Source: Candidatus Bathyarchaeota archaeon
Lineage (GTDB): Archaea > Thermoproteota > Bathyarchaeia > Bathyarchaeales > Bathycorpusculaceae
Direction: 5' to 3'
Assembly: GCA_963770935.1 (NCBI GenBank)
Contig: CAVYRJ010000003.1
Coordinates: 22,223 to 86,222, forward strand
Length of the DNA stretch: 64,000 bases
Part shown: positions 1 to 64,000 of the stretch, one piece after another
Numbering within the stretch: the first letter of the stretch is position 1
Layout of the letters: each line of letters begins with the position of its first letter
Translations under genes and position numbers: made by a program
Notes under the pieces: generated by a model
Told to the model about the DNA's origin: nothing
Database searches by the model: none
The model's input: only the letters and a program-made list of their open reading frames with translations

Positions 1-206
1 AGAAAATACTCCTATAAAAACACAAAAATTCAATGTTATAATTAGCTAATTCGTACACCTTGTGAAATTCTTAGACTTGGAAAATTTGTGTTGAGCAATG
101 CCATACGTTTTGCCTCAAAAAGCTGCGCCGAATTACCTACTAGCTCAAAATTAAAGCAATAATCGCTCCAGAAATTGAATCCAAAATGTTGTTTGATTGG
201 TCAGCG

Positions 207-2846
207 CTATGGTCTTTTTTTGATAATCAATAGAGCTGCTATTGCAATAGCTATAATTATGGCGACTCCTGTACCCAAAATGTACATTTCCACTGGAGAC
301 TGGGCAACTGCTGGCTGCGGCGTGGGTGTCAGTGGTGCTTCACCTACTGTTAAATAGGTTGTTGCAGTGGAAGGACCGTATGATTTGGAGCCTGCGAACA
401 TTGCAATTATCTGGTATGTCCCTGGTATTTCTGGGGTATATGGAAGAGCATAATTTCCGCTGATGTCGCTGGTGGTGTTACCGATGTGGACTAAGTTGCC
501 GTTTGGATCAATAGTGTCCAAGCTAACTGGAACTCCCTTAGCGTTTGCAGGTTTCGGTTGCTGGTGGAACATATATTCCATCCAGGCTTCCATGTCTTCG
601 TCGGATATTGCTGGTGTACCTTTGAGGATGAAGTCTTTGCTGCCTGCCGCATTGTATCTTCCTGAAGGAGATTGATCAGTTACGGTGCCTTCTATCAGTA
701 TGCGGTCTCCATTTGCTGATACTTTCGGAGATGCAGACACTGTGGTGGCGCTTGGTCCCATGCCATAGCAGTATATGGAGTTGTCAATTATGCTGTTGCC
801 AACAAGGTAGCCGTCTGCAAGGTTCACAGATCCCCAGTGCTGTATTTGCCATAATAGTTCTCCTGTTTCTGCGTCTACGCACCATATGTGTGCGTCGCGT
901 CTTAGAGGCATAGTGGGCGAATGCTCGGTTGTGTAGAGGTATAGTTTTCCGTCTGCAATGCAAGCCATTGAAAGCGGAGAATTTGGATAGAAAGTTTCTC
1001 CTAAGCCATAGAGCGGGGCTGACCAGTTCCAAAGGATATTTCCTGTCTTTATGTCATAGGCGATTAGTTCTCCGCTGTAGCCGTAGCTAAAGAGTTTCCC
1101 TTGATAAATGCTGGTGCTCATGCCATAGTAGTTGAATTGGTCTTCGCTTGCGGTGGGACCCCAAAGCAATTGTCCTGTGTCAAGGCTGTAAGCCCAACGT
1201 GTCCTTGTGTATCTTTCTACAAAAGTAAAGACACCATCTTCAGGGTCTACATTTTGAAGTGAAACTCCGCCTGCTTCCCCGAGGTATGTGCTGTTAAGAT
1301 ATTTTTCTGCTGATTTTGGCGGTGTAAAGGGGATGTCCCACAGTGTTGTGCCTTCTTGACCTGGTTTTAGACTGTATGCCCTTAGAAAACCTTGGACTGT
1401 TCCTCTGTCGTCATTTAATCCTTGAGTTCCAACAATCACGTATTCATCCTCACGAACTGCTCGAATGGTGCCTGTTTCGTTGAGAATTGCGTTACGTGGA
1501 CCCAGAATACTTGAAATCGATACGTTTAATGAGAATCCTTTGTTCCCGTCGAAGGTGTAGTTTAAGATGGGTCTCCACATTAAATAGGCGTTACCGCGGG
1601 TGCCAATTATACTTGTGTCATACATAGCTGACAAGATAGCTTGACTTGTGTTCCATACTTGCAAATAGTATTTCGGATTTGCTGTGTTTCCAAGGTTGAC
1701 TGTGTTGTATCGTCGAATGCTTCCGTCCTTGGCGTAAACCGCTGTACCTGCGGAGGAGACGTTAGCTATGCTGGATAGGTATTCGCCTGTTTCTGCATCA
1801 AACAACATCCAGTATTCGGGGGGTGGGTGCAGTTGTGCTCCATAAGTATGGAAAGCCTCCATGTTGGTTTCCAGACTCATAGTTGTATACCTGACCAAAA
1901 GCAAGTGATTGTATAGGATTGCTCCTGAACTGGCAAAACCACTTCCGATTCCTGAAATGGGACCGGTAGTGTTATGGAAGTAGAGCGTTTCGCCTGTATA
2001 GAGGTCAACAGCCCACCATCCATATCTGGGCGGTGTCAAATCGTTGTAGAAGATTTTTCCGTTAATGATAATGTCGGGAGAGCCATAGCTTTCGTATGAC
2101 ATTCCTGAATAATACCCAACGCTGCCAAAACGCTCGTCCATGATGCCTCCAGCCCAATGTGGCTTTGACCACATTATGTGAGCACTTTCAGGTGCTTTGC
2201 CAAAGCCGAAATTAGTTGTTGGGCCATTTTGCTGAGCGGCACCGCTGAGCCAGTTAGCTGCGAGCAGATACCAGTCTCTGTTAGAACCGTATATTGGGCG
2301 CGTCCAGTAATCGTTTGGAAGCGGTGTTTCTTGATATTTGGGTATTGCCTCTTGTTGTACAGTAATTATTGTTGGCTGGCTTGTGCTTGGGGCAAAAGTG
2401 TCGTTAATATATGCTAAACCCGGTTGGTTAATAGGTGCAAAGGGTTGACCAGTTAGTGTTTGTCCAGGGAATCTGGCTATGACAGTATATATGCCCGTTT
2501 GAGTTGGTGTATATAGTGTGAAAGCGCCTCCCACTGGGTCAGAACTGATAGGACCTATTGTTTCTTTGGTCTGGTCAGGCTTTGTGATGTCCAGGTAGAA
2601 TTTCCATCTGTCACCATACGTGCCTGTTGATGTGGGCGGTATCCAGTCGATCCAAAAGACAATTAGAGTTTCTTGGCCCACTCCTATGGTTTCTGGTATG
2701 GCGGCAACGTAGCAGTATGTAGGAATATCAGTCCATGGAGGATAATGTGCATTGACAACTGACAAATTTATAAACGGAAAAGCGATAGCTATTACTAGAA
2801 GCAATGTTATCAAAGTAGTTATTGTTTTTCTATTTGCGAATTTCAT
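207..2846 (-). CDS. Membrane-anchored surface protein with PQQ-like beta-propeller and flanking Ig-like domains
   Basis: Signal peptide; YWTRPI, TGxxLW repeats and EHSP motif; C-terminal TM helix plus IKKRP; paralog of 3546-6043 and 6211-8685; contains a locally shifted segment at about 1817-1915. Confidence 0.85.
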   Translation of the reverse strand: MKFANRKTITTLITLLLVIAIAFPFINLSVVNAHYPPWTDIPTYCYVAAIPETIGVGQETLIVFWIDWIPPTSTGTYGDRWKFYLDITKPDQTKETIGPISSDPVGGAFTLYTPTQTGIYTVIARFPGQTLTGQPFAPINQPGLAYINDTFAPSTSQPTIITVQQEAIPKYQETPLPNDYWTRPIYGSNRDWYLLAANWLSGAAQQNGPTTNFGFGKAPESAHIMWSKPHWAGGIMDERFGSVGYYSGMSYESYGSPDIIINGKIFYNDLTPPRYGWWAVDLYTGETLYFHNTTGPISGIGSGFASSGAILYNHLLLVRYTTMSLETNMEAFHTYGAQLHPPPEYWMLFDAETGEYLSSIANVSSAGTAVYAKDGSIRRYNTVNLGNTANPKYYLQVWNTSQAILSAMYDTSIIGTRGNAYLMWRPILNYTFDGNKGFSLNVSISSILGPRNAILNETGTIRAVREDEYVIVGTQGLNDDRGTVQGFLRAYSLKPGQEGTTLWDIPFTPPKSAEKYLNSTYLGEAGGVSLQNVDPEDGVFTFVERYTRTRWAYSLDTGQLLWGPTASEDQFNYYGMSTSIYQGKLFSYGYSGELIAYDIKTGNILWNWSAPLYGLGETFYPNSPLSMACIADGKLYLYTTEHSPTMPLRRDAHIWCVDAETGELLWQIQHWGSVNLADGYLVGNSIIDNSIYCYGMGPSATTVSASPKVSANGDRILIEGTVTDQSPSGRYNAAGSKDFILKGTPAISDEDMEAWMEYMFHQQPKPANAKGVPVSLDTIDPNGNLVHIGNTTSDISGNYALPYTPEIPGTYQIIAMFAGSKSYGPSTATTYLTVGEAPLTPTPQPAVAQSPVEMYILGTGVAIIIAIAIAALLIIKKRP

Positions 2847-2872
2847 TTTTTTTTCCTTTTCCTAAAATTTGT

Positions 2873-2913
2873 TTGGCAAGAAAAACCTTTTCGGTAACAG
2901 GTTGCCCTGCCAA
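2873..2913 (-). promoter_or_regulatory. 5'-UTR stem-loop upstream of beta-propeller gene 1
   Basis: UUGGCAGG/CUUGCCAA and AACCU/AGGUU helices between a TATA-like TTTAATATA (about 2948-2940) and the AGGAAAAGG SD-like tract. Confidence 0.55.
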
Positions 2914-3104
2914 CAAAAAACAGTAGCTTAAAAGAGGTATATTAAATTATTCAGAAGTCACGATAAATAATACTTATGCAATAATATTAATCCCAATTTC
3001 ATGCCTGCTCGCTTGTTCACTGAACACTAATGTATTGGAGAAAACTGTTATGCGTTTTCGACCTAAGTTGCTTCTTATTTCATTATTTATTCTTACGTCT
3101 TCTA

Positions 3105-3290
3105 ATGCTAACTCGGACGAGTAGCACACGGTTAGAGACGGCAATTCTCCTAAACCGAAATTTTTTGCAAGCCCTTAACCGTGCCGCATGTTGCAAGCGG
3201 TATCTATCAGGATTTTATGGGATACCACCTTTAGCTTCGACTTTTATTTTTAGAAAAATCGTCGTAGACTCGTCCTAATTTTAGGATTGT
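3105..3290. ncRNA. Candidate structured intergenic RNA
   Basis: Nested inverted repeats: GGACGAGT 3115-3122 with ACTCGTCC 3268-3275; CACGGTTA 3127-3134 with TAACCGTG 3176-3183; GGTATC 3199-3204 with GATACC 3221-3226; CGAC 3238-3241 with GTCG 3261-3264. Confidence 0.45.
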
Positions 3291-3482
3291 TTGGTTTATG
3301 TTTTCTTTTTGAATATTTTGACTATTTGATTGTCTTTCAGAAAGAGTAATCACTATTAGTTGCAGGTAATTAGACTTAAGACTAACTGTTTAGATTCAAG
3401 AAAGCTTCATCTATTTTCCGCACATAAGCATAGAGAGTTGACAGGTTAGTTTTAAATAATCTTACTTACAGACTTGATTCTG

Positions 3483-3516
3483 TTGGTTGGCGACCTTTCA
3501 TAGGTTTGCTTACCAA
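3483..3516 (+). promoter_or_regulatory. 5'-UTR stem-loop upstream of beta-propeller gene 2
   Basis: UUGGU/ACCAA and GACCU/AGGUU helices downstream of TTTAAATA (3451-3458), followed by CAAATTATAGGAAAGGAAAAG. Confidence 0.55.
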
Positions 3517-3545
3517 AGGCAAATTATAGGAAAGGAAAAGTAAAA

Positions 3546-6043
3546 ATGAAAATCGCAAAGAAAATGACAATAATTTCTAACAGACCCAGGAAATATGATT
3601 AAAACCGCTATTACCGCGATTCTAATAATGACGCTCGCTATCACGTTTTTTGCGGGAGTTAAGCCAACCGATGCCTTGAAAACAGCTTACATTCAAGCCT
3701 ATGCGGAACCTAACCCTACGGGCATCGGTCAAACCATGTTGATTGGAGGATGGATTACACCCCTCCCAAGTTACAGCCTACCCAACTTTGTCTACTGGGC
3801 GAACTTAACATTTCAGATCACAAAACCCAGCGGATCAGTCGGAACACTTGGCCCCTACACTGGTGGTTCAGCCGCAAATCTCGCTGTGAAATATGTTCCA
3901 GATCAACTAGGCAATTACACTATCAAGATTTCATGGGATGGAGCCAGTTCGAGCCCGTCCCAATCCTATACCTATGCACCTGTTTCGTCAACTACGACAT
4001 TTACAGTGCAAGAAGAAGCCATTGTTCCCTGGCCAGGCGAAGCACTTCCAGGTCCGAACGATTACTGGGAACGCCCCATAAATGCTGAATACAGAGAATG
4101 GAACGTCCTTGCGGGATCATGGTATTATTCGCAAGGACCATCGCGAGGCGGATACGACTCATCAGCAGCTAATTATCAACCATATAGTCTAGCACCTAAC
4201 ACACCGCACATTAACTGGGCTAATAAAGTAACTCAAGGAGGCTTAATTGGCGGATTATCAGAAAGCGAGAAGTTCAATGAAATCGTTGACATGCCCATTC
4301 TGGGCGGAATTGGCATCTACGCTGACAATTGGTTAACTGACCCTCATACAGCCGGATATGGAGCATTAATCGGCTCCACCGAACCTGGATTTCCTAAGAG
4401 CACAGATAAGACAACGTTTACCCTTCACGGTATAGACATACGGACTGGAGAGGAACTGTATTCTCAACCAGCGTACTCATTTGGGCTTTCTCCATCCGGT
4501 GGAACAGGTAGAACCGGTTCAATGCTGCGTGGATACATAGAACCCGTTCCAGCTTTGATGAGTTCAGGCGGAGCAGGTCCCAAAGCTTACTTGTTTGCCA
4601 CGGGAAGCACCTTTGTCCGATGGGATGCTTTCACAGGAACACAGATGCTTGTAATGAACAGCACATTAACTGGAGCATTTGACGGGAGATACGTGTACAG
4701 CAGAAGTGGCAGCAACCTAATCAAGTGGGACCTTACAGCGCTTGGAGGAGGCGAAACAGTTGCTGATGTAGTTGTTTATAACGTGACCGCTCCTTCACTT
4801 GTAAGAGGAAACAGCACGACATACCTGTCCGTAGGCATGTTAGAGGGAACCCTAGGCTTAAGTACGTACACAGTCTCATATGCTGATGGAACATCAGATC
4901 CGGGACTTGCTGGCATTGACTTAGAAACAGGAAAGCTACTGTGGAACAGAACTTTAGTTGGCTGGGGAAGCGTTAACCCGCAGTTCACATCATGCATTTC
5001 AAACGGAAAATACTTCCATATGTCATATGATACTAAGTGGCATTGTTTCGACATGAAAACCGGAGCAGAATTATGGGTAAGTGAACCCTCAGAATTGCCG
5101 TGGGGTCTCTTCGGAGGATATGCCTCAGCTGGTGCCTACAATCTATTCTACTCTTTCAGATACGACGGATACATCCGCGCCATTAACTGCACTACAGGGA
5201 AAACAGAATGGAACTATTACAGTGGCAACTCAGGAACAGAAACACCTTACGGTACATGGCCTTGGTTTAGCCCACCAGCCATTGCTGATGGAAAACTCTA
5301 CGCAGCCACAAGCGAACACAGCCCCAGCAATCCCCCATGGAGAGGCAGCAAACTGTACTGTTTCAACGCAACCACAGGAGACGTAATATGGTCCTTCCCG
5401 TGGCTTGGAGGATACAAAGCTGTAGCAGACGGAATACTAGTAGCAGCCAACGAGTATGATGGGCGACTATATGGCTTTGGCAAAGGTCCAACTGCAACAT
5501 CAGTTTCAGCATCGCCAAAAATCTCACGAACTAGAAAACAAAATACTGGTTGAAGGCTCAATCACTGACATATCCCCCGGCACAAAAAGCTCTGCACTTA
5601 CAGCGCGTTATCCAAATGGAGTTCCAGCTGTTGCAGATGCAGACATGAGCACATGGATGCAATACCTTTACCTACAAAACTTCACAATAAATCCTTCTGA
5701 CGTAAAAGGAGTTGAAGTCGTGGTGAAAGTACTTGACCCAAACAACAACTACTACGAGGTTGGAAGAACTACTAGCGACTCAGATGGCTTCTTCAAGACG
5801 ACGTTTGAACCAGAAGTTCCAGGCGATTATAAAGTCGTCGCTGAATTTGAAGGCACTCAAGCATACTACAGTTCAAATGCGAAAACTGCGATAAGCGTAA
5901 CTGAAGCGCCACAATCAACAGAAGAGCCTGCCCAGCCGGTATCCATCTCTGAGCAGTACTTGCTACCGGGAATAGTAGCAATAATCGTTTCCATCTTTGT
6001 GGTTGGAGCAGTGCTTGGCATACTGATATTTAAAAAGAAGTAA
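3546..6043 (+). CDS. PQQ-like beta-propeller surface protein (split by probable single-base insertion errors)
   Basis: ORFs 3595-5553 and 5456-6043 join at about 5526 (SASPKIS/ELENKILVEG, matching paralog SASPKVSANGDRILIEG); the SD-preceded ATG at 3546 is 1 nt out of frame; YWERPI, EHSP, C-terminal TM plus KKK. Confidence 0.8.
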
Positions 6044-6210
6044 GCAAAACAAATAAAACTCCTCTTTTTTTGTTTCCGTTCTACATTGAAATTTTCTGTC
6101 TTCGTGTAACTATTTTTGTTGAGCTTGAAAGAAGGGAAAGAGGTAGGCGACTTAAAGAACGGCTTCTCCGTTTATAATAAAAAGGGGGAAATGTTGTTTG
6201 GTTGGTCGTG

Positions 6211-8685
6211 CTATGGTCTCTTTTTAAACAGCATTAATCCGACTACGGCTATTGCAATGATTATAGCGATGGTTGATACAGCAATGTACGTCATTATGTC
6301 GGTTGTTGTTGCTGTGATTGGTTGGGCTGTAGTGGTTGGTGTTGTTGTGGGTGTAGAGTAGACTGTAAAGGCTGAAACTGCGTTGGATGACCCGTAAGAG
6401 TTGGATCCGGCAAATGTTGAGATAACTTGGTAGGTGCCTGTTCCAGCTGCAAGCGTATCCGTATTAACTCCTAAACTGTACTGGCCGCTTTTTGCATCGC
6501 TTGTGGCATCGCCAAGGTGTACTAAGTTGCCATTAGGATCAATCGCGTCGATTGACACTGGGACTCCTTTTGCGTTTGTTGGATATGCTTGTTGCTCGTA
6601 TAGGTATTGCATGAATCCTTCTTGGCTATCATCAGATACTGCTGGGGCGCCATTTGGGAATAATGCTACTTGAGATGGATTCTTTGTACCTGCAGATTCA
6701 TCTTTCACGTTGCCTGTAATTGTAAAGCTAGAGCCTAGAGAGATGCCGCTTAGTGGTGCTGTAACTGTGGTGGAGCTTGGTCCCTTTCCGAAACCATAAA
6801 GTCGATTGTCATCTCCGTTTAGCGATACTAGGATTCCATCTGCGACAACACAAGGTCCCATGCCTGAACCACGACCTCCACCTGGACCATTCCACAAGCC
6901 TAGCACTTTCCATATGCCCTGCCCTGTTTCAGCATCGATGCAATGCAGTCTTTCTCCTCTAATCGGTGGACTATTTGGGCTGTGCTCGTTTGTTGCAATA
7001 TAGATTTTCCCATCAGCAATTGTCATGCCACCAAAGAAGGGATATTGACCATAGGGAGTTTCAAAGCCTCCATCTCCAGACGCGTATTCCCAAAGTATTT
7101 TACCAGTTGCTAGATCATGGCAATGAACTAAACCGTCGTAACCAGCTACATATAGGTGACCGTAAGCTATCACTCCAGCTGCTGGATAAACAGCCCAACC
7201 ATTCGTGTAGGGCTCAGAGGGACCCCATATTTGTTTACCAGTGAGCAAACTGTAGGCATTCCATTGCATTGTCTCTTTAATGAATCTGCAGTAGACGCCT
7301 TCACCTATGGGGGATGGGATGTTTCCTCCAGGCGAAGATAGAGATTGGTTTTCCGGGAGCGCTGCGCGGGTCTCGTTCCAAAGCATTGCGCCTGTGGTTG
7401 CGTCGTATCCTATGTCCATTGTACCGGCTGCAGCTAATAGTATGCCGTTGGAATATCCACGCATTGAAGTAATTGCCTGCGTGCCTGGTACATCGGGTAC
7501 TGTAACATTCCATTGGATTCCTCTTGACCAGTTATATGTCTGTCCAGCACGAGGTCTCCATTGCCAATAGTTTGTTCCAGTTGTTCCAGCAAGTAGTTGA
7601 GTGTTATAGGAAGAGTTCCACAGGGTAAGCCGATTTTGTGTTCCGCTGAGAATATAGCATAACAGGTCACCAGCTGCCGATTGCGCGAAAAGGCCAGTGG
7701 ATGCGTTTGCAAATTCGCATATCAAGTCTCCATTAAACGGGTCATACATTTGCCAGGTTGTGCCAGTCGTACTCCATAGATACGGTATTACTCCATGTTG
7801 GTTTGGTGAGTCATAGGCGTAAAGTTGCCCTCTTGAGATAGTTATGTTCTTCCACCAAATCTCCTCTCCAGTAGTTAGGTCAACACACATCGTTCCTGCA
7901 AACGAAGACGACCCTAATGGTGTGGAATAAAAGAGTCTGCCGTTAATTACTACAGGTGGTATCCATTTGCCTTCATATGACAAACCATTGTAATAGTCTA
8001 TGGAGCCGAATGGACCACCGACTAATCCGCCAAAAGCTATCTCTTTTGTCCATAGAATATGGGAACTGTTCGGTGCTGAAGTGTAGTTGGCGAATGCTCC
8101 TCCGTCTCCAAAAAATCCTCCGCCTCTGAAATCATAGTTGTAACCGCTTTGCAGCCAATTATCAGTTATTGACCACCAGTCTCTGTTCTCAGCGTTTATT
8201 GGGCGAGTCCAGTAATCGGTCGGTAATGGGTTGTTGGGGTATGATGGTATTGGCTCTTCTTGAACTGTCAGTTGCGCCGTTAAACTCATGCTTGGTTTAT
8301 AATAGCTATTTGTGAGGTTTTCCCCTGCGAAGAAAGCTTGGAATGTATAATTGCCTATTTGGTCAGGGGTATATTTGGTGTATCCTGCTGCAACAGTATC
8401 TGAGGGGTATGGTCCTAGTGTTTCATTTTTTCCGTCGGGTTTTTGAACTGCGATTGTGAAGCCATGCCAGACATTTCCGGATGTGGGTGGAATGCTTGAA
8501 AGAAAGAAAGCAATTTCTACTTGCTGGCCTTTTCCCACAGTATGGGGGGCAACAGAAATGAAGAGGTAAGTTGCTGTATCTGACTTAGCAAGTGGCAAGC
8601 TAACAAAGAAGGAAGCAGTTATTAATAGGAAAATACAAAGCGTGACTAAGTTTAGCTTTATTCGTATAAGTTTAGTGTTTTTCAT
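6211..8685 (-). CDS. PQQ-like beta-propeller surface protein
   Basis: Signal peptide, YWTRPI, NQHGVIPYLW, ETPYG, EHSP, Thr-rich linker, TM plus FKKRP. Confidence 0.88.
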   Translation of the reverse strand: MKNTKLIRIKLNLVTLCIFLLITASFFVSLPLAKSDTATYLFISVAPHTVGKGQQVEIAFFLSSIPPTSGNVWHGFTIAVQKPDGKNETLGPYPSDTVAAGYTKYTPDQIGNYTFQAFFAGENLTNSYYKPSMSLTAQLTVQEEPIPSYPNNPLPTDYWTRPINAENRDWWSITDNWLQSGYNYDFRGGGFFGDGGAFANYTSAPNSSHILWTKEIAFGGLVGGPFGSIDYYNGLSYEGKWIPPVVINGRLFYSTPLGSSSFAGTMCVDLTTGEEIWWKNITISRGQLYAYDSPNQHGVIPYLWSTTGTTWQMYDPFNGDLICEFANASTGLFAQSAAGDLLCYILSGTQNRLTLWNSSYNTQLLAGTTGTNYWQWRPRAGQTYNWSRGIQWNVTVPDVPGTQAITSMRGYSNGILLAAAGTMDIGYDATTGAMLWNETRAALPENQSLSSPGGNIPSPIGEGVYCRFIKETMQWNAYSLLTGKQIWGPSEPYTNGWAVYPAAGVIAYGHLYVAGYDGLVHCHDLATGKILWEYASGDGGFETPYGQYPFFGGMTIADGKIYIATNEHSPNSPPIRGERLHCIDAETGQGIWKVLGLWNGPGGGRGSGMGPCVVADGILVSLNGDDNRLYGFGKGPSSTTVTAPLSGISLGSSFTITGNVKDESAGTKNPSQVALFPNGAPAVSDDSQEGFMQYLYEQQAYPTNAKGVPVSIDAIDPNGNLVHLGDATSDAKSGQYSLGVNTDTLAAGTGTYQVISTFAGSNSYGSSNAVSAFTVYSTPTTTPTTTAQPITATTTDIMTYIAVSTIAIIIAIAVVGLMLFKKRP

Positions 8686-8811
8686 TTTTTTCTTTTCCTT
8701 TCATTTTAAGAAGCAAACTGCTTCCACTCAATTCTTATCTTCTAAAAAGCTAATAAGAAAGTGCTAGGACACGTCGATGAAACCTTAATATTGTAAAAAA
8801 TAAATAGGGAA

Positions 8812-9657
8812 GTGCGCACCAACATGCCTATTCAATCGAGATCCATTTTTCAGGATAAAGGCCTCCAACTTCTTACTAAACTAGGATTGAGTCCAACGCA
8901 AGCAAAACTTTACTTATCACTTCTGGAAAGGAGAAACGCAACAGCATGGGAACTCTCCAAAAGCATGGGTCTCCCAAGATCAGAAATCTACAGAGCAATA
9001 AGTGAACTGCAACTAAAAGGATTAACCCAAAAAGAAGTAAGTTATCCAAACAAGTTCAGCGCAATCCCAATAATGACCGGACTCCAAATCCTGCTAAACC
9101 ATAAAGTTGAACAATGTACAGATTTAGAAAAAAATATCAAGACTTATGTTCAAAAGGCGCAGTCATTTCATGAGGATGCTCTTCAGGAGCGTGAATACAA
9201 GATTACAATTATTGAGGGAAAACATGGAATACTAAATAAAATATCTCAGCAGCACAAAAATGCTCAACGAAGCGTGAAAGTTCTTACCACTTTTCCAAGA
9301 TGGCTGCAAATAATCCGTTGCTGCATTAAGGATTATGAGGCAGCGTTAGCGAGAGGTGTAGAATATCGAATAGTCTTGGAAAATGCCGAAGGTAGATTGA
9401 TGCTGCCAAAAGAAGTAGAGCTTTTATTATCTAAACCAAATTTTAAACTTGCGACCCATGTGCGCCCTCTCAAGTCTAATGGTGCAATTTTTGATGATAA
9501 GGAAGCATCCATCAATTTCTTCCCAGGAAAGTCGCTATCGGAATCTCCATTTATTTACACAAACCACCCAAGTTTAATATCGATGCTAGGTGACCAGTTT
9601 GAGAAGACTTGGAAGAATAGTTTGAAATACATCTCAACAACTAGACACGAAAAATGA
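8812..9657 (+). CDS. TrmB-family transcriptional regulator
   Basis: LGLSPTQAKLYLSLL...RSEIYRAISELQLKGL HTH plus C-terminal effector domain (IFDDKE); divergent from propeller gene 3. Confidence 0.85.
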   Translation: MRTNMPIQSRSIFQDKGLQLLTKLGLSPTQAKLYLSLLERRNATAWELSKSMGLPRSEIYRAISELQLKGLTQKEVSYPNKFSAIPIMTGLQILLNHKVEQCTDLEKNIKTYVQKAQSFHEDALQEREYKITIIEGKHGILNKISQQHKNAQRSVKVLTTFPRWLQIIRCCIKDYEAALARGVEYRIVLENAEGRLMLPKEVELLLSKPNFKLATHVRPLKSNGAIFDDKEASINFFPGKSLSESPFIYTNHPSLISMLGDQFEKTWKNSLKYISTTRHEK

Positions 9658-9810
9658 TCTCATAGTCACATCAGAGATTGTGGTTTTGGTAGAGAGATAC
9701 TTCTCATAAAACAAATATGATAGGTAGGTGTGAGTATATTTTTAGTTTTCAAGTCAGACTATTTTTGGTTCTTTATCTTTCATCCTCCTTTACTCGCTAT
9801 TGAACTCAAG

Positions 9811-10283
9811 TTATTTTCCTGACGATTGAGTATATTGCATGGATACGGTTATTCTATTCCGGCTGAGACTATGTTTAATTTCGTTGTTTATTCTCGAATT
9901 TCCTCTACCTTTACTGGCGTGACCAAAACGAGTTATTTTCCAGTTATCGATGTTTCCTCGAATTATCTGCGGATTGCTTGTTAGTATGTAGAAGGGTATT
10001 TTTGTCTGGGAAGTGTAAAGGTCAGCAACAAAGTTTAGAAGTCGTTTTCCCACGCCGATTCCTTGATAGTCTGGAAGCACCACTAAACGGCTGACTCGAT
10101 AATACTTTGCTTTCATTCTGACGCAAGCCACAGCTATGAACGCTATAGGTTTGTTTTGGAAGATGGCAACGTAGCATCGGACACCTGCACCCAAGGAGCC
10201 GCTTAGATAGTGATAGTTCCGAAACATTTTCCATAGGCTTGGGCCGCACCGATAGATTTGGAGTTCAACGGGCGGCCTACTTC
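9811..10283 (-). CDS. GNAT-family acetyltransferase (likely C-terminal part of an ATPase-GNAT frameshift fusion)
   Basis: RVSRLVVLPDYQGIGVG acetyl-CoA motif; the frame is open upstream of ATG 10227 (RSRPPVELQIYRCGPSLWKMFRNYHYL) back to the A7 run. Confidence 0.8.
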
Positions 10284-10886
10284 TTTTTTTCGGCTAAACT
10301 CCATCGTGTCAGTGCAGAAAACCCAGTCAGGATCTAGCCAATCAACCACGTCATAGTGGCATGTAACAGCTATGAATTTCTTGGAGCTTCTGCGAACAGC
10401 CTTGCTAATAGCAAATGCGCTAACTTTAGCTATCTCTCTATCTACAACTGAAGTAAACTCATCGAACACAATAAGTGGCTTCTCTAAACAGAGCGCACGT
10501 GCTATATCCACCCGCATCTTCTCTCCCTGACTCAAACAATCGTAAGCCTTCAACCAATCCGGTGGCGAAGCAAAACCAACGCTGCCAAGCATCTTGGTAA
10601 TTTCAGATGTCTCAATTTCCGTAGGAAAGTCATCTAGAACACACTTGTCTTTGTACTCAAAGTCTCGTATGTAAGCGTCTGGAAAAAGCTGCTTAGCTAT
10701 ACTTGTTTTGCCTGAGCCGCTGCGCCCAACGATAACGCCAACTTGCCAGTCAAAATCCTCAAGCGGCAAGGACCCTCTGAACCGCTTCTCCAATTTAACA
10801 TCGCTTAGCGTGTAGCTGCCGACGACGCTTTGTGCTCGGAAGCTGTCGCTTTCTTCCCAGCGTTTTACAATGTCAAAATCCGTAGC
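10203..10886 (-). CDS. ABC-like ATPase of phage ATPase-GNAT type
   Basis: Walker A GRSGSGKT, signature LSQGEK, Walker B VFDEFTS, H-loop TCHYD; frame open to 10886 (ATDFDIVKRWEESDSFRAQSVVG) with no ATG/GTG/TTG before 10793. Confidence 0.85.
   Translation of the reverse strand, partial: ATDFDIVKRWEESDSFRAQSVVGSYTLSDVKLEKRFRGSLPLEDFDWQVGVIVGRSGSGKTSIAKQLFPDAYIRDFEYKDKCVLDDFPTEIETSEITKMLGSVGFASPPDWLKAYDCLSQGEKMRVDIARALCLEKPLIVFDEFTSVVDREIAKVSAFAISKAVRRSSKKFIAVTCHYDVVDWLDPDWVFCTDTMEFSRKKEVGRPLNSKSIGAAQAYGKCFGTITI
10242..10302 (-). other. Candidate -1 programmed ribosomal frameshift signal
   Basis: GGAG (10302-10299), A AAA AAA (10290-10284), spacer GAAGUA, stem GGCCGC-CCG / CGG-U-GCGGCC (10277-10242). 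Confidence 0.6.
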
Positions 10887-11419
10887 TTATACCCCTCCGC
10901 TTTTAATTTCTCAAAATATTCTTTTTGCTGGACCTCGCTTCGGCACTCAATTATAAGCTCGTAAGTTTCAGGAACCGAAAAAGAGACCTCTCGGTCATCT
11001 ACCTCTATGGGGAGCTTTTCGCCGACGGATTGAAGGAATAACTTTAATTCCTCTTTTTCTCCCTCGTCAATTATGCGCAGGTACTCGGCACTATCCATCT
11101 CCCTGTTATGCTTGCCCCGTAGCTTGTTTAGCACCTGCCGAAGCAAGCGGCGATCAACATCCTTAACTGGCAAGCGAATGACACTGCACTCGGTCATGCC
11201 AAGCTCCTTCATAGCCGTAACCCGCTGCTGACCATCAGCCACCAAAAGCTCACTGTTGGTAACGACGGGAACTATGTCTCCCCATCTTCTAATAGAAGCT
11301 TTCAAGCGGTCAAGCTGGGCAAGACTCATCCTGTTAGGATTGTCTTGGTCAAACTTGAGATCACTGATCTTCACACGTTCCGACATTGGAATCGGAATTT
11401 CTTTTTCAAGCTCACTCAT
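10865..11419 (-). CDS. ParB N-terminal (ParB/Srx) domain protein, virus type
   Basis: ISDLKFDQDNPNRM...LKASIRRWG.IVPVV...VADGQQRVTAMKELG; C-terminal YELIIEC..E..Q...FEKL..EGY.LRIL overlapping the ATPase frame. Confidence 0.85.
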   Translation of the reverse strand: MSELEKEIPIPMSERVKISDLKFDQDNPNRMSLAQLDRLKASIRRWGDIVPVVTNSELLVADGQQRVTAMKELGMTECSVIRLPVKDVDRRLLRQVLNKLRGKHNREMDSAEYLRIIDEGEKEELKLFLQSVGEKLPIEVDDREVSFSVPETYELIIECRSEVQQKEYFEKLKAEGYKLRILTL

Positions 11420-12078
11420 TCCGCTTTCTCTTCCATTTTCTTATCTAAACCTTTAATGAGGGCTTCCCGTTCCTCTGGATGCTCTTCATAGTACTCCCTA
11501 ATTTTACGTGAAATAAACTCGTCATGGAACCCCTCGAACTTCTCAAAACTCTTCTCAGTGAACACGCCCTCGGGATAGATCGCTTTTATTTTTGCGTCTA
11601 CCGCGTCCCACCAAGCAAAATCGTCAAACGCGGGGTCGTCCTCGTTTCGGTTATTGTTGTATTCATAATCTTCTATCAGGCAGTCGTGGTTGAATTTCTT
11701 CATCTCATGGAAGAACCACATAACTCTGAGCATAACGCGTGAGTCTTCGCCTTTGGGATATGCGGCAGCGAACCATTTATAGAGTAAGCGTTCTAAGCGG
11801 TAGCTTAAAAATTCGTGTGATTGTTCAAGAATGGCGTTTTCCTGGTCTGTTAGTTTGCTTAGAAGCTGTTTGGCTGCCTCGTTTTGTTGTTCCGGGCTTG
11901 TGCCGCTGTTTATTATGGCTTGTGCGTCGTCTTTGAAAGATGCTCTTATTTTCTGTGCGTGGTCATGCAGGAGTTGTTCGTCTAAGTTGCCAATGTTGAG
12001 CATTATGTCGTCGTCTTCTGGGGGAAAGTCTAAAATGTTATCTTCTAATTCGTGGAGTTTACGGCTTAACAAATTCAT
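11416..12078 (-). CDS. Hypothetical acidic protein (mobile-element associated)
   Basis: 220-aa ORF whose ends overlap both neighbouring ORFs. Confidence 0.7.
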   Translation of the reverse strand: MNLLSRKLHELEDNILDFPPEDDDIMLNIGNLDEQLLHDHAQKIRASFKDDAQAIINSGTSPEQQNEAAKQLLSKLTDQENAILEQSHEFLSYRLERLLYKWFAAAYPKGEDSRVMLRVMWFFHEMKKFNHDCLIEDYEYNNNRNEDDPAFDDFAWWDAVDAKIKAIYPEGVFTEKSFEKFEGFHDEFISRKIREYYEEHPEEREALIKGLDKKMEEKAE

Positions 12079-12407
12079 CAGAACCCTCTCCTAGCCCTTT
12101 CTGTCTTGGTTTTTTCGCCATCAGGTTGCGGTTTGGGAATCAGTATGCTATTTTTTAGCTTCTCCTCTAAGGCTATCACTCTGAACTCTAACTCCTCGTC
12201 TTTGAGGAGGTTGCCGTAGGTTGAGACGGCTGAAACCATGACCCTTGCCCAGCCTTGTTTTGCTTTGTCGCTGTTTCCAGCACCATGAATTTTTTTGTGG
12301 GAGAGGCTTAAAACGCCGTCTAAAACGCGAAACAACGTATTTCTGCGGTCTTTAGCTGAACGGTTTAATGATGGTTTCTTATTGGTTTTAGCTTCAACTT
12401 CACCCAA
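12078..12407 (-). CDS. Hypothetical protein, weakly reminiscent of archaeal viral small-terminase-like proteins
   Basis: Probable TTG start at 12407; helical body ending EELEFRVIALEEKL; TGATG overlap with the next gene. Confidence 0.55.
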   Translation of the reverse strand: MGEVEAKTNKKPSLNRSAKDRRNTLFRVLDGVLSLSHKKIHGAGNSDKAKQGWARVMVSAVSTYGNLLKDEELEFRVIALEEKLKNSILIPKPQPDGEKTKTERARRGF

Positions 12408-12679
12408 GCTACACTGCGCCTTCTTGAGTTTGGCTCCAACACCAATGGAGAAAAGACAACGCAAAGAGTTAGCTCTCAAGACACCACAAAACAAGACAAC
12501 AAATAGTGACTTACACAATCCAAGAAATAAATTTTCCTATAAGTTTAAAATTTAACAAAAAATAATGTTGGTTTGTAAACACTTTGAAACTTAATAAGAA
12601 AGACAAAGTACCACTTCTACGCGCTTTTTTTAGAATCATATTATTGGTAGTTGTATACTCTTGTCAATCACAAAACCTA

Positions 12680-12916
12680 ATGAGTAAAAGAACCAAGGTA
12701 TATGCAGTGGTTTCAATGAGCGTATCAAAACCTAATATAATCCAGAATGAAAAGGAGATTGCTTCTAAATCCGACGTTATGCAACAGTCCAAAAACGACA
12801 TAATGTTATTTAATAATGGAAAATTCATCATGGTTCAAGACAAAGAAGATCCCAAGCTATCTATAATGAAGTTCGAGTCAAAGCTCAAACAAGTATTGAT
12901 GATTCCAGAAAAATGA
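12680..12916 (+). CDS. Small hypothetical protein
   Basis: AT-rich ORF with no recognisable motif; start uncertain. Confidence 0.35.
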   Translation: MSKRTKVYAVVSMSVSKPNIIQNEKEIASKSDVMQQSKNDIMLFNNGKFIMVQDKEDPKLSIMKFESKLKQVLMIPEK

Positions 12917-13185
12917 ATAAATCATTTTATTTTTGTCAAGCTCTTATGGCTTTTTGAAACTAGTGTCTTTCCTTGCCAGATTCGATGACATGCCTAAAAA
13001 AACAGGGTTGTGCGGGAGATTTTGCCACTTTAACCTTATAGAAGCCATAAAAGACTATTGAACGCTATTTCCTTTTCCTTAATTTTCGTCGTTCAGTTCT
13101 GTAATGTGCGTAAAGACTATTTCTAAGAATAAGTAGTCACAAAAAAAGAAATGGAAGATGCGTTTACACAGAGAGGAAAAACTGT

Positions 13186-13231
13186 TGGCGATGTCACCAC
13201 TTGAAGTCATTCCGTGCTAGACTACGAGCCC
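13186..13231 (-). ncRNA. Orphan tRNA-like 5' fragment (possible split-tRNA half, att remnant or small RNA)
   Basis: GGGCTCG-TA-GTCT-AGCACGGAA-TGAC matches tRNA positions 1-25; TTTAAA about 30 nt upstream; T-tracts downstream; no anticodon arm, T-arm or 3' acceptor strand. Confidence 0.55.
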
Positions 13232-13272
13232 ACAACGCCAAACAAAACAGGATTTATCGATTTAAAGATAAC

Positions 13273-13776
13273 TTACTCCTGGATTAATTCTTGGTCTATC
13301 CACCAAGCCTTCTTCTTGCCCGACCTCTCGCCAGCACAATATTCAATTATTGATTTTCCAACTTGTTTTTTAGAGTTCTTCTGGATTTTTCTAAGCCTGT
13401 TTAAGATAAGCCACCGGTTTGTTTTAATGTAATCTGCTAATTCCGGAGTAGTGGCGGATTTGTAGTGCATTAGATATTCCATGATTTTATGGTCTAACTC
13501 GTCAATGCAGAAGGAATGGGGATTGATTTTTCCATGTTGGAAAGTGAGGATTTCTAGGTCAGCGAGAGATTTTCTGATTTGTCCAAATTCCTGCTCGATT
13601 TTGCCCATTCGCTCCTGGAGAGCTAAGAGTTTGTCTGCTTTGGGTGTTTTCTGCAGTTTTTCGCTTATGGCTTCGCGGATAAAGGTACTTCTGTCGCCTT
13701 CAGGGATACGTAACGCCATTTCCTGGTAGACGTCTTCAGGGATTTTCACCGAGACAATTCTGACTTCGCTCATCAC
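13273..13776 (-). CDS. Ribbon-helix-helix plus coiled-coil plus winged-HTH DNA-binding protein
   Basis: IVSVKIPEDVY...RSTFIREAI (RHH); ATTPELADY...ILNRLRKI (wHTH). Confidence 0.8.
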   Translation of the reverse strand: MMSEVRIVSVKIPEDVYQEMALRIPEGDRSTFIREAISEKLQKTPKADKLLALQERMGKIEQEFGQIRKSLADLEILTFQHGKINPHSFCIDELDHKIMEYLMHYKSATTPELADYIKTNRWLILNRLRKIQKNSKKQVGKSIIEYCAGERSGKKKAWWIDQELIQE

Positions 13777-13884
13777 AGGCTCCTCAACTCACCATAATCA
13801 CGTTAAGTCTATTTCATTTTTTCCATAAAACACAAGTCTGATTGATGAAAAACTTAAATGCATTGACCCCACTCGCTTTAAGTG

Positions 13885-13990
13885 GGATTACGTGTGGCGA
13901 AAAGTTTCACGATCTCTCAAAAAAATTATGTTGGCTCCCTGACCACGCATCGTATTTTTTCTAAACTTTTTGCCAACGTTGAACAAATCC
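13885..13990 (+). promoter_or_regulatory. Long structured 5' UTR of the aldolase-FBPase operon
   Basis: TGGCGAAAAGTTT 13895-13907 pairs with AAACTTTTTGCCA 13963-13975; ACGT/ACGT and GGATT/AATCC extend the stem; BRE-TATA GAAAAACTTAAA upstream; GGAGG SD downstream. Confidence 0.5.
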
Positions 13991-14015
13991 TAACAAAATT
14001 GGAGGTAAAAAAAGT

Positions 14016-14948
14016 TTGATTGATTACTCTCAAAAAGAACTATTAATTCTTGCCTTTGACCATCGCGCATCTTTCCTTGAAAAAATGTTCGGAATCAAAG
14101 GTCGTCAACCAACCGCTGAAGAAAAGAAGCAGATTGAAGATTACAAAAAAATTATTTTTGAAGGCTTCAAACTGTCTATCAAAAAGAAAGTTCCAAAAGA
14201 AATTGCTGGTTTGCTGGTTGACGAAGAATTCGGAAGCCAGGTGCTTCGAGAAGCAAAAAAAGAGGGATTAACCTTTGCCATGCCCGTGGAGAAGTCGGGT
14301 CAAGATGAATTTGACTTTGATTACGGCGACAACTTTGCCAAACATATCGAAGAATTTGACCCTGCTTTCGTGAAAGTTCTGGTACGTTACAATCCTGAAG
14401 GCGATGCGGTCATGAATAAAAGACAACTTGCCCGGCTAAAGAAGCTCAGCGATTACTTAGCGCAGAAGAAGAGAGCGTTCCTATTCGAATTAATTGTCCC
14501 CTCAACTGCGGACCAGTTGGCAAAGCTTGGTGGCTCAAAAGAGAAGTACGACCAAGAACTTCGCCCCAAACTTATGGTTGATTCAATAAAAGAGATTCAG
14601 GAAGCTGGAGTGGAACCAGCCATCTGGAAACTCGAAGGTGTGGACAAGCCAGAATCAGCCAAAGCCGTGGTTAAGCAGGCGCAGAGCAGCGGCAGAAAAG
14701 TCGGAGTCATCACCTTGGGAAGAGGCGAATCCAAAGAGAAGGTTCAGGAATGGCTTAAAGTAGGCGCAAAAATCCCAGGCATAATAGGCTTCGCGGTTGG
14801 AAGAACCATCTTCTGGGATCCGCTGGCAGAGCACAAAGCAGGGAAAACTACCAGGAAAGAAGCTGTGGAAAAAGTCGGCCAGAACTACCAAGAGTTCACC
14901 GAGCTATGGCTAAGTGAATGTAAAAGTAAAAAGGAGATAAAAAAATGA
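14016..14948 (+). CDS. Class I (Schiff-base) aldolase, DUF2090/LacD-like
   Basis: LAFDHR, VKVLVRYNP, WKLEG, GFAVGRTIF motifs; GGAGG SD and TTG start. Confidence 0.8.
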   Translation: MIDYSQKELLILAFDHRASFLEKMFGIKGRQPTAEEKKQIEDYKKIIFEGFKLSIKKKVPKEIAGLLVDEEFGSQVLREAKKEGLTFAMPVEKSGQDEFDFDYGDNFAKHIEEFDPAFVKVLVRYNPEGDAVMNKRQLARLKKLSDYLAQKKRAFLFELIVPSTADQLAKLGGSKEKYDQELRPKLMVDSIKEIQEAGVEPAIWKLEGVDKPESAKAVVKQAQSSGRKVGVITLGRGESKEKVQEWLKVGAKIPGIIGFAVGRTIFWDPLAEHKAGKTTRKEAVEKVGQNYQEFTELWLSECKSKKEIKK

Positions 14949-15928
14949 CTTCGCTAAGGTCCTTATCCCCTTCGCTGACAAGAATCACCACTGCCGGAGC
15001 AGTGGGTGCAGCTCTTCACATTGGGAAGGGTGACCCAGATAAAGTTGACCAAACCGCCCTCGACTTTTCAAGAGCAGTCCTAAGCCAAACCGAAGTTGAT
15101 GGAGAAGTTATCTGTTGCGAAGGCCCAAAAGATAACGCACCCGCCTTCAGTTATATGGAAAAAGTAGGCACAGGAAACGGTCCCAAAGTGGAATTCATCA
15201 TCGACCAAGTGGATGGAACAACCGCCACTTCTAAAGGCAAAAAAGACGCTATCTCAGCTTTGTGTTGTGCCCCTTCGGGATGCCTAAAGGTTCTGCCGGA
15301 CGACGGCTACTACTTCAAAGTTGCAACCGACGGCAAAGCCAAAGGAAAAATCAACCTTGATATGTCTGTCGAAGAGATTGTGCAAACGATAGCTAAACTC
15401 AAGAATCGTCCTTTAGCAAACTTTACTGTAATTATGCTTGAACGCGACAGACACAACGAGCTGCTTGCTAAACTACGGAAGATGGGTGTAAGAATCATTC
15501 TAATAGCCGACGGCGACATTGCCGGCTCAATCGTTACGTGCTTGCCTGAATCAGGTGTTGATTTGCTTGTTGGTGCAGGCGCAGGGGCAGAGGCAACAAT
15601 TGCTGCAGTTGCAGTGAAATGCCTAGGCGGAACCATGCTGGTTAAGGTTTGGAAAGACAAAAAAGACGACGCTAAACGGATGGATAGATTAAAAGCGGCT
15701 GGAGTGGACATTAACAAAACCTATACCGAAGACGAGTTGGCAAAGGGCAACGAAATGATTTTTGCTGCGTCAGGTGTAACAAAAGGCGAAATGCTCGACG
15801 GTGTACGGTTCACTGCAGGCGGGGCAATCGTCCAATCGATTTGCACAAGACTACCCAGCGGTACTCTAGAATGGTCAACAACTAATCTGAAGTTTAGAGA
15901 CCACCCAATCTATAAACAAATAACCTAA
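14945..15928 (+). CDS. glpX: Class II fructose-1,6-bisphosphatase (GlpX family), divergent
   Basis: EG.KD.AP, D.VDGT, LER.RH, DGDIAG, FAASGVT.G.ML.GV. Confidence 0.8.
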   Translation: MTSLRSLSPSLTRITTAGAVGAALHIGKGDPDKVDQTALDFSRAVLSQTEVDGEVICCEGPKDNAPAFSYMEKVGTGNGPKVEFIIDQVDGTTATSKGKKDAISALCCAPSGCLKVLPDDGYYFKVATDGKAKGKINLDMSVEEIVQTIAKLKNRPLANFTVIMLERDRHNELLAKLRKMGVRIILIADGDIAGSIVTCLPESGVDLLVGAGAGAEATIAAVAVKCLGGTMLVKVWKDKKDDAKRMDRLKAAGVDINKTYTEDELAKGNEMIFAASGVTKGEMLDGVRFTAGGAIVQSICTRLPSGTLEWSTTNLKFRDHPIYKQIT

Positions 15929-15995
15929 ACGCCCATTTTTGGGCAAAATTTTCTTTAACCAATTAACTTTTGTTAAAAAGTTAGAAACGATTCGA

Positions 15996-16589
15996 TTAAC
16001 TGTGCGTATGTTCGTGAGTTTGTTCGGCTTCTGTCGGGATAGGTTGCCCAGATAGTTTTGTCAACCCCTGGTATCGCTGCTCAACGATGCCTCGTAGTTG
16101 AATGCGCAAATCTTCACTAGCCAAAACTCTTTTTTTCAACAATGCTGTTTTTTTGGCCAATTCTTCATCACCTATTCCTTTAAACCATGCTTCGAAGTCG
16201 CCCCGCTTCAGATGAAACTCTATTGAAACTACATCTGCTCTGTCAAGTTTGTTTGCGAAATCTCGCAGACTGTGTGCATGAAGGCTTAGCGGTTTACCCA
16301 CGGTAACGTAGAAGTTGAATGCTTTATCGTGTGGTGCGTAGGCGAGTATTGCAGCAGCTTTCTCCTTTGTCATTTCAGGAATGCCAAGAAATCTCCTTCC
16401 CTTCTCTGTGATAATGAAGAGGCTTTTCTCAGGTAAACTCACGTATCCCATTTTGATAAGACCTAAAAGGTGCATGTTAACTGGCTGATAATCTTTTTTT
16501 GCTTCCTTGGCTATGTCCAATGCTTTCATTGGTTTGTCGTTTAGGAGCATGGTTTCTAGTATTTCTTGTTTAATAGGCGATAAACTCAA
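15996..16589 (-). CDS. Winged-HTH plus DUF5752-like domain protein
   Basis: N-terminal HTH (MKALDIAK...MHLLGLIKMGYV); C-terminal F.FY...G......A.SL..F...IEFH..RGDFE.W; probable TTG start at 16589. Confidence 0.75.
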   Translation of the reverse strand: MSLSPIKQEILETMLLNDKPMKALDIAKEAKKDYQPVNMHLLGLIKMGYVSLPEKSLFIITEKGRRFLGIPEMTKEKAAAILAYAPHDKAFNFYVTVGKPLSLHAHSLRDFANKLDRADVVSIEFHLKRGDFEAWFKGIGDEELAKKTALLKKRVLASEDLRIQLRGIVEQRYQGLTKLSGQPIPTEAEQTHEHTHS

Positions 16590-16745
16590 TTTCGGGCACC
16601 TGTAATTAGAGCTATGCAAAAACCGTCTAATCAAAGTTTCCTCCAAAATCAAAAAATGTTTTGGTTTCCCAACAGTTAGCTCAGATAAGTAAGGTTTTAG
16701 TATAGAGGTTCATAATGCTAAATGATAAATGGGTGACTGCAAAGC

Positions 16746-17996
16746 ATGAAGATAGCTGTTTTTGTCTACGAATATCCACCTAAAATCGTCGGTGGACTTG
16801 GCACTTACGCCGCGGAGATCACACGCAAGTTTGTTCTAAACGATCATGATGTTACAGTTTTCACAATGAACGATGATGCTGGTTCTTTGCCGACTCGGGA
16901 GATTTGGCGTGGAATAGAAATCCACCGTCCACTCCATATAGACGTATCAGATTCGTTGCCAGACGTAATAGCAGAGGACATACGAAAATGGGGTCGAGGG
17001 ATCCACCTTTTCGGTAAGCTGATGGTTTACAATTATTTGTCAGCCGCAAAGCTGGTTAATGAACTTATAAAAAAAGAAGCCATGAAGTACGACTTGGTTG
17101 TGGCGCACGATTGGCTCTCAGCTATGGGTGGAATCACAGTTAAACGCGAAACGGGATTGCCCTTAGCTTTCCATGTTCACTCAACTGAGAAAGGCAGAAC
17201 ATTAGGTAATGGCTCCAGCGTGGTAAGCAACATCGAGTTGAGGGCTGGCAACATGGCTGACATGGTTGTCACAGTCTCATATGCCATGAAAGATGAATTG
17301 GTCCAGCTTGGTTTTCCCAGAGAAAAAATTCAAGTAAGCTACAACGGAGTGGACCCACAAAAATACAATCCACAAAACGTATCCCCACAGAACATTCAGA
17401 AAATCCGAGCGAAATACGGCATCAAAGATGACGAGTTAATGATTTTATTCCTCGGACGCCTCGTCATGGTTAAGGGCGTTGATAAGTTAATTATGGCAAT
17501 GCCGCACATCATATCCAAGATTCCTAAAGCTAAACTGGTCGTTGTCGGAGTCGGCGACCTACAGGAATACCTCACTAATCTGACCCGAATGACAAAACTA
17601 GACGAGTATGTTAAGTTCTGCTTCGACTTCATCCCAGAAGAAGAACGTATACAACACTATGCAGCCTGCGACATAGCAGTTTTTCCAAGCTTCTATGAAC
17701 CATTCGGCATAGTAGCAATCGAAGCCATGGCAATGGAGAAACCAGTCGTCGTCGGTGCTGCTGGAGTTAGCGGAATGCGGGAAATAGTGATTTGCTGCGG
17801 CGAAGAACAATGCGGTTACCATATAGATCCAAACAACCCCTCCGACATTGCATGGGGCGTAATTAGTGCATTGGAAAATCCTGAAAAACGACGTATGCTT
17901 GGCAAGAATGGCAGAAAACGTGTTTTAGCAGAGTTCACATGGAACAAGATTGCCGAGAAAACCGTGGAGCTCTACGAAACAATCGTTAAACGGTAA
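16746..17996 (+). CDS. GT4 glycosyltransferase (glycogen synthase-like)
   Basis: EYPP..VGGLG, AHDW, HSTE, EPFGIVAIEAMA. Confidence 0.9.
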   Translation: MKIAVFVYEYPPKIVGGLGTYAAEITRKFVLNDHDVTVFTMNDDAGSLPTREIWRGIEIHRPLHIDVSDSLPDVIAEDIRKWGRGIHLFGKLMVYNYLSAAKLVNELIKKEAMKYDLVVAHDWLSAMGGITVKRETGLPLAFHVHSTEKGRTLGNGSSVVSNIELRAGNMADMVVTVSYAMKDELVQLGFPREKIQVSYNGVDPQKYNPQNVSPQNIQKIRAKYGIKDDELMILFLGRLVMVKGVDKLIMAMPHIISKIPKAKLVVVGVGDLQEYLTNLTRMTKLDEYVKFCFDFIPEEERIQHYAACDIAVFPSFYEPFGIVAIEAMAMEKPVVVGAAGVSGMREIVICCGEEQCGYHIDPNNPSDIAWGVISALENPEKRRMLGKNGRKRVLAEFTWNKIAEKTVELYETIVKR

Positions 17997-18001
17997 ACCC
18001 T

Positions 18002-18617
18002 TTGCCCGACGACTATGATTTAAAGCATCGAGTCGCAAGGGAAGCCGCAACCCTTACTTTATTTTGGGGCAGAAAAAGAGTACAAACAAGCGAAAACAAA
18101 AGCTGCCCAAACATTCGGTGCTCATTTTTTACCCTCTAACCTTGAAATCGCCCTTGAGCTTGACAAGATAGCGGAAGAAAACGAGGGTGCAAAAAGAAAA
18201 GAGCGCTTAATTCAAATGCGCAAAGAGGCTTTGGAAGTGATGCGGCTTCTGGGAGGGTTTTGCCCAGTTTTGATTGGGAGCGTTTGGCGCGGAACCATTA
18301 AGCAAGGAAGCGACATCGACATCGCAGTTTACACCGATGAAACAGAAGAAATTCTGAGTGTTCTCAAGGCAGGAGGGGTAAGGGTTTTGAAGAAGGCTTG
18401 GACAACCGTGAACAAGCGTGGAGCAACCTTGGAGTCATTCCACATCTACGCTGAAACCACCTCTAAACATGGGCTTGAAATTGTGGCTCGAAGTCGAGAG
18501 GAAGCGGGTAAAAAAAGGAAATGCGAAACCTTCGGCGACGAACTTAAAGGCTTAAACATTAAGGAACTCGAAAAAGTCCTTGAAAGCAACCCAGCCCAAC
18601 AGTTTATCCCTTCATAA
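18002..18617 (+). CDS. Nucleotidyltransferase-domain protein (one probable insertion error near 18050)
   Basis: GSVWRG....SDIDI motif; N-terminus MPDDYDLKHRVAREAAT/LLYFGAEKEYKQAK...LPSNLEI recovered across a +1 shift. Confidence 0.8.
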
Positions 18618-18697
18618 TTCTCGCTGGAAAACTGGTTTTTTATCAAAAAAGAAAATAAATAACGCCTTCAAATATTATTTTTGTACACTGATGCAAG

Positions 18698-19102
18698 ATG
18701 GCAATCGACAAAAAATCCATTAAGAAAATATTTCCACATCTCTACGAGGAACTCGAAACAGGAGAAGTCAAAGTTCCAATTAATGCCGTGCGAAAAAGCC
18801 CGCTGGAAGCTGAAGAAGCTGCTGTTGGCGAAGAATGCGAAGACTGCACAGAAGAAGAGTTCACATCATGCCCAGAAACGCCTGATAAACTGAGGCATTT
18901 TAACCCTTCCGCAGTAGATTTTATTCGCCGATGTGACACCGAAGCGCAAGCCGAGGAAATTATTGCTTACTTGCAAAAGAAGGGCGAAATAACCAAAGAT
19001 AACGCTGAACAGATGCGGTGCCAACTGAAGAGGGATGGCGTAAGAAGCTTCGGTACCAAAAAAGAAGAAAACCACTATTTTAGAGAAGGCGGCATCTACT
19101 AG
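18698..19102 (+). CDS. DUF2095 family protein
   Basis: FPHLYEEL...P.AVDFIRRC.T..QAEEII.YL...GEI...GVRSFG. Confidence 0.8.
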   Translation: MAIDKKSIKKIFPHLYEELETGEVKVPINAVRKSPLEAEEAAVGEECEDCTEEEFTSCPETPDKLRHFNPSAVDFIRRCDTEAQAEEIIAYLQKKGEITKDNAEQMRCQLKRDGVRSFGTKKEENHYFREGGIY

Positions 19103-19131
19103 AATGCTTGAGCTTAGTAATTATGGCAGAG

Positions 19132-20451
19132 CTATGGTGTTAGTCTAACTCTGTCTCTTGGGTAGAGAGTGACTTCTCGGATGTTCTTGTTTCCGGTTAG
19201 AATCATCGTTAACCTTTCGAGCCCCAGTCCCCATCCTGCGTGTGGTGGCATGCCGTAATCGTAGGCTTGCAGGTGGCATTTGAACGATTCGGGATTCAAG
19301 CCCTTCTCTTGAAGCCTTTGGATTAGTTGGTCTTTTTGGGCGATTCTTGTTCCGCCAGAAACAAGTTCGATGTAGCGCCACATCAAATCGAAGCCTTCGC
19401 AAATTTCAGGGTTATCTTCGCGTGGCTTAATGTAGAAGGCTTTTGCGTGGGTAGGCCAATCTGTGATAAAGTAGAAAAACGGGTAAAGCTTCCCTAAAAC
19501 TCGAAAAGCCTCAGTTGGAATGTCTTCACCCCACGGAATCGTAACATCTTGTGCCTTGAGGTCCTCTAGGACTTGATCGTAAGTTAAACGCTTAAACGGA
19601 ATTTCCGGAACCTCAAATTTGTACCCCAACACCGAAAGCTCATTGGCACACTTCTCTTTAACGACGGTGCAAGCATGGTGTATGACTTGTTCAAGAAGTC
19701 CCATGACATCCGTTGCGTTCATAAAAGCCGCTTCAATGTCAACCGATGTGAACTCACTAAGGTGCCTTCTGGTGTGAGATTCTTCAGCACGGAAGAACGG
19801 CCCAACTTCAAACACCTTCTCAAAGCCCAAGGTCAATTCTTCTTTATAGAGCTGTGGGCTCTGCGCAAGGTAGGCTTTTTGACCAAAATAATCCACACTG
19901 AACAGTTCCGCTCCACCCTCCGTCGCAGAAGCAATGATTCTCGGAGTGTGGATCTCCAAAAATTTTTTCTCGAAGAGGAAGCTGCGGATTGCTTCAAGTG
20001 CTGTGTGCTGAACTTTGAATGTTGCTAAGCTGTGTTCTTGGCAAAGATCAAGCGGTCTTGCGTCTAATCGCGATTCAATCAAAGCAGGAGTTTTGCCAGT
20101 AATGTCAATAGGCAACTGCGCAGTAGCTAAATTGAAAATTTTAATTGCCGTGGGAATTACTTCGATGCCTCTGGGAGTCATATTGGTTTTTTTAACATTT
20201 CCTTTAACGCCAAAACTAAACCTTTTCTGCAGCAGGTCAGATTTTTCTAAAACTTCCGGAGCAATTCTTTTTTTGGGGATAGTTAATTGTATTGTTCCTT
20301 CGCGGTCTTGCAGTATAATGAAGCGGATTCCACCTAGGTCGCGGATGTCTTGGACCCAACCAAAAAGTGTGACTTCTTTGCCGTCAACATCGGGTGTTAC
20401 TTGGCATGAATAGTGAGTTCTAATCCAGTCACCGATAGAGTCCAAGTTCAT
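19132..20451 (-). CDS. aspS: Aspartyl-tRNA synthetase (archaeal type)
   Basis: OB-fold GWV.DIRDLG, LAQSPQLYK, FRAE.S.T.RH, GMPPH.G.GLGLER. Confidence 0.95.
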   Translation of the reverse strand: MNLDSIGDWIRTHYSCQVTPDVDGKEVTLFGWVQDIRDLGGIRFIILQDREGTIQLTIPKKRIAPEVLEKSDLLQKRFSFGVKGNVKKTNMTPRGIEVIPTAIKIFNLATAQLPIDITGKTPALIESRLDARPLDLCQEHSLATFKVQHTALEAIRSFLFEKKFLEIHTPRIIASATEGGAELFSVDYFGQKAYLAQSPQLYKEELTLGFEKVFEVGPFFRAEESHTRRHLSEFTSVDIEAAFMNATDVMGLLEQVIHHACTVVKEKCANELSVLGYKFEVPEIPFKRLTYDQVLEDLKAQDVTIPWGEDIPTEAFRVLGKLYPFFYFITDWPTHAKAFYIKPREDNPEICEGFDLMWRYIELVSGGTRIAQKDQLIQRLQEKGLNPESFKCHLQAYDYGMPPHAGWGLGLERLTMILTGNKNIREVTLYPRDRVRLTP

Positions 20452-20465
20452 GCTTTTTCGCCAAC

Positions 20466-20996
20466 CTAATCTGCAATTTCAACGCGTAGGGACATTTTAC
20501 GTACTTTACTGGCGATTTCCTTCAAAGCTTTAAGGTCAAAGGGCAGCTGAGCACCGCGTTTCCTCTTGAGAATTACCCGTGTTTCGGTGGTTCCGTCTGG
20601 TAGCCAGATTGTGTTGATGGTCAGGATGCTGAAGGGTACAAAGAGGTCTTCAAGGAATTTTCGGTCGTCAACACCGTGCTCAAGTACGCGGACGTTTTTA
20701 CCTGTTTCGTCACCGAGAGTTTTAACGATTTTTCCGCCGTAACCTAAAAGTTTAGGAACATCTCCATGTCCGACGAGGATGGCTAAGGTTTTTTCAACCT
20801 CAACGGCCTTGTAGAAACAAACGTTTTGCAGGGATGGATACTTTTCTTCTAGGGAGAGCAGTATACGGGCGATTTTCAGGTCTATGTCGCTGATTTCGCC
20901 AGCTTTTACTTTGGCTGAACATTTTTGGCATAATATGCCACTTTTTAAGCAGAAACTGCATAGTTCTGTTTTCATTTGTGTGTCGTTTTCCTGCAA
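20466..20996 (-). CDS. NusA-like KH-domain protein with N-terminal Cys motif
   Basis: CxxCxKSGILCxxC; LLGYGGKIVK KH motif; INTIWLPDG. Confidence 0.75.
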   Translation of the reverse strand: MQENDTQMKTELCSFCLKSGILCQKCSAKVKAGEISDIDLKIARILLSLEEKYPSLQNVCFYKAVEVEKTLAILVGHGDVPKLLGYGGKIVKTLGDETGKNVRVLEHGVDDRKFLEDLFVPFSILTINTIWLPDGTTETRVILKRKRGAQLPFDLKALKEIASKVRKMSLRVEIAD

Positions 20997-21022
20997 AGAA
21001 GGAGTTTAGCTTCAGCGTGATT

Positions 21023-21322
21023 TTATCTTGTCAGTGTTATTTCTATTGTGCTAACGTTAGTTGCGGTGTTGCCGTCTTCTTGGTCTTGTGGTAGGAATTG
21101 GTCTGTTCCGATGCTGATGCTTTTTATTTTTGCGTCTGGCAGGAATCTGTGTCTGACAACTTCGGCGACATCAATTGCTCGGCTGATGGATCTGCCGCGT
21201 GCTTTTATACTGACGTCTTTTGCTCCGCCGTGGAAGAATGTGATGCATGCGAGAACATAGTTCATTATTGGTTTTTTGCCGATTAAGACTGCGCTGGCGT
21301 TTTCTGTCACGTTCCGCTTCAC
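21023..21322 (-). CDS. albA: Alba chromatin/RNA-binding protein
   Basis: VLIGKKP.MNYVLA...[16 protein letters not shown]...VSTIEI. Confidence 0.9.
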
Positions 21323-21690
21323 TCCTAGTTTACTTTTAAGTGGCTTGACTTAAGCTTTTTTTTAAAATAAATACGTTGTGGTGTTTGGTTTGAGTTGCTT
21401 GCAGGAAGCATTGGCTCGTTTTGATTATGTGTAAAGCAATTTTCCAGCAATAGTTTTGGCTATCTGCAGACAGAAAAACAGCTACTTAGTATGTATAAGA
21501 AAATAAATTAGGATAATTCCTTTCAAATTTTCTAAAATAGAATTTATTTTACCCACCAATCACTCTGGTTACCCAGTTTTGAAACGCTTTATTGTTAGAT
21601 AAAAAAATCACTCAAGCTTTTATAAGAGTCAGATTCTTAAGTGAGTATGCTACCTTATGTAAAGGTTTAACTTAACAAAACAACACAAAA

Positions 21691-22158
21691 GTGACCAATT
21701 TGGAGCCATTAACTAAACGTTCAATCCAACTCTTAAAAACCCTCTACGAGAAAGGCAAATCCACAAACACCTACACGCTAAGAGTAAAACAAGACGAATT
21801 ATCAAGCCAGCTGGGCGTAAGTAGGCAAGCATTAAACGTGCACTTGCGTAAACTCAAAAACCGCGGTTACATTCGCACAGGAAGAGGCTTCATCGACGTC
21901 ACCGAAAAAGGCTTAAGCGCCCTTGGCGTATCCACAACACCAGCCTTCATACTCCTCAAAGTTTCCCCTGTAAAACGCATCCACGTTTACGAGCAAATTC
22001 GTGAGCTTGCTGTTTCAAGAGCTTTCCGAATTGCCGGAGAAGTTGATGCGTTGATTATTGTTGAGCGCGAAAACCTTGATGAAATATTAAAGAAGCTATA
22101 CAGCATCGATGGAATAGAGGATACACGTTCTTATGTCACAATTGAGGTAATCAAATAG
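21691..22158 (+). CDS. Lrp/AsnC-like transcriptional regulator
   Basis: QDELSSQLGVSRQALNVHLRKL HTH plus AsnC ligand-binding domain (IAGEVDA...IDGIEDTRSY). Confidence 0.8.
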   Translation: MTNLEPLTKRSIQLLKTLYEKGKSTNTYTLRVKQDELSSQLGVSRQALNVHLRKLKNRGYIRTGRGFIDVTEKGLSALGVSTTPAFILLKVSPVKRIHVYEQIRELAVSRAFRIAGEVDALIIVERENLDEILKKLYSIDGIEDTRSYVTIEVIK

Positions 22159-22167
22159 GCGCAGTTT

Positions 22168-23313
22168 TTGGATTTATTTGAGTTTGAAGCAAAAAAAGAA
22201 TTCGCAAAGCATCGCATCCCAATTCCAAATGGCAAATTAGTCACCAGATATAGCCAAATAACAAAAGCAATCGCCGAGCTAAAGCCGCCTTATATGGTGA
22301 AAGCACAAGTTTTATCTGGCGGTAGAGGAAAGGCAGGCGGAATCATACCTACCGAATCAGTCAAAGAAGCAGAAGATGTTGTATCAAAACTTCTTGGAGC
22401 GCAAATATTGGGTTTGCGTGTTAAGCAGGTGCTGGTAGAAGAAAAGATTTCATCGAACAGAGAAATGTACGTCGGCATCACTATTGACCGCTTCAATCGA
22501 TGCTACGTTGTGCTTGCGTCCAAAACAGGTGGAGTGGACATTGAAGAAGTATCTGACAAAACTCCTCAGGCAATCTTTAGGACACAGATTGATTCAACCT
22601 TAGGTATCAGTTCTTTTGATTCCGCGGTAATCGCGAAACAGTTAGGTTACAGTGGAAACTTGCAAACAGAATTATCCGCGATTATCCAAAAACTCTATCG
22701 AATATTGAATGATAACGACGCTGAACTTGTTGAAATTAACCCCTTGGCTGAGACGCAGACAGGTTTTGTAGCATTAGATGCCCGAATGGTAATCGATGAT
22801 AACGCCATGTTTAGGCATCCAGAATACGTACAAAGAGAAGCCCAAGAGCTTTCACCTCAAGAGGTTTGCGCTCTACAACATAATCTGGCTTACGTTAAAC
22901 TCGATGGCGACATCGGGGTAATCGGCAATGGCGCTGGGTTAGTCATGGCTACGATTGATTTGCTGAACCTTTTTGGCGGCAAGCCAGCGGATTTTTTGGA
23001 TTTAGGAGGCGGCGCTGCCATTGAAGCGATAACTGCAGCCTTACAGATTATTTTCTCCAATCCCAACATCGCTGTTGTGCTCATAAATGTGCTTGGCGGG
23101 ATAACCCATTGTGACGACGTTGCAAGGGGCATCGTTGAAGCAGTGAACTTCGCTGAGGACAAAAAGCCGTTGGTTGTTAGGCTTGTAGGCACGAACCAGA
23201 AGGAAGGACGAAGAATTCTTGAGGAATCGGGAATAAGCGTCTTAGATAGCATGGAAGAAGCTGCAAGAAAAGCTGTTGAAATCGCCAAAGGAGATAGGCA
23301 AAAATGGGCATAA
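22168..23313 (+). CDS. sucC: Succinyl-CoA synthetase beta subunit (ADP-forming acyl-CoA ligase family)
   Basis: VKAQV..GGRGKAGG, EINPL, GNGAGLVMAT.D, GGITHCD.VA. Confidence 0.9.
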   Translation: MDLFEFEAKKEFAKHRIPIPNGKLVTRYSQITKAIAELKPPYMVKAQVLSGGRGKAGGIIPTESVKEAEDVVSKLLGAQILGLRVKQVLVEEKISSNREMYVGITIDRFNRCYVVLASKTGGVDIEEVSDKTPQAIFRTQIDSTLGISSFDSAVIAKQLGYSGNLQTELSAIIQKLYRILNDNDAELVEINPLAETQTGFVALDARMVIDDNAMFRHPEYVQREAQELSPQEVCALQHNLAYVKLDGDIGVIGNGAGLVMATIDLLNLFGGKPADFLDLGGGAAIEAITAALQIIFSNPNIAVVLINVLGGITHCDDVARGIVEAVNFAEDKKPLVVRLVGTNQKEGRRILEESGISVLDSMEEAARKAVEIAKGDRQKWA

Positions 23314-24179
23314 TCGTTAACGCTGATACTAAAGTGATAGTTCAAGGTATTACTGGGAAACAGGGCAGTTACCACTCAAAACTCATGCTCGATTACGGCA
23401 CAAAAATCGTGGCTGGAGTAGTTCCCGGCAAAGGCGGTGAAAGAGTGCATGGTGTGCCAGTCTATGACACGGTAAAAGAAACAATCGAAGCGTATTCGCC
23501 TGACGCTTCCGTAATCTTTGTTCCGGCACCATTCGCCAAGGCTGCGGTTTTTGAAGCCATAAATAACCATCTCCAAACTGTCGTGGTAGTCACCGAGCAT
23601 CTGCCCATAAAAGACACCATAAGCATTATGGCGCAAGCCCACAGCGCGCAAGTCACTGTTATCGGTCCCAATTCGCCTGGAATAATCGTTCCTGACGAAT
23701 GCAAACTGGGAATAATGCCTGCAGAAGTATTTTCACCGGGTAATATTGGCGTTGTTTCGCGAAGCGGCACTTTAACCTACGAAATCGCTGAAAACTTGAC
23801 ACAAATGGGCTTTGGGCAATCCGCGTGTTTGGGAATTGGCGGTGACCCAGTTGTCGGGTTGAATTTCATCGATGCTTTAGAACTGTTCAAGGAGCATTCT
23901 GGGACAGACGCGGTGGTTTTAATTGGTGAAATCGGCGGCAACATCGAGGAGTTAACAGCTGACTATATAGATAGAAAGAATTATCCTAAGCCTGTAGTGG
24001 CCTATGTAGCTGGGCGCTTTGCACCATCTGGCAAACGGATGGGGCATGCAGGAGCAATAGTGATAGGTAAGAAGGAAACTGCGGAAAGCAAGATTGAAGC
24101 CTTCAAGAATGCTGGCGTAAACGTGGCTGAGAAACCCAGCGATGTCGCTTCATTGTTGAAGAAGGCACTTCTGCATTAA
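23304..24179 (+). CDS. sucD: Succinyl-CoA synthetase alpha subunit
   Basis: VQGITG, IGPN.PG, SRSGTLTYE, GEIGG, MGHAGA phospho-His motif. Confidence 0.92.
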   Translation: MGIIVNADTKVIVQGITGKQGSYHSKLMLDYGTKIVAGVVPGKGGERVHGVPVYDTVKETIEAYSPDASVIFVPAPFAKAAVFEAINNHLQTVVVVTEHLPIKDTISIMAQAHSAQVTVIGPNSPGIIVPDECKLGIMPAEVFSPGNIGVVSRSGTLTYEIAENLTQMGFGQSACLGIGGDPVVGLNFIDALELFKEHSGTDAVVLIGEIGGNIEELTADYIDRKNYPKPVVAYVAGRFAPSGKRMGHAGAIVIGKKETAESKIEAFKNAGVNVAEKPSDVASLLKKALLH

Positions 24180-24275
24180 ATGTGCTTTTTTCAGTTAATT
24201 GGGTTGGTTTAGACAAAAGGTATATTTGATACTTAACCATCAAAGAGTTAGCCAAAACGGAAGGTTTGCAATAAA

Positions 24276-24437
24276 ATGCCAATATTAGATCCAGTAAAAA
24301 AAGCCATAGCGCAAAAACACCGCTTGTACATGAAAATCTGCCGAGACTGTGGCTCACGCAACGCAGCAACTGCACTGAAATGCCGAAAGTGCAAGGGCAA
24401 GAACCTGCGCTGGAAGAAACGAGAAATAGTAAAGTAA
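24276..24437 (+). CDS. rpl40e: 50S ribosomal protein L40e (below the ORF-track length cutoff)
   Basis: Manual translation MPILDPVKKAIAQKHRLYMKICRDCGSRNAATALKCRKCKGKNLRWKKREIVK. Confidence 0.92.
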   Translation: MPILDPVKKAIAQKHRLYMKICRDCGSRNAATALKCRKCKGKNLRWKKREIVK

Positions 24438-24595
24438 CCGCTTACTTTTCTTTTACTTTTGTTTTACCAAAATCGATCACTACGTAAGTGCTTTTTCTAT
24501 AGCCCCTTAATTGAAGGGAAAAACGGCTGAGTGAACGTCAGGTTAGTTGAAAAATTTGGTGTGTTAATGGAAAATAGTCTTTTTTATGTAATGGC

Positions 24596-24796
24596 TTATG
24601 CCGCCATTACTAGAACCCATTTAACAGAACCGCAAGTTCTGCATGGTGGAAAAGTCTCAGTTTTAGACAACGGTATGCGGGCTTTTTCTGCTTTGTCTTT
24701 GCAGAAATGCTCATACAATCCTGATGCTGGGCATTTCTCGCCGGTTCTGTAAGATTTTTTAGCAGATTTCTTAGTTGCAGCTTTTTTCTCAGGCAT
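24596..24796 (-). CDS. YjzC-like small zinc-ribbon protein
   Basis: TGEKCPASGLY...C...IPL...ETFPPC..C....W. Confidence 0.7.
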   Translation of the reverse strand: MPEKKAATKKSAKKSYRTGEKCPASGLYEHFCKDKAEKARIPLSKTETFPPCRTCGSVKWVLVMAA

Positions 24797-24883
24797 GAAT
24801 ATCAGACAAGTAGTCTCTTGGTGCGGCTGGCATTATAAGCTTTGTTAACAGTTAATTCATATAAGAAAATAATTAAACAGTGC

Positions 24884-25498
24884 TTAGAGGACTTTCCGTA
24901 AAGTTTCCATGTTGAAAACAGTGCATGAACAGCCATTTTTTAATAAAGGAATACCTTGCCCTGTTATGTTCATGCCGCTGATGAGGGGACCCATAATTTT
25001 CATTTCTTCCCCACATGCCACTCCAACTATTCCTTCATATCGGCTGTTCTTTATAATTTTGGGTATACAGGAACCTCCAGGTAACAAATAAACGTCATAA
25101 CCCTTCTTTCTGGCGTATTGGTCTGCCTTGTTTACCATGCAATCATCCGAACAATGCGCACAAGTATAACATGGAGTATCTGGGTTGAAGGTTGCTTTGC
25201 ACCGGCCATCCATATATTTGCGGGAGCAGTGTGGAAGGAAAATCGCTCTCTTCTTGGTTTGCAAAAACCTGCCCCTTTCCATACTGTTAATAGCTTGTAA
25301 ATCAATCAAGTCCTGAAGCAAAGAAACAGCATCTGAAAGGTTAAGTCCTGTTGCTTCTTGAATTTTAAATTTAAGGATTAAATCGTTAAGTGTCTTCAGG
25401 AAGCTTTTATGCATGCCCTTTTGGTAACTAATCATGGCAATTTCCGTGAAGAAGAAGCGAGGGACCTTTGAGATGTCGAAGGTGAATTTATAGGGCAT
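24884..25498 (-). CDS. DUF116 domain protein
   Basis: FLPHC...C...CxxC..C, PGGS, GVAC..E, PL...GC. Confidence 0.85.
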   Translation of the reverse strand: MPYKFTFDISKVPRFFFTEIAMISYQKGMHKSFLKTLNDLILKFKIQEATGLNLSDAVSLLQDLIDLQAINSMERGRFLQTKKRAIFLPHCSRKYMDGRCKATFNPDTPCYTCAHCSDDCMVNKADQYARKKGYDVYLLPGGSCIPKIIKNSRYEGIVGVACGEEMKIMGPLISGMNITGQGIPLLKNGCSCTVFNMETLRKVL

Positions 25499-25539
25499 AA
25501 CTTAGCATTAGCAACGTGCGTGCTTAAAAAAATTACTTA

Positions 25540-25841
25540 TTCTAAATCAGGTTTTGCCTGCATTAATCTTTAACAGATTTAGCCCTTATAAGGCTCTAAT
25601 GGACATTAAATCTTCTCGCAACGGTTTTACCTCAGCTTCAAGGTCCTGACTCTTAATTCAATCCACCTTGAAGTTTTCAAGGTTGCTTTGCAGCCTAGAC
25701 AATGAGGCAATTATCTCCCCTTCTGATGGAGATTAACAGGTTTTGATTAAGACCCCGCTGGATTTCGCGGAGTTCAAAAATTGACTCTTTTATCTTTGGC
25801 TCTTCTAAAAGCGTATCTGGATTAACCAGTGATAGAGCCCT
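25540..25841 (-). ncRNA. Candidate structured RNA of about 300 nt between tfb and the DUF116 gene
   Basis: End-to-end helix AGGGCUCUA/UAGAGCCUU plus several internal hairpins; G-U pairs and a GCAA tetraloop favour the minus strand; no ORF. Confidence 0.45.
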
Positions 25842-25863
25842 TTACAAAAAAAGGATTGAGATG

Positions 25864-26838
25864 TTAGATACTTATTTGGAACATTAAGCGTTCAACGAGT
25901 TCTTTGTACCTGTTGCGAATAGTGACCTCTGTTACCTGGGCAATTTCAGCGATTTCCCTTTGAGTTTTGCGTTCACCAGTTAAAACGGATGCAACGTAGC
26001 TTGCAGCAGCTGCGATACCTGTCGGTCCTCTGCCTGATGTAAGTTTTAGTTCTTTGGCTGAGGCTAAGATTTTATGTGCAATTTCCTCGACTTTTCCCTG
26101 CATCGTTAGTTGGTTGGAGAACTTTGTTATGTATTGGCTCGGTCTTAGAGGCGGTATAGAGTAGTTTAGTTCTCTGATTAGAAAACGGTAGCTTCGCCCA
26201 ACTTCCTTCTTGTTAACCATCGATGACTGAGAGATTTCGTCTAGGGTGCGAGGTAAACCGCATTGTCGACACGCTAAATAAATGGATGCGGAGGTGACTC
26301 CTTGAATTGACCTGCCTCGGATAAGGCGCTCTTTTACGGCTTTACGGTAAATAACTGAGGCGGTTTCAAGAATGTTCTTTGGAAGGTTTAGGTTATTGGA
26401 AATCTTTGTGATTTCAGAGAGGGCAAACGCTAAGTTCCGTTCTGTTGCATCTGAAACCCTAATGCGCCGTTGCCACTTTCGCAGGCGATAAACTTGCGCT
26501 TTCTGACCTGGTGAGAGACTTTTACCATAGATGTCTCGGTCATGCCAGTCGATTGTTGTTGACAGTCCTTTATCATGGATTGTGTAAGTCAGGGGTGCCC
26601 CAACACGAGTTCGCTTCGACCTTTGCTCATCATCAAAAGCTCTCCACTCAGGTCCACGATCAGCTATTTTAGCCGCTACAACGAAACCGCAGTCCATACA
26701 TACGATTTCGGCACACTCATAATCGCGCATAAGGCGGGTGCTGCCACATTCGGGGCATGATTGAACTTTGGCCGGTTCTGCTTTTGGCACAGCTTGATCT
26801 TGATTTACAGGTTCATGTAACTTGCTAGCTCTACTCAT
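25864..26838 (-). CDS. tfb: Transcription initiation factor IIB
   Basis: Zn ribbon CPECG...CMDCG, GPEWRAF, cyclin repeats, [13 protein letters not shown]. Confidence 0.97.
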
Positions 26839-27093
26839 TCATCTTCTGCTCCCTTTTGTTTTCGAGAGAAGCAAGTACACTGGTTTATTCACTAGTTTCT
26901 CAGGTTCCTTAACTATTGATTTAATAACTGCATAAGGAGCTGAGACAGGGCCTATAATATCAAAAACTTTACCGACAACAATTAAGTTCTCATCGACAAC
27001 TTCTGAGCCCATTTTCGGTGGATTTTCTGCTTTTACCACCATGTTTCGCGATGGAGTTACATTTGAAACCTTGCCCAATCGTTGCAGACGCAA
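26839..27093 (-). CDS. gar1: H/ACA RNP protein Gar1
   Basis: VGKVFDIIGPVSAPY; conserved position next to tfb. Confidence 0.88.
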   Translation of the reverse strand: MRLQRLGKVSNVTPSRNMVVKAENPPKMGSEVVDENLIVVGKVFDIIGPVSAPYAVIKSIVKEPEKLVNKPVYLLLSKTKGSRR

Positions 27094-27248
27094 TTCCCCT
27101 CTCGAAAAACATGTAGGAACCCGTAACAGTTTATATAAAGTTTTCTAAGTGCTTTATAAGCTGAAAGTACAAGTACAGCTTTTTGGAGCAGAAAGCTTCT
27201 TAAATAAGAAGTGTGGATAAGACTGTGCCTTAAAAGGGTGAGGCTAAT

Positions 27249-27629
27249 ATGTCTAAACCATTCTATGTAAAATATGAAGTCCCAAAAGAAATCGTAGATG
27301 CAGCCTATGAAGCCCTAACGATTGCTTCAAAATCAGGATCAGTTAGGAAAGGAACAAACGAGGCAACAAAAGCAGTTGAACGCTCACAAGCAAAACTAGT
27401 CGTAATCGCTGAAGATGTTGACCCACCAGAAGTCATAGCACACCTACCACTACTCTGCGACGAAAGAAAAATTCCATACGTATTTGTCCCAAGCAAAGAA
27501 CAACTTGGCAAATCCATCGGTATCGACGTTCCATGCGCAGCAGCCTGCATAATCAGAGAAGGAGAAGCAGCAGGGTTACTCAAAGAAATCGTCACACGAA
27601 TCGATCAGGTTAAACGAGGAACTCAGTAA
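27249..27629 (+). CDS. rpl7ae: 50S ribosomal protein L7Ae
   Basis: [21 protein letters not shown]. Confidence 0.97.
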
Positions 27630-27847
27630 TGAGTAAAGAAGCAGCAGAAGAACTTATCCCATCCGAAGTCATACAAGTCATAGGTCGCACAGGCGTAACT
27701 GGAGAAATCACACAGGTCAGAGTCCGCATCATGGAAGGCAAAGACAAAGGCAGAATCATCACACGCAACGTCAAAGGACCAGTAAGAGCGCAAGATATTC
27801 TGATGCTGCGAGAAACAGAAAGAGAAGCAAAGAAAATCACACGGTAA
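27629..27847 (+). CDS. rps28e: 30S ribosomal protein S28e
   Basis: [26 protein letters not shown]. Confidence 0.97.
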
Positions 27848-27868
27848 AAATAACCTGGAGAAATTGTC

Positions 27869-28066
27869 ATGCCAAAACCTAGAAAATGTTCGTTCTGTGG
27901 TGCTGATTTCCCAGCTGGCACAGGCATGATGTTTGTTAAAAACGACGGCTCAATCCTTTGGTTCGATTCTAGCAAATGCAAGAAAAGCAGTTTATCTTTC
28001 AAACGTGACGCACGCAAACTAAAATGGACAAAATACTTCGGCAAAGAAGAAAAGGGCAAAGGGTAA
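27869..28066 (+). CDS. rpl24e: 50S ribosomal protein L24e
   Basis: CSFCG...GTG.MFVKNDG...SSKC...KWT. Confidence 0.95.
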
Positions 28067-28185
28067 ACCAGCAAGCAATCTTCTACGTTTCAACCCATTT
28101 TTTCCTATTTTGTAAATTATGTATTCACTTTTCGACTGAAACCTTATCTTCTAGCATAGGCAATCTGAGTTTTAGGTCCTAAAAC

Positions 28186-28506
28186 TTGCCCATGTTTTTT
28201 GCAAGGAAAGAAGTGTTCGAGTGGTTAGCGCAAGGGAAAAAAATAATTGATGTTCGTAAAGGTAATCCTCGTGACGGAGATATAGCTGTTTTTCAGTCTG
28301 GTCCGCGTACTTTGAGGTTGAGGATTGTGAAGAAGGAATCTGGACGACTTGAGGAGGTTTTGCGTTTGGATAACTTTAGGGCGGTTATTCCTTCGGCTTT
28401 GGAGCTTGACAACGCTGTTGATTATTTGCAGAGGATTTACGGTATCAGGGATGGGATTTTTACTGCTTATTATGTTGAGCCTTTACTTGCTTCCGAAAAA
28501 TGTTAA
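28186..28506 (+). CDS. ASCH/PUA-like domain protein
   Basis: FEWL..GKK.IDVR....GD...F motif. Confidence 0.7.
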   Translation: MPMFFARKEVFEWLAQGKKIIDVRKGNPRDGDIAVFQSGPRTLRLRIVKKESGRLEEVLRLDNFRAVIPSALELDNAVDYLQRIYGIRDGIFTAYYVEPLLASEKC

Positions 28507-28627
28507 TTGAAGATTGAATTTTAGCACCAAAAGCACATTATATTACGTTTTTAGCAAAAAATATGTGGAAAACGTAACGCTTAAATAATCTGCTTGCCAA
28601 GTGTTCCACACCTAAAGAGGAATAAAA

Positions 28628-29665
28628 ATGGTAACATTCAGCGGTTGTTACACTGCACTAATAACCCCCATGAACCGTAATCGCCAAGTCGATTACGAAG
28701 GATTACAGCAACTAGTAGATTTCCAAATAAAAAACGGAGTCAAAGGCATACTCGCCGTCGGCACAACTGGAGAGAGCCCAACTTTGGATTGGAACGAACA
28801 TAGTAAGGTCATCGAAAAAGTACACGAATTCTCAAACAAAAGGAGCCTAACCATAGCGGGAACTGGAAGCAATTCAACCCAAGAAGCCATAGACGGAACA
28901 GCACATGCCCAAGACATAGGCGTAAACTGCGTGCTACTTGTTGACCCATATTACAATGGACCAAGCTCCATGGAAATCCGCAGAGAATACATAGAACCCA
29001 TCGCACACCAGTTCCCAGAAGTCCAAATAATCCCGTACATTATCCCAGGCAGGACAGGAACCCAGCTCTTTCCCCAAGACCTTGCAGTGCTCCATCAGCA
29101 GTACCCGAACGTGCGCTGCGTCAAAGAAGCCACAGGCGACCTCAAGAACATGGAATTAACTAGGCAGCTTTGCGGAGAAGACTTTGACATTCTCTCAGGA
29201 GATGATGACAAAACTTACACAATGATGATTTCGCCCGACATTGCCGCAAGCGGCGTCATATCTGTCGCTTCCAACGTTGCTCCAAGCGCCGTTGTAGATA
29301 TGGTGCACTACGTTTTGGATGGCAACGATGAGGCTGCAAGCGTAATTGCACAAGCACTCCAACCGCTCTTCAACATAGTCACTGTTAAAACACAAGAACA
29401 AACACCATACGGACCAGTAGCATGCAAAGCTCGAAACCCACTTGCCTATAAAACATTAATGAACGTGTTAGGTATGCCATCGGGACCATGCAGGCAACCG
29501 TTGGGAAAAATGACTCGCAGCGGCTTAGAAGTGGTTTTGTTAAACGCCAGAAAAATCTACGAAAGCAATCCACAGATATTAAAGCCGATAGCCGATTACT
29601 TTGGCGTTGACATCAAAGAACGACTCTACAACGAAAAGTATCTTGAGGGACTATTCTATGCTTAA
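28628..29665 (+). CDS. dapA: 4-hydroxy-tetrahydrodipicolinate synthase
   Basis: ALITP, GTTGESPTL, GTGSNST, Y.IPGRTG, KEATG. Confidence 0.93.
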   Translation: MVTFSGCYTALITPMNRNRQVDYEGLQQLVDFQIKNGVKGILAVGTTGESPTLDWNEHSKVIEKVHEFSNKRSLTIAGTGSNSTQEAIDGTAHAQDIGVNCVLLVDPYYNGPSSMEIRREYIEPIAHQFPEVQIIPYIIPGRTGTQLFPQDLAVLHQQYPNVRCVKEATGDLKNMELTRQLCGEDFDILSGDDDKTYTMMISPDIAASGVISVASNVAPSAVVDMVHYVLDGNDEAASVIAQALQPLFNIVTVKTQEQTPYGPVACKARNPLAYKTLMNVLGMPSGPCRQPLGKMTRSGLEVVLLNARKIYESNPQILKPIADYFGVDIKERLYNEKYLEGLFYA

Positions 29666-30452
29666 GCTCTGCATCGCAGGCGCAGCAGGCAGAATGGGCA
29701 ACGCTATCATAAACGAAGCCGTCGCGAAAGGCCATCAAATCGTGGGCGCCATAGAAGCACCCAACACACCTGTCATCGGCAAAAGCCTAAGAGAACTAAA
29801 CATCACCAACTCCGACACAGTAATCCTTAGTTCCGACAGACTAAGCGAATCCGCCAGAAATGCCGACATTTACATAAGTTTCGCAATGCCAGCCGCCGAA
29901 GTAACTAATATTCCAATAGTTGCAAACCTAGGAAAACGCATAGTACTCGGCACTACAGGCTTTAATCCAGAACAAAACCGACAAATCATAGCTCAAATGT
30001 CGGAGAAAGTTCCAGCCGTGTTCTCGCCAAACTACAGTGTAGGCGTCAACATACTCTTCAAATTAACAGAGGCACTCAAAGCGTTCCCAACTGGCTACGA
30101 TTTCAGCCTAAGCGAAATTCACCATACAGGCAAAAAGGATTCGCCCAGCGGAACAGCAAAGAAGCTTGAACAAATCGTTTCAGCTACACGCAGCTACACG
30201 AAAACGGTTTACGGTAGAGAGGGCATCAGTCCAAGGCAGCCTTCGGAGTTGGAGTCTGTAGCGATGCGTGCTGGAGGGGTTCCGGGCATCCATGATGTCA
30301 TAGTTGCTGGACCCTACGAAATGCTAAGAATCGAGCACATTGCTTTCTCGCGGAATGTGTTTGCTCAGGGAGCTATCTATGCGGCTGAGTGGCTAAGCAG
30401 GCAAACGGAGCCTAAAGTGTTCAGCATGGCTGACGTATTAGGTTTAAATTAA
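29658..30452 (+). CDS. dapB: 4-hydroxy-tetrahydrodipicolinate reductase
   Basis: GAAGRMG, GTTG, EIHH..KKDSPSGTA; ATG at 29658 overlaps the dapA end. Confidence 0.93.
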   Translation: MLKLCIAGAAGRMGNAIINEAVAKGHQIVGAIEAPNTPVIGKSLRELNITNSDTVILSSDRLSESARNADIYISFAMPAAEVTNIPIVANLGKRIVLGTTGFNPEQNRQIIAQMSEKVPAVFSPNYSVGVNILFKLTEALKAFPTGYDFSLSEIHHTGKKDSPSGTAKKLEQIVSATRSYTKTVYGREGISPRQPSELESVAMRAGGVPGIHDVIVAGPYEMLRIEHIAFSRNVFAQGAIYAAEWLSRQTEPKVFSMADVLGLN

Positions 30453-30512
30453 AACCATTAAGTTTTTTATCAACGAAGAAATAAAGTGAAAAGGTCAAAG
30501 GAAGAAACAATC

Positions 30513-31571
30513 ATGTCAAATAAGCGTAAAGTCGCCATCTTAGGCGCAACCGGAGCCGTTGGACAACGGTACATTCAACTCCTGCAAGGTCACCCATGGT
30601 TCGAAATTGAGGTGCTCGCCGCTTCAGAGCGATCAGCAGGTAAAAAATACAAAGACGCATGTAACTGGCTAATGGAGACTGATCTACCCAAAGAAGTCGC
30701 TGAAATGCCAGTCGTCAACGCTGACGTTGCTTCGGTGGAGAAGGCGGGAGATGTAGACTTGGTTTTCTCTTCAATGCCGGGTGATTTGGCTGGTCCAGTC
30801 GAATCAGAATTTGCCTCCATGTACCCAGTGTTCAGCAAGGCGAGCGCTCACAGAATGGAAAAAGACGTGCCGCTTATCATTCCAGAAATCAACCCTGACC
30901 ACGCTGAACTAATAAAAGTTCAACAGCAATTTCGAGGCTGGAAAGGCTTCATCTCAACTGACCCCAACTGCAGCACCATCCAAATGGCAATTACGCTAAA
31001 GCCACTTATGCAGTTCGGCTTAAGGCAAGTTGTAGTTACCACGATGCAAGCCCTCAGCGGCGCAGGCTACCCAGGCGTAGCTTCACTTGACATTATAGAT
31101 AACGTCGTTCCATTCATCTCAGGCGAAGAAGACAAAATGGAGACCGAAGCCCTAAAGATTCTTGGATCCTTCGATGGTAGAATTGTACGAAATGCTGATT
31201 TCAAGCTCAGTGCAAGTTGCAACCGAGTCAACGTCAAAGACGGACACTTAGAATCCATATTCGTTAAGCTAGACCAGGACCCATCAATTGAGCAAATCGA
31301 GGCAGCGTTCGAAGACTTCAAGGGCGCTCCGCAACTGCTCAAGTTGCCCTCTGCTCCTGAAAATCCAATTGTTGTTCGCCGCGAAAAGAATCGACCTCAA
31401 CCACGATATGACCGAGACACTGGCAACGGACAAAGCGTCGTAGTTGGCAGAATCCGTAAAGATCCAATCATGACCTTCAAGTACATGTGCCTAGGTCACA
31501 ATACGGTTCGGGGCGCGGCTGGTGGAGGAATTCTTAGCGCAGAGTTGTATGTGGCTAACGGTTTAGCTTAA
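30513..31571 (+). CDS. asd: Aspartate-semialdehyde dehydrogenase
   Basis: GATGAVGQ, PNCST, QALSGAG, HNTVRGAAG. Confidence 0.95.
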   Translation: MSNKRKVAILGATGAVGQRYIQLLQGHPWFEIEVLAASERSAGKKYKDACNWLMETDLPKEVAEMPVVNADVASVEKAGDVDLVFSSMPGDLAGPVESEFASMYPVFSKASAHRMEKDVPLIIPEINPDHAELIKVQQQFRGWKGFISTDPNCSTIQMAITLKPLMQFGLRQVVVTTMQALSGAGYPGVASLDIIDNVVPFISGEEDKMETEALKILGSFDGRIVRNADFKLSASCNRVNVKDGHLESIFVKLDQDPSIEQIEAAFEDFKGAPQLLKLPSAPENPIVVRREKNRPQPRYDRDTGNGQSVVVGRIRKDPIMTFKYMCLGHNTVRGAAGGGILSAELYVANGLA

Positions 31572-31607
31572 ATGTAATTCCAGATGTAACTGTAGAGTCT
31601 GGTGTAG

Positions 31608-32895
31608 TTGATGGTTAAGAGAAAGCTTCGTGATCCCTTGGAAGACAGAAAAGGCAGCCTTTTCTTTGATGGTTTTTCAGTTAAGGAATTGGCTGAAAAA
31701 TATGATACGCCGCTTTACGTTTTGAGCGAGAAACGCATCCGAGACAACTACAACCGGTTGTACAACGCCTTAATCTGCAACTACAAGCACCTGCGCGTCT
31801 ACTACGCCGCCAAAGCCAACAGCAACCTAGCGGTGCTAAAGATTCTGCAGTCAGAAGGCGCCTACTTAGATACCGTTAGCCCCGGTGAAGTGTTCATGGG
31901 TTTAAGCAGCGGATTCACACCTGACCGCATGTTATTCACGGGAACCAGTGTTCGAGATGATGAATTAAGGTTCCTTGCCGGCGCAAACATCACTGTAAAC
32001 GTCGATTCCCAATCAGAGCTGGATAGGCTGCTAAAGATTGCGGTGCCACAGATTTTGTCTGTGCGTGTTAATCCTGAAATCGGCGCTGGGCATCATAGCC
32101 ACTGCATTACTGCGGGTCCCGATTCAAAGTTTGGGCTCTGGGAAGAAGAAACCATTCAGGCTTATGCAATTGCTAAGCGAGCGCGTGTTGAGCGTTTCGG
32201 TATTCACATGCACATTGGCTCAGGCATCTTGGATATTGAACCCTATGCGTTGGCAGTGGAAAAGCTGCTGAAGTATGGCAAAGCGGGTACACGATGAAGT
32301 AGGCATAGAGTTTGAGTTCATAGATATCGGCGGGGGAATAGGAGTTCCCTATAAGCCAGAAGACAAAGACTTAGACTTAACAGAGTTCTCAAACAAAATT
32401 GTGGCTCCGTTCAAGAGCAAAGTCAAGGAATATGGACTTGGCAAGCCGTTTTTGTGTGTTGAGCCGGGAAGATTCCTTGTTTGCGACGCCAGCATCCTCT
32501 TAACTACCGTTAACACCGTCAAGGTGACACCTTCCAAGAAATTCGTGGGCGTAGACGCAGGCTTCAACACACTGGTGCGCCCAACAATGTACGGTTCTTA
32601 CCACCCAATCTTGGTCGCCAATAAGCTTGCAAGAGCCGACAAGGAAACCTACGATGTTGTAGGTCCAATCTGCGAGTCAGGCGACGCCTTAGCCAAAGAT
32701 CGACGTTTACCTCTAGTGGAGGAAGGCGATTTGCTGGCAGTCCTCAACGCTGGAGCTTACGGTTTTAGCATGAGTTCACAGTACAACTCGCGACCACGCG
32801 CAGCGGAAGTCATGATTCGGCAGGGCAAAGCAGTTGTAGTTAGGCAACGCGAGCAACTGAGTGATTTAATGGCTAGTCAGCGGATGGTAGAGTGA
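31608..32895 (+). CDS. lysA: Diaminopimelate decarboxylase (split by probable +1 error at about 32271)
   Basis: YAAKAN, HMHIGS in the first ORF; DIGGG, EPGR, GPICESGD, GAYG.SMSS.YN in the second. Confidence 0.92.
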
Positions 32896-32901
32896 GCAAT
32901 T

Positions 32902-33735
32902 ATGCGTTTTTGGAAGATGCATGGTTTAGGCAACGACTATATCGTGATCGATAATAGAGATCAAAAAATCAGCGATGAGAAGGCTGCAAAGTTGGCAAAG
33001 AAACTCTGCGAGCGGCGCTTCTCAGTTGGCGCTGACGGACTCCTTCTTGTTAGCAATTCAACATTTGCAGACATTAAGATGCGGATTTTCAACGCTGATG
33101 GCAGTGAAGCTGAAATGTGCGGCAACGGCATACGATGCTTCAGCAAATACTGTTACGAAAACCGTATCGTGCCCAAGCAAGAATTCACTGTAGAAACGCT
33201 ATCCGGAATAAAGCAGGTCTGGCTTACTCTAAAGAACAAAGAAGTCGCCTCAGTCAAGGTAGATATGGGTGAGCCGAACTGGGAAAGAAGCAGCTTACCG
33301 ATGAAGGGAAAGGGCACATGTATAGACGCTGACCTGGATGTGGAAGGCGAAAAGTTGAAGGTAACATGTCTTTCAATGGGTAACCCTCACTGCGTAATCT
33401 TCGTTGACTGCATCGACTGTTTCCCAGTTGAAGAGCTCGGTTCAAAAATTGAAAATCACAAGGCTTTCCCAAAACGGACCAACGTGGGCTTTGTCGAGGT
33501 CCTAAACGAGAAAGAGCTAAATGTTCGAGTTTGGGAACGCGGTTGCGGAGAAACCTTGGCATGTGGAACTGGAACGTGCGCTGCTGTGGCAGCTGCAAAC
33601 AAGTTGGGAAAAGTCGGCAACAAAGTCACCGTTCACGTGCTCGGAGGCAACTTGCAAGTGGAATTAGGTAAAACTGTATTCCTGATTGGGGCAGCCGAAA
33701 AAGTTTACGAAGGAACACTATTCAAGGAGCCATAA
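32902..33735 (+). CDS. dapF: Diaminopimelate epimerase
   Basis: KMHGLGNDY, EMCGNGIRC, ERG.GETLACGTG. Confidence 0.95.
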   Translation: MRFWKMHGLGNDYIVIDNRDQKISDEKAAKLAKKLCERRFSVGADGLLLVSNSTFADIKMRIFNADGSEAEMCGNGIRCFSKYCYENRIVPKQEFTVETLSGIKQVWLTLKNKEVASVKVDMGEPNWERSSLPMKGKGTCIDADLDVEGEKLKVTCLSMGNPHCVIFVDCIDCFPVEELGSKIENHKAFPKRTNVGFVEVLNEKELNVRVWERGCGETLACGTGTCAAVAAANKLGKVGNKVTVHVLGGNLQVELGKTVFLIGAAEKVYEGTLFKEP

Positions 33736-33738
33736 AAC

Positions 33739-34902
33739 ATGACGTTTGAGTATGCAGACCGTATAAAGCGTTTGCCACCTTACCTGTTTGCGGAAATAGA
33801 AAAAATCATTAAAGAAAAGAAGGCGCAAGGCGTAGACCTGATTTCGCTAAGTATTGGTGATCCTGACCTTCCGCCACCACCGTTTGTGGTTGAAGCGCTA
33901 AAACAAGAAGTCGCAGACCTCAAGAACCATAACTATTCTTTTAGCCAGGGTGAACCAGATTTCCGACAGGCAGTGTCGGAGTGGTATAAGAAACGCTTCA
34001 ACGTTGACTTAGCCCCCGACCAAGTTGTGGCGCTTTTAGGCTCCAAAGAAGGCATAGCAAACATTGCAAGGGCTTTCATAAACCCTGGCGACCAAGTTTT
34101 GGTGCCTGACCCAGCTTACCCCGTATACGCTAACGGCAGCACAATCCTATGTGACGGCGCAGCCGTGCCTATGCCGCTTTTGGAAGAGAACAATTACCAG
34201 CCAGACTTTGATGCAATTGACGCCAAAAAAGCCAAGATGATGTTCATTAACTACCCCAACAACCCCACCGCCGCAACCGTTGACAAAAAAATCCTCAAAG
34301 AGGCAGTTGAATTTGCAAAGGACAACAAAATAATCCTCTGCTACGACAACGCTTACTCGGAAATCACCTACGACGGCTACCAAGCCCCAAGCATTCTTGA
34401 AATTGATGGGGCAATGGATGTTGCCATTGAGTTTCATTCGCTCTCAAAGACTTTCAACGTGACCGGCGACCGCATCGGCTTTGCCGTCGGAAACAAACAA
34501 CTCGTAAACGGCTTAACTAAAGTCAAATCACAAATCGACTCGGGGCCGCCAGTGTACACGCAGAAAGTCGCCGTCAAAGCATTAGCAACCTACACAAGCC
34601 GAGAACCACCAGAGTTCCTAAAGAAAAACAACCAAATCCTTCAGGAACGCCGCGACCTCCTCGTAGAAACCCTTTGCAAAATCGGCTACCAATGCGACAA
34701 GCCCAAAGCAACATTCTACGTTTGGGTTAACTGCAAGGGCGATTCGATGAAGTTTGCCGCTAAACTGCTTGATGCTGGCGTGGCCGTTACGCCGGGAGTT
34801 GGATTCGGCAAATACGGCGAAGGATACGTTCGCATAACTTTCACGCAGCCCAAAGAACGCATAAAGGAAGCCTGCAACAGAATCGCCAGTGCCTTTAAGT
34901 AG
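33739..34902 (+). CDS. dapL: LL-diaminopimelate aminotransferase (class I/II PLP enzyme)
   Basis: LPPYLF, GSKEG, NYPNNPT, EFHSLSKT; last gene of the dap operon. Confidence 0.85.
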   Translation: MTFEYADRIKRLPPYLFAEIEKIIKEKKAQGVDLISLSIGDPDLPPPPFVVEALKQEVADLKNHNYSFSQGEPDFRQAVSEWYKKRFNVDLAPDQVVALLGSKEGIANIARAFINPGDQVLVPDPAYPVYANGSTILCDGAAVPMPLLEENNYQPDFDAIDAKKAKMMFINYPNNPTAATVDKKILKEAVEFAKDNKIILCYDNAYSEITYDGYQAPSILEIDGAMDVAIEFHSLSKTFNVTGDRIGFAVGNKQLVNGLTKVKSQIDSGPPVYTQKVAVKALATYTSREPPEFLKKNNQILQERRDLLVETLCKIGYQCDKPKATFYVWVNCKGDSMKFAAKLLDAGVAVTPGVGFGKYGEGYVRITFTQPKERIKEACNRIASAFK

Positions 34903-34967
34903 TAACTCTTTTCTGTTTAATACTCTAACTAAGAAGAAGAAACAAAAAGATAAGAAATGTTAGCTGC

Positions 34968-35906
34968 TTATTTGGCAGCTGCTTTTGCGAGTTTCTTTAG
35001 GATTTGGTCTTTTGCGATTGTGTATGCGATTGCATAGTCGAATAGTCCTGATGGCTCGGCGGTTGCGCGTTTAATCATTTCTGTTTCGGTTTTGATTTTG
35101 AGTTTGCCAATCGCTAATGCGCCTATGCCGTAAACGCCTGGTTTGAGTTCTTTGCCGTCGTCGTTTGGAGCTAAACCTTCAACACCGAGGGGTTTGATTG
35201 CGTTGATGTCTGCTACGATTTTGCATGTGGGGCTAGCGTTTAGGTCTGCTGCTGAGAGAAGTTGGATTCCGCCTGCGCCTGCTGAGAGCACAATTTCAGC
35301 GCCTTTGATTGCTTCAGCTGTCTGCTCGGGTTTTGTAACTTCAATAACCGTGACTCTTTGTGCGCCACATTCCTGATTTATTTTGTATGCGACCACTTGC
35401 CCTTTTGCGAGTGAGCGGCTGGTGATTGTTACGCTGGCTTTTTCTGCTGCATAGATTCTTGCCGCTGTCTGCCCGACTGGTCCTGTGCCGGCTAAAACTG
35501 CGACTTTTTTGCCTTCAAGTGATCCGAAGCCTTTCTCCATGGCGGCTCCGAATGTTTTTGCTACTGCGGCTGCGGCTGTTGAGTATCCGCCTCTTGGGTC
35601 AACGATGATGCTGTTTCCCCAGGGGGCTGATTTCATGGCTTTCTGTGTTGCCTCAACTACTTTTTCAACCATTTCAAAGTTGCTTCCGTTGATGAAGACC
35701 TTTGTGTGTTTTGCACCTTCGGGTCCACGCGGAAACAATAGGTCAAAAACGATTTTTGGGGCATCTTCGCTTGTGACATTTTCGTATTTGAATATCATTG
35801 AATCTGGGAATGCATCTATAGCTACGAGCATGTCGAATGGACTGCAATATTTGTCTGTGTCTAGGAAAACAAAAACTGTTTTATAATTTGGTGGTTGTTG
35901 TGTCAA
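34968..35906 (-). CDS. NAD(P)-dependent methylene-H4MPT dehydrogenase (MtdA/MtdB family)
   Basis: SPFD...A.DA, FPRGP, DP.G..STAAA, GTGPVG, DINA..P.GV.G, GALAIG.LK. Confidence 0.8.
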   Translation of the reverse strand: MTQQPPNYKTVFVFLDTDKYCSPFDMLVAIDAFPDSMIFKYENVTSEDAPKIVFDLLFPRGPEGAKHTKVFINGSNFEMVEKVVEATQKAMKSAPWGNSIIVDPRGGYSTAAAAVAKTFGAAMEKGFGSLEGKKVAVLAGTGPVGQTAARIYAAEKASVTITSRSLAKGQVVAYKINQECGAQRVTVIEVTKPEQTAEAIKGAEIVLSAGAGGIQLLSAADLNASPTCKIVADINAIKPLGVEGLAPNDDGKELKPGVYGIGALAIGKLKIKTETEMIKRATAEPSGLFDYAIAYTIAKDQILKKLAKAAAK

Positions 35907-36075
35907 TTTTTTTACACCTTACCTTGTTTGTGAATACAGTTTAACGATTTAAGAATTATCCAAACATTAAAGGAGGACCTGAGTTACACGCTTGAAACTC
36001 TAAAATTTCCTACCACAACTGTTTAATAACAAATCTCTCAGAACTCTAACCATAGAAACCAAGAAGGCATCCTGA

Positions 36076-37119
36076 TTGTCCCTAAACACAAATCTCGAAA
36101 AACTCTCCAATGCCTGTGGAGTAACAGGCAGAGAAGACCAAGTTAGAAACTTGATGATTCAGTTCATCACCCCTTATGCGGATGAGATCCAAGTAGATAA
36201 GCTGGAAAACGTAATAGCCATCAAAAAAGGCAAAGCAGGCTCGCCGAAAATCATGCTGGCAGCCCACATGGATGAAGTCGGCTTAATGGTGAAAACAATC
36301 ACAAAAGACGGCTTCATACAATTCACAAAAATGGGCGGCATCGACGACCGCATTCTACCAGCCCAAAAAGTCACCATCCACACAAAAAAAGGCACATATC
36401 CAGGCATAATCGGATCCAAACCGCCCCACATCCAAAAAGAAGAAGAACGAAAAAAAATCATAACCTACGACGAACTCTTCATTGACATCGGCGCAGAAAA
36501 CAAAGAAGACGCAGTCAACTTTGGCGTAGCAATCGGCGACCCAATAGCCTTCGACGTAAAATACGTCAAACTAGGCAAGGATGCAGTAATGGGAAAAGCG
36601 TTTGACAACCGTGCAGGATGTATAACAATGGTTGAAACCCTAAAACTACTAGAGCAAACTGATTGCACTGTTTGTGCAGTTGGCACTGTTCAAGAAGAAG
36701 TCGGTTTGCGCGGTGCAGCAGCAGCGGCGTTTGGAGTTGACCCAGACTTAGCCCTATCTATAGACGTAACAATAGCAGGTGATGTTCCTGGCGTAAGAGA
36801 ATTCGATACAACTGTAAAAATGGGCAAAGGTCCAGCCTTAACTATTTCTGATTCTGGCTTAATTACTCATCCTAAGGTTTTGCGGTGGCTTTTGGATACG
36901 GCGGAAGAAGAAAAAATCCCATTCCAACTAGAATCGGGCTTGCTTGGCAGCACAGACGCAGCAAGAATTTCCATAACCCGTCAAGGTATCCCCTGCGGAA
37001 CTGTCTCCATTCCAACACGGTACATTCACAGTCCAGTTGGCATGCTCAGTCTAAAAGACATCGAAAACTCAGCAAAACTAACCGCAGCAGCAATCCAAAG
37101 AATCACAAAACACTTCTAA
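36076..37119 (+). CDS. M42 (TET) aminopeptidase
   Basis: AAHMDEVG, KAFDNR, QEEVGLRGA, RYIHS. Confidence 0.92.
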   Translation: MSLNTNLEKLSNACGVTGREDQVRNLMIQFITPYADEIQVDKLENVIAIKKGKAGSPKIMLAAHMDEVGLMVKTITKDGFIQFTKMGGIDDRILPAQKVTIHTKKGTYPGIIGSKPPHIQKEEERKKIITYDELFIDIGAENKEDAVNFGVAIGDPIAFDVKYVKLGKDAVMGKAFDNRAGCITMVETLKLLEQTDCTVCAVGTVQEEVGLRGAAAAAFGVDPDLALSIDVTIAGDVPGVREFDTTVKMGKGPALTISDSGLITHPKVLRWLLDTAEEEKIPFQLESGLLGSTDAARISITRQGIPCGTVSIPTRYIHSPVGMLSLKDIENSAKLTAAAIQRITKHF

Positions 37120-37179
37120 CCTTGAGCGGAGAAACTGTTTTTAATTCTGCTATCCCATCTATCTATCGTTGGTCAAAGC

Positions 37180-37629
37180 ATGAGTAAACCTGACAAATTC
37201 GCCGGAAAATTCGAGTTTCTAGAGCACACAGCAGACGTCTATGTTCAGGCACATGGAAAAACAATGGAGGAGGCCTACGAAAACGCGGCGCTTTCCCTGT
37301 TTGAAACCATGACCGACACAACCAAAATCGCCCAGTCCCAAGAAGACACAGTTGAAGTGGAAGCTGAAGACCAATACGCGCTCCTCTACAACTGGCTTGA
37401 GGCGCTTCTGGTCAAGTTTGAAACCGAAAACATGCTGTACTCAAAATTCCAAATAGCTGATTGGAAAGAGACAACTGAGAGCTTTAAGTTTAAAGCAAAA
37501 GTTTGGGGAGAGAAATTTAACCCCGAAAAGCACCCGCAGAAGGTCGCTGTTAAAGCAGTAACATACCACCGCATGGTGGTTATCCGCGAGGTAGACCGGG
37601 TGATTTTGGAGTTTATCCTCGACATTTAA
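37180..37629 (+). CDS. Archease
   Basis: FLEHTAD, VKAVTYH, C-terminal LDI. Confidence 0.93.
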   Translation: MSKPDKFAGKFEFLEHTADVYVQAHGKTMEEAYENAALSLFETMTDTTKIAQSQEDTVEVEAEDQYALLYNWLEALLVKFETENMLYSKFQIADWKETTESFKFKAKVWGEKFNPEKHPQKVAVKAVTYHRMVVIREVDRVILEFILDI

Positions 37630-38282
37630 ACGAGACTTAGCTTCTTTAGTTCCGTGAACAGTTTTTCAACCATGGGTTCAGGCGGTTGGTCTAAAGTTTT
37701 TGTTTCAAGCACTATAAAGGGAACTTTCATCTCCTTGTAGAACGTTATGAGTGGGCTGGTTTGTTCTTGGTAGACTTTGAGTCGATTCTTGATGGTTTCC
37801 GGGTTGTCGTCGGCGCGCTGGTAGAGTGGTCCGCCGCATTTGTCGCAGATGTCCTCCACTTTGGGTTTTAGGAATTTTACATTGTAGACTGTGCCGCAGT
37901 TCTTGCAGATTCTTCGGGTGGATAGGCGCTCGATGATTATCCAGTCGGGAACGTTTAGCTGCATGATGACATCAATTTTTGTTATGGTATCGAGTTTTTT
38001 TGCTTGGTCAAGTGTGCGTGGGTAACCGTCAAGTATGTAGCCTTTTCCTTTAGAAATTTTTGCTAAATGAGCCTTTAAAACTTCAACGACAACGTCGTCG
38101 GGGACTAGGGCTCCTTTTTCCATGAAACTTTTGACTTTACTGCTTAGTTCCGATTTCTCCTTAACTAGTTCACGGAAAATGTCTCCCATTGAAATAACGT
38201 CAACGCCTAGTTTGGTTTGAAGACGTGAAGCGTATGTGCCTTTTCCCGCGCCCGGCGCTCCAAAGATAATGGCTTTTAACAT
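37626..38282 (-). CDS. adk: Adenylate kinase (bacterial-type with Zn-LID)
   Basis: GAPGAGKGT, LDGYPR, CKNC...CDKC LID, QRADD. Confidence 0.92.
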   Translation of the reverse strand: MLKAIIFGAPGAGKGTYASRLQTKLGVDVISMGDIFRELVKEKSELSSKVKSFMEKGALVPDDVVVEVLKAHLAKISKGKGYILDGYPRTLDQAKKLDTITKIDVIMQLNVPDWIIIERLSTRRICKNCGTVYNVKFLKPKVEDICDKCGGPLYQRADDNPETIKNRLKVYQEQTSPLITFYKEMKVPFIVLETKTLDQPPEPMVEKLFTELKKLSLV

Positions 38283-38334
38283 GAGGTTTTCTCCTGTTTT
38301 CTCTTCTCTTACAATCGTAATGGATAATTAAATT

Positions 38335-39327
38335 TTGTTGTTGAAGAATTTCCATGGAAACATTTATGCTACAAAATCACTAAACAAACCTGTTAAGGTG
38401 CAACAGTTGCATACTAAACAAATTGGGAAAAATCTGTTCATGGTGGATCTGGAAACTGGAGGTTTCAAAAACCTAATATGCAGCTATGTAATAAGAGGAG
38501 AAAAGCCTTTTCTTGTGGAGTCAGGTCCAACTAACTCTATCTCAAACCTGCTTTCTGGTTTAGAAGAGCTTGACGTAAAGTTTGAGGATGTTGAATATGT
38601 TGCTGTCACCCACGTCCACCTTGACCATGGCGGCGGCGCAGGCACCTTGCTAAAATCTCTGCCAAATGCCAAGGTTATTGTTCACCCAAGAGGTTTGCCG
38701 CACCTAGTTGATCCTAAACGGCTTTGGCCTTCATCTCAAGAAGTTTTGGGGTTTGTCAGCGAAATCTTTGGTAAACCAGAACCAGTCCCTAAAGAGCGAA
38801 TAATCCCAGTTACTGTAGGTTCTTTTGATTTAGGTTATGGGGAAAAATTAAAAGTCACGGAAACGGTTGGTCACGCCTCGCATAACCTTAGTTTTCAGGA
38901 ATCGTTTAACGGTGGAGTGTTTCCAGGAGATGCAGCTGGCACTTACCTTCCAGAATTTGACGTTGTAGTCCCCACCACGCCTCCGCCCTTCTATTTGGAT
39001 GCAGCTTTAGCTTCCTTAGACAAACTAATTAGCCTAAAACCAACTGTAATTTATTTTAGTCATTTTGGGAAAGCCACTGATGCGGTGCAGCGTCTCAGAG
39101 ACTACAAGCTTCAGCTTCAACTTTGGGCAGACATCGCTAAGGATGGTGTTAAGAAAAATCAGAGATTAGAGGAAATCCGTGACAGAATAATCCAAGAAGA
39201 CAAAGCAATGAACCGAGTTATCGGGTATGTAAAATCGCATCCGATTTACTCAAAAACAATGCTTGAAAATTGTGTTAAAGGCTTTACAGAATACGCCAAA
39301 CAAAGCAGGGTTCATAAAAGTTTATAG
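38335..39327 (+). CDS. MBL-fold metallo-hydrolase (start uncertain)
   Basis: THVHLDHGGG, GHASH, GDAAG, HFG. Confidence 0.88.
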   Translation: MLLKNFHGNIYATKSLNKPVKVQQLHTKQIGKNLFMVDLETGGFKNLICSYVIRGEKPFLVESGPTNSISNLLSGLEELDVKFEDVEYVAVTHVHLDHGGGAGTLLKSLPNAKVIVHPRGLPHLVDPKRLWPSSQEVLGFVSEIFGKPEPVPKERIIPVTVGSFDLGYGEKLKVTETVGHASHNLSFQESFNGGVFPGDAAGTYLPEFDVVVPTTPPPFYLDAALASLDKLISLKPTVIYFSHFGKATDAVQRLRDYKLQLQLWADIAKDGVKKNQRLEEIRDRIIQEDKAMNRVIGYVKSHPIYSKTMLENCVKGFTEYAKQSRVHKSL

Positions 39328-39362
39328 TCTCAATCAGCCTTTGATGTGGACGGTGAAGATTT

Positions 39363-40841
39363 TTGGGTGAAAATGAAAGTAGAGGCGCTCCCGAGCGGGT
39401 TCCATTAGAAAAAGTTAACGATTACATGTGGCAGATTCCCAAATACAAGCCTCAGATGCGGGTTCCAGGCATGATTTTTGCTAACCAAGCATTGTTGGAG
39501 AAAATGCAGACAGACCGAACGCTTTGGCAATGCTCAAACGTGGCTCAGTTGCCGGGCATCTACAAGCATGCAATTACGCTTCCGGATGGTCATGAGGGTT
39601 ATGGCTTTCCCATTGGTGGTGTCGCAGCAACTGACTATGAAAGCGGCGTCATCAGTCCCGGCGGAGTCGGCTACGACATTAACTGCGGCGTCAGACTTCT
39701 ATCGACAACTCTAACGGAAAAAGATGTTCGTCCTAAACTTGCGATTCTTGCAGAAACTATTTTCCGCAATGTTCCCTCGGGACTTGGCAGCCGCAGAAAA
39801 GATTTCACTATATCCCAACGTGACCTAGAATCTTTAGTCGTTGAAGGCGTTCAGTGGCTTATTGACCGAGGATTAGGTTGGGCAGGCGATGCAGAGCACT
39901 GCGAAGAAAATGGACACATGAAAAACGCCAACCCTGACAAAGTTTCGAACACAGCTAAAAACCGCGGCTTAACCCAAATCGGCACCCTTGGCTCAGGAAA
40001 CCATTTCCTTGAAATCCAGAAAGTTGACAAAATCTTCAATCCCAAAACTGCCAAAGCCTTCGGTATCACTGAGGAAGGACAAGTTACCGTTATGATTCAC
40101 TGCGGTTCAAGAGGTTATGGTCACCAGGTCTGCTCAGACTACCTTCGAGTGATGGAGCATGCTGTTCAGAAATACAAAATATCACTGCCTGACCGAGAAT
40201 TAGCCTGTGCCCCTGGAAACAGCCCTGAAGCACGCGACTACATCGAGGCAATGGCTTGCGCTGTTAACTATGCGTTCTGTAATCGTCAGGCGATTATGCA
40301 TTGGGTCCGGCAGAGTTTCCACCAAGTCTATGGTCAGGACCCCGAAAAATTCGGCTTAAATCTGATCTACGACGTCGCCCACAACATCGCAAAAGTAGAA
40401 ACCCACAACATTGATGGCGAACAAAAGAAAGTCTGGGTTCACCGCAAAGGAGCCACACGCGCCTTCCCCGCTGGACACCCAGATGTCCCCGACGATTACC
40501 GAAGTGAAGGGCAACCTGTGCTTATACCAGGAAGTATGGGCACGAGTTCATGGGTTTTAGTTGGTTCACAGAAAGCGATGGATTTGACTTTCGGTTCAAC
40601 CGCACACGGTGCAGGCAGAATGATGAGTCGCTCAGCTGCAAAGCGCCAATATTGGGGTGGCGACATAAAGGCGGGCTTGGAGAAACGTGGCATCATAGTT
40701 CGTGCAGCCAGCGCTTCGGTTCTAGCTGAAGAAGCTGACCCAGCATACAAAAACGTGGATATGGTTGCGGACGTGAGCGACAAAGTTGGGATTGCAACCA
40801 AAGTTGCTAGACTTGTTCCACTTGCAGTTGTGAAAGGTTAA
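39363..40841 (+). CDS. rtcB: RNA-splicing ligase RtcB
   Basis: PDGHEGYGFPIG, DINCG, GSGNHFLE, HRKGAT, PGSMG, HGAGR. Confidence 0.96.
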   Translation: MGENESRGAPERVPLEKVNDYMWQIPKYKPQMRVPGMIFANQALLEKMQTDRTLWQCSNVAQLPGIYKHAITLPDGHEGYGFPIGGVAATDYESGVISPGGVGYDINCGVRLLSTTLTEKDVRPKLAILAETIFRNVPSGLGSRRKDFTISQRDLESLVVEGVQWLIDRGLGWAGDAEHCEENGHMKNANPDKVSNTAKNRGLTQIGTLGSGNHFLEIQKVDKIFNPKTAKAFGITEEGQVTVMIHCGSRGYGHQVCSDYLRVMEHAVQKYKISLPDRELACAPGNSPEARDYIEAMACAVNYAFCNRQAIMHWVRQSFHQVYGQDPEKFGLNLIYDVAHNIAKVETHNIDGEQKKVWVHRKGATRAFPAGHPDVPDDYRSEGQPVLIPGSMGTSSWVLVGSQKAMDLTFGSTAHGAGRMMSRSAAKRQYWGGDIKAGLEKRGIIVRAASASVLAEEADPAYKNVDMVADVSDKVGIATKVARLVPLAVVKG

Positions 40842-40993
40842 TATTCCAATTCCTTTTTTGTTAAAGTTTCTCTAATTAATCAGTTTATGAAAAAGTTTTA
40901 AGGTTAAATTAGAACTTTCTAAGTGAAAATTAATATCTTATAATAACCAAGTGTACAATAGGGATTTTCCTTTTCGCTTGCTGGTGCAGCGTC

Positions 40994-41651
40994 ATGAAAG
41001 ATGAATGTGGAATTTGCGGCAGAGTTATGCGGACAACATATATGCGCAAGTGTGAACGCTGCAAAAAACTGTTCTGCCGAGACTGTATGGTACCCGATGT
41101 TGCCACTGGCGACCCAAACATGATGCTGTGCCTTCACTGCGCTAGGCGCGTAGTTTCGCCGCGGACAGTATCCAAGTACTCTGGGCTTGAAGGTCACTTA
41201 AAGTTTAGAGCTGCATTCACAAGTTTGGTTAAGCTCTCCTTTGCCAGAATAGACGGGTTAATCGGCAGCAATCTACCAATGGCTGCTTACCGAGACCCTG
41301 CATGGTGGAGCAACGCATCCTCCAGTATTCATGCAAAAGCTTGGCTGAATGCAGGCTGGGATGTGCAGGAAGTCAACTTCAAAGAAGGCTACGTTACCTT
41401 CAAGAAAGTACGTACTGTGACCATTCAAAAAATCCAAACAGAAAAAACTAGAAATTACCCAGCCTTTCACACCAGTACCTGTGCATAGACCAAAATCAAA
41501 GATTCCTTCAAAAACTAAAGTTTCAAAACTGTATGCAAGAATCAAGAACCTTGAACGGCAACGTGCCATGCCGCGTCAGCCAATTCGAGGCTTCAAACCC
41601 AGATCACAATATCAAAAGCGCCTGTTCAAGTCCAACGAAAAACCGCAATAA
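40994..41651 (+). CDS. Zinc-finger plus DUF7662-like protein with basic tail (probable +1 error at about 41430)
   Basis: Four CxxC pairs; SKY..L..HL...LSF..I..LIG..LP..A...WWSN...AW..AGW.V; continuation KLEITQPF...KPQ* in the +1 frame. Confidence 0.7.
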
Positions 41652-41672
41652 CAACCAAAACCGATGCGTTCA

Positions 41673-42803
41673 TTATCCTATTTGTTTGCCACAATTCACA
41701 CAATACACGGCAAAGGCTTTGTTGCTTGAACCGCAAAAGATGCAGAATTTGGAACCTTCTGAATTAGCAATTTCTGCTTGCTGAATGATTGGTACAGGAG
41801 CAGCGGGCGCTTCTGCTGGTTGCCGCTTTGTTTTTCTTGTTGACCAAACTGCAAGAGAAATCGAAATTATTATCGCGAATGCGATAAGAATGAAAAAGAG
41901 CGGATTGTCAGCGATTAAGTTGAATGATAATGGTAGGACTGGCTGAATGCTTGGTTCGGTGATTGTGGGTGATGTGGAACCAGTTGGGTTTGGTTGAAGA
42001 GTTGGCGTGGAGGATGTTGTAACGGGTGCACCTGTTGGTTCAGAAGTCGGCAGCGCCACCACTTGAGGAACAAATTGTTTTCTTTCGTCTATAGTGTAAA
42101 TGTAGGCGCTTTGACCTTGGAATGCCTCAGGCAACTGCCCAATCTTAAAGTTGTCACCTGTGGTTTCACAGTAATAATATGTTTTGTTAGAGCCTTCAGG
42201 GTAAGTCCAGAAAGTGCCACGAAGATCATTTCCCAAAATGCCTACAGCATAATGGTTTGGAGGATTAAGGTACAAAGTATCATAACCCAAAATAAGCGTT
42301 AAGGTCGCAAAAAGTATGGATGTGTCTTCGCAGTCTCCGCCGTCATCTACCAAAGTTTCTATGGGAAACCTCGGGTATTCATCGCGCCCAGTTGTTACTG
42401 AGTCTGATGTGTAGGGTAAACTTTGAACAAACGATAACACAAAGCTAACTTGGTCAAATGAATCGTATTTGAGTCGTGTAGCAGTATCGTTTAGTTCTTT
42501 GGCCAAAGTCTGTAAATAAGCATCTTCAGTTGTGGTGCAAAAACCGTACCCGGCAGGTCCATCACGTGTACGAGTGGAAATAGGAACCGACTTATACGCA
42601 TCGTATAGGTCTACTGGAATACTCAAGTTCCATGTCCAATGATTTCCATCATAATCCCAAGCAAAAGATTTGTGGTAATACCCATTGGTTTGTGCGGCTA
42701 CTTGGTTCGTAAGAAATATGGGCGTGGATATCATAAGCGCCAAAGCTACAATAGTCAATAGTTTGATAGGTTGTTTCAGCAAGAGTCCGCCCATGTTGAC
42801 CAT
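41673..42803 (-). CDS. Exported transglutaminase-like protein with C-terminal TM helix and zinc ribbon
   Basis: FVQSLPY, P.ETL...GDCED, HYAVG, ETTG; TM helix; CIFCG...CVNCG. Confidence 0.82.
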   Translation of the reverse strand: MVNMGGLLLKQPIKLLTIVALALMISTPIFLTNQVAAQTNGYYHKSFAWDYDGNHWTWNLSIPVDLYDAYKSVPISTRTRDGPAGYGFCTTTEDAYLQTLAKELNDTATRLKYDSFDQVSFVLSFVQSLPYTSDSVTTGRDEYPRFPIETLVDDGGDCEDTSILFATLTLILGYDTLYLNPPNHYAVGILGNDLRGTFWTYPEGSNKTYYYCETTGDNFKIGQLPEAFQGQSAYIYTIDERKQFVPQVVALPTSEPTGAPVTTSSTPTLQPNPTGSTSPTITEPSIQPVLPLSFNLIADNPLFFILIAFAIIISISLAVWSTRKTKRQPAEAPAAPVPIIQQAEIANSEGSKFCIFCGSSNKAFAVYCVNCGKQIG

Positions 42804-42971
42804 TTCGACTCGTAAGAGTTCGTGTTCTACCGTTTAAAACTTCTCCCAAATCTCGATTTTTGGGGTTGCTGTTGAACTGTTAAACAATGAGGGCAAAACG
42901 TAAACTGCGACCAAATAAAATAAAGCCTGCCCCAACAGCCTTTGATATATTTAAATGATGAATGTCTGAGG

Positions 42972-43262
42972 TTATTTTTGTTTGATGATACCGTAACTTT
43001 GCTTTTTCCATGCGTCACGGAACTTATTGTAATAATCGATGGGTTGAAAAACAGGCGCGTAAGTTACTGGCCACTCAAGTCCACATTTACAGATTGCGAA
43101 GACTTCTTTCTTTTTTAGGTCTGCACAAATCTGAAGCAGTTCTTTTCGGCATTTTGGGCAATAGTAGGGTCCATTTACCATTTGCTTTGCGTCTTTAGTT
43201 AAGATTTTCATTCGGCTTCCGGGAATTTTCTGCCGTTCCTTTCCTGAACTCATCTTTTTCAA
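42972..43262 (-). CDS. Elf1-like zinc-ribbon protein
   Basis: CPKC...C.CGL....PIDYYNKF.D pattern. Confidence 0.6.
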   Translation of the reverse strand: MKKMSSGKERQKIPGSRMKILTKDAKQMVNGPYYCPKCRKELLQICADLKKKEVFAICKCGLEWPVTYAPVFQPIDYYNKFRDAWKKQSYGIIKQK

Positions 43263-43427
43263 CCTAAACTACACTATGAATAAATCGTGACTAAGATATA
43301 GGCTTCCCCTACAAGAGAGTTTTCTTACACGGTTCCCTATGAAATTCAGATTGAAAAAAATGAAAACAGAAATTTAAACACTTAAGAGATTACGCAGTTT
43401 GTCAAATAGATGTTCAAAAACACAATT

Positions 43428-43721
43428 CTATTTCTCTGAAGCCTTTATTTCTTCTTCAATTAACCGCATTACACTTGCAACATAAGGGTGATTTTTGTAT
43501 TCTTTTGTCAAATCATCAAATTTATATCTGTTAAAAATTCTGTTAGTTGTCAAGCCACTTTTAGGATCATACCTAAAGATGATCAATAGCCAACTTCCAT
43601 TAGGCAACTTAGCTTCATGCTCAAAAGTTAAGAAATCATTCATTCTAATAATGTTGTCACAAACAGGATCCCTATACATGTGACTCATCAAAACCTCTTC
43701 CACACAGTTAAGACCAGTCAA
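43428..43721 (-). CDS. Hypothetical protein
   Basis: 97-aa ORF preceded by GGAGA; no motif recognised. Confidence 0.45.
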   Translation of the reverse strand: MTGLNCVEEVLMSHMYRDPVCDNIIRMNDFLTFEHEAKLPNGSWLLIIFRYDPKSGLTTNRIFNRYKFDDLTKEYKNHPYVASVMRLIEEEIKASEK

Positions 43722-44156
43722 ATCCTTATCTCCTTAAGAGTACCACCTTGATTTGTTGCATTCGCTTTTAAAGACTTGTTTCTTTCCACTTAAAAAACAT
43801 ACCAAGGACTACGCCAATATTCTCACATTGATACGTAGCCCATAAGCCCCCTTATCTCTTACTGAAAGAAAAGTCATTTTCTCATATCAAGAAACCTACG
43901 GTTGGCTGAGTGGATACTTCATAGAGATGAGCATAATGATTTGAGCTATTCTTCATATAATTTGTACTTTTTTTGAGTTGTTTATTTGTTCTAAACTATT
44001 TCATAATAATTTTTAACAAAGTTCGAAAAGTTAGTGTCATAAGTATCAGTGTTTAGTGCAATAATTAATTTTAAAAGCTGTAATTAACATAACTATTGAC
44101 ATATTTACCATGTTTATTATATTAGTCTTAAATAGTGTGATTAACATGTATATAGT

Positions 44157-44465
44157 GTGAGTTATATGGTAGATTTGAATATCTCTAAAAATAAGTTAGT
44201 AGTGAAAGCTACTCCAGTAAAGGAAGTCCCAGAGGGCAAAAAGATAGCTAGAAGACCAGAGTATGATGAAGTATTCAAAAAGATAATGGAAAACCCAGAG
44301 AAGATTTTCAAGATTGAAGTGGAGGGCAGAACAGTAAAAACATTGTATGCACCATTTGCTGCTAGAGTAAAGAGATACAATAAACAATCTGACAGAAAAT
44401 TCAATGCACAGCTTAAAGTAAGAAGCAAAGAAATCTACATTGTCAAAGTAGACAAGTCAAACTAG
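44157..44465 (+). CDS. Small basic hypothetical protein (possible nucleic-acid binding)
   Basis: Lys/Arg-rich ORF with TATA-like elements upstream; purine-rich coding bias. Confidence 0.6.
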   Translation: MSYMVDLNISKNKLVVKATPVKEVPEGKKIARRPEYDEVFKKIMENPEKIFKIEVEGRTVKTLYAPFAARVKRYNKQSDRKFNAQLKVRSKEIYIVKVDKSN

Positions 44466-44917
44466 AATATTGCAGGACACTCTTTTGTCCAACATTTTCT
44501 TTCTGCTTAATTTTCAAAAGTTTTCATAACGCTCTCTAATTTTGTTTTAATGGTCATTATATAGCTCCTCTAGCACTCCAGCGCCAAGTCTAGGGAAGCA
44601 TCTATTTGAAGACTAAGTGCGTAAGGTTGGAATACCAATGCAGGAAGAAAGGTTTTAGCTCAAATATTTCTGAACAGGGAAGGCAGTATCAGGTATGCAA
44701 GGATACACTATTATTCCCAACAATGATGCAATATCTCCGAAGCCCCAATTCACTTATTGCAAGATAGAATATTTAGAATCTCTGAAAACTTTATTAAAAA
44801 CTCAAGGCATCAATCTGTTTATTGAAAAGGCAGAAAGTGGTCAAATAGGTCAAAGCCAAAATAGAAAAGAGCATGACCTAATAAAACCCAAAAACAGCCT
44901 TATTCAACAAAAAATGA

Positions 44918-44996
44918 GCGGTTGTCGTCTAGTCTGGTTTAGGACTTTAGCCTTCCAAGCTAATGATCCCGGGTTCAAATCCCGGCGACCGCACCA
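44918..44996 (+). tRNA. tRNA-Gly(TCC), CCA encoded
   Basis: Acceptor GCGGTTG/CGACCGC, anticodon arm TTAGC-CTTCCAA-GCTAA, T-arm CCGGG-TTCAAAT-CCCGG. Confidence 0.97.
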
Positions 44997-45295
44997 TTTA
45001 ACTCCTTAGCGCATTTATGCATACCGTATTATGATCAACTTCTCGAGAATAGCTAACTCTGCTAGCCTTTACAAACATCGGCAACTAGATTTCATCGCCT
45101 TTTCCAGACTTTCTGTGACGTCCTGTGACTTTCCCAGACGCAACCTGCAGACGCCACAAACCCCAAATCTAAAAAGCAACCCAAAACAAGCTGAATCAAA
45201 ATAGCAAAAACAACTGTTCTTCTTTCAGACAAAACAATTCAGCCTCCTATCTCCATTCTGTACTTACTTTAGCTTAGTAGGTCGTAGGCTAAGAG

Positions 45296-45316
45296 CAAAT
45301 CCCGGCGGCAATACCA
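45296..45316 (+). repeat. Degenerate copy of the tRNA-Gly 3' end (att-like scar)
   Basis: CAAATCCCGGCG identical to 44976-44987, then GCAATACCA versus ACCGCACCA. Confidence 0.55.
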
Positions 45317-45337
45317 ATTTTTACCACATTTTAACAT

Positions 45338-45781
45338 TTAGGTCTTGAGTTTTTGGATTATTCTTACTTCTCTGCCCTTAAGCATGTCTAAGCCGAGAAA
45401 GACAAGTTTTCTTCCACCATAACCAAAAATCAGCAGCCAAAAAGATATTCCAGAGATTAAGCCTAATAGTTGTCCGGAGAGGAACTCTGTAGTTTGGTTT
45501 CCAACGGTCATTTGAAGACCTGTTAAACCAAAAGGCACGGAGGAATAATAGTCGCCGTTTAAAAGGACTATTAATTCAAAGATCGATACCACGATTAAAA
45601 CTATGCCTGCTGCAAGTAAGATGTATCCTGTATATTTTTCGTCTCTTGACTTCTCTTTATACCCAACAAAGGTTTTTTCTTTTCTGGTACGACGAGCTAT
45701 GAAAAATAATACTGTTGTTATAATAACAGCCACCATTACATCTAAAATAATCATGATGTATTCGGTGGCTGAAACATCCAT
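45338..45781 (-). CDS. Membrane protein, paralog of the upstream gene
   Basis: Three hydrophobic segments; shared G..LL..G...S.FE...NG and FW...GG.K...LG..M.K patterns. Confidence 0.7.
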   Translation of the reverse strand: MDVSATEYIMIILDVMVAVIITTVLFFIARRTRKEKTFVGYKEKSRDEKYTGYILLAAGIVLIVVSIFELIVLLNGDYYSSVPFGLTGLQMTVGNQTTEFLSGQLLGLISGISFWLLIFGYGGRKLVFLGLDMLKGREVRIIQKLKT

Positions 45782-46155
45782 AAATAATCACGTTTGTTTT
45801 GGTTTATGCATTTTGGGTTTCGGTAGGCGCTGACAATAGGCTCTCTTATTTCTACTTTGATATCCTTAATCATGCTGACGCCTAGCGAGGCGATTTTGCC
45901 ACCTGCAAGCAACACGAACCCCATTAGAATAAACCAAAAGAACAAGTTGGGCAGCTGGCTAACTTGGGCGCCCGGTATGAGCGATGTTGAAGCGCCGCTG
46001 TCTCCCAGCGACAGTGAAATGTCTCCAACAGTGATGAGTTTTGGCGGAGGTGCATAACCATTGTAGACTGTGACCATTTCAAATAGAGAGAAGAGTAGTA
46101 AAATGACGCCTAGGATAAGGAGAGAGTAGCCGATGATTTTTTCTGTCTTAAACAT
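45751..46155 (-). CDS. Membrane protein (true stop probably near 45806)
   Basis: Two TM segments; the +1 frame gives the C-terminus APTETQNA*. Confidence 0.7.
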   Translation of the reverse strand: MFKTEKIIGYSLLILGVILLLFSLFEMVTVYNGYAPPPKLITVGDISLSLGDSGASTSLIPGAQVSQLPNLFFWFILMGFVLLAGGKIASLGVSMIKDIKVEIREPIVSAYRNPKCINQNKRDYLWMFQPPNTS

Positions 46156-46292
46156 ACATACTCACTTTTATGATCTCTTGATATGTCAGATTACCGCTTA
46201 AAGGTTTTGGTGTAATTGAGGTCTTCAGACAAAAAGGAGTCGATGGGATAACATTATAAAACAACCTCTGACAATATGTCGCTGGTGACCAT

Positions 46293-46754
46293 ATGGCTAG
46301 ACCCATCGTCTTGAAAGCTCTCTACTTGGTTTTAGCCTGGGTTCTAATGGTTAGCTACCAGATTTTTACTCAGTCAGCCCTAAAGACAATAGCAGCCTCT
46401 TTGGATGGCATCATCCCTCCCATAGCCTCGCTGCTAAACTCCAACTCGGCCACTGCAGTCTTCATCTGCTCCTTCGCCTGGATGTTTGTCCTATCTGCTC
46501 TTGTCTCCATAATCATGTTTGGCAGAGAACGAAGGCTCACAATCCAATTCATGGTAAGCTTAGGGTTAACCCTGACGGGTTCGGCTCTACTGGGAGTGCT
46601 GAACTTGGCGGGGCTTGACTTTTCAAACCCAAACATTCTTTCCCAGCCGTTTACACTCCTGTTTGGTAATGTGTTTTTTGCGTTTTTCTACCTTGCTCTG
46701 CCTTTCATTTTCATGGTGCTTGTAGATTTGGGTTTAATGAAAATAAGAAAATAA
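46293..46754 (+). CDS. Four-TM hypothetical membrane protein
   Basis: Hydrophobic 153-aa ORF with TTATAAA and GGTGA upstream. Confidence 0.7.
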   Translation: MARPIVLKALYLVLAWVLMVSYQIFTQSALKTIAASLDGIIPPIASLLNSNSATAVFICSFAWMFVLSALVSIIMFGRERRLTIQFMVSLGLTLTGSALLGVLNLAGLDFSNPNILSQPFTLLFGNVFFAFFYLALPFIFMVLVDLGLMKIRK

Positions 46755-47079
46755 CCTGAAACCCAAAAATAGCATCTTAAGCGATCGAAAAGGTGAAAAG
46801 CAACAGCGCCCCATTAAAAAAGTAATATAAGGTGAACTTTGAAAATGAGCGATGTAAATATGGCAACCATTCAGTTATGCAGTGATAAACAAAACTTTAT
46901 CCTTGACAAGAAAGAACTTCAAAACTGGGAGCAGAGGGTACTACGGAACAGGCAAAATGGTGGCTGGCTGGGAAAAGGTATCAAATAAGCATACAAGTTG
47001 TGGAAATCGGTTCTAAGCCAAAAGAGAAAGAAGAAAAGAAAGAAAAGTAAATTGAATTTTTCTTAAATTCTTATTTTAT

Positions 47080-47563
47080 TTAAGGTACGATTGATGCACT
47101 AATTATTGTTACGTTTGTGCGTGGTTTATCACATGAGTTGGTTGGTACTTTGGCGATTTTGTCTACGACATCCATTCCAGCGATTACTTTTCCAAAGGCA
47201 GGATGCTTGCTGTCTAAGAAATTGTTGTTTACTTGATTGAGGAAGAATTGGCTGCTTCCAGTGTTGGGACCTGCATTTGCCATGGCGATGGTGCCTCTGT
47301 CGTTGCGGTTGGTTTTTGTGAATTCGTCTTTAATGTCGGGTATTGATGGGTCGCCGTATCCTGTTCCAGTTGGGTCGCCACCTTGAATCATGAAGCCCGG
47401 TATAACTCTGTGGAAGATTGTGCCGTTGTAGGTTCCTTGTTGGACTAGTTTTTTGAAGTTGCCTGTGGTGATTGGCATGTCAGCTGCGTAGAGCGATAGT
47501 TATGTCGCCCATGCTGGTGTTGAGTAGAACTTTAGTTTCAGGTTGATTCGTTTTTTCTGACAT
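47080..47563 (-). CDS. Cyclophilin-type peptidyl-prolyl isomerase (probable +1 error at about 47485)
   Basis: [27 protein letters not shown]; N-terminus [23 protein letters not shown] lies in the adjacent frame. Confidence 0.9.
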
Positions 47564-47668
47564 AATTTACCCTGATATCAATTAGAATTATGTCTATTAT
47601 CCCTATTGTAAGGGATGTCGGGTTCACGTCTGCTAAAAAAAGAAAAGTGAAGCTGTCTCTAATTTCTG

Positions 47669-48376
47669 TTAAGATACTATTGTGGCCTTGATGATGCTTA
47701 CTGGGTGCGTTGGCGAGCTATTTTCTCCATAGGCGTTGGTTGTTACTTGAGCGTTTGCTATAGTGTCAACGACATTTTGGCCTGCGACTACTCTTCCAAA
47801 GACCGTGTAGGTTCCATCGAATGTAGAACCGTCTTGGTACGTGATTTGGCTATTATCATCAACGTTTATGAAGAACTCACTTGTTGCAGAGTTAGGTTGG
47901 CTAGTTTTCGCCATCGTAATGGTGTATGCTACATTGTGGTTGTCGCTACCTATCTCATCTGCGATACTTGAAACTGACTGGCTAATTGAGCCGCCTTGAA
48001 TCATGAAGCCTGCGATTACTCGATGGAAGATTGTGCCGTCATACCATCCATGATTTACGATATTTATGAAATTGCTTGTCGTGATCGGTTTGTCGGTTCG
48101 CATCTCGAGCGTTATATTTCCAGCGCTTGTTTGAAGTAGAACTTTTGTTGGGTTGACGTAATGGGGATCAGAAGGTGTAGCAGATGGCGAAGTTGATGCG
48201 GTTGGTGCTGGAGTGGAAGTAGGAGTTGGCGTCGAATTAGCTGGTTGGTTTGCTGATTGTCCCAACAAAGCGTATGCACCGATACCAATTATTACGATAA
48301 ATATTATGCCTATTGCTATGAATAGGGTCTTGTTGGACTTGCGTTTGGGTTGTTTGCTGTTTTTATTTGGAGCCAT
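47669..48376 (-). CDS. Membrane-anchored cyclophilin
   Basis: Basic N-terminus, TM helix, Pro/Thr/Ser linker, FHRVIAGFMIQGG, YTVFGRV. Confidence 0.88.
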   Translation of the reverse strand: MAPNKNSKQPKRKSNKTLFIAIGIIFIVIIGIGAYALLGQSANQPANSTPTPTSTPAPTASTSPSATPSDPHYVNPTKVLLQTSAGNITLEMRTDKPITTSNFINIVNHGWYDGTIFHRVIAGFMIQGGSISQSVSSIADEIGSDNHNVAYTITMAKTSQPNSATSEFFINVDDNSQITYQDGSTFDGTYTVFGRVVAGQNVVDTIANAQVTTNAYGENSSPTHPVSIIKATIVS

Positions 48377-49434
48377 GTCTGTTTACTCAACGTCTTTTCA
48401 TATAAAAGTTTTTACAGTATCTTTCGCAAAGACGTTGAATAGCTTGTGCAGTATGTTTAGAAGTGAGTGTTTTCTATTGTTGTTATTGTGGTTGTTGATT
48501 TTTTGTTTTTTCGGACGTAAGACTTATAGGAGTATCCTTGCCCTTTATAACGCTGTTATGTGTGTGGGATCATGAAAAACATTCAACAAAATATAACCCC
48601 AACTGCATACAAAATATTGGAAAAAATAGAACTAACTCCGCAAATAAAGCAAATAAAAATTTATGCACCTGAAATAGCTGCAAAAGCAAAAGCAGGTCAA
48701 TTCATAATACTTAGAGTAGACGATGAAAGCGAGAGAATACCCCTCACTCTTGTCTCATGGGATAAAAAACAAGGGACAATCACGGTAATATACCAAGAAA
48801 TCGGTCTCTCAACCAAGAAACTAAGTTGTCTACAAATACAAGATAAAATAATGAATGTAGCTGGACCCTTGGGGAACCCAAGCGACATCAAAAACTATGG
48901 GGTAGCAGCTGTCGTCTGCGGAGGCGTTGGCACAGCAGCCGCGTATCCGATAGCTAAAGCCTTGAAAGAAGCTGGAAATACGGTGATTTCAATTATGGGT
49001 GCGCGAACTGAAGGATTGCTCATATTGACTGATGAAATGAAACAAGTCTCAAACGAATTCTACATCTCCACTGACGACGGCTCAAAAGGCTCCAAGGGCT
49101 TTGTCAGCGACATCCTGAAGACGTTGATCAACCAAAACTACAAGTTCAATATTGTTTACGCAATTGGTCCACCTATAATGATGAAAACCATATCCGACGT
49201 TACCAGACCATATGGCATAAAAACGGTAGTCAGCTTAAACCCGATCATGGTTGATGGCATGGGTATGTGTGGTGCATGTCGCGTATCGGTAGGCGGAGAA
49301 ACTAAATTCGCGTGCGTTGACGGCCCTGAATTCGATGCTCACAGCGTTGAATTCGATGAACTGATCAAACGCCTAAAACAATACCCGCAAGAGGAAAAGT
49401 CAGTGTTAGATTTTCATGAAAAAACAGGAGGCAT

Positions 49435-50866
<1,432 letters not shown>

Positions 50867-50990
50867 CATATGTGATAAGCAGTGACTTACAAGTTTGCTC
50901 CCAAAAAGACCCGCAATCGCCCAGCTGCCATTGAGACGACTAATTAGAAATAAATACGCGTTGCAATACTTTTCTTTAGGGCGCAGAGTT

Positions 50991-52538
50991 ATGACCGATG
51001 TTGTGTTTGTCTTTGAAGTTCACCAGCCACATAGGCTAAGGCGAAACCTGTTCTGGGAAGGAAAAGCCTTCAGGCGACTATCCAAGGCGGATTTGTTCAA
51101 CTATTACTTTGATACCGAGGTTGACAGAGAAATCTTCAAGCGTGCGGCACGTAAATGCTATTTTCCCTCAAATCAAATTCTTCTCGACGTAATAGACCGA
51201 CACAAGCACGAGCTCAAACAAGCAAAATTCTCGTTTAGTGTTTCAGGCGTTTTCCTCGAACAATGCGAAATGTTCGACAAGGACCTGATTGAAAGCTTCA
51301 GGCAGCTAGCTGCATCGGGACGCGCAGAGTTTCTAAACCAAACCTACTACCACTCGATCTCCAGCCTCTACCCCGAAAAAGAAGAATTCATCGAGCAAGC
51401 AAAAATGCACAAACAAGCAGTTAAGGATCTGCTTGGTTATACGCCGCTTGTTTTCGAGAATACAGAGTTGCTCTACAACAACACAATCGCAAAAACTGTA
51501 GAGAGCATGGGCTACAAGGGCATCTACACTGAAGGAGTCGAAAAGATTCTTGGAGAAAAATCGTCAAATTATATTTACACTCCTAAAGGCACCAAAAAAA
51601 TCCGTGTGCTGCTTCGGAATTATAAGTTGACAGATGATATTGGCTTTAGGTTTTCGGCAAGATGGTGGCCAGAGTGGCCTTTAACCGCCGACAAGTATGC
51701 GAGGTGGTTGTCTGAAACCAAGGGTGAATGCATTAACATCTTCCCCGACTACGAAACCTTCGGCGAACATCATTGGCCAGAAACAGGCATTCACAGTTTC
51801 CTTCAACATCTACCCGACGAGATTCTGAGATTTGACAATTTGCAAATGGCTACTCCATCTGAGGTGGTGGATAAGCATGCTTCAGCTGGAGAAATCGATG
51901 TTCCAGAAGCTGGAGGCACGGTTTCTTGGGCAGATATTCAACGGGATCAGTCCGGTTGGCTTGGCAACGTTATGCAGTGGGCATACTACACGACATTGCG
52001 TAGGTTGGAGCCATTGATAAAGGAAGCAGACGATGGCGAGTTTCTAAAGTTGTGGCGTGACTTCCAAACAAGCGACCACCTATACTACATGTTTACTGCA
52101 GGGGGAGGACCGGGAGAAGTTCACTCGTACTTTAGTCCATATGAGTCTCCTATGGATGCATTTGTAGCAGCACAGACGCTGCTAAACGATTTTGAAACCA
52201 GACTTAGACTATCAATTTTAACAGCAAATGAGCCATTCATGTTCTATACTGGCGTTGGAAAAGACTGTTCCACTGGCACCATGGCTTGGAGCCTAAAAGG
52301 CTTCATCAAGGCAGTCAAAGAGGTAAATATCGAAGCAATAGAGTTCCATGTTGGCAACGGCGATTTTGAAAGTTGGGCGAAAAGTTCACTTAAAGACAAA
52401 AAATTAGCATCTGAACTTAAAGAATTCAAAACTTCAAAAGAATCAGGGGAGATTCTACGAAAAGCAATAGTTGATTCTGCAACAAAGCGTTACACTACCC
52501 AAAGTAAGGCTTTACAGGATGCAACCCAACTATTCTAA
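50991..52538 (+). CDS. GH57 glycoside hydrolase (alpha-amylase-like) with C-terminal DUF5752-like domain
   Basis: FEVHQP, TYYHS, ENTEL, DYETFGEH, QTSDH; C-terminal F.FY...A.SL..F...IEFH...GDFE.W. Confidence 0.9.
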   Translation: MTDVVFVFEVHQPHRLRRNLFWEGKAFRRLSKADLFNYYFDTEVDREIFKRAARKCYFPSNQILLDVIDRHKHELKQAKFSFSVSGVFLEQCEMFDKDLIESFRQLAASGRAEFLNQTYYHSISSLYPEKEEFIEQAKMHKQAVKDLLGYTPLVFENTELLYNNTIAKTVESMGYKGIYTEGVEKILGEKSSNYIYTPKGTKKIRVLLRNYKLTDDIGFRFSARWWPEWPLTADKYARWLSETKGECINIFPDYETFGEHHWPETGIHSFLQHLPDEILRFDNLQMATPSEVVDKHASAGEIDVPEAGGTVSWADIQRDQSGWLGNVMQWAYYTTLRRLEPLIKEADDGEFLKLWRDFQTSDHLYYMFTAGGGPGEVHSYFSPYESPMDAFVAAQTLLNDFETRLRLSILTANEPFMFYTGVGKDCSTGTMAWSLKGFIKAVKEVNIEAIEFHVGNGDFESWAKSSLKDKKLASELKEFKTSKESGEILRKAIVDSATKRYTTQSKALQDATQLF

Positions 52539-52605
52539 AGACAAGGTCTTGTAAGCGTTTATTAAGATAAGTTGGTGTACTCTCTGGTGGCATGGTGCGT
52601 TTAAA

Positions 52606-52857
52606 ATGAGAGATGAGCTTCCGTTTCCCGACAAGGTTTTACAGACACTGCACAATTTGTGCGCGACCGCCGCTGACTTAGCTCGGCGAGGCGAGGAAGT
52701 AGCACGACTTTTGCAGAAAGAGCCACACGAAATTGAAAATATTCTTGACCAGTACAAGTCTGAGGGGTTCGCTGAAAGTTTCTATGACAATGAAGGAAAA
52801 AAAAGGTATTACCTCAATGGACGAGGAATAATTAAAGTCTGCTCGCTCTTCACGTAG
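52606..52857 (+). CDS. Small winged-helix protein
   Basis: Helix-turn-helix then GFAE....G..RYYL...G wing. Confidence 0.65.
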   Translation: MRDELPFPDKVLQTLHNLCATAADLARRGEEVARLLQKEPHEIENILDQYKSEGFAESFYDNEGKKRYYLNGRGIIKVCSLFT

Positions 52858-52864
52858 TGGAAAT

Positions 52865-53494
52865 ATGCGCGCCGTAATTTTTTCTTGGGAGTATCCTCCA
52901 AGGGTGGTAGGTCAACTCTCCTTGTACGTAAGCGCCCTAACAACTCAACTTGCCAACAGTAAAGTGGATGTTAATGTTGTAACTTACGATGACTCAGCAA
53001 CTGGTCAAACGCAAGAACCCAGCGGCGTTAAAGCCTTCAGAGTAGCTAATCCCGTACGAAATCACATCGGCGTTTTAACATGGGTATTAACCTTAAATCA
53101 AGAAGTTGAACGAGCAGCAGCCAACATTTACTATGAATCACACAAACAAGTAGACCTAATAGACGTTTACGATTGGCATTTTATCCCAGCAGCAGTCACA
53201 TTGAAAAATGGCCTCGGCATCCCATTTGTTTACTCTGTTGAAAGCATAGAAGACCATCGTTCACCGAATGCAATCACATCTTACAATATGGCAATAAAAA
53301 GCATCGAGTGGCTTGGACTCTACGAGGCAACAAAAATAAGCGTAAAATCCGAATGGATGAAAAATGAGCTTGTTAGGATCTACAATATACCCATAGAAAA
53401 AATAACAGTTGTCTCAACGGAACCCAGCATCTGGATAAAAGAAATCCTGAAACTGTACCAAAGCGTGGCGGAGGTAAAGAAAAATGAAAAATAA
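52865..53494 (+). CDS. Stand-alone GT4 N-terminal domain protein
   Basis: SWEYPPRVVG, xDW; lacks the C-terminal EPFG/EAMA domain. Confidence 0.78.
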   Translation: MRAVIFSWEYPPRVVGQLSLYVSALTTQLANSKVDVNVVTYDDSATGQTQEPSGVKAFRVANPVRNHIGVLTWVLTLNQEVERAAANIYYESHKQVDLIDVYDWHFIPAAVTLKNGLGIPFVYSVESIEDHRSPNAITSYNMAIKSIEWLGLYEATKISVKSEWMKNELVRIYNIPIEKITVVSTEPSIWIKEILKLYQSVAEVKKNEK

Positions 53495-54686
53495 GTTAAG
53501 CGTCATGATGCTGAGTTGGGAGTATCCGCCAAGAGTAATCGGAGGCATATCACCCCACATCTACTTCTTATCCAAGCACTTAGCTAAACAAGACGTTAAA
53601 GTCTATGTGGTAACCTGTGATTTCCCAGGCGCGCCAGCCCATGAAGTAATTGACGGTGTAGAAGTCTACAGAATTGACTCCTACAAGAACCCCTCGCCCG
53701 ACTTTGCCACATGGGTTTACTTGATGAACATGAACATGCAGAAAGAAACAGCTATTCTGACACGAAAAATCGGCGACAAAATCGACGTTTTCCATGCGCA
53801 TGATTGGCTTGTGGCAAACGCAGGCATCGGCTTAAAGCATGTATTCAGAAAGCCCCTTTTGGTAACTATGCATTCAACTGAGATGGGACGAAGAGACGGC
53901 TTACATAACAACACTGAAAGAATGATTCATGAAACCGAAGCATGGCTTACCTACGAGGCTTGGAAGGTAATTTGTTGCAGCGACTACATGATTTCACACG
54001 TAAAATACGCATTCGGTTTGCCAAGCGACAAGCTTGTAATGGTTCCAAACGGAGTAAACATCCACTCCTATGACGGCAATGGAGATCTGAAGGATTTCCG
54101 AAGCAAGTTTGCTTTGCCTGAAGAAAAAATCGTTCTCTTCGTCGGACGCTTAGTTTACGAGAAAGGAATTCATGTCCTGATTAATGCTGTGCCAAAAATC
54201 CTCAGTAAAGTTGACGCAAAATTCATAATTGTCGGCAGCGGCTACATGAAAGAGCAGCTTCTAAACATCGTTCGAAGTATGGGCTTGGAGCATAAAGTGC
54301 TCTTTGAGGGCTTTATGGATGAGGCAACTTTGCTTAAACTGCAGAGGTGCGCGGATGTGTCAGTTGTGCCATCGCTGTTTGAACCGTTCGGCATCGTGGC
54401 GTTGGAGGCAATGGCTGCACAGAGCCCTGTAGTTGCATCCGACACTGGCGGCTTATCTGAAATCATCGAACATGACGTTTCAGGTGTTAAGGTTTACCCA
54501 AATAATCCTGATTCCTTAGCATGGGGGATAACCAAGGTTCTGCTCGACGCATCCTACGCCAAACAACTCAAAGACAACGCATACAAGCGAATCCAAGAAA
54601 AGTACGATTGGGAAAAAATCGCCCAACAAACCAAGCACATATACGAAGGCGTCTTAGGCGAATACTCCAAGAGCTTCTGGGCTTAA
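53484..54686 (+). CDS. GT4 glycosyltransferase
   Basis: WEYPP..IGG, HAHDW, HSTE.GR, EPFGIVALEAMA. Confidence 0.92.
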   Translation: MKNKLSVMMLSWEYPPRVIGGISPHIYFLSKHLAKQDVKVYVVTCDFPGAPAHEVIDGVEVYRIDSYKNPSPDFATWVYLMNMNMQKETAILTRKIGDKIDVFHAHDWLVANAGIGLKHVFRKPLLVTMHSTEMGRRDGLHNNTERMIHETEAWLTYEAWKVICCSDYMISHVKYAFGLPSDKLVMVPNGVNIHSYDGNGDLKDFRSKFALPEEKIVLFVGRLVYEKGIHVLINAVPKILSKVDAKFIIVGSGYMKEQLLNIVRSMGLEHKVLFEGFMDEATLLKLQRCADVSVVPSLFEPFGIVALEAMAAQSPVVASDTGGLSEIIEHDVSGVKVYPNNPDSLAWGITKVLLDASYAKQLKDNAYKRIQEKYDWEKIAQQTKHIYEGVLGEYSKSFWA

Positions 54687-54698
54687 CCGAAAGAATGG

Positions 54699-56039
54699 TT
54701 ATTGACCAATCACCCGAACATTTTCCACTTGAAGCCAAGGAGAAATTAACTGTCCCATCTGCCGCTCGTTACTGCCGACCACGCTTATGTTTTTGACTAA
54801 TTCAAAGATGTTACCTGCTAGCATCACTCCTCGGGAGCAATGAGTGATTTCTCCGTCTTTGATTTTCCATGCTGGGGTTGCAACGACTGAAAATTCGCCG
54901 CTGACAGGGTTGCTGCTGTGGGCGCCTTGCAGGTAGTAAACGATTAAGCCATCGTCCACTTCGCTTAGCATTTCCTCCTGGGTTTTGTTTCCGGGCATTA
55001 TGTGGAAGTTTGTGGTATCGATGCCAGGTGTTGACAAGTATCCAGCCCTTGAAGCGTTACCTGTGCTTTCTTTGCCATCCTTCTTTGCTGAATAGTTATC
55101 GTACAGGAAATTGCGCAGTACACCCTTCTCAATGACCGATGTTTTCTGATGAGGTACGCCTTCAGCGTCAAAAATCCCCGTGCGCAATCCACCTACAAGC
55201 AAGCCATCGTCGTAAATGGTCAGGTGTTCTGAAGCCACTTTTTCTCCGATTTTTCCCTTATACGGTGACTGGCCTCTTTGAACACTATCCGCTCTAATCG
55301 CGTTGATTAGTGTGTAGGCTAAAAGTTCCTGCAGTGCGAATTGTGTAAGGATTACTTTGCCTGATTTGGTTTCTACTGGTTTGGTTTTTAGGGCTGAAAC
55401 TGCCATTTTTGCGGCTTGTTTTCCAACCCATGCAGGATCAATGTCATAGTTTCTTGCGGCGTTGAACTCGAAGCATACGGGTGTAACGGTGTTGTTTTCT
55501 TTGGCTAACGTTGCCACACTGCATTCAATAATTGTTCCTTTATCGAAGCCTGTTATACCGTTTGAGTTGGCGATCGCGTCAGATATGTAACCTCTACCGA
55601 CGCCGCCTTCGATGGGGAAAACACGTTTGTCCACTTGTCCAGTGGCATCCAGCATAGTCGCGGCAATTTGGACCAGGTCTTCTGAGTTTAATGCGACGAT
55701 TTTTTTGTCAAATGTCTTTGCAGTCGCCCCGTAAGGTTTCTTTTGTGGAAGTCCATTCCAGTCGGGATCAGGTTTGCTTGCTCTTGCCGCACTCAACGCG
55801 CTGGCAACAGCTTTCTCAATTGCTTCTGCATCTGTCACGATGTTTGTGTAGGCAAACCCGATGGCCTTGTTGGCAACTACTCTTATGCCTAAGCCGCGGT
55901 CAATTATCCTGTTGGTTTTACTAATTTGTCCCAGTTCAATTCCAATGTTTGAGGTTTGTCCCTCGTAAACGTAGGCTTCAGCTTCTGCCGCGCCCAAGGT
56001 GAGTGCTGCCTTAACAGCGTTCTCAGCTAAACTTATCAT
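54699..56039 (-). CDS. PmbA/TldE family protein
   Basis: FDAEG, STGNA.R, SGEFS, AGNIF; lacks HExxxH. Confidence 0.9.
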
Positions 56040-56049
56040 AGTGTTTTTT

Positions 56050-57453
56050 TCAAGCACTGCCACCGACAACCACCTTGCTAATTCTAATGTGCGGACCCCC
56101 ATCACTAATAAAAGCTGTCTGACCCTTGCCGCACCGACCAGGATCCAACAGAAAATCCTTACCTACGCCATTGACTTGGTGCAGTGTTTCAAGGGTGTTT
56201 CCGCTTATTGATGCGTTGCGAACTGGTGCGCCGACTTTGCCGTTCTCTATTTCGTAGCCTTCTTGAATGCCTACTTGGAAAGTGCCATCCAGGTTAGCTT
56301 GCCCGCCCCTAAAACTTTTAAAATAATAACCCGACTTCACATCCTCGATTAATTCTTCAAAAGTTTGGTCTCTTGGTGCCATGTAAGTGCATCTCATCCT
56401 GATGATGGGTTCCACGCGGAAATCTTCAGCTCGAGCGTTCCCTGTGAGTTGTGCGTTGAATTTCTGTGCGGTTTCACGGTTATGCATTAAGCCCGTTACG
56501 ACGCCGTCTTTTATGAGCAATGTTTTGTGGGATGGAACGCCTTCGTCGTCGTACTTGAATGCTCCAAATGCGCCGTCAATTGTGCCATCATCGTAGAATG
56601 TTACTAAGTTAGAGCCAATTTTTTTCCCAAAATTGTTCGCCAACACACCTCCTGAGAGAGCCAAATCTGCCTCAGCTAAATGTCCAAACGCCTCATGCAC
56701 GAAAACCCCGACAACACTTGGTCCCAAAACAACGGGGAACTTTCCGCCCTTTGGGGATTTGGCGCTTAGCTGTTCGATAGCACGTTTCGCAACTTTTTCT
56801 CCCAGTGCTTCAGGGGTTTGTTCATTGAATAACTCGTAGCCTTTTGTGGAGCCGATTTCTTCTTTGCTAAAAGTGAAGATGCCCTCGTTTTGGGCTGAAG
56901 CGGTTATTCTTGCCCAAACAACCAACTTCTCCTGTTCAATGCTTGAGCCTTCACTATTAACAAAAAAGCTAGACCCGGTTAAATCAAAATAGTCAACCGA
57001 ACAACTTTTAATCCTTTTATCAAAATCCAAACTCGCTTTGTTTAATCGAAGGGTAGTTTTTATTTTTTCTTCCATCTGAATGTCGGCTGGATTCTTTTTT
57101 GGCTTCAACAAAACGCGGTCCTCAACAGCTTTTGCAGGTGCAAGTTTAATCGGAGTTTTCAGCCTTGCACTTGCCAATTTAGCCATCCTGCAAGCATCCG
57201 AAGCAGCTTCCTCCAAAATCACGTTATCCAGCGAGCCAACAGAAGCAAAACCCCATGCACCATTCACCAGCACACGGATGGCTACGCCGTTTTCGATACC
57301 TTGTTTGGCAGCTTCAACGCGTTCCTCTTTTAGGGTGAGGGCTGTTTTGTAGAGTTTTTGGGCTCGGGCTTCTGCGTATTGGGCGCCAAACTTTTGGGTG
57401 GCTATGTTGTTGATTTTGGTAAGAAGCTCTTTCAATGTAATCGGTCCTTTCAA
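56050..57453 (-). CDS. TldD family metalloprotease
   Basis: HEAFGH..E.D, YDDEG, TGNAR, G.CGKGQ, GGPH. Confidence 0.92.
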
Positions 57454-57505
57454 AAATAGAATTGTTTGGGAGAAATAAACAATTTGTTTCGGAAATGGCT
57501 ATCTT

Positions 57506-58804
57506 TTACCAAAAATCAGTCATACTCTTCTGCTTGACAATCGGCTCAAGGAGTTTGGGCTTAAGTTTAATTGGTATCGGTGAATCGATATCTAAAACAA
57601 GTTGACCATACACACCGTCGTATCCTGGCGTAACTTTGGCTGTGCCATCCCTAACCTTAAGGATAGCTTGAGCAATTGGAACATCGACAACCTTTACTAA
57701 CTCATCTAAAGGTGCATCAATTAGTACACTGTATTCATCCCCGAATTTCTCGGTTAACAGATTATAGTTTTTCCAAACCGCTTGAGTTGAAGGCGAATCA
57801 GTTCCAAGCACCGTTGCAATGATTTCAGATAGTGGAAGCAACCGCAAAAACCCAGGCGCGCCCTTCCGTCTAAATCCTTCTGGTCGGTCAGCAAGTTCCT
57901 CAACGCGTTGTTCGACACCTTTAGTGAGGTTTCTTCTGCAAACTGGGCAAACGTTGCCGAATTTCTTGGCTTCTGATGATGAGAAGGAGACTTTGCAGTT
58001 TCGGTGCCCCGTCCAATGATATTTGCCGTAGGCTGGGTCAGTTTCTATTGTGAACTTGAAGTGCGAAGAATCGTTAGAGATTATTGCTTCAGTGACTTGT
58101 TCATAGCTGAATTCTTCTAATTCAAAAACGTTAGCTTCCCTGCCGATGCGCCATGGCCAAAAACTGTGGCAGTCACTGTTGGAAAGCAATGCATATCGGT
58201 CAAGTTTGCTTAGGCGCCAATTCATCGCTGGGTCAGATGACATGCCAGTTTCCAATGCATGGATATGTTTGGTCATGTCTTGGTAGCAGTCCTCTATTGT
58301 GTCAAAGCCGCTAAACGCTCCAAAGATACTAAACCAGGGTGTCCAAGCATGCGCAGGAAAAATCATGTTTTCGCTGCAAACTTCCATCACCTGCTCAACC
58401 AGTTGGGGGGCTGAGACATTGAGGATAGGTCTGCCATCTGAAGTTAAACTGCCGAAGTTTTGGAGGCGTTCATTGATTTGTTCCGCAGTTTCAAGCCACG
58501 GAGTAAGTATAACATGATGTACCTTTTTGGACTCACCCTTAAAATCGAAGATTGTGCAGACTTCAGTTTGCAGCATAAACCGTACATGAGAATCTGAGTT
58601 TGCTAACTTGTATAGACCTGAGTCCCCTTCAGGCATGAGTGTTTCGTTGATTTCTTTTAGCCATTGTGGATGGGTGAAGTCGCCTGTACCGATGAGGTTT
58701 AGACCCTTTATTTTTGCATATTTAGCAATTTCAGGTATTCTCATCTGCTCGCTTGTTGCTCGGCTATATTTACTGTGAATATGCAAGTCTGCTAGAACTC
58801 TCAT
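57506..58804 (-). CDS. Endonuclease Q (PHP domain plus zinc finger)
   Basis: DLHIHS.YSRATS, GTGD.THP, PAHAWTPW, SNSD.HS, GKYH..GH..C...CP.C, PGYDG.YG. Confidence 0.9.
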   Translation of the reverse strand: MRVLADLHIHSKYSRATSEQMRIPEIAKYAKIKGLNLIGTGDFTHPQWLKEINETLMPEGDSGLYKLANSDSHVRFMLQTEVCTIFDFKGESKKVHHVILTPWLETAEQINERLQNFGSLTSDGRPILNVSAPQLVEQVMEVCSENMIFPAHAWTPWFSIFGAFSGFDTIEDCYQDMTKHIHALETGMSSDPAMNWRLSKLDRYALLSNSDCHSFWPWRIGREANVFELEEFSYEQVTEAIISNDSSHFKFTIETDPAYGKYHWTGHRNCKVSFSSSEAKKFGNVCPVCRRNLTKGVEQRVEELADRPEGFRRKGAPGFLRLLPLSEIIATVLGTDSPSTQAVWKNYNLLTEKFGDEYSVLIDAPLDELVKVVDVPIAQAILKVRDGTAKVTPGYDGVYGQLVLDIDSPIPIKLKPKLLEPIVKQKSMTDFW

Positions 58805-58989
58805 GTTAATGCGCCATCTTAACGGTGGTTCTTTTCCATTTTAAGGCTTTGCTGAGTCAACTCAACAATTGTAAAAAGGGTTGACTATTATGGCTTCCAG
58901 CTGAGAGCACGAATTTTTTCAGACATTTGTTTCTCAATTTATGTGGCAACTGCAATATTCTTTTATTGTTGCGTAAAGCCTGTTATTCT

Positions 58990-59394
58990 ATGCATGAATG
59001 GGCGTTGGCTGAAGCTATTCTCAAATCTGCAGAGCAAATTGCTGAGCAGGAAAACTTGAAGGAAGTCACAGAAGTCACTATCAAGGTTGGTGAACTCCAG
59101 CAAGTTGAACCGCCGATTCTGCGTTTTGCACTCAACCAATTAAAGCAGGACATTCTAAAGAAAGCTAAATTTCGCATTTTGAAAGCTAAGTCAACCCTAA
59201 AATGCCGGGTTTGCGGGAACGCTTGGCAATTCAACTTCAAAAAACTTGACAAAGAAACCGCCGAGGCCATTCATTTTGTTCCAGAGGTAGCTCATACCTA
59301 TATTAAGTGTCCTAAATGTGGCAGTCCCGACTTTGAAATCGTCAGCGGACGTGGAGTTTGGCTTGAAAACGTAAAAGGAGTCAAATCGGCGTGA
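58990..59394 (+). CDS. hypA: Hydrogenase nickel-insertion protein HypA
   Basis: MHEWALA, VGELQ, CRVC...CPKCGS. Confidence 0.93.
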   Translation: MHEWALAEAILKSAEQIAEQENLKEVTEVTIKVGELQQVEPPILRFALNQLKQDILKKAKFRILKAKSTLKCRVCGNAWQFNFKKLDKETAEAIHFVPEVAHTYIKCPKCGSPDFEIVSGRGVWLENVKGVKSA

Positions 59395-60125
59395 CTGACC
59401 CGCGGACTAGCGTGATTAACGAGCGTTTAGCTTGGATAAGCAGAATTATAGCCGTTTCAAGCGGCAAAGGCGGCGTAGGCAAAAGCATGGTCGCAACAAC
59501 GCTAGCACTTACTCTTGCTAAAAACGGCTGCAAAGTAGGTTTATTCGACTTAGACTTCACAAGCCCCTCAACCCACATAATCCTTGGAGCAAAGAACGCT
59601 CAGCCTAAAGAGGAAAAAGGCCTAATCCCGCCAGTTGTTCAAGGCTTAGAATACATGTCGCTTATCTATTTTGTCGGTGACAACCCAGCTCCCCTTCGTG
59701 GAGCTGATGTTTCAAACGCGCTTATTGAACTTTTAGCAGTTACCCAATGGGGCAAACTTGATTATCTGGTGATTGATATGCCGCCTGGAATCGGCGATGC
59801 CATTCTGGATCTAGTTCGGCTGGTTAAGCGTATAGAGTTTCTAATTGTTACAACACCTTCATTGTTGGCGTTTGAAACAGTAAAAAAACAAGTAGCCCTG
59901 CTTTGTGAGCTCAAGATGCCTCTTATCGGCGTGATTGAGAACATGAAAATGGATAAGGCCCAAGGCGTTCAAATGGAAACTGAAAAGCTGAAGCTAAAGT
60001 ATCTTGGATCCATTCCTTTTGACCTGCAAGTTGAAGATTCAATCGGAAACACATCGAAACTTCTTAATTCGGCTGTTGGCAAAAAAATCCAGCAAATAAC
60101 AGACACCAACATAACAAAAGAGTGA
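59391..60125 (+). CDS. Mrp/MinD-family ATPase (probable Mrp-type HypB)
   Basis: SGKGGVGKS, DMPPG, IENM without the following CxxC; overlaps hypA. Confidence 0.8.
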   Translation: MTDPRTSVINERLAWISRIIAVSSGKGGVGKSMVATTLALTLAKNGCKVGLFDLDFTSPSTHIILGAKNAQPKEEKGLIPPVVQGLEYMSLIYFVGDNPAPLRGADVSNALIELLAVTQWGKLDYLVIDMPPGIGDAILDLVRLVKRIEFLIVTTPSLLAFETVKKQVALLCELKMPLIGVIENMKMDKAQGVQMETEKLKLKYLGSIPFDLQVEDSIGNTSKLLNSAVGKKIQQITDTNITKE

Positions 60126-60132
60126 CATTTAG

Positions 60133-60867
60133 ATGACGTGCAAAGCGATAATTTTTGATTATATCGGCACCTTGGTTAATTGCAAAAACTATACGATGGA
60201 TGCTTCAAAACAAAAACTCCACACCGCACTCACCGCTGAAGGCTTCGATGTTGCCAAAGACAATTTTTTGGAAGCATACAACTTGGCACATGAAAAATAC
60301 CGAAAAGTACGGTACGGACAAATGAAAGAAGTAACTAACGCTGTGTGGGTTGCGGAGGCTCTTTGCAATTTGGGCTTCAAGGTAAACGTGGATGACACTC
60401 GGGTTAAGACGGCTTTGAACGTTTTTTTCCAGGACTTTATCGATAGTCTAGAGCTAAGGGAAGGGGCAAAAAAGCTGGTTAAACAAGCAAAAGGGCATGG
60501 AAAGGTGGCGTTAATCTCAAACTTTACCCATGCACCAGTTATTTACAGTAGCCTTAGAAAAGTTGGGTTAAGCGAGCTCTTTAACGTAGTCGTGGTTTCG
60601 GAGGAAGTTGGTTGGAGAAAACCTTGCGGCCTTATATTCCAAAATGTTCTAAATAGGCTACAAATTGAAGCCTGTGAGGCAGTTTACATCGGCGACAGCC
60701 CAAACGAAGACATCAAAGGCGCCAAGCAAGCTGGATTAAAAACTGTTTTTGTTCCTTCTCAATTCAGTACTTTAAAAGATCTAGAGGAAAGCAAACAAGA
60801 ACCAGACCACATTGCCAAAGACCTAAAAGCCATCTGCCATGGTCTGAGTCAAATTCTTTCCTTCTAA
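60133..60867 (+). CDS. HAD-family hydrolase
   Basis: FDYIGTL, ISN, KP, GDS...DI.GA..AG. Confidence 0.88.
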   Translation: MTCKAIIFDYIGTLVNCKNYTMDASKQKLHTALTAEGFDVAKDNFLEAYNLAHEKYRKVRYGQMKEVTNAVWVAEALCNLGFKVNVDDTRVKTALNVFFQDFIDSLELREGAKKLVKQAKGHGKVALISNFTHAPVIYSSLRKVGLSELFNVVVVSEEVGWRKPCGLIFQNVLNRLQIEACEAVYIGDSPNEDIKGAKQAGLKTVFVPSQFSTLKDLEESKQEPDHIAKDLKAICHGLSQILSF

Positions 60868-60995
60868 GGCACTGATTCGTTTTCTTGTGGCATGGTCACT
60901 TGAGGTAGTAGGCGTTTGCTAATCAAGTAAGCGCTCGCAAAAGTTTTATACACCCTTAACCCAAAGAAGAGTCTATTCATTGGAAGAGAGAAAAT

Positions 60996-61523
60996 ATGTA
61001 TCAACAAAACCAAGTTCAAAACAAACCCACAGCAGCATATGTACTATCCTTGCTCGGAGGAATAATCGGACTACTAATATCATTAGCGTTCATTGGTCTT
61101 GGCGCACTTGCATACTCTGCATTCAGCTCATACACAGACTATTACGGCTTCGCTGATCTAGGAGCGTTCGGTTGGGGTTGGGGAACCCTGATTGGTGTGG
61201 GCGCTTGGATGCTCATAACATCCATACTCGTCATTGTCTTTGCAGGCAAACTCAAAGCCAACCCACTAGAACACAGCAAATGGGGCGCCCTCATCCTCGT
61301 ATTCTCCATCATCGGCGTCGGGGGACTGCTGGGATTCATAGGCGGCATACTCGCACTTGTCTACAAACCCATACTTGTCGGCGCACAACCACAATACGGA
61401 CCACCACAACAGCAATATGCACCACCACCACAACAACCAGCCACAAATGTTTGTCCACAATGCGGACGAATCGTCCAAGCAAACGAACGTTTTTGCCCCA
61501 ACTGCGGAAAACAACTATACTAA
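60996..61523 (+). CDS. Membrane protein with Pro/Gln linker and C-terminal zinc ribbon
   Basis: Three TM segments, PQYGPPQQQYAPPP, CPQCG...FCPNCG. Confidence 0.78.
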   Translation: MYQQNQVQNKPTAAYVLSLLGGIIGLLISLAFIGLGALAYSAFSSYTDYYGFADLGAFGWGWGTLIGVGAWMLITSILVIVFAGKLKANPLEHSKWGALILVFSIIGVGGLLGFIGGILALVYKPILVGAQPQYGPPQQQYAPPPQQPATNVCPQCGRIVQANERFCPNCGKQLY

Positions 61524-61599
61524 ACCAAAAAGCAAACCTTTTTGGAAACCAACTTTTTTCATTTCCGTCGCGCTTGAAAATAACAAAAAGAAAAGAAAA

Positions 61600-62841
61600 T
61601 TAGATTTTTTTGGTCTTGATTGCCGTTTCTAATGCGACAACACCTGGAAGCTTCTTGCCCATCAAGAATTCAATCAATGCTCCGCCAGCGGTGCTGATGT
61701 AGCCAATTTTCTTGTTTAAACCATATTCGTTGATGGCGGCTATGGTGTTTCCTCCGCCTGCAAGCGAGAAGGCTTTGCTGTTTGCGATGGCTTCGAAGAC
61801 TTTTTTTGTGCCATAGTTGAATTCTTTGTTTTCGTAAACTCCCATTGGTCCGCTTACAACGATGGATTTAGCGCTTAAGATAAGTTTTGCATAGCAATCC
61901 ACAGTTTTGGCGCCCAGGTCAAAGATTGAGTGCTCAGTCGGCAACTTGCTTATGTCGATTTCTTTGCGTTTGCCGTCCACTTCTACTGCAACATCTACTG
62001 GAACCACTATTTTGTCGCCGTACTGTTCCATTAACGCTTTGATTCCTGGAATTAAGCCTGTTAACTCTTTCTTTGCAAGAAAAGCCATGTTACCTTTGCC
62101 AAGATCTACGCCCTTTGCTGCAAGGAACAACTGCGAAGTCACTCCACCAACTATTACATAATCTGCGATACCGTTGCCCAACACGTATTTGCTGATTTCC
62201 AGTGAATCATCAGCTTTTGCTCCACCCATGACGTAAACGCAGGGTTTCTCAGGCTTCTCCAATGCCTTGCTGAGGGATGTGAGTTCGCGTTCCATAATGC
62301 GTCCAGCGGCAGATGGCAAAACAGGGGTAAAGCCTACCATGCTGACATGTCCACGGTGAGCTGCGGCAAAAGCATCGTTAACGAAAAAGTCTGCGAGTGG
62401 TGCAAGATTCTGGACAAGATCCGTTTTGCTGGCATCTTCGGGTGTTGCGCTTTTTGTTTCTTTGTCCCAACTGCGCACGTTATCTAAAACTAGGATTTCT
62501 CCTCCATTGAGGTCTTTGATGGCGGCTTTTGCTTTGTCGCCGAAAATGTCGTCAACGTATTTTACTGGGCACTTTAGGATTTTTCCCAAAATATCAGCGT
62601 GCTCTTTTAATGGGGTGAAGTCGGGATCACCTTTTCTGCCTTGGTGTGCGAGGACAACGGTTTTGGCGCCTTTCTCAGCGAGCTCTTTTAGGGTTGATTC
62701 TGCATGTGCTTTTATGCGCACGTCGCTTGTGACTTTTTTGGTGGTTGGGTCAATTTCTGAGTTAAAGTCTACTCGGACAAGGACAACTTTGTTTTTTACG
62801 TTGAAATCGTCTAGTGTCTTGTACTTTGCCATGTTAAACAC
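61600..62841 (-). CDS. pgk: Phosphoglycerate kinase
   Basis: VRVDFN, NDAF.AAHR, GGAK, ISTAGGA.IE. Confidence 0.96.
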   Translation of the reverse strand: MFNMAKYKTLDDFNVKNKVVLVRVDFNSEIDPTTKKVTSDVRIKAHAESTLKELAEKGAKTVVLAHQGRKGDPDFTPLKEHADILGKILKCPVKYVDDIFGDKAKAAIKDLNGGEILVLDNVRSWDKETKSATPEDASKTDLVQNLAPLADFFVNDAFAAAHRGHVSMVGFTPVLPSAAGRIMERELTSLSKALEKPEKPCVYVMGGAKADDSLEISKYVLGNGIADYVIVGGVTSQLFLAAKGVDLGKGNMAFLAKKELTGLIPGIKALMEQYGDKIVVPVDVAVEVDGKRKEIDISKLPTEHSIFDLGAKTVDCYAKLILSAKSIVVSGPMGVYENKEFNYGTKKVFEAIANSKAFSLAGGGNTIAAINEYGLNKKIGYISTAGGALIEFLMGKKLPGVVALETAIKTKKI

Positions 62842-62898
62842 ATCTGTTAGTTTTAAAAAAGGAAAAGAAAGGAAGAATTTAAGTTTGTTTGCGGTGTT

Positions 62899-63930
62899 TT
62901 AGAGCTCAGCTTTTTTGCCGATCATTTCGATGAAGTCAACCATGCGGTTGCTAAAGCCCCATTCGTTGTCGTACCATGCAAAGACCTTCACGAAGTTGCT
63001 CTTCTCGCCTAGAACCATGGTTAAGTCTGCATCGAAGACGCTGCTGTAAGTGCTGTGGAGTACATCGGTGCTGACGATTGGGTCTTCAGTGTACTGTAGG
63101 ATGCCTTTGAGTTCGCCTTCTGCGGCTTTCTTCATGGCTGCGTTGATTTCAGCTTTTGTTGTTTCTTTGCCTAAAATTGCAACTAAGTCAATGATGGATA
63201 CGTCAGGGGTTGGGACACGAAGTGAATAGCCGTTCATTTTTCCAGCGCAACTTGGCAAAACTAAGCCGATTGCTTTTGCTGCTCCTGTGCTTGTTGGGAT
63301 GATGTTGATTGCTGCGGCTCTTGCGCGTCTTGGATCTTTGTGGACGATGTCTTGGATTTTCTGGTCGTTTGTGTAGCTGTGGCATGTTGTCATGAAGGCT
63401 TTCTCTAAGCCAAAGTTGTCTGCTAAGACTTTGCTTACTGGGGCTAAACCGTTGGTTGTGCAGCTTGCATTTGAAACGATATTGTGCTTTTCGTGATCGT
63501 ATAATTTGTCATTTATTCCAAGGACAAAGGTTGCGTCGGGGTTTTCTGCTGGGGCTGAGATAAGGACTTTTTTTGCTCCTGCGGTAAGATGTTTAGTTGC
63601 GCCTTCGCGGCTGGTGAATAAGCCTGTGGATTCTACTGCTAAGTAAACTCCCAAGTCTTTCCATGGTAGCTGCAATGGGTCTCTTACGCTGAGACATTTG
63701 AGTTCTTTTCCGTTAACAACTAGGTCGTTTCCTTTTACTTCCACGGTGCCTGGAAAACGTCCATGCACTGAATCGTATTTGAGCAAGTGAGCGTTAGTTT
63801 TTGCGTCTGCTAAGTCGTTGATGGCTACAAAATCAATATTTGCGTTCTTTTCTATTGCTGCTCTGTAGAGAAGTCTTCCAATTCTTCCAAAACCATTAAT
63901 TCCAACTTTAATGTTCGCCATTAAAATCAC
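62899..63930 (-). CDS. gap: Type I glyceraldehyde-3-phosphate dehydrogenase
   Basis: [36 protein letters not shown]. Confidence 0.96.
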
Positions 63931-64000
63931 CTATCTATAACGCTGTACAAGCCACTCTGACTTTATTAATTTTCCGACAAAAACTCGTATCCTAAACAAG

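Follow-up and report, generated by a model that had tools for sequence, protein, structure and literature searches.

The window is a stretch of 64,000 nucleotides from Candidatus Bathyarchaeota archaeon (contig CAVYRJ010000003.1, positions 22,223 to 86,222), and on its minus strand we found five open reading frames (12518-12078, 12078-11416, 11419-10865, 10793-10203 and 10227-9811; Table 1). The earlier note had described them as five genes of one module; all five frames are real, but they do not form a five-gene unit, as two of them match no known family and are present in few of the cassette's copies. The conserved unit comprises three of the five frames, and those three are two genes, one encoding a ParB-like protein and the other an ABC ATPase joined to a GNAT domain. 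The module is thus a ParB-like partner and an ATPase-GNAT enzyme (phrog_11143), plus two lineage-specific small genes.

Table 1. Features of the cassette, in window coordinates.
Feature	Position	Strand	Remarks
Repeated 2.7-kb cassette	9832..12500 (about)		four copies in the genome, including the window's
ORF, 146 aa	12078..12518	-	family-less accessory gene of the window's cassette variant
ORF, 220 aa	11416..12078	-	acidic; family-less; confined to this archaeal/viral lineage
ParB-N-like protein, 184 aa	10865..11419	-	partner of the ATPase-GNAT enzyme
ABC ATPase, zero frame	10203..10886	-	227 open codons; stop at 10205-10203
Walker A, GRSGSGKT	10704-10727	-	ATPase
Signature, LSQGE	10521-10535	-	ATPase
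Walker B, LIVFDE	10458-10475	-	ATPase
H-loop, CHYD	10350-10361	-	ATPase
A7 run	10284..10290	-	cgA_AAA_AAA_g when read in frame with the ATPase; proposed site of the -1 slip where ATPase and GNAT meet
GC-rich hairpin	10242..10277	-	GCCGC-CCG paired with CGG-u-GCGGC; proposed frameshift stimulator
GNAT domain, -1 frame	9811..10284	-	157 codons and stop; own ATG at 10227
Acyl-CoA motif, QGIGVG	10048-10065	-	GNAT

In the window, the 2.7-kb cassette stands by itself. Its longest relative in the same genome (C1:195595-198270) is 85.9% identical over 2679 bp with 13 small indels, and shorter copies lie on C17 (903 bp) and C13 (571 bp). All of these repeats stop at window positions 9832-9836, and the other three copies are decayed. 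The window ORFs are intact. A tRNA scan found none near any copy, so an attachment site of the tRNA type is absent. We rejected a self-mobile element, as the flanking ORFs scanned contain no recognised transposase or integrase and the copies have the gene block alone in common. The 146-aa ORF shares 63% amino acid identity with the C1 copy, homology to which begins near window position 12500; it is present in just 3 of 30 other loci and returned no match in family searches including Pfam, PHROGs and PADLOC. The 220-aa ORF has no family in Pfam or PHROGs and no match in the Protein Atlas. It has 143 homologs, and the 120 listed are 59-91% identical and nearly all unnamed or 'hypothetical'; among those listed, three carry the JGI label DUF2225 and one comes from a Candidatus Bathyarchaeota MAG.

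The ParB-N assignment made previously was borne out: Pfam gives a weak match (E 0.022) and PHROGs gives clear ones (phrog_498, 4e-20; phrog_620, 5e-16). The protein carries the motifs NPN(R/K) and DGxQR and a small conserved C-terminal domain (window 10868-10963), which exists on its own as gp28 of phage phiE255. The gene always precedes that of the ATPase-GNAT enzyme and is adjacent to it in 27 of 31 loci, and 11 of the best 150 relatives are single-chain ParB-ABC-GNAT fusions. We rejected a role as a chromosome or plasmid partition ParB, as only the N-domain is matched (no helix-turn-helix match) and no ParA lies nearby.

The ATPase has intact Walker A, signature, Walker B and H-loop motifs and the GNAT domain, as claimed before, has an intact QGxGxG motif; the columns of the ABC motifs and of QGIGVG are invariant across 81 relatives. 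Also as claimed, the ATPase lacks a permease partner: none is found in the cassette, in its flanks or in the phage loci, and an ABC transporter was therefore rejected. What did not survive is the description of ATPase and GNAT as separate genes. A single profile of 357 positions, phrog_11143, spans both ORFs (35-201, E 3.3e-57; 217-350, E 3.4e-23; in the genome search, positions 12-201 and 196-351), and the GNAT frame is open upstream as far as the A7 run. From the sequence, it is very likely that the two ORFs are one gene broken by a -1 frame change. The family is large (539 HMMER clusters at E<=1e-30), and 78 phage records match the ATPase part. At the conserved, ancestral N-terminus of the ATPase there is no canonical start; the first is a TTG at 10793, 31 codons into conserved coding sequence, and pN/pS is 0.17 in those 31 codons as compared to 0.10 in the ATPase core. 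The ATPase start codon has been lost in the window lineage.

Structure comparison places the ATPase fold near transporter nucleotide-binding domains (Z 15), and a sequence search of solved structures gave generic ABC-signature matches only. The GNAT domain (predicted structure, pLDDT 88.8) looks RimI/Nat-like; its closest solved folds are RimI, Naa50, Ard1 and 1y9k (Z 13-14), and rimI is the sole NCBIfam match. TmcA (2zpa_A) appears at Foldseek rank 17 (E 4e-8, TMq 0.29, rmsd 13.7).

What might such an enzyme do? ATP-coupled acylation of nucleic acid was predicted for the phage GNAT and ABC ATPase combination by Iyer et al. (2013), as cited in the accessible portion of PMC7824862. Our best guess for the function, at somewhat below even odds, agrees with it: the enzyme would acylate a base of the viral DNA in a reaction coupled to ATP. 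Late in infection and just before packaging, the ParB-like protein would bring the enzyme to double-stranded viral DNA or activate it there; the ABC dimer, by binding and hydrolysing ATP, would make a base accessible, and the GNAT domain would use acyl-CoA to acylate an exocyclic amine, with N4 of cytosine the most attractive target. ASCH genes lie downstream of the module in two phages, and hydrolysis of N4-acylcytosine is described for ASCH proteins in the accessible portions of PMC6972931 and PMC12707154. Enzymes of acyl-donor type adjoin the module in three phages (a formyltransferase in two, PanD with a CoA-transferase in one). A tblastn search of 100 archaeal and IMG/VR loci with five phage proteins (two ASCH proteins, two formyltransferases and a PanD) gave no match at E<=1e-3, although BLAST is weak for domains as small as these, and Pfam found no ASCH, formyltransferase or PanD in 124 ORFs downstream of the IMG/VR genes.

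The acyl acceptor may instead be a protein (of packaging, of the virion, or the ParB partner), an RNA or tRNA, or a small molecule, a possibility that we hold less probable than a DNA base. The closest folds and the rimI match are those of protein N-acetyltransferases, TmcA works on tRNA, and the pair keeps close company with terS and terL, between which it sits in two loci. However, GNAT folds are too similar to one another for a fold match to identify the substrate, the ASCH and acyl-donor neighbours suggest a base, and ParB-N domains accompany DNA enzymes, as seen in methylase-ParB matches and in a phage ParB lacking a DNA-binding domain that activates a DNA dioxygenase on double-stranded DNA (PMC13229309, accessible portion).

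At the point of frame change, the A7 run fits the zero-frame heptamer pattern X_XXY_YYZ. By itself the run says little, because A7 is common in the genes of this genome (283 runs in 663 long ORFs; AAA makes up 72% of Lys codons). The hairpin downstream has a folding energy of -17.2 kcal/mol (z -2.66; 3 of 200 shuffles equally good), and its 6-nt spacer falls within the 5-9 nt expected of -1 frameshift stimulators. It is present in all 18 A7 copies, at least 16 of which preserve each of eight G-C pairs (16 to 18, depending on the pair), and is missing in five of the six A9 copies folded (10 were found). Conservation of the hairpin could be explained in part by the protein, because its arms encode the conserved RPP and RCG, and covariation (0 of 12 pairs, stems invariant) is neutral for or against it. 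Synonymous change is 0.27-0.29 in the overlap and 0.6-0.8 alongside; pN/pS in the overlap is 0.58 and 0.50 for the two frames, values that do not separate them.

To compare the junction across relatives, we collected 30 distinct copies (the window's and 29 others), spread over 20 genomes that all belong to the window's archaeal genus. The -1 change occurs at the poly-A run in 26 of the 30 copies (16 with A7, 10 with A9); two copies are A8/+1 and two are in frame. Among 80 IMG/VR contigs, 30 are in the -1 frame (24 A9, 3 A7, 3 A10), 49 are in frame, every one with A10 at the junction, and one is +1 with A11. These patterns make it highly probable, on our reading of the sequences, that the full-length enzyme requires a slip by the ribosome or by RNA polymerase at the run of A's. 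Plain reading would give an ATPase-only protein ending 26 codons past the A7 run, and a hairpin-aided -1 shift at A_AAA_AAA would give a fusion in which the GNAT fold is complete, some 330-360 aa in length. In A9 relatives without the hairpin the same product would probably arise by RNA-polymerase slippage. Both the ATPase-only protein and the fusion are probably made, in a set ratio.

Near-identical viral contigs also vary in tract length (A9/A10/A11), and this would fit a switch at the DNA level, in which slippage during replication would leave the GNAT fusion on (A10) in some members of the virus population and off (A9, A11) in others. L125 (A10) differs from the near-identical L118, L120, L121, L126 and L130 (A9) in tract and frame only, L128 (A11) is paired with near-identical L123, L129 and L132 (A10), and two genome copies have A8. 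We nevertheless consider phase variation unlikely. The out-of-frame state prevails in the archaeal clade, in 26 of 30 genome copies and in 16 of the 17 closest IMG/VR contigs (L067-L083, with L081 alone in frame), and A7 with its hairpin is fixed in 18 copies. Public contigs that cover the A7 run show no length variant of it (runs X1, X2 and X4; short fragments, none spanning the cassette). The sequencing runs listed hold DNA contigs of wetland, soil and sediment metagenomes, with at most 0.35 of the words matched, and none is an RNA run.

Is the cassette viral? The earlier note's suggestion of a viral derivation holds up. In relatives' tailed proviruses the pair sits directly before terminase, portal and capsid genes. 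In 20-kb loci of the same genus, the large terminase subunit follows the pair in 10 of 22, with portal, scaffold and major-head matches in some, and in 27 IMG/VR loci one of the two ORFs that come next is TerL. The closest relatives of the module are on viral contigs. Taken together, these data indicate that the window copy is almost certainly a viral module and a provirus remnant; the cassette is the stranded end of a tailed archaeal provirus, whose host was probably a member of the Bathyarchaeia, and it is probably outside any working virus now. The text of a paper on Bathyarchaeia viruses (PMC10848311) contains none of the terms acetyltransferase, GNAT, ABC or frameshift, although its supplements may list genes.

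The earlier note had also raised the idea that the module was kept on the chromosome or repurposed for defence. Domestication by the host, for defence or self-marking, would be in keeping with the intact window ORFs and with the 10 of 22 loci that have no recognised terminase beside the pair, one of which lies beside a helicase and a methylase. PADLOC returned generic hits only, however (mad3 for the ABC signature region, MTase_II for the ParB part), and no defence system; the copies lie at varied sites and are decaying, with three of the four in this genome decayed. In a sister species the same chromosomal site holds a different, terminase-linked variant that is far more diverged than its flanks (ParB 51% as compared to 90%), and because of this a stranded provirus end is the simpler reading; domestication is improbable.

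Two other accounts would do without recoding. The ATPase and GNAT could be translationally coupled genes, the first ending at 10203 and the second starting at its own ATG (10227), as the phage versions are annotated in databases, and an overlap of 25 nt is ordinary for coupling. But 4 of 16 A7/-1 copies, and every one of the 12 A8/A9 copies, have I, L, T, S or V where the window's GNAT has its starting Met, which is thus missing in 16 of 28 out-of-frame copies. In the predicted fold, beta1 (residues 9-13) and the first half of alpha1 (residues 15-24) lie upstream of that ATG (residue 20) and would be lost, the open -1 frame upstream resembles the linker of in-frame fusions (RPPxxLxI...W..F..HYL is also found in in-frame phage proteins), and 97 of the best 150 relatives are fusion-sized (350-399 aa), which makes coupling quite improbable. 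Least probable of all is a break due to decay or assembly error in a dead remnant: the window copy is solitary, its three sister copies are broken and its ATPase start is lost, but the identical break at the same run recurs in 26 of 30 copies (55-92% identity) and 30 of 80 viral contigs, both halves are under purifying selection (pN/pS 0.10 for the ATPase, 0.25 for GNAT), the same A7 appears in independent public contigs, and genuinely decayed copies differ from it and carry many scattered indels.

We favour, with a probability of about 0.6 for the account as a whole, a provirus remnant that carries a recoded enzyme with DNA bases as its candidate target. A fuller version is speculative and, taken as a whole, rather unlikely: the tract would be a site of programmed recoding (ribosomal -1 frameshifting at A7 with hairpin, polymerase slippage at A9/A10) kept from Lactobacillales phages to Bathyarchaeia viruses, it would fix the balance between ATPase-only and ATPase-GNAT subunits of an asymmetric ABC dimer, and the enzyme, with ParB, would mark viral DNA ahead of packaging with a previously undescribed acyl group, N4-acylcytosine being the most plausible form. 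If true, this would be a second proven archaeal -1 frameshift and a new DNA modification chemistry. New in this work are a recoding site that is conserved, a proviral setting in Archaea and the lost ATPase start codon of the window lineage; the literature searched makes no mention of a slippery tract in ABC ATPase-GNAT genes, and PMC3711429 does not contain the word acetyltransferase.

The enzyme family is very widespread in viruses, as the 539 clusters attest, and the archaeal proviral copies extend the module past bacteria. DNA-base acylation was predicted years ago, and the literature searched contains no test of the prediction. The family carries its own slippery tract, so many of the database records in which it appears as an "ABC transporter" plus a small acetyltransferase are misread, and bench work on the family has to start from the fused protein. 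The many natural replicates of the tract also make it a system in which frameshifting and transcriptional slippage can be tested in Archaea, where one -1 case is established, and the archaeal series of A7 with hairpin and A9 without it separates the two mechanisms.

That one case, the sole proven archaeal -1 frameshift according to the accessible portion of PMC8037382, is fucA of Saccharolobus solfataricus, which likewise has an A-rich zero-frame heptamer (A-AAA-AAT) and a downstream stem-loop. Runs of more than seven A's are sites of transcriptional realignment, as in poly-A slippage in dnaX and IS genes (PMC3711429), and both fucA and these genes yield two products with a common N-terminus. 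The gene at this locus is a different one, and the candidate site in its family sits where two domains join and is conserved in viruses of archaea and of bacteria alike. The ParB-like protein resembles the short phage ParB that activates phage thymine dioxygenases: in the accessible portion of PMC13229309, that protein also has a nucleotide-binding N-domain, a C-terminal domain and no obvious DNA-binding domain, and its gene adjoins that of a DNA-modifying enzyme. The enzyme class differs. TmcA and NAT10, which are ATP-dependent cytidine N4-acetyltransferases of tRNA and rRNA, likewise have a P-loop ATPase followed by a GNAT domain and provide a working model for ATP-coupled base acylation. 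TmcA makes ac4C. Their ATPase is helicase-like, however, whereas that of the window enzyme is ABC-type, and the window enzyme has no tRNA-binding domain; these differences rule out membership of the TmcA/NAT10 family. Mom of phage Mu, which modifies adenine, is also a late viral enzyme of GNAT fold thought to act on DNA. The earlier note had brought in GNAT-fold enzymes related to Mom. We found no support for such kinship: Pfam and PHROGs gave no Mom-type match (these libraries may hold no Mom model) and the closest folds are those named above. The window enzyme carries an ATPase and has a ParB partner; to our knowledge, Mom has neither. In phiE255 (genus Bcepmuvirus by its record) the module follows the tail-fibre genes, in what we take to be a Mu-like phage and the position where mom lies in Mu. 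The closest known system is the phage GNAT and ABC ATPase pair of Iyer, Zhang, Burroughs and Aravind (2013; via the accessible portion of PMC7824862), which belongs to the same family, phrog_11143, and also has a ParB-like or small-adaptor partner directly upstream and a place before packaging genes; the window gene differs from it in its archaeal host, in needing a -1 shift, and in having lost both its virus and its ATPase start.

We found five ORFs on the minus strand of this interval, the last three of which encode a ParB-N-like protein, an ABC-type ATPase and a GNAT. The ParB-N-like ORF has a Pfam match at E 0.022 only and matches phrog_498 (4e-20) and phrog_620 (5e-16), and its NPNR and DGQQR motifs are undamaged. 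In the ATPase, the Walker A, signature, Walker B and H-loop motifs are undamaged and we found no permease near the window cassette, which agrees with the earlier note's description of an ABC-like ATPase without a permease partner; its report of a GNAT with an undamaged QGxGxG also holds, the acyl-CoA motif being QGIGVG. On either side of the cassette the DNA is typical of an archaeal chromosome, with genes for PQQ-type propeller surface proteins, TrmB, an RHH protein, DUF2090, GlpX, AspRS and TFIIB. The 220-aa ORF has a 77%-identical homolog recorded as from a Candidatus Bathyarchaeota MAG, which makes Bathyarchaeia the candidate host group. The surface proteins include four large PQQ-like beta-propeller proteins, either secreted or anchored and carrying Ig/filamin-like parts, that sit together in a cluster; related pieces are dispersed across other contigs.

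The five ORFs had been taken for a five-gene unit; they are all present, but that parsing does not stand, as by their sequences the ATPase and GNAT ORFs are a single gene. One profile, phrog_11143 (357 positions), spans both, with the ATPase ORF matching positions 35-201 (E 3e-57) and the GNAT ORF positions 217-350 (E 3e-23). The GNAT frame is open 5' of its own ATG up to a TAG immediately before a run of seven adenines (A7), which reads cgA_AAA_AAA_g in the ATPase frame. A -1 shift at this run would yield ...FSRKK-RSRPPVELQIYRCGPSLWKMFRNYHYL..., which aligns with the linker of phage proteins that are in frame, such as phiE255 gp29. AlphaFold models were obtained for the closest in-frame relative (L081, an IMG/VR contig; 361 aa, pLDDT 93.1, pTM 0.88) and for the -1-frame product of the window (pLDDT 88.8). 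The residues that precede the ORF's ATG build strand beta1 and the N-terminal half of helix alpha1 in each model, so translation from that ATG would leave the GNAT fold incomplete.

Coordinates of features in the window and in related loci
Feature	Position	Loci or remark
Five minus-strand ORFs	window 9811-12518	
A7 run	window 10284-10290	
End of homology to other copies	window 9832-9836	at GNAT stop
Start-codon loss	window 10865-10890	L018, L023, L024, L027, L032, L034, L036, L042, L067
PQQ-like propeller cluster	window 207-8685	
46-nt match (93%)	window 13012-13057	G000:C1:202269-202314 (contig C1 of the same genome)
Separate TerL match	G000:C1:50918-51736	
Solitary cassette copy and neighbours	L054:2544-8129	
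Long ABC-ATPase + GNAT form	L147:834-2426; L149:974-2413	examples

The window's genome holds four cassette copies. When 36 further genomes of the genus were searched, 25 gave matches at E<=1e-10, frequently several per genome. We compared 30 distinct copies, the window and 29 from 20 genomes (ATPase identity 55-92%), after removing two loci that had been retrieved twice. The GNAT lies in the -1 frame after A7 in 16 copies and after A9 in 10, and in the +1 frame after A8 in two; the remaining two are in frame, one via a 1-nt insertion 3' of the run and one as a broken copy. At the position of the Met that opens the window's GNAT ORF, 4/16 A7/-1 copies have I, L, T or S instead, and all 12 A8/A9 copies have V, L or I. 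Among the best 80 of at least 399 IMG/VR relatives, 30 show the -1 relation (A9 in 24, A7 in three, A10 in three), 49 are in frame, every one with A10 exactly at the junction, and one is in +1 with A11; near-identical contigs differ in tract length alone. Three of eight cultured phages examined, all phages of Lactobacillales (Streptococcus prophage 315.4, Lactococcus phage P335 and Oenococcus phage unk162), require a -1 shift and five are in frame. In these three the shift falls at the same linker with other motifs, GGTTTTTC (two phages) or A_AAG_GGC, and their records annotate an 'ABC transporter' and a short hypothetical gene. Public DNA contigs covering the run in three sequencing runs (X1, X2 and X4) show no tract-length variant; one low-depth contig from a fourth (X3) has compensating indels beside the A7 run. 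A slippery tract at the domain junction that appears to be family-wide is new here.

Over 21 pairs among seven window-like copies, pN/pS is 0.10 in the ATPase core and 0.25 in the GNAT. Synonymous change is lower in the overlap 3' of the run (0.27-0.29) than elsewhere (0.6-0.8). A hairpin beginning 6 nt 3' of the run is kept in 18/18 A7 copies, its stem arms encoding conserved residues; in the window it folds at -17.2 kcal/mol (z -2.66; 3/200 shuffles equally good). Covariation is seen in 0/12 pairs because the stems are invariant, and such a hairpin is missing from 5/6 A9 copies folded. We read A7 plus hairpin, in a genome where such runs are common in genes, as a candidate site of ribosomal -1 frameshifting. 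The A9 and A10 tracts would act instead by polymerase slippage or by length switching at the DNA level (PMC3711429). The candidate site resembles that of the fucA -1 frameshift, which uses A-AAA-AAT plus a stem-loop (PMC8037382).

The ATPase start is also altered. The window lineage no longer has the ancestral ATG/GTG that overlapped the ParB stop (AAGTGC changed to AAGCTA); nine copies share this loss, including one from a viral contig. The 31 N-terminal ATPase codons before the next start codon, a TTG, are under purifying selection (pN/pS 0.17). Translation could possibly re-initiate at a non-canonical codon, or a further -1 shift, this time out of the ParB frame, could imitate natural single-chain fusions. 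Such single chains (ParB-N, a small C-terminal domain and ABC-GNAT; 558-623 aa) make up 11 of the best 150 representative relatives, and phiE255 retains the small domain alone, as gp28. ParB lies directly 5' of the ATPase in 27/31 loci, and the 146-aa and 220-aa ORFs are present in few copies. Two family members carry intein-type insertions: in P0052 immediately after the Walker A lysine, with Hint and LAGLIDADG Pfam matches, and in P0051 as an unannotated stretch of ~400 aa shortly C-terminal to the ABC signature motif. Most genomes of the order, even some that lack the short viral form, have a single longer in-frame ABC-ATPase + GNAT protein (~480-530 aa); Atlas clusters of its look-alikes are roughly half viral.

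The suggestion that the module is virus-derived is borne out by its relatives. In 10 of 22 20-kb loci from the genus, the ParB and ATPase-GNAT pair is followed by a terminase large subunit (TerL; phrog_2, 1e-27), preceded in most by a small gene of ~140-230 aa, and portal, scaffold and major-head matches occur in some of the ten. Another TerL adjoins the pair in 2/22 loci, no TerL was found beside it in the other 10/22, and in two loci the pair sits between the small gene and TerL. On IMG/VR contigs, TerL is among the next two ORFs in 27 loci, usually preceded by a small HTH/DUF5681/Sf6-TerS-like gene. A solitary copy on L054 (ATPase 92% identical) adjoins a large helicase (phrog_16694) and a methylase-like protein (phrog_2713), a neighbourhood that may be a defence island. 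Far from its four cassette copies, the window's genome also has a 290-aa open frame that matches TerL (phrog_2, E 1e-27). Each of the two full-length copies has the 46-nt match upstream of it, at a distance of 0.5 kb in one case and 4 kb in the other.

Homology of the window copy to other copies stops at the GNAT stop, and no terminase lies 3' of the cassette. Of the other three copies in the genome, C1 carries 13 small indels, and C17 and C13 are truncated and contain stops. A sister species carries, beside the same host genes, a different, TerL-linked variant (identity 90% in the flanks, 51% in ParB, 76% in the ATPase and 62% in the GNAT). We conclude that the window copy is the stranded end of a provirus and that its site is a hot spot for insertion. 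The decayed copies and the TerL-linked sister variant do not support domestication or the proposed repurposing for defence. The archaeal proviral setting of the module is new here.

The function of the ABC-ATPase-GNAT family is known as a prediction only (Iyer et al. 2013, as cited in PMC7824862). We put the probability that the enzyme acylates a DNA base at roughly 0.4. ParB-N domains are found with DNA methylases, a phage ParB activates a DNA dioxygenase on dsDNA (PMC13229309), and the module gene stands first in the block of packaging genes, all of which favour DNA as the target; a protein, an RNA or a small molecule, taken together, is somewhat less likely. Two results speak against a DNA base: the nearest folds of the GNAT are protein N-acetyltransferases, and the companion genes seen in phages, where ASCH genes adjoin the module in two and a formyltransferase, or PanD with a CoA-transferase, in three, did not turn up close to the archaeal or IMG/VR copies. 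The supposed kinship with Mom is not supported. If a DNA base is acylated, the target may be a base amine, perhaps cytosine N4, because of the formyltransferase or PanD/CoA-transferase neighbours, because of the ASCH neighbours, whose enzymes act on N4-acylcytosines (PMC6972931 and PMC12707154), and because the ATPase-GNAT enzyme shares its layout with TmcA.
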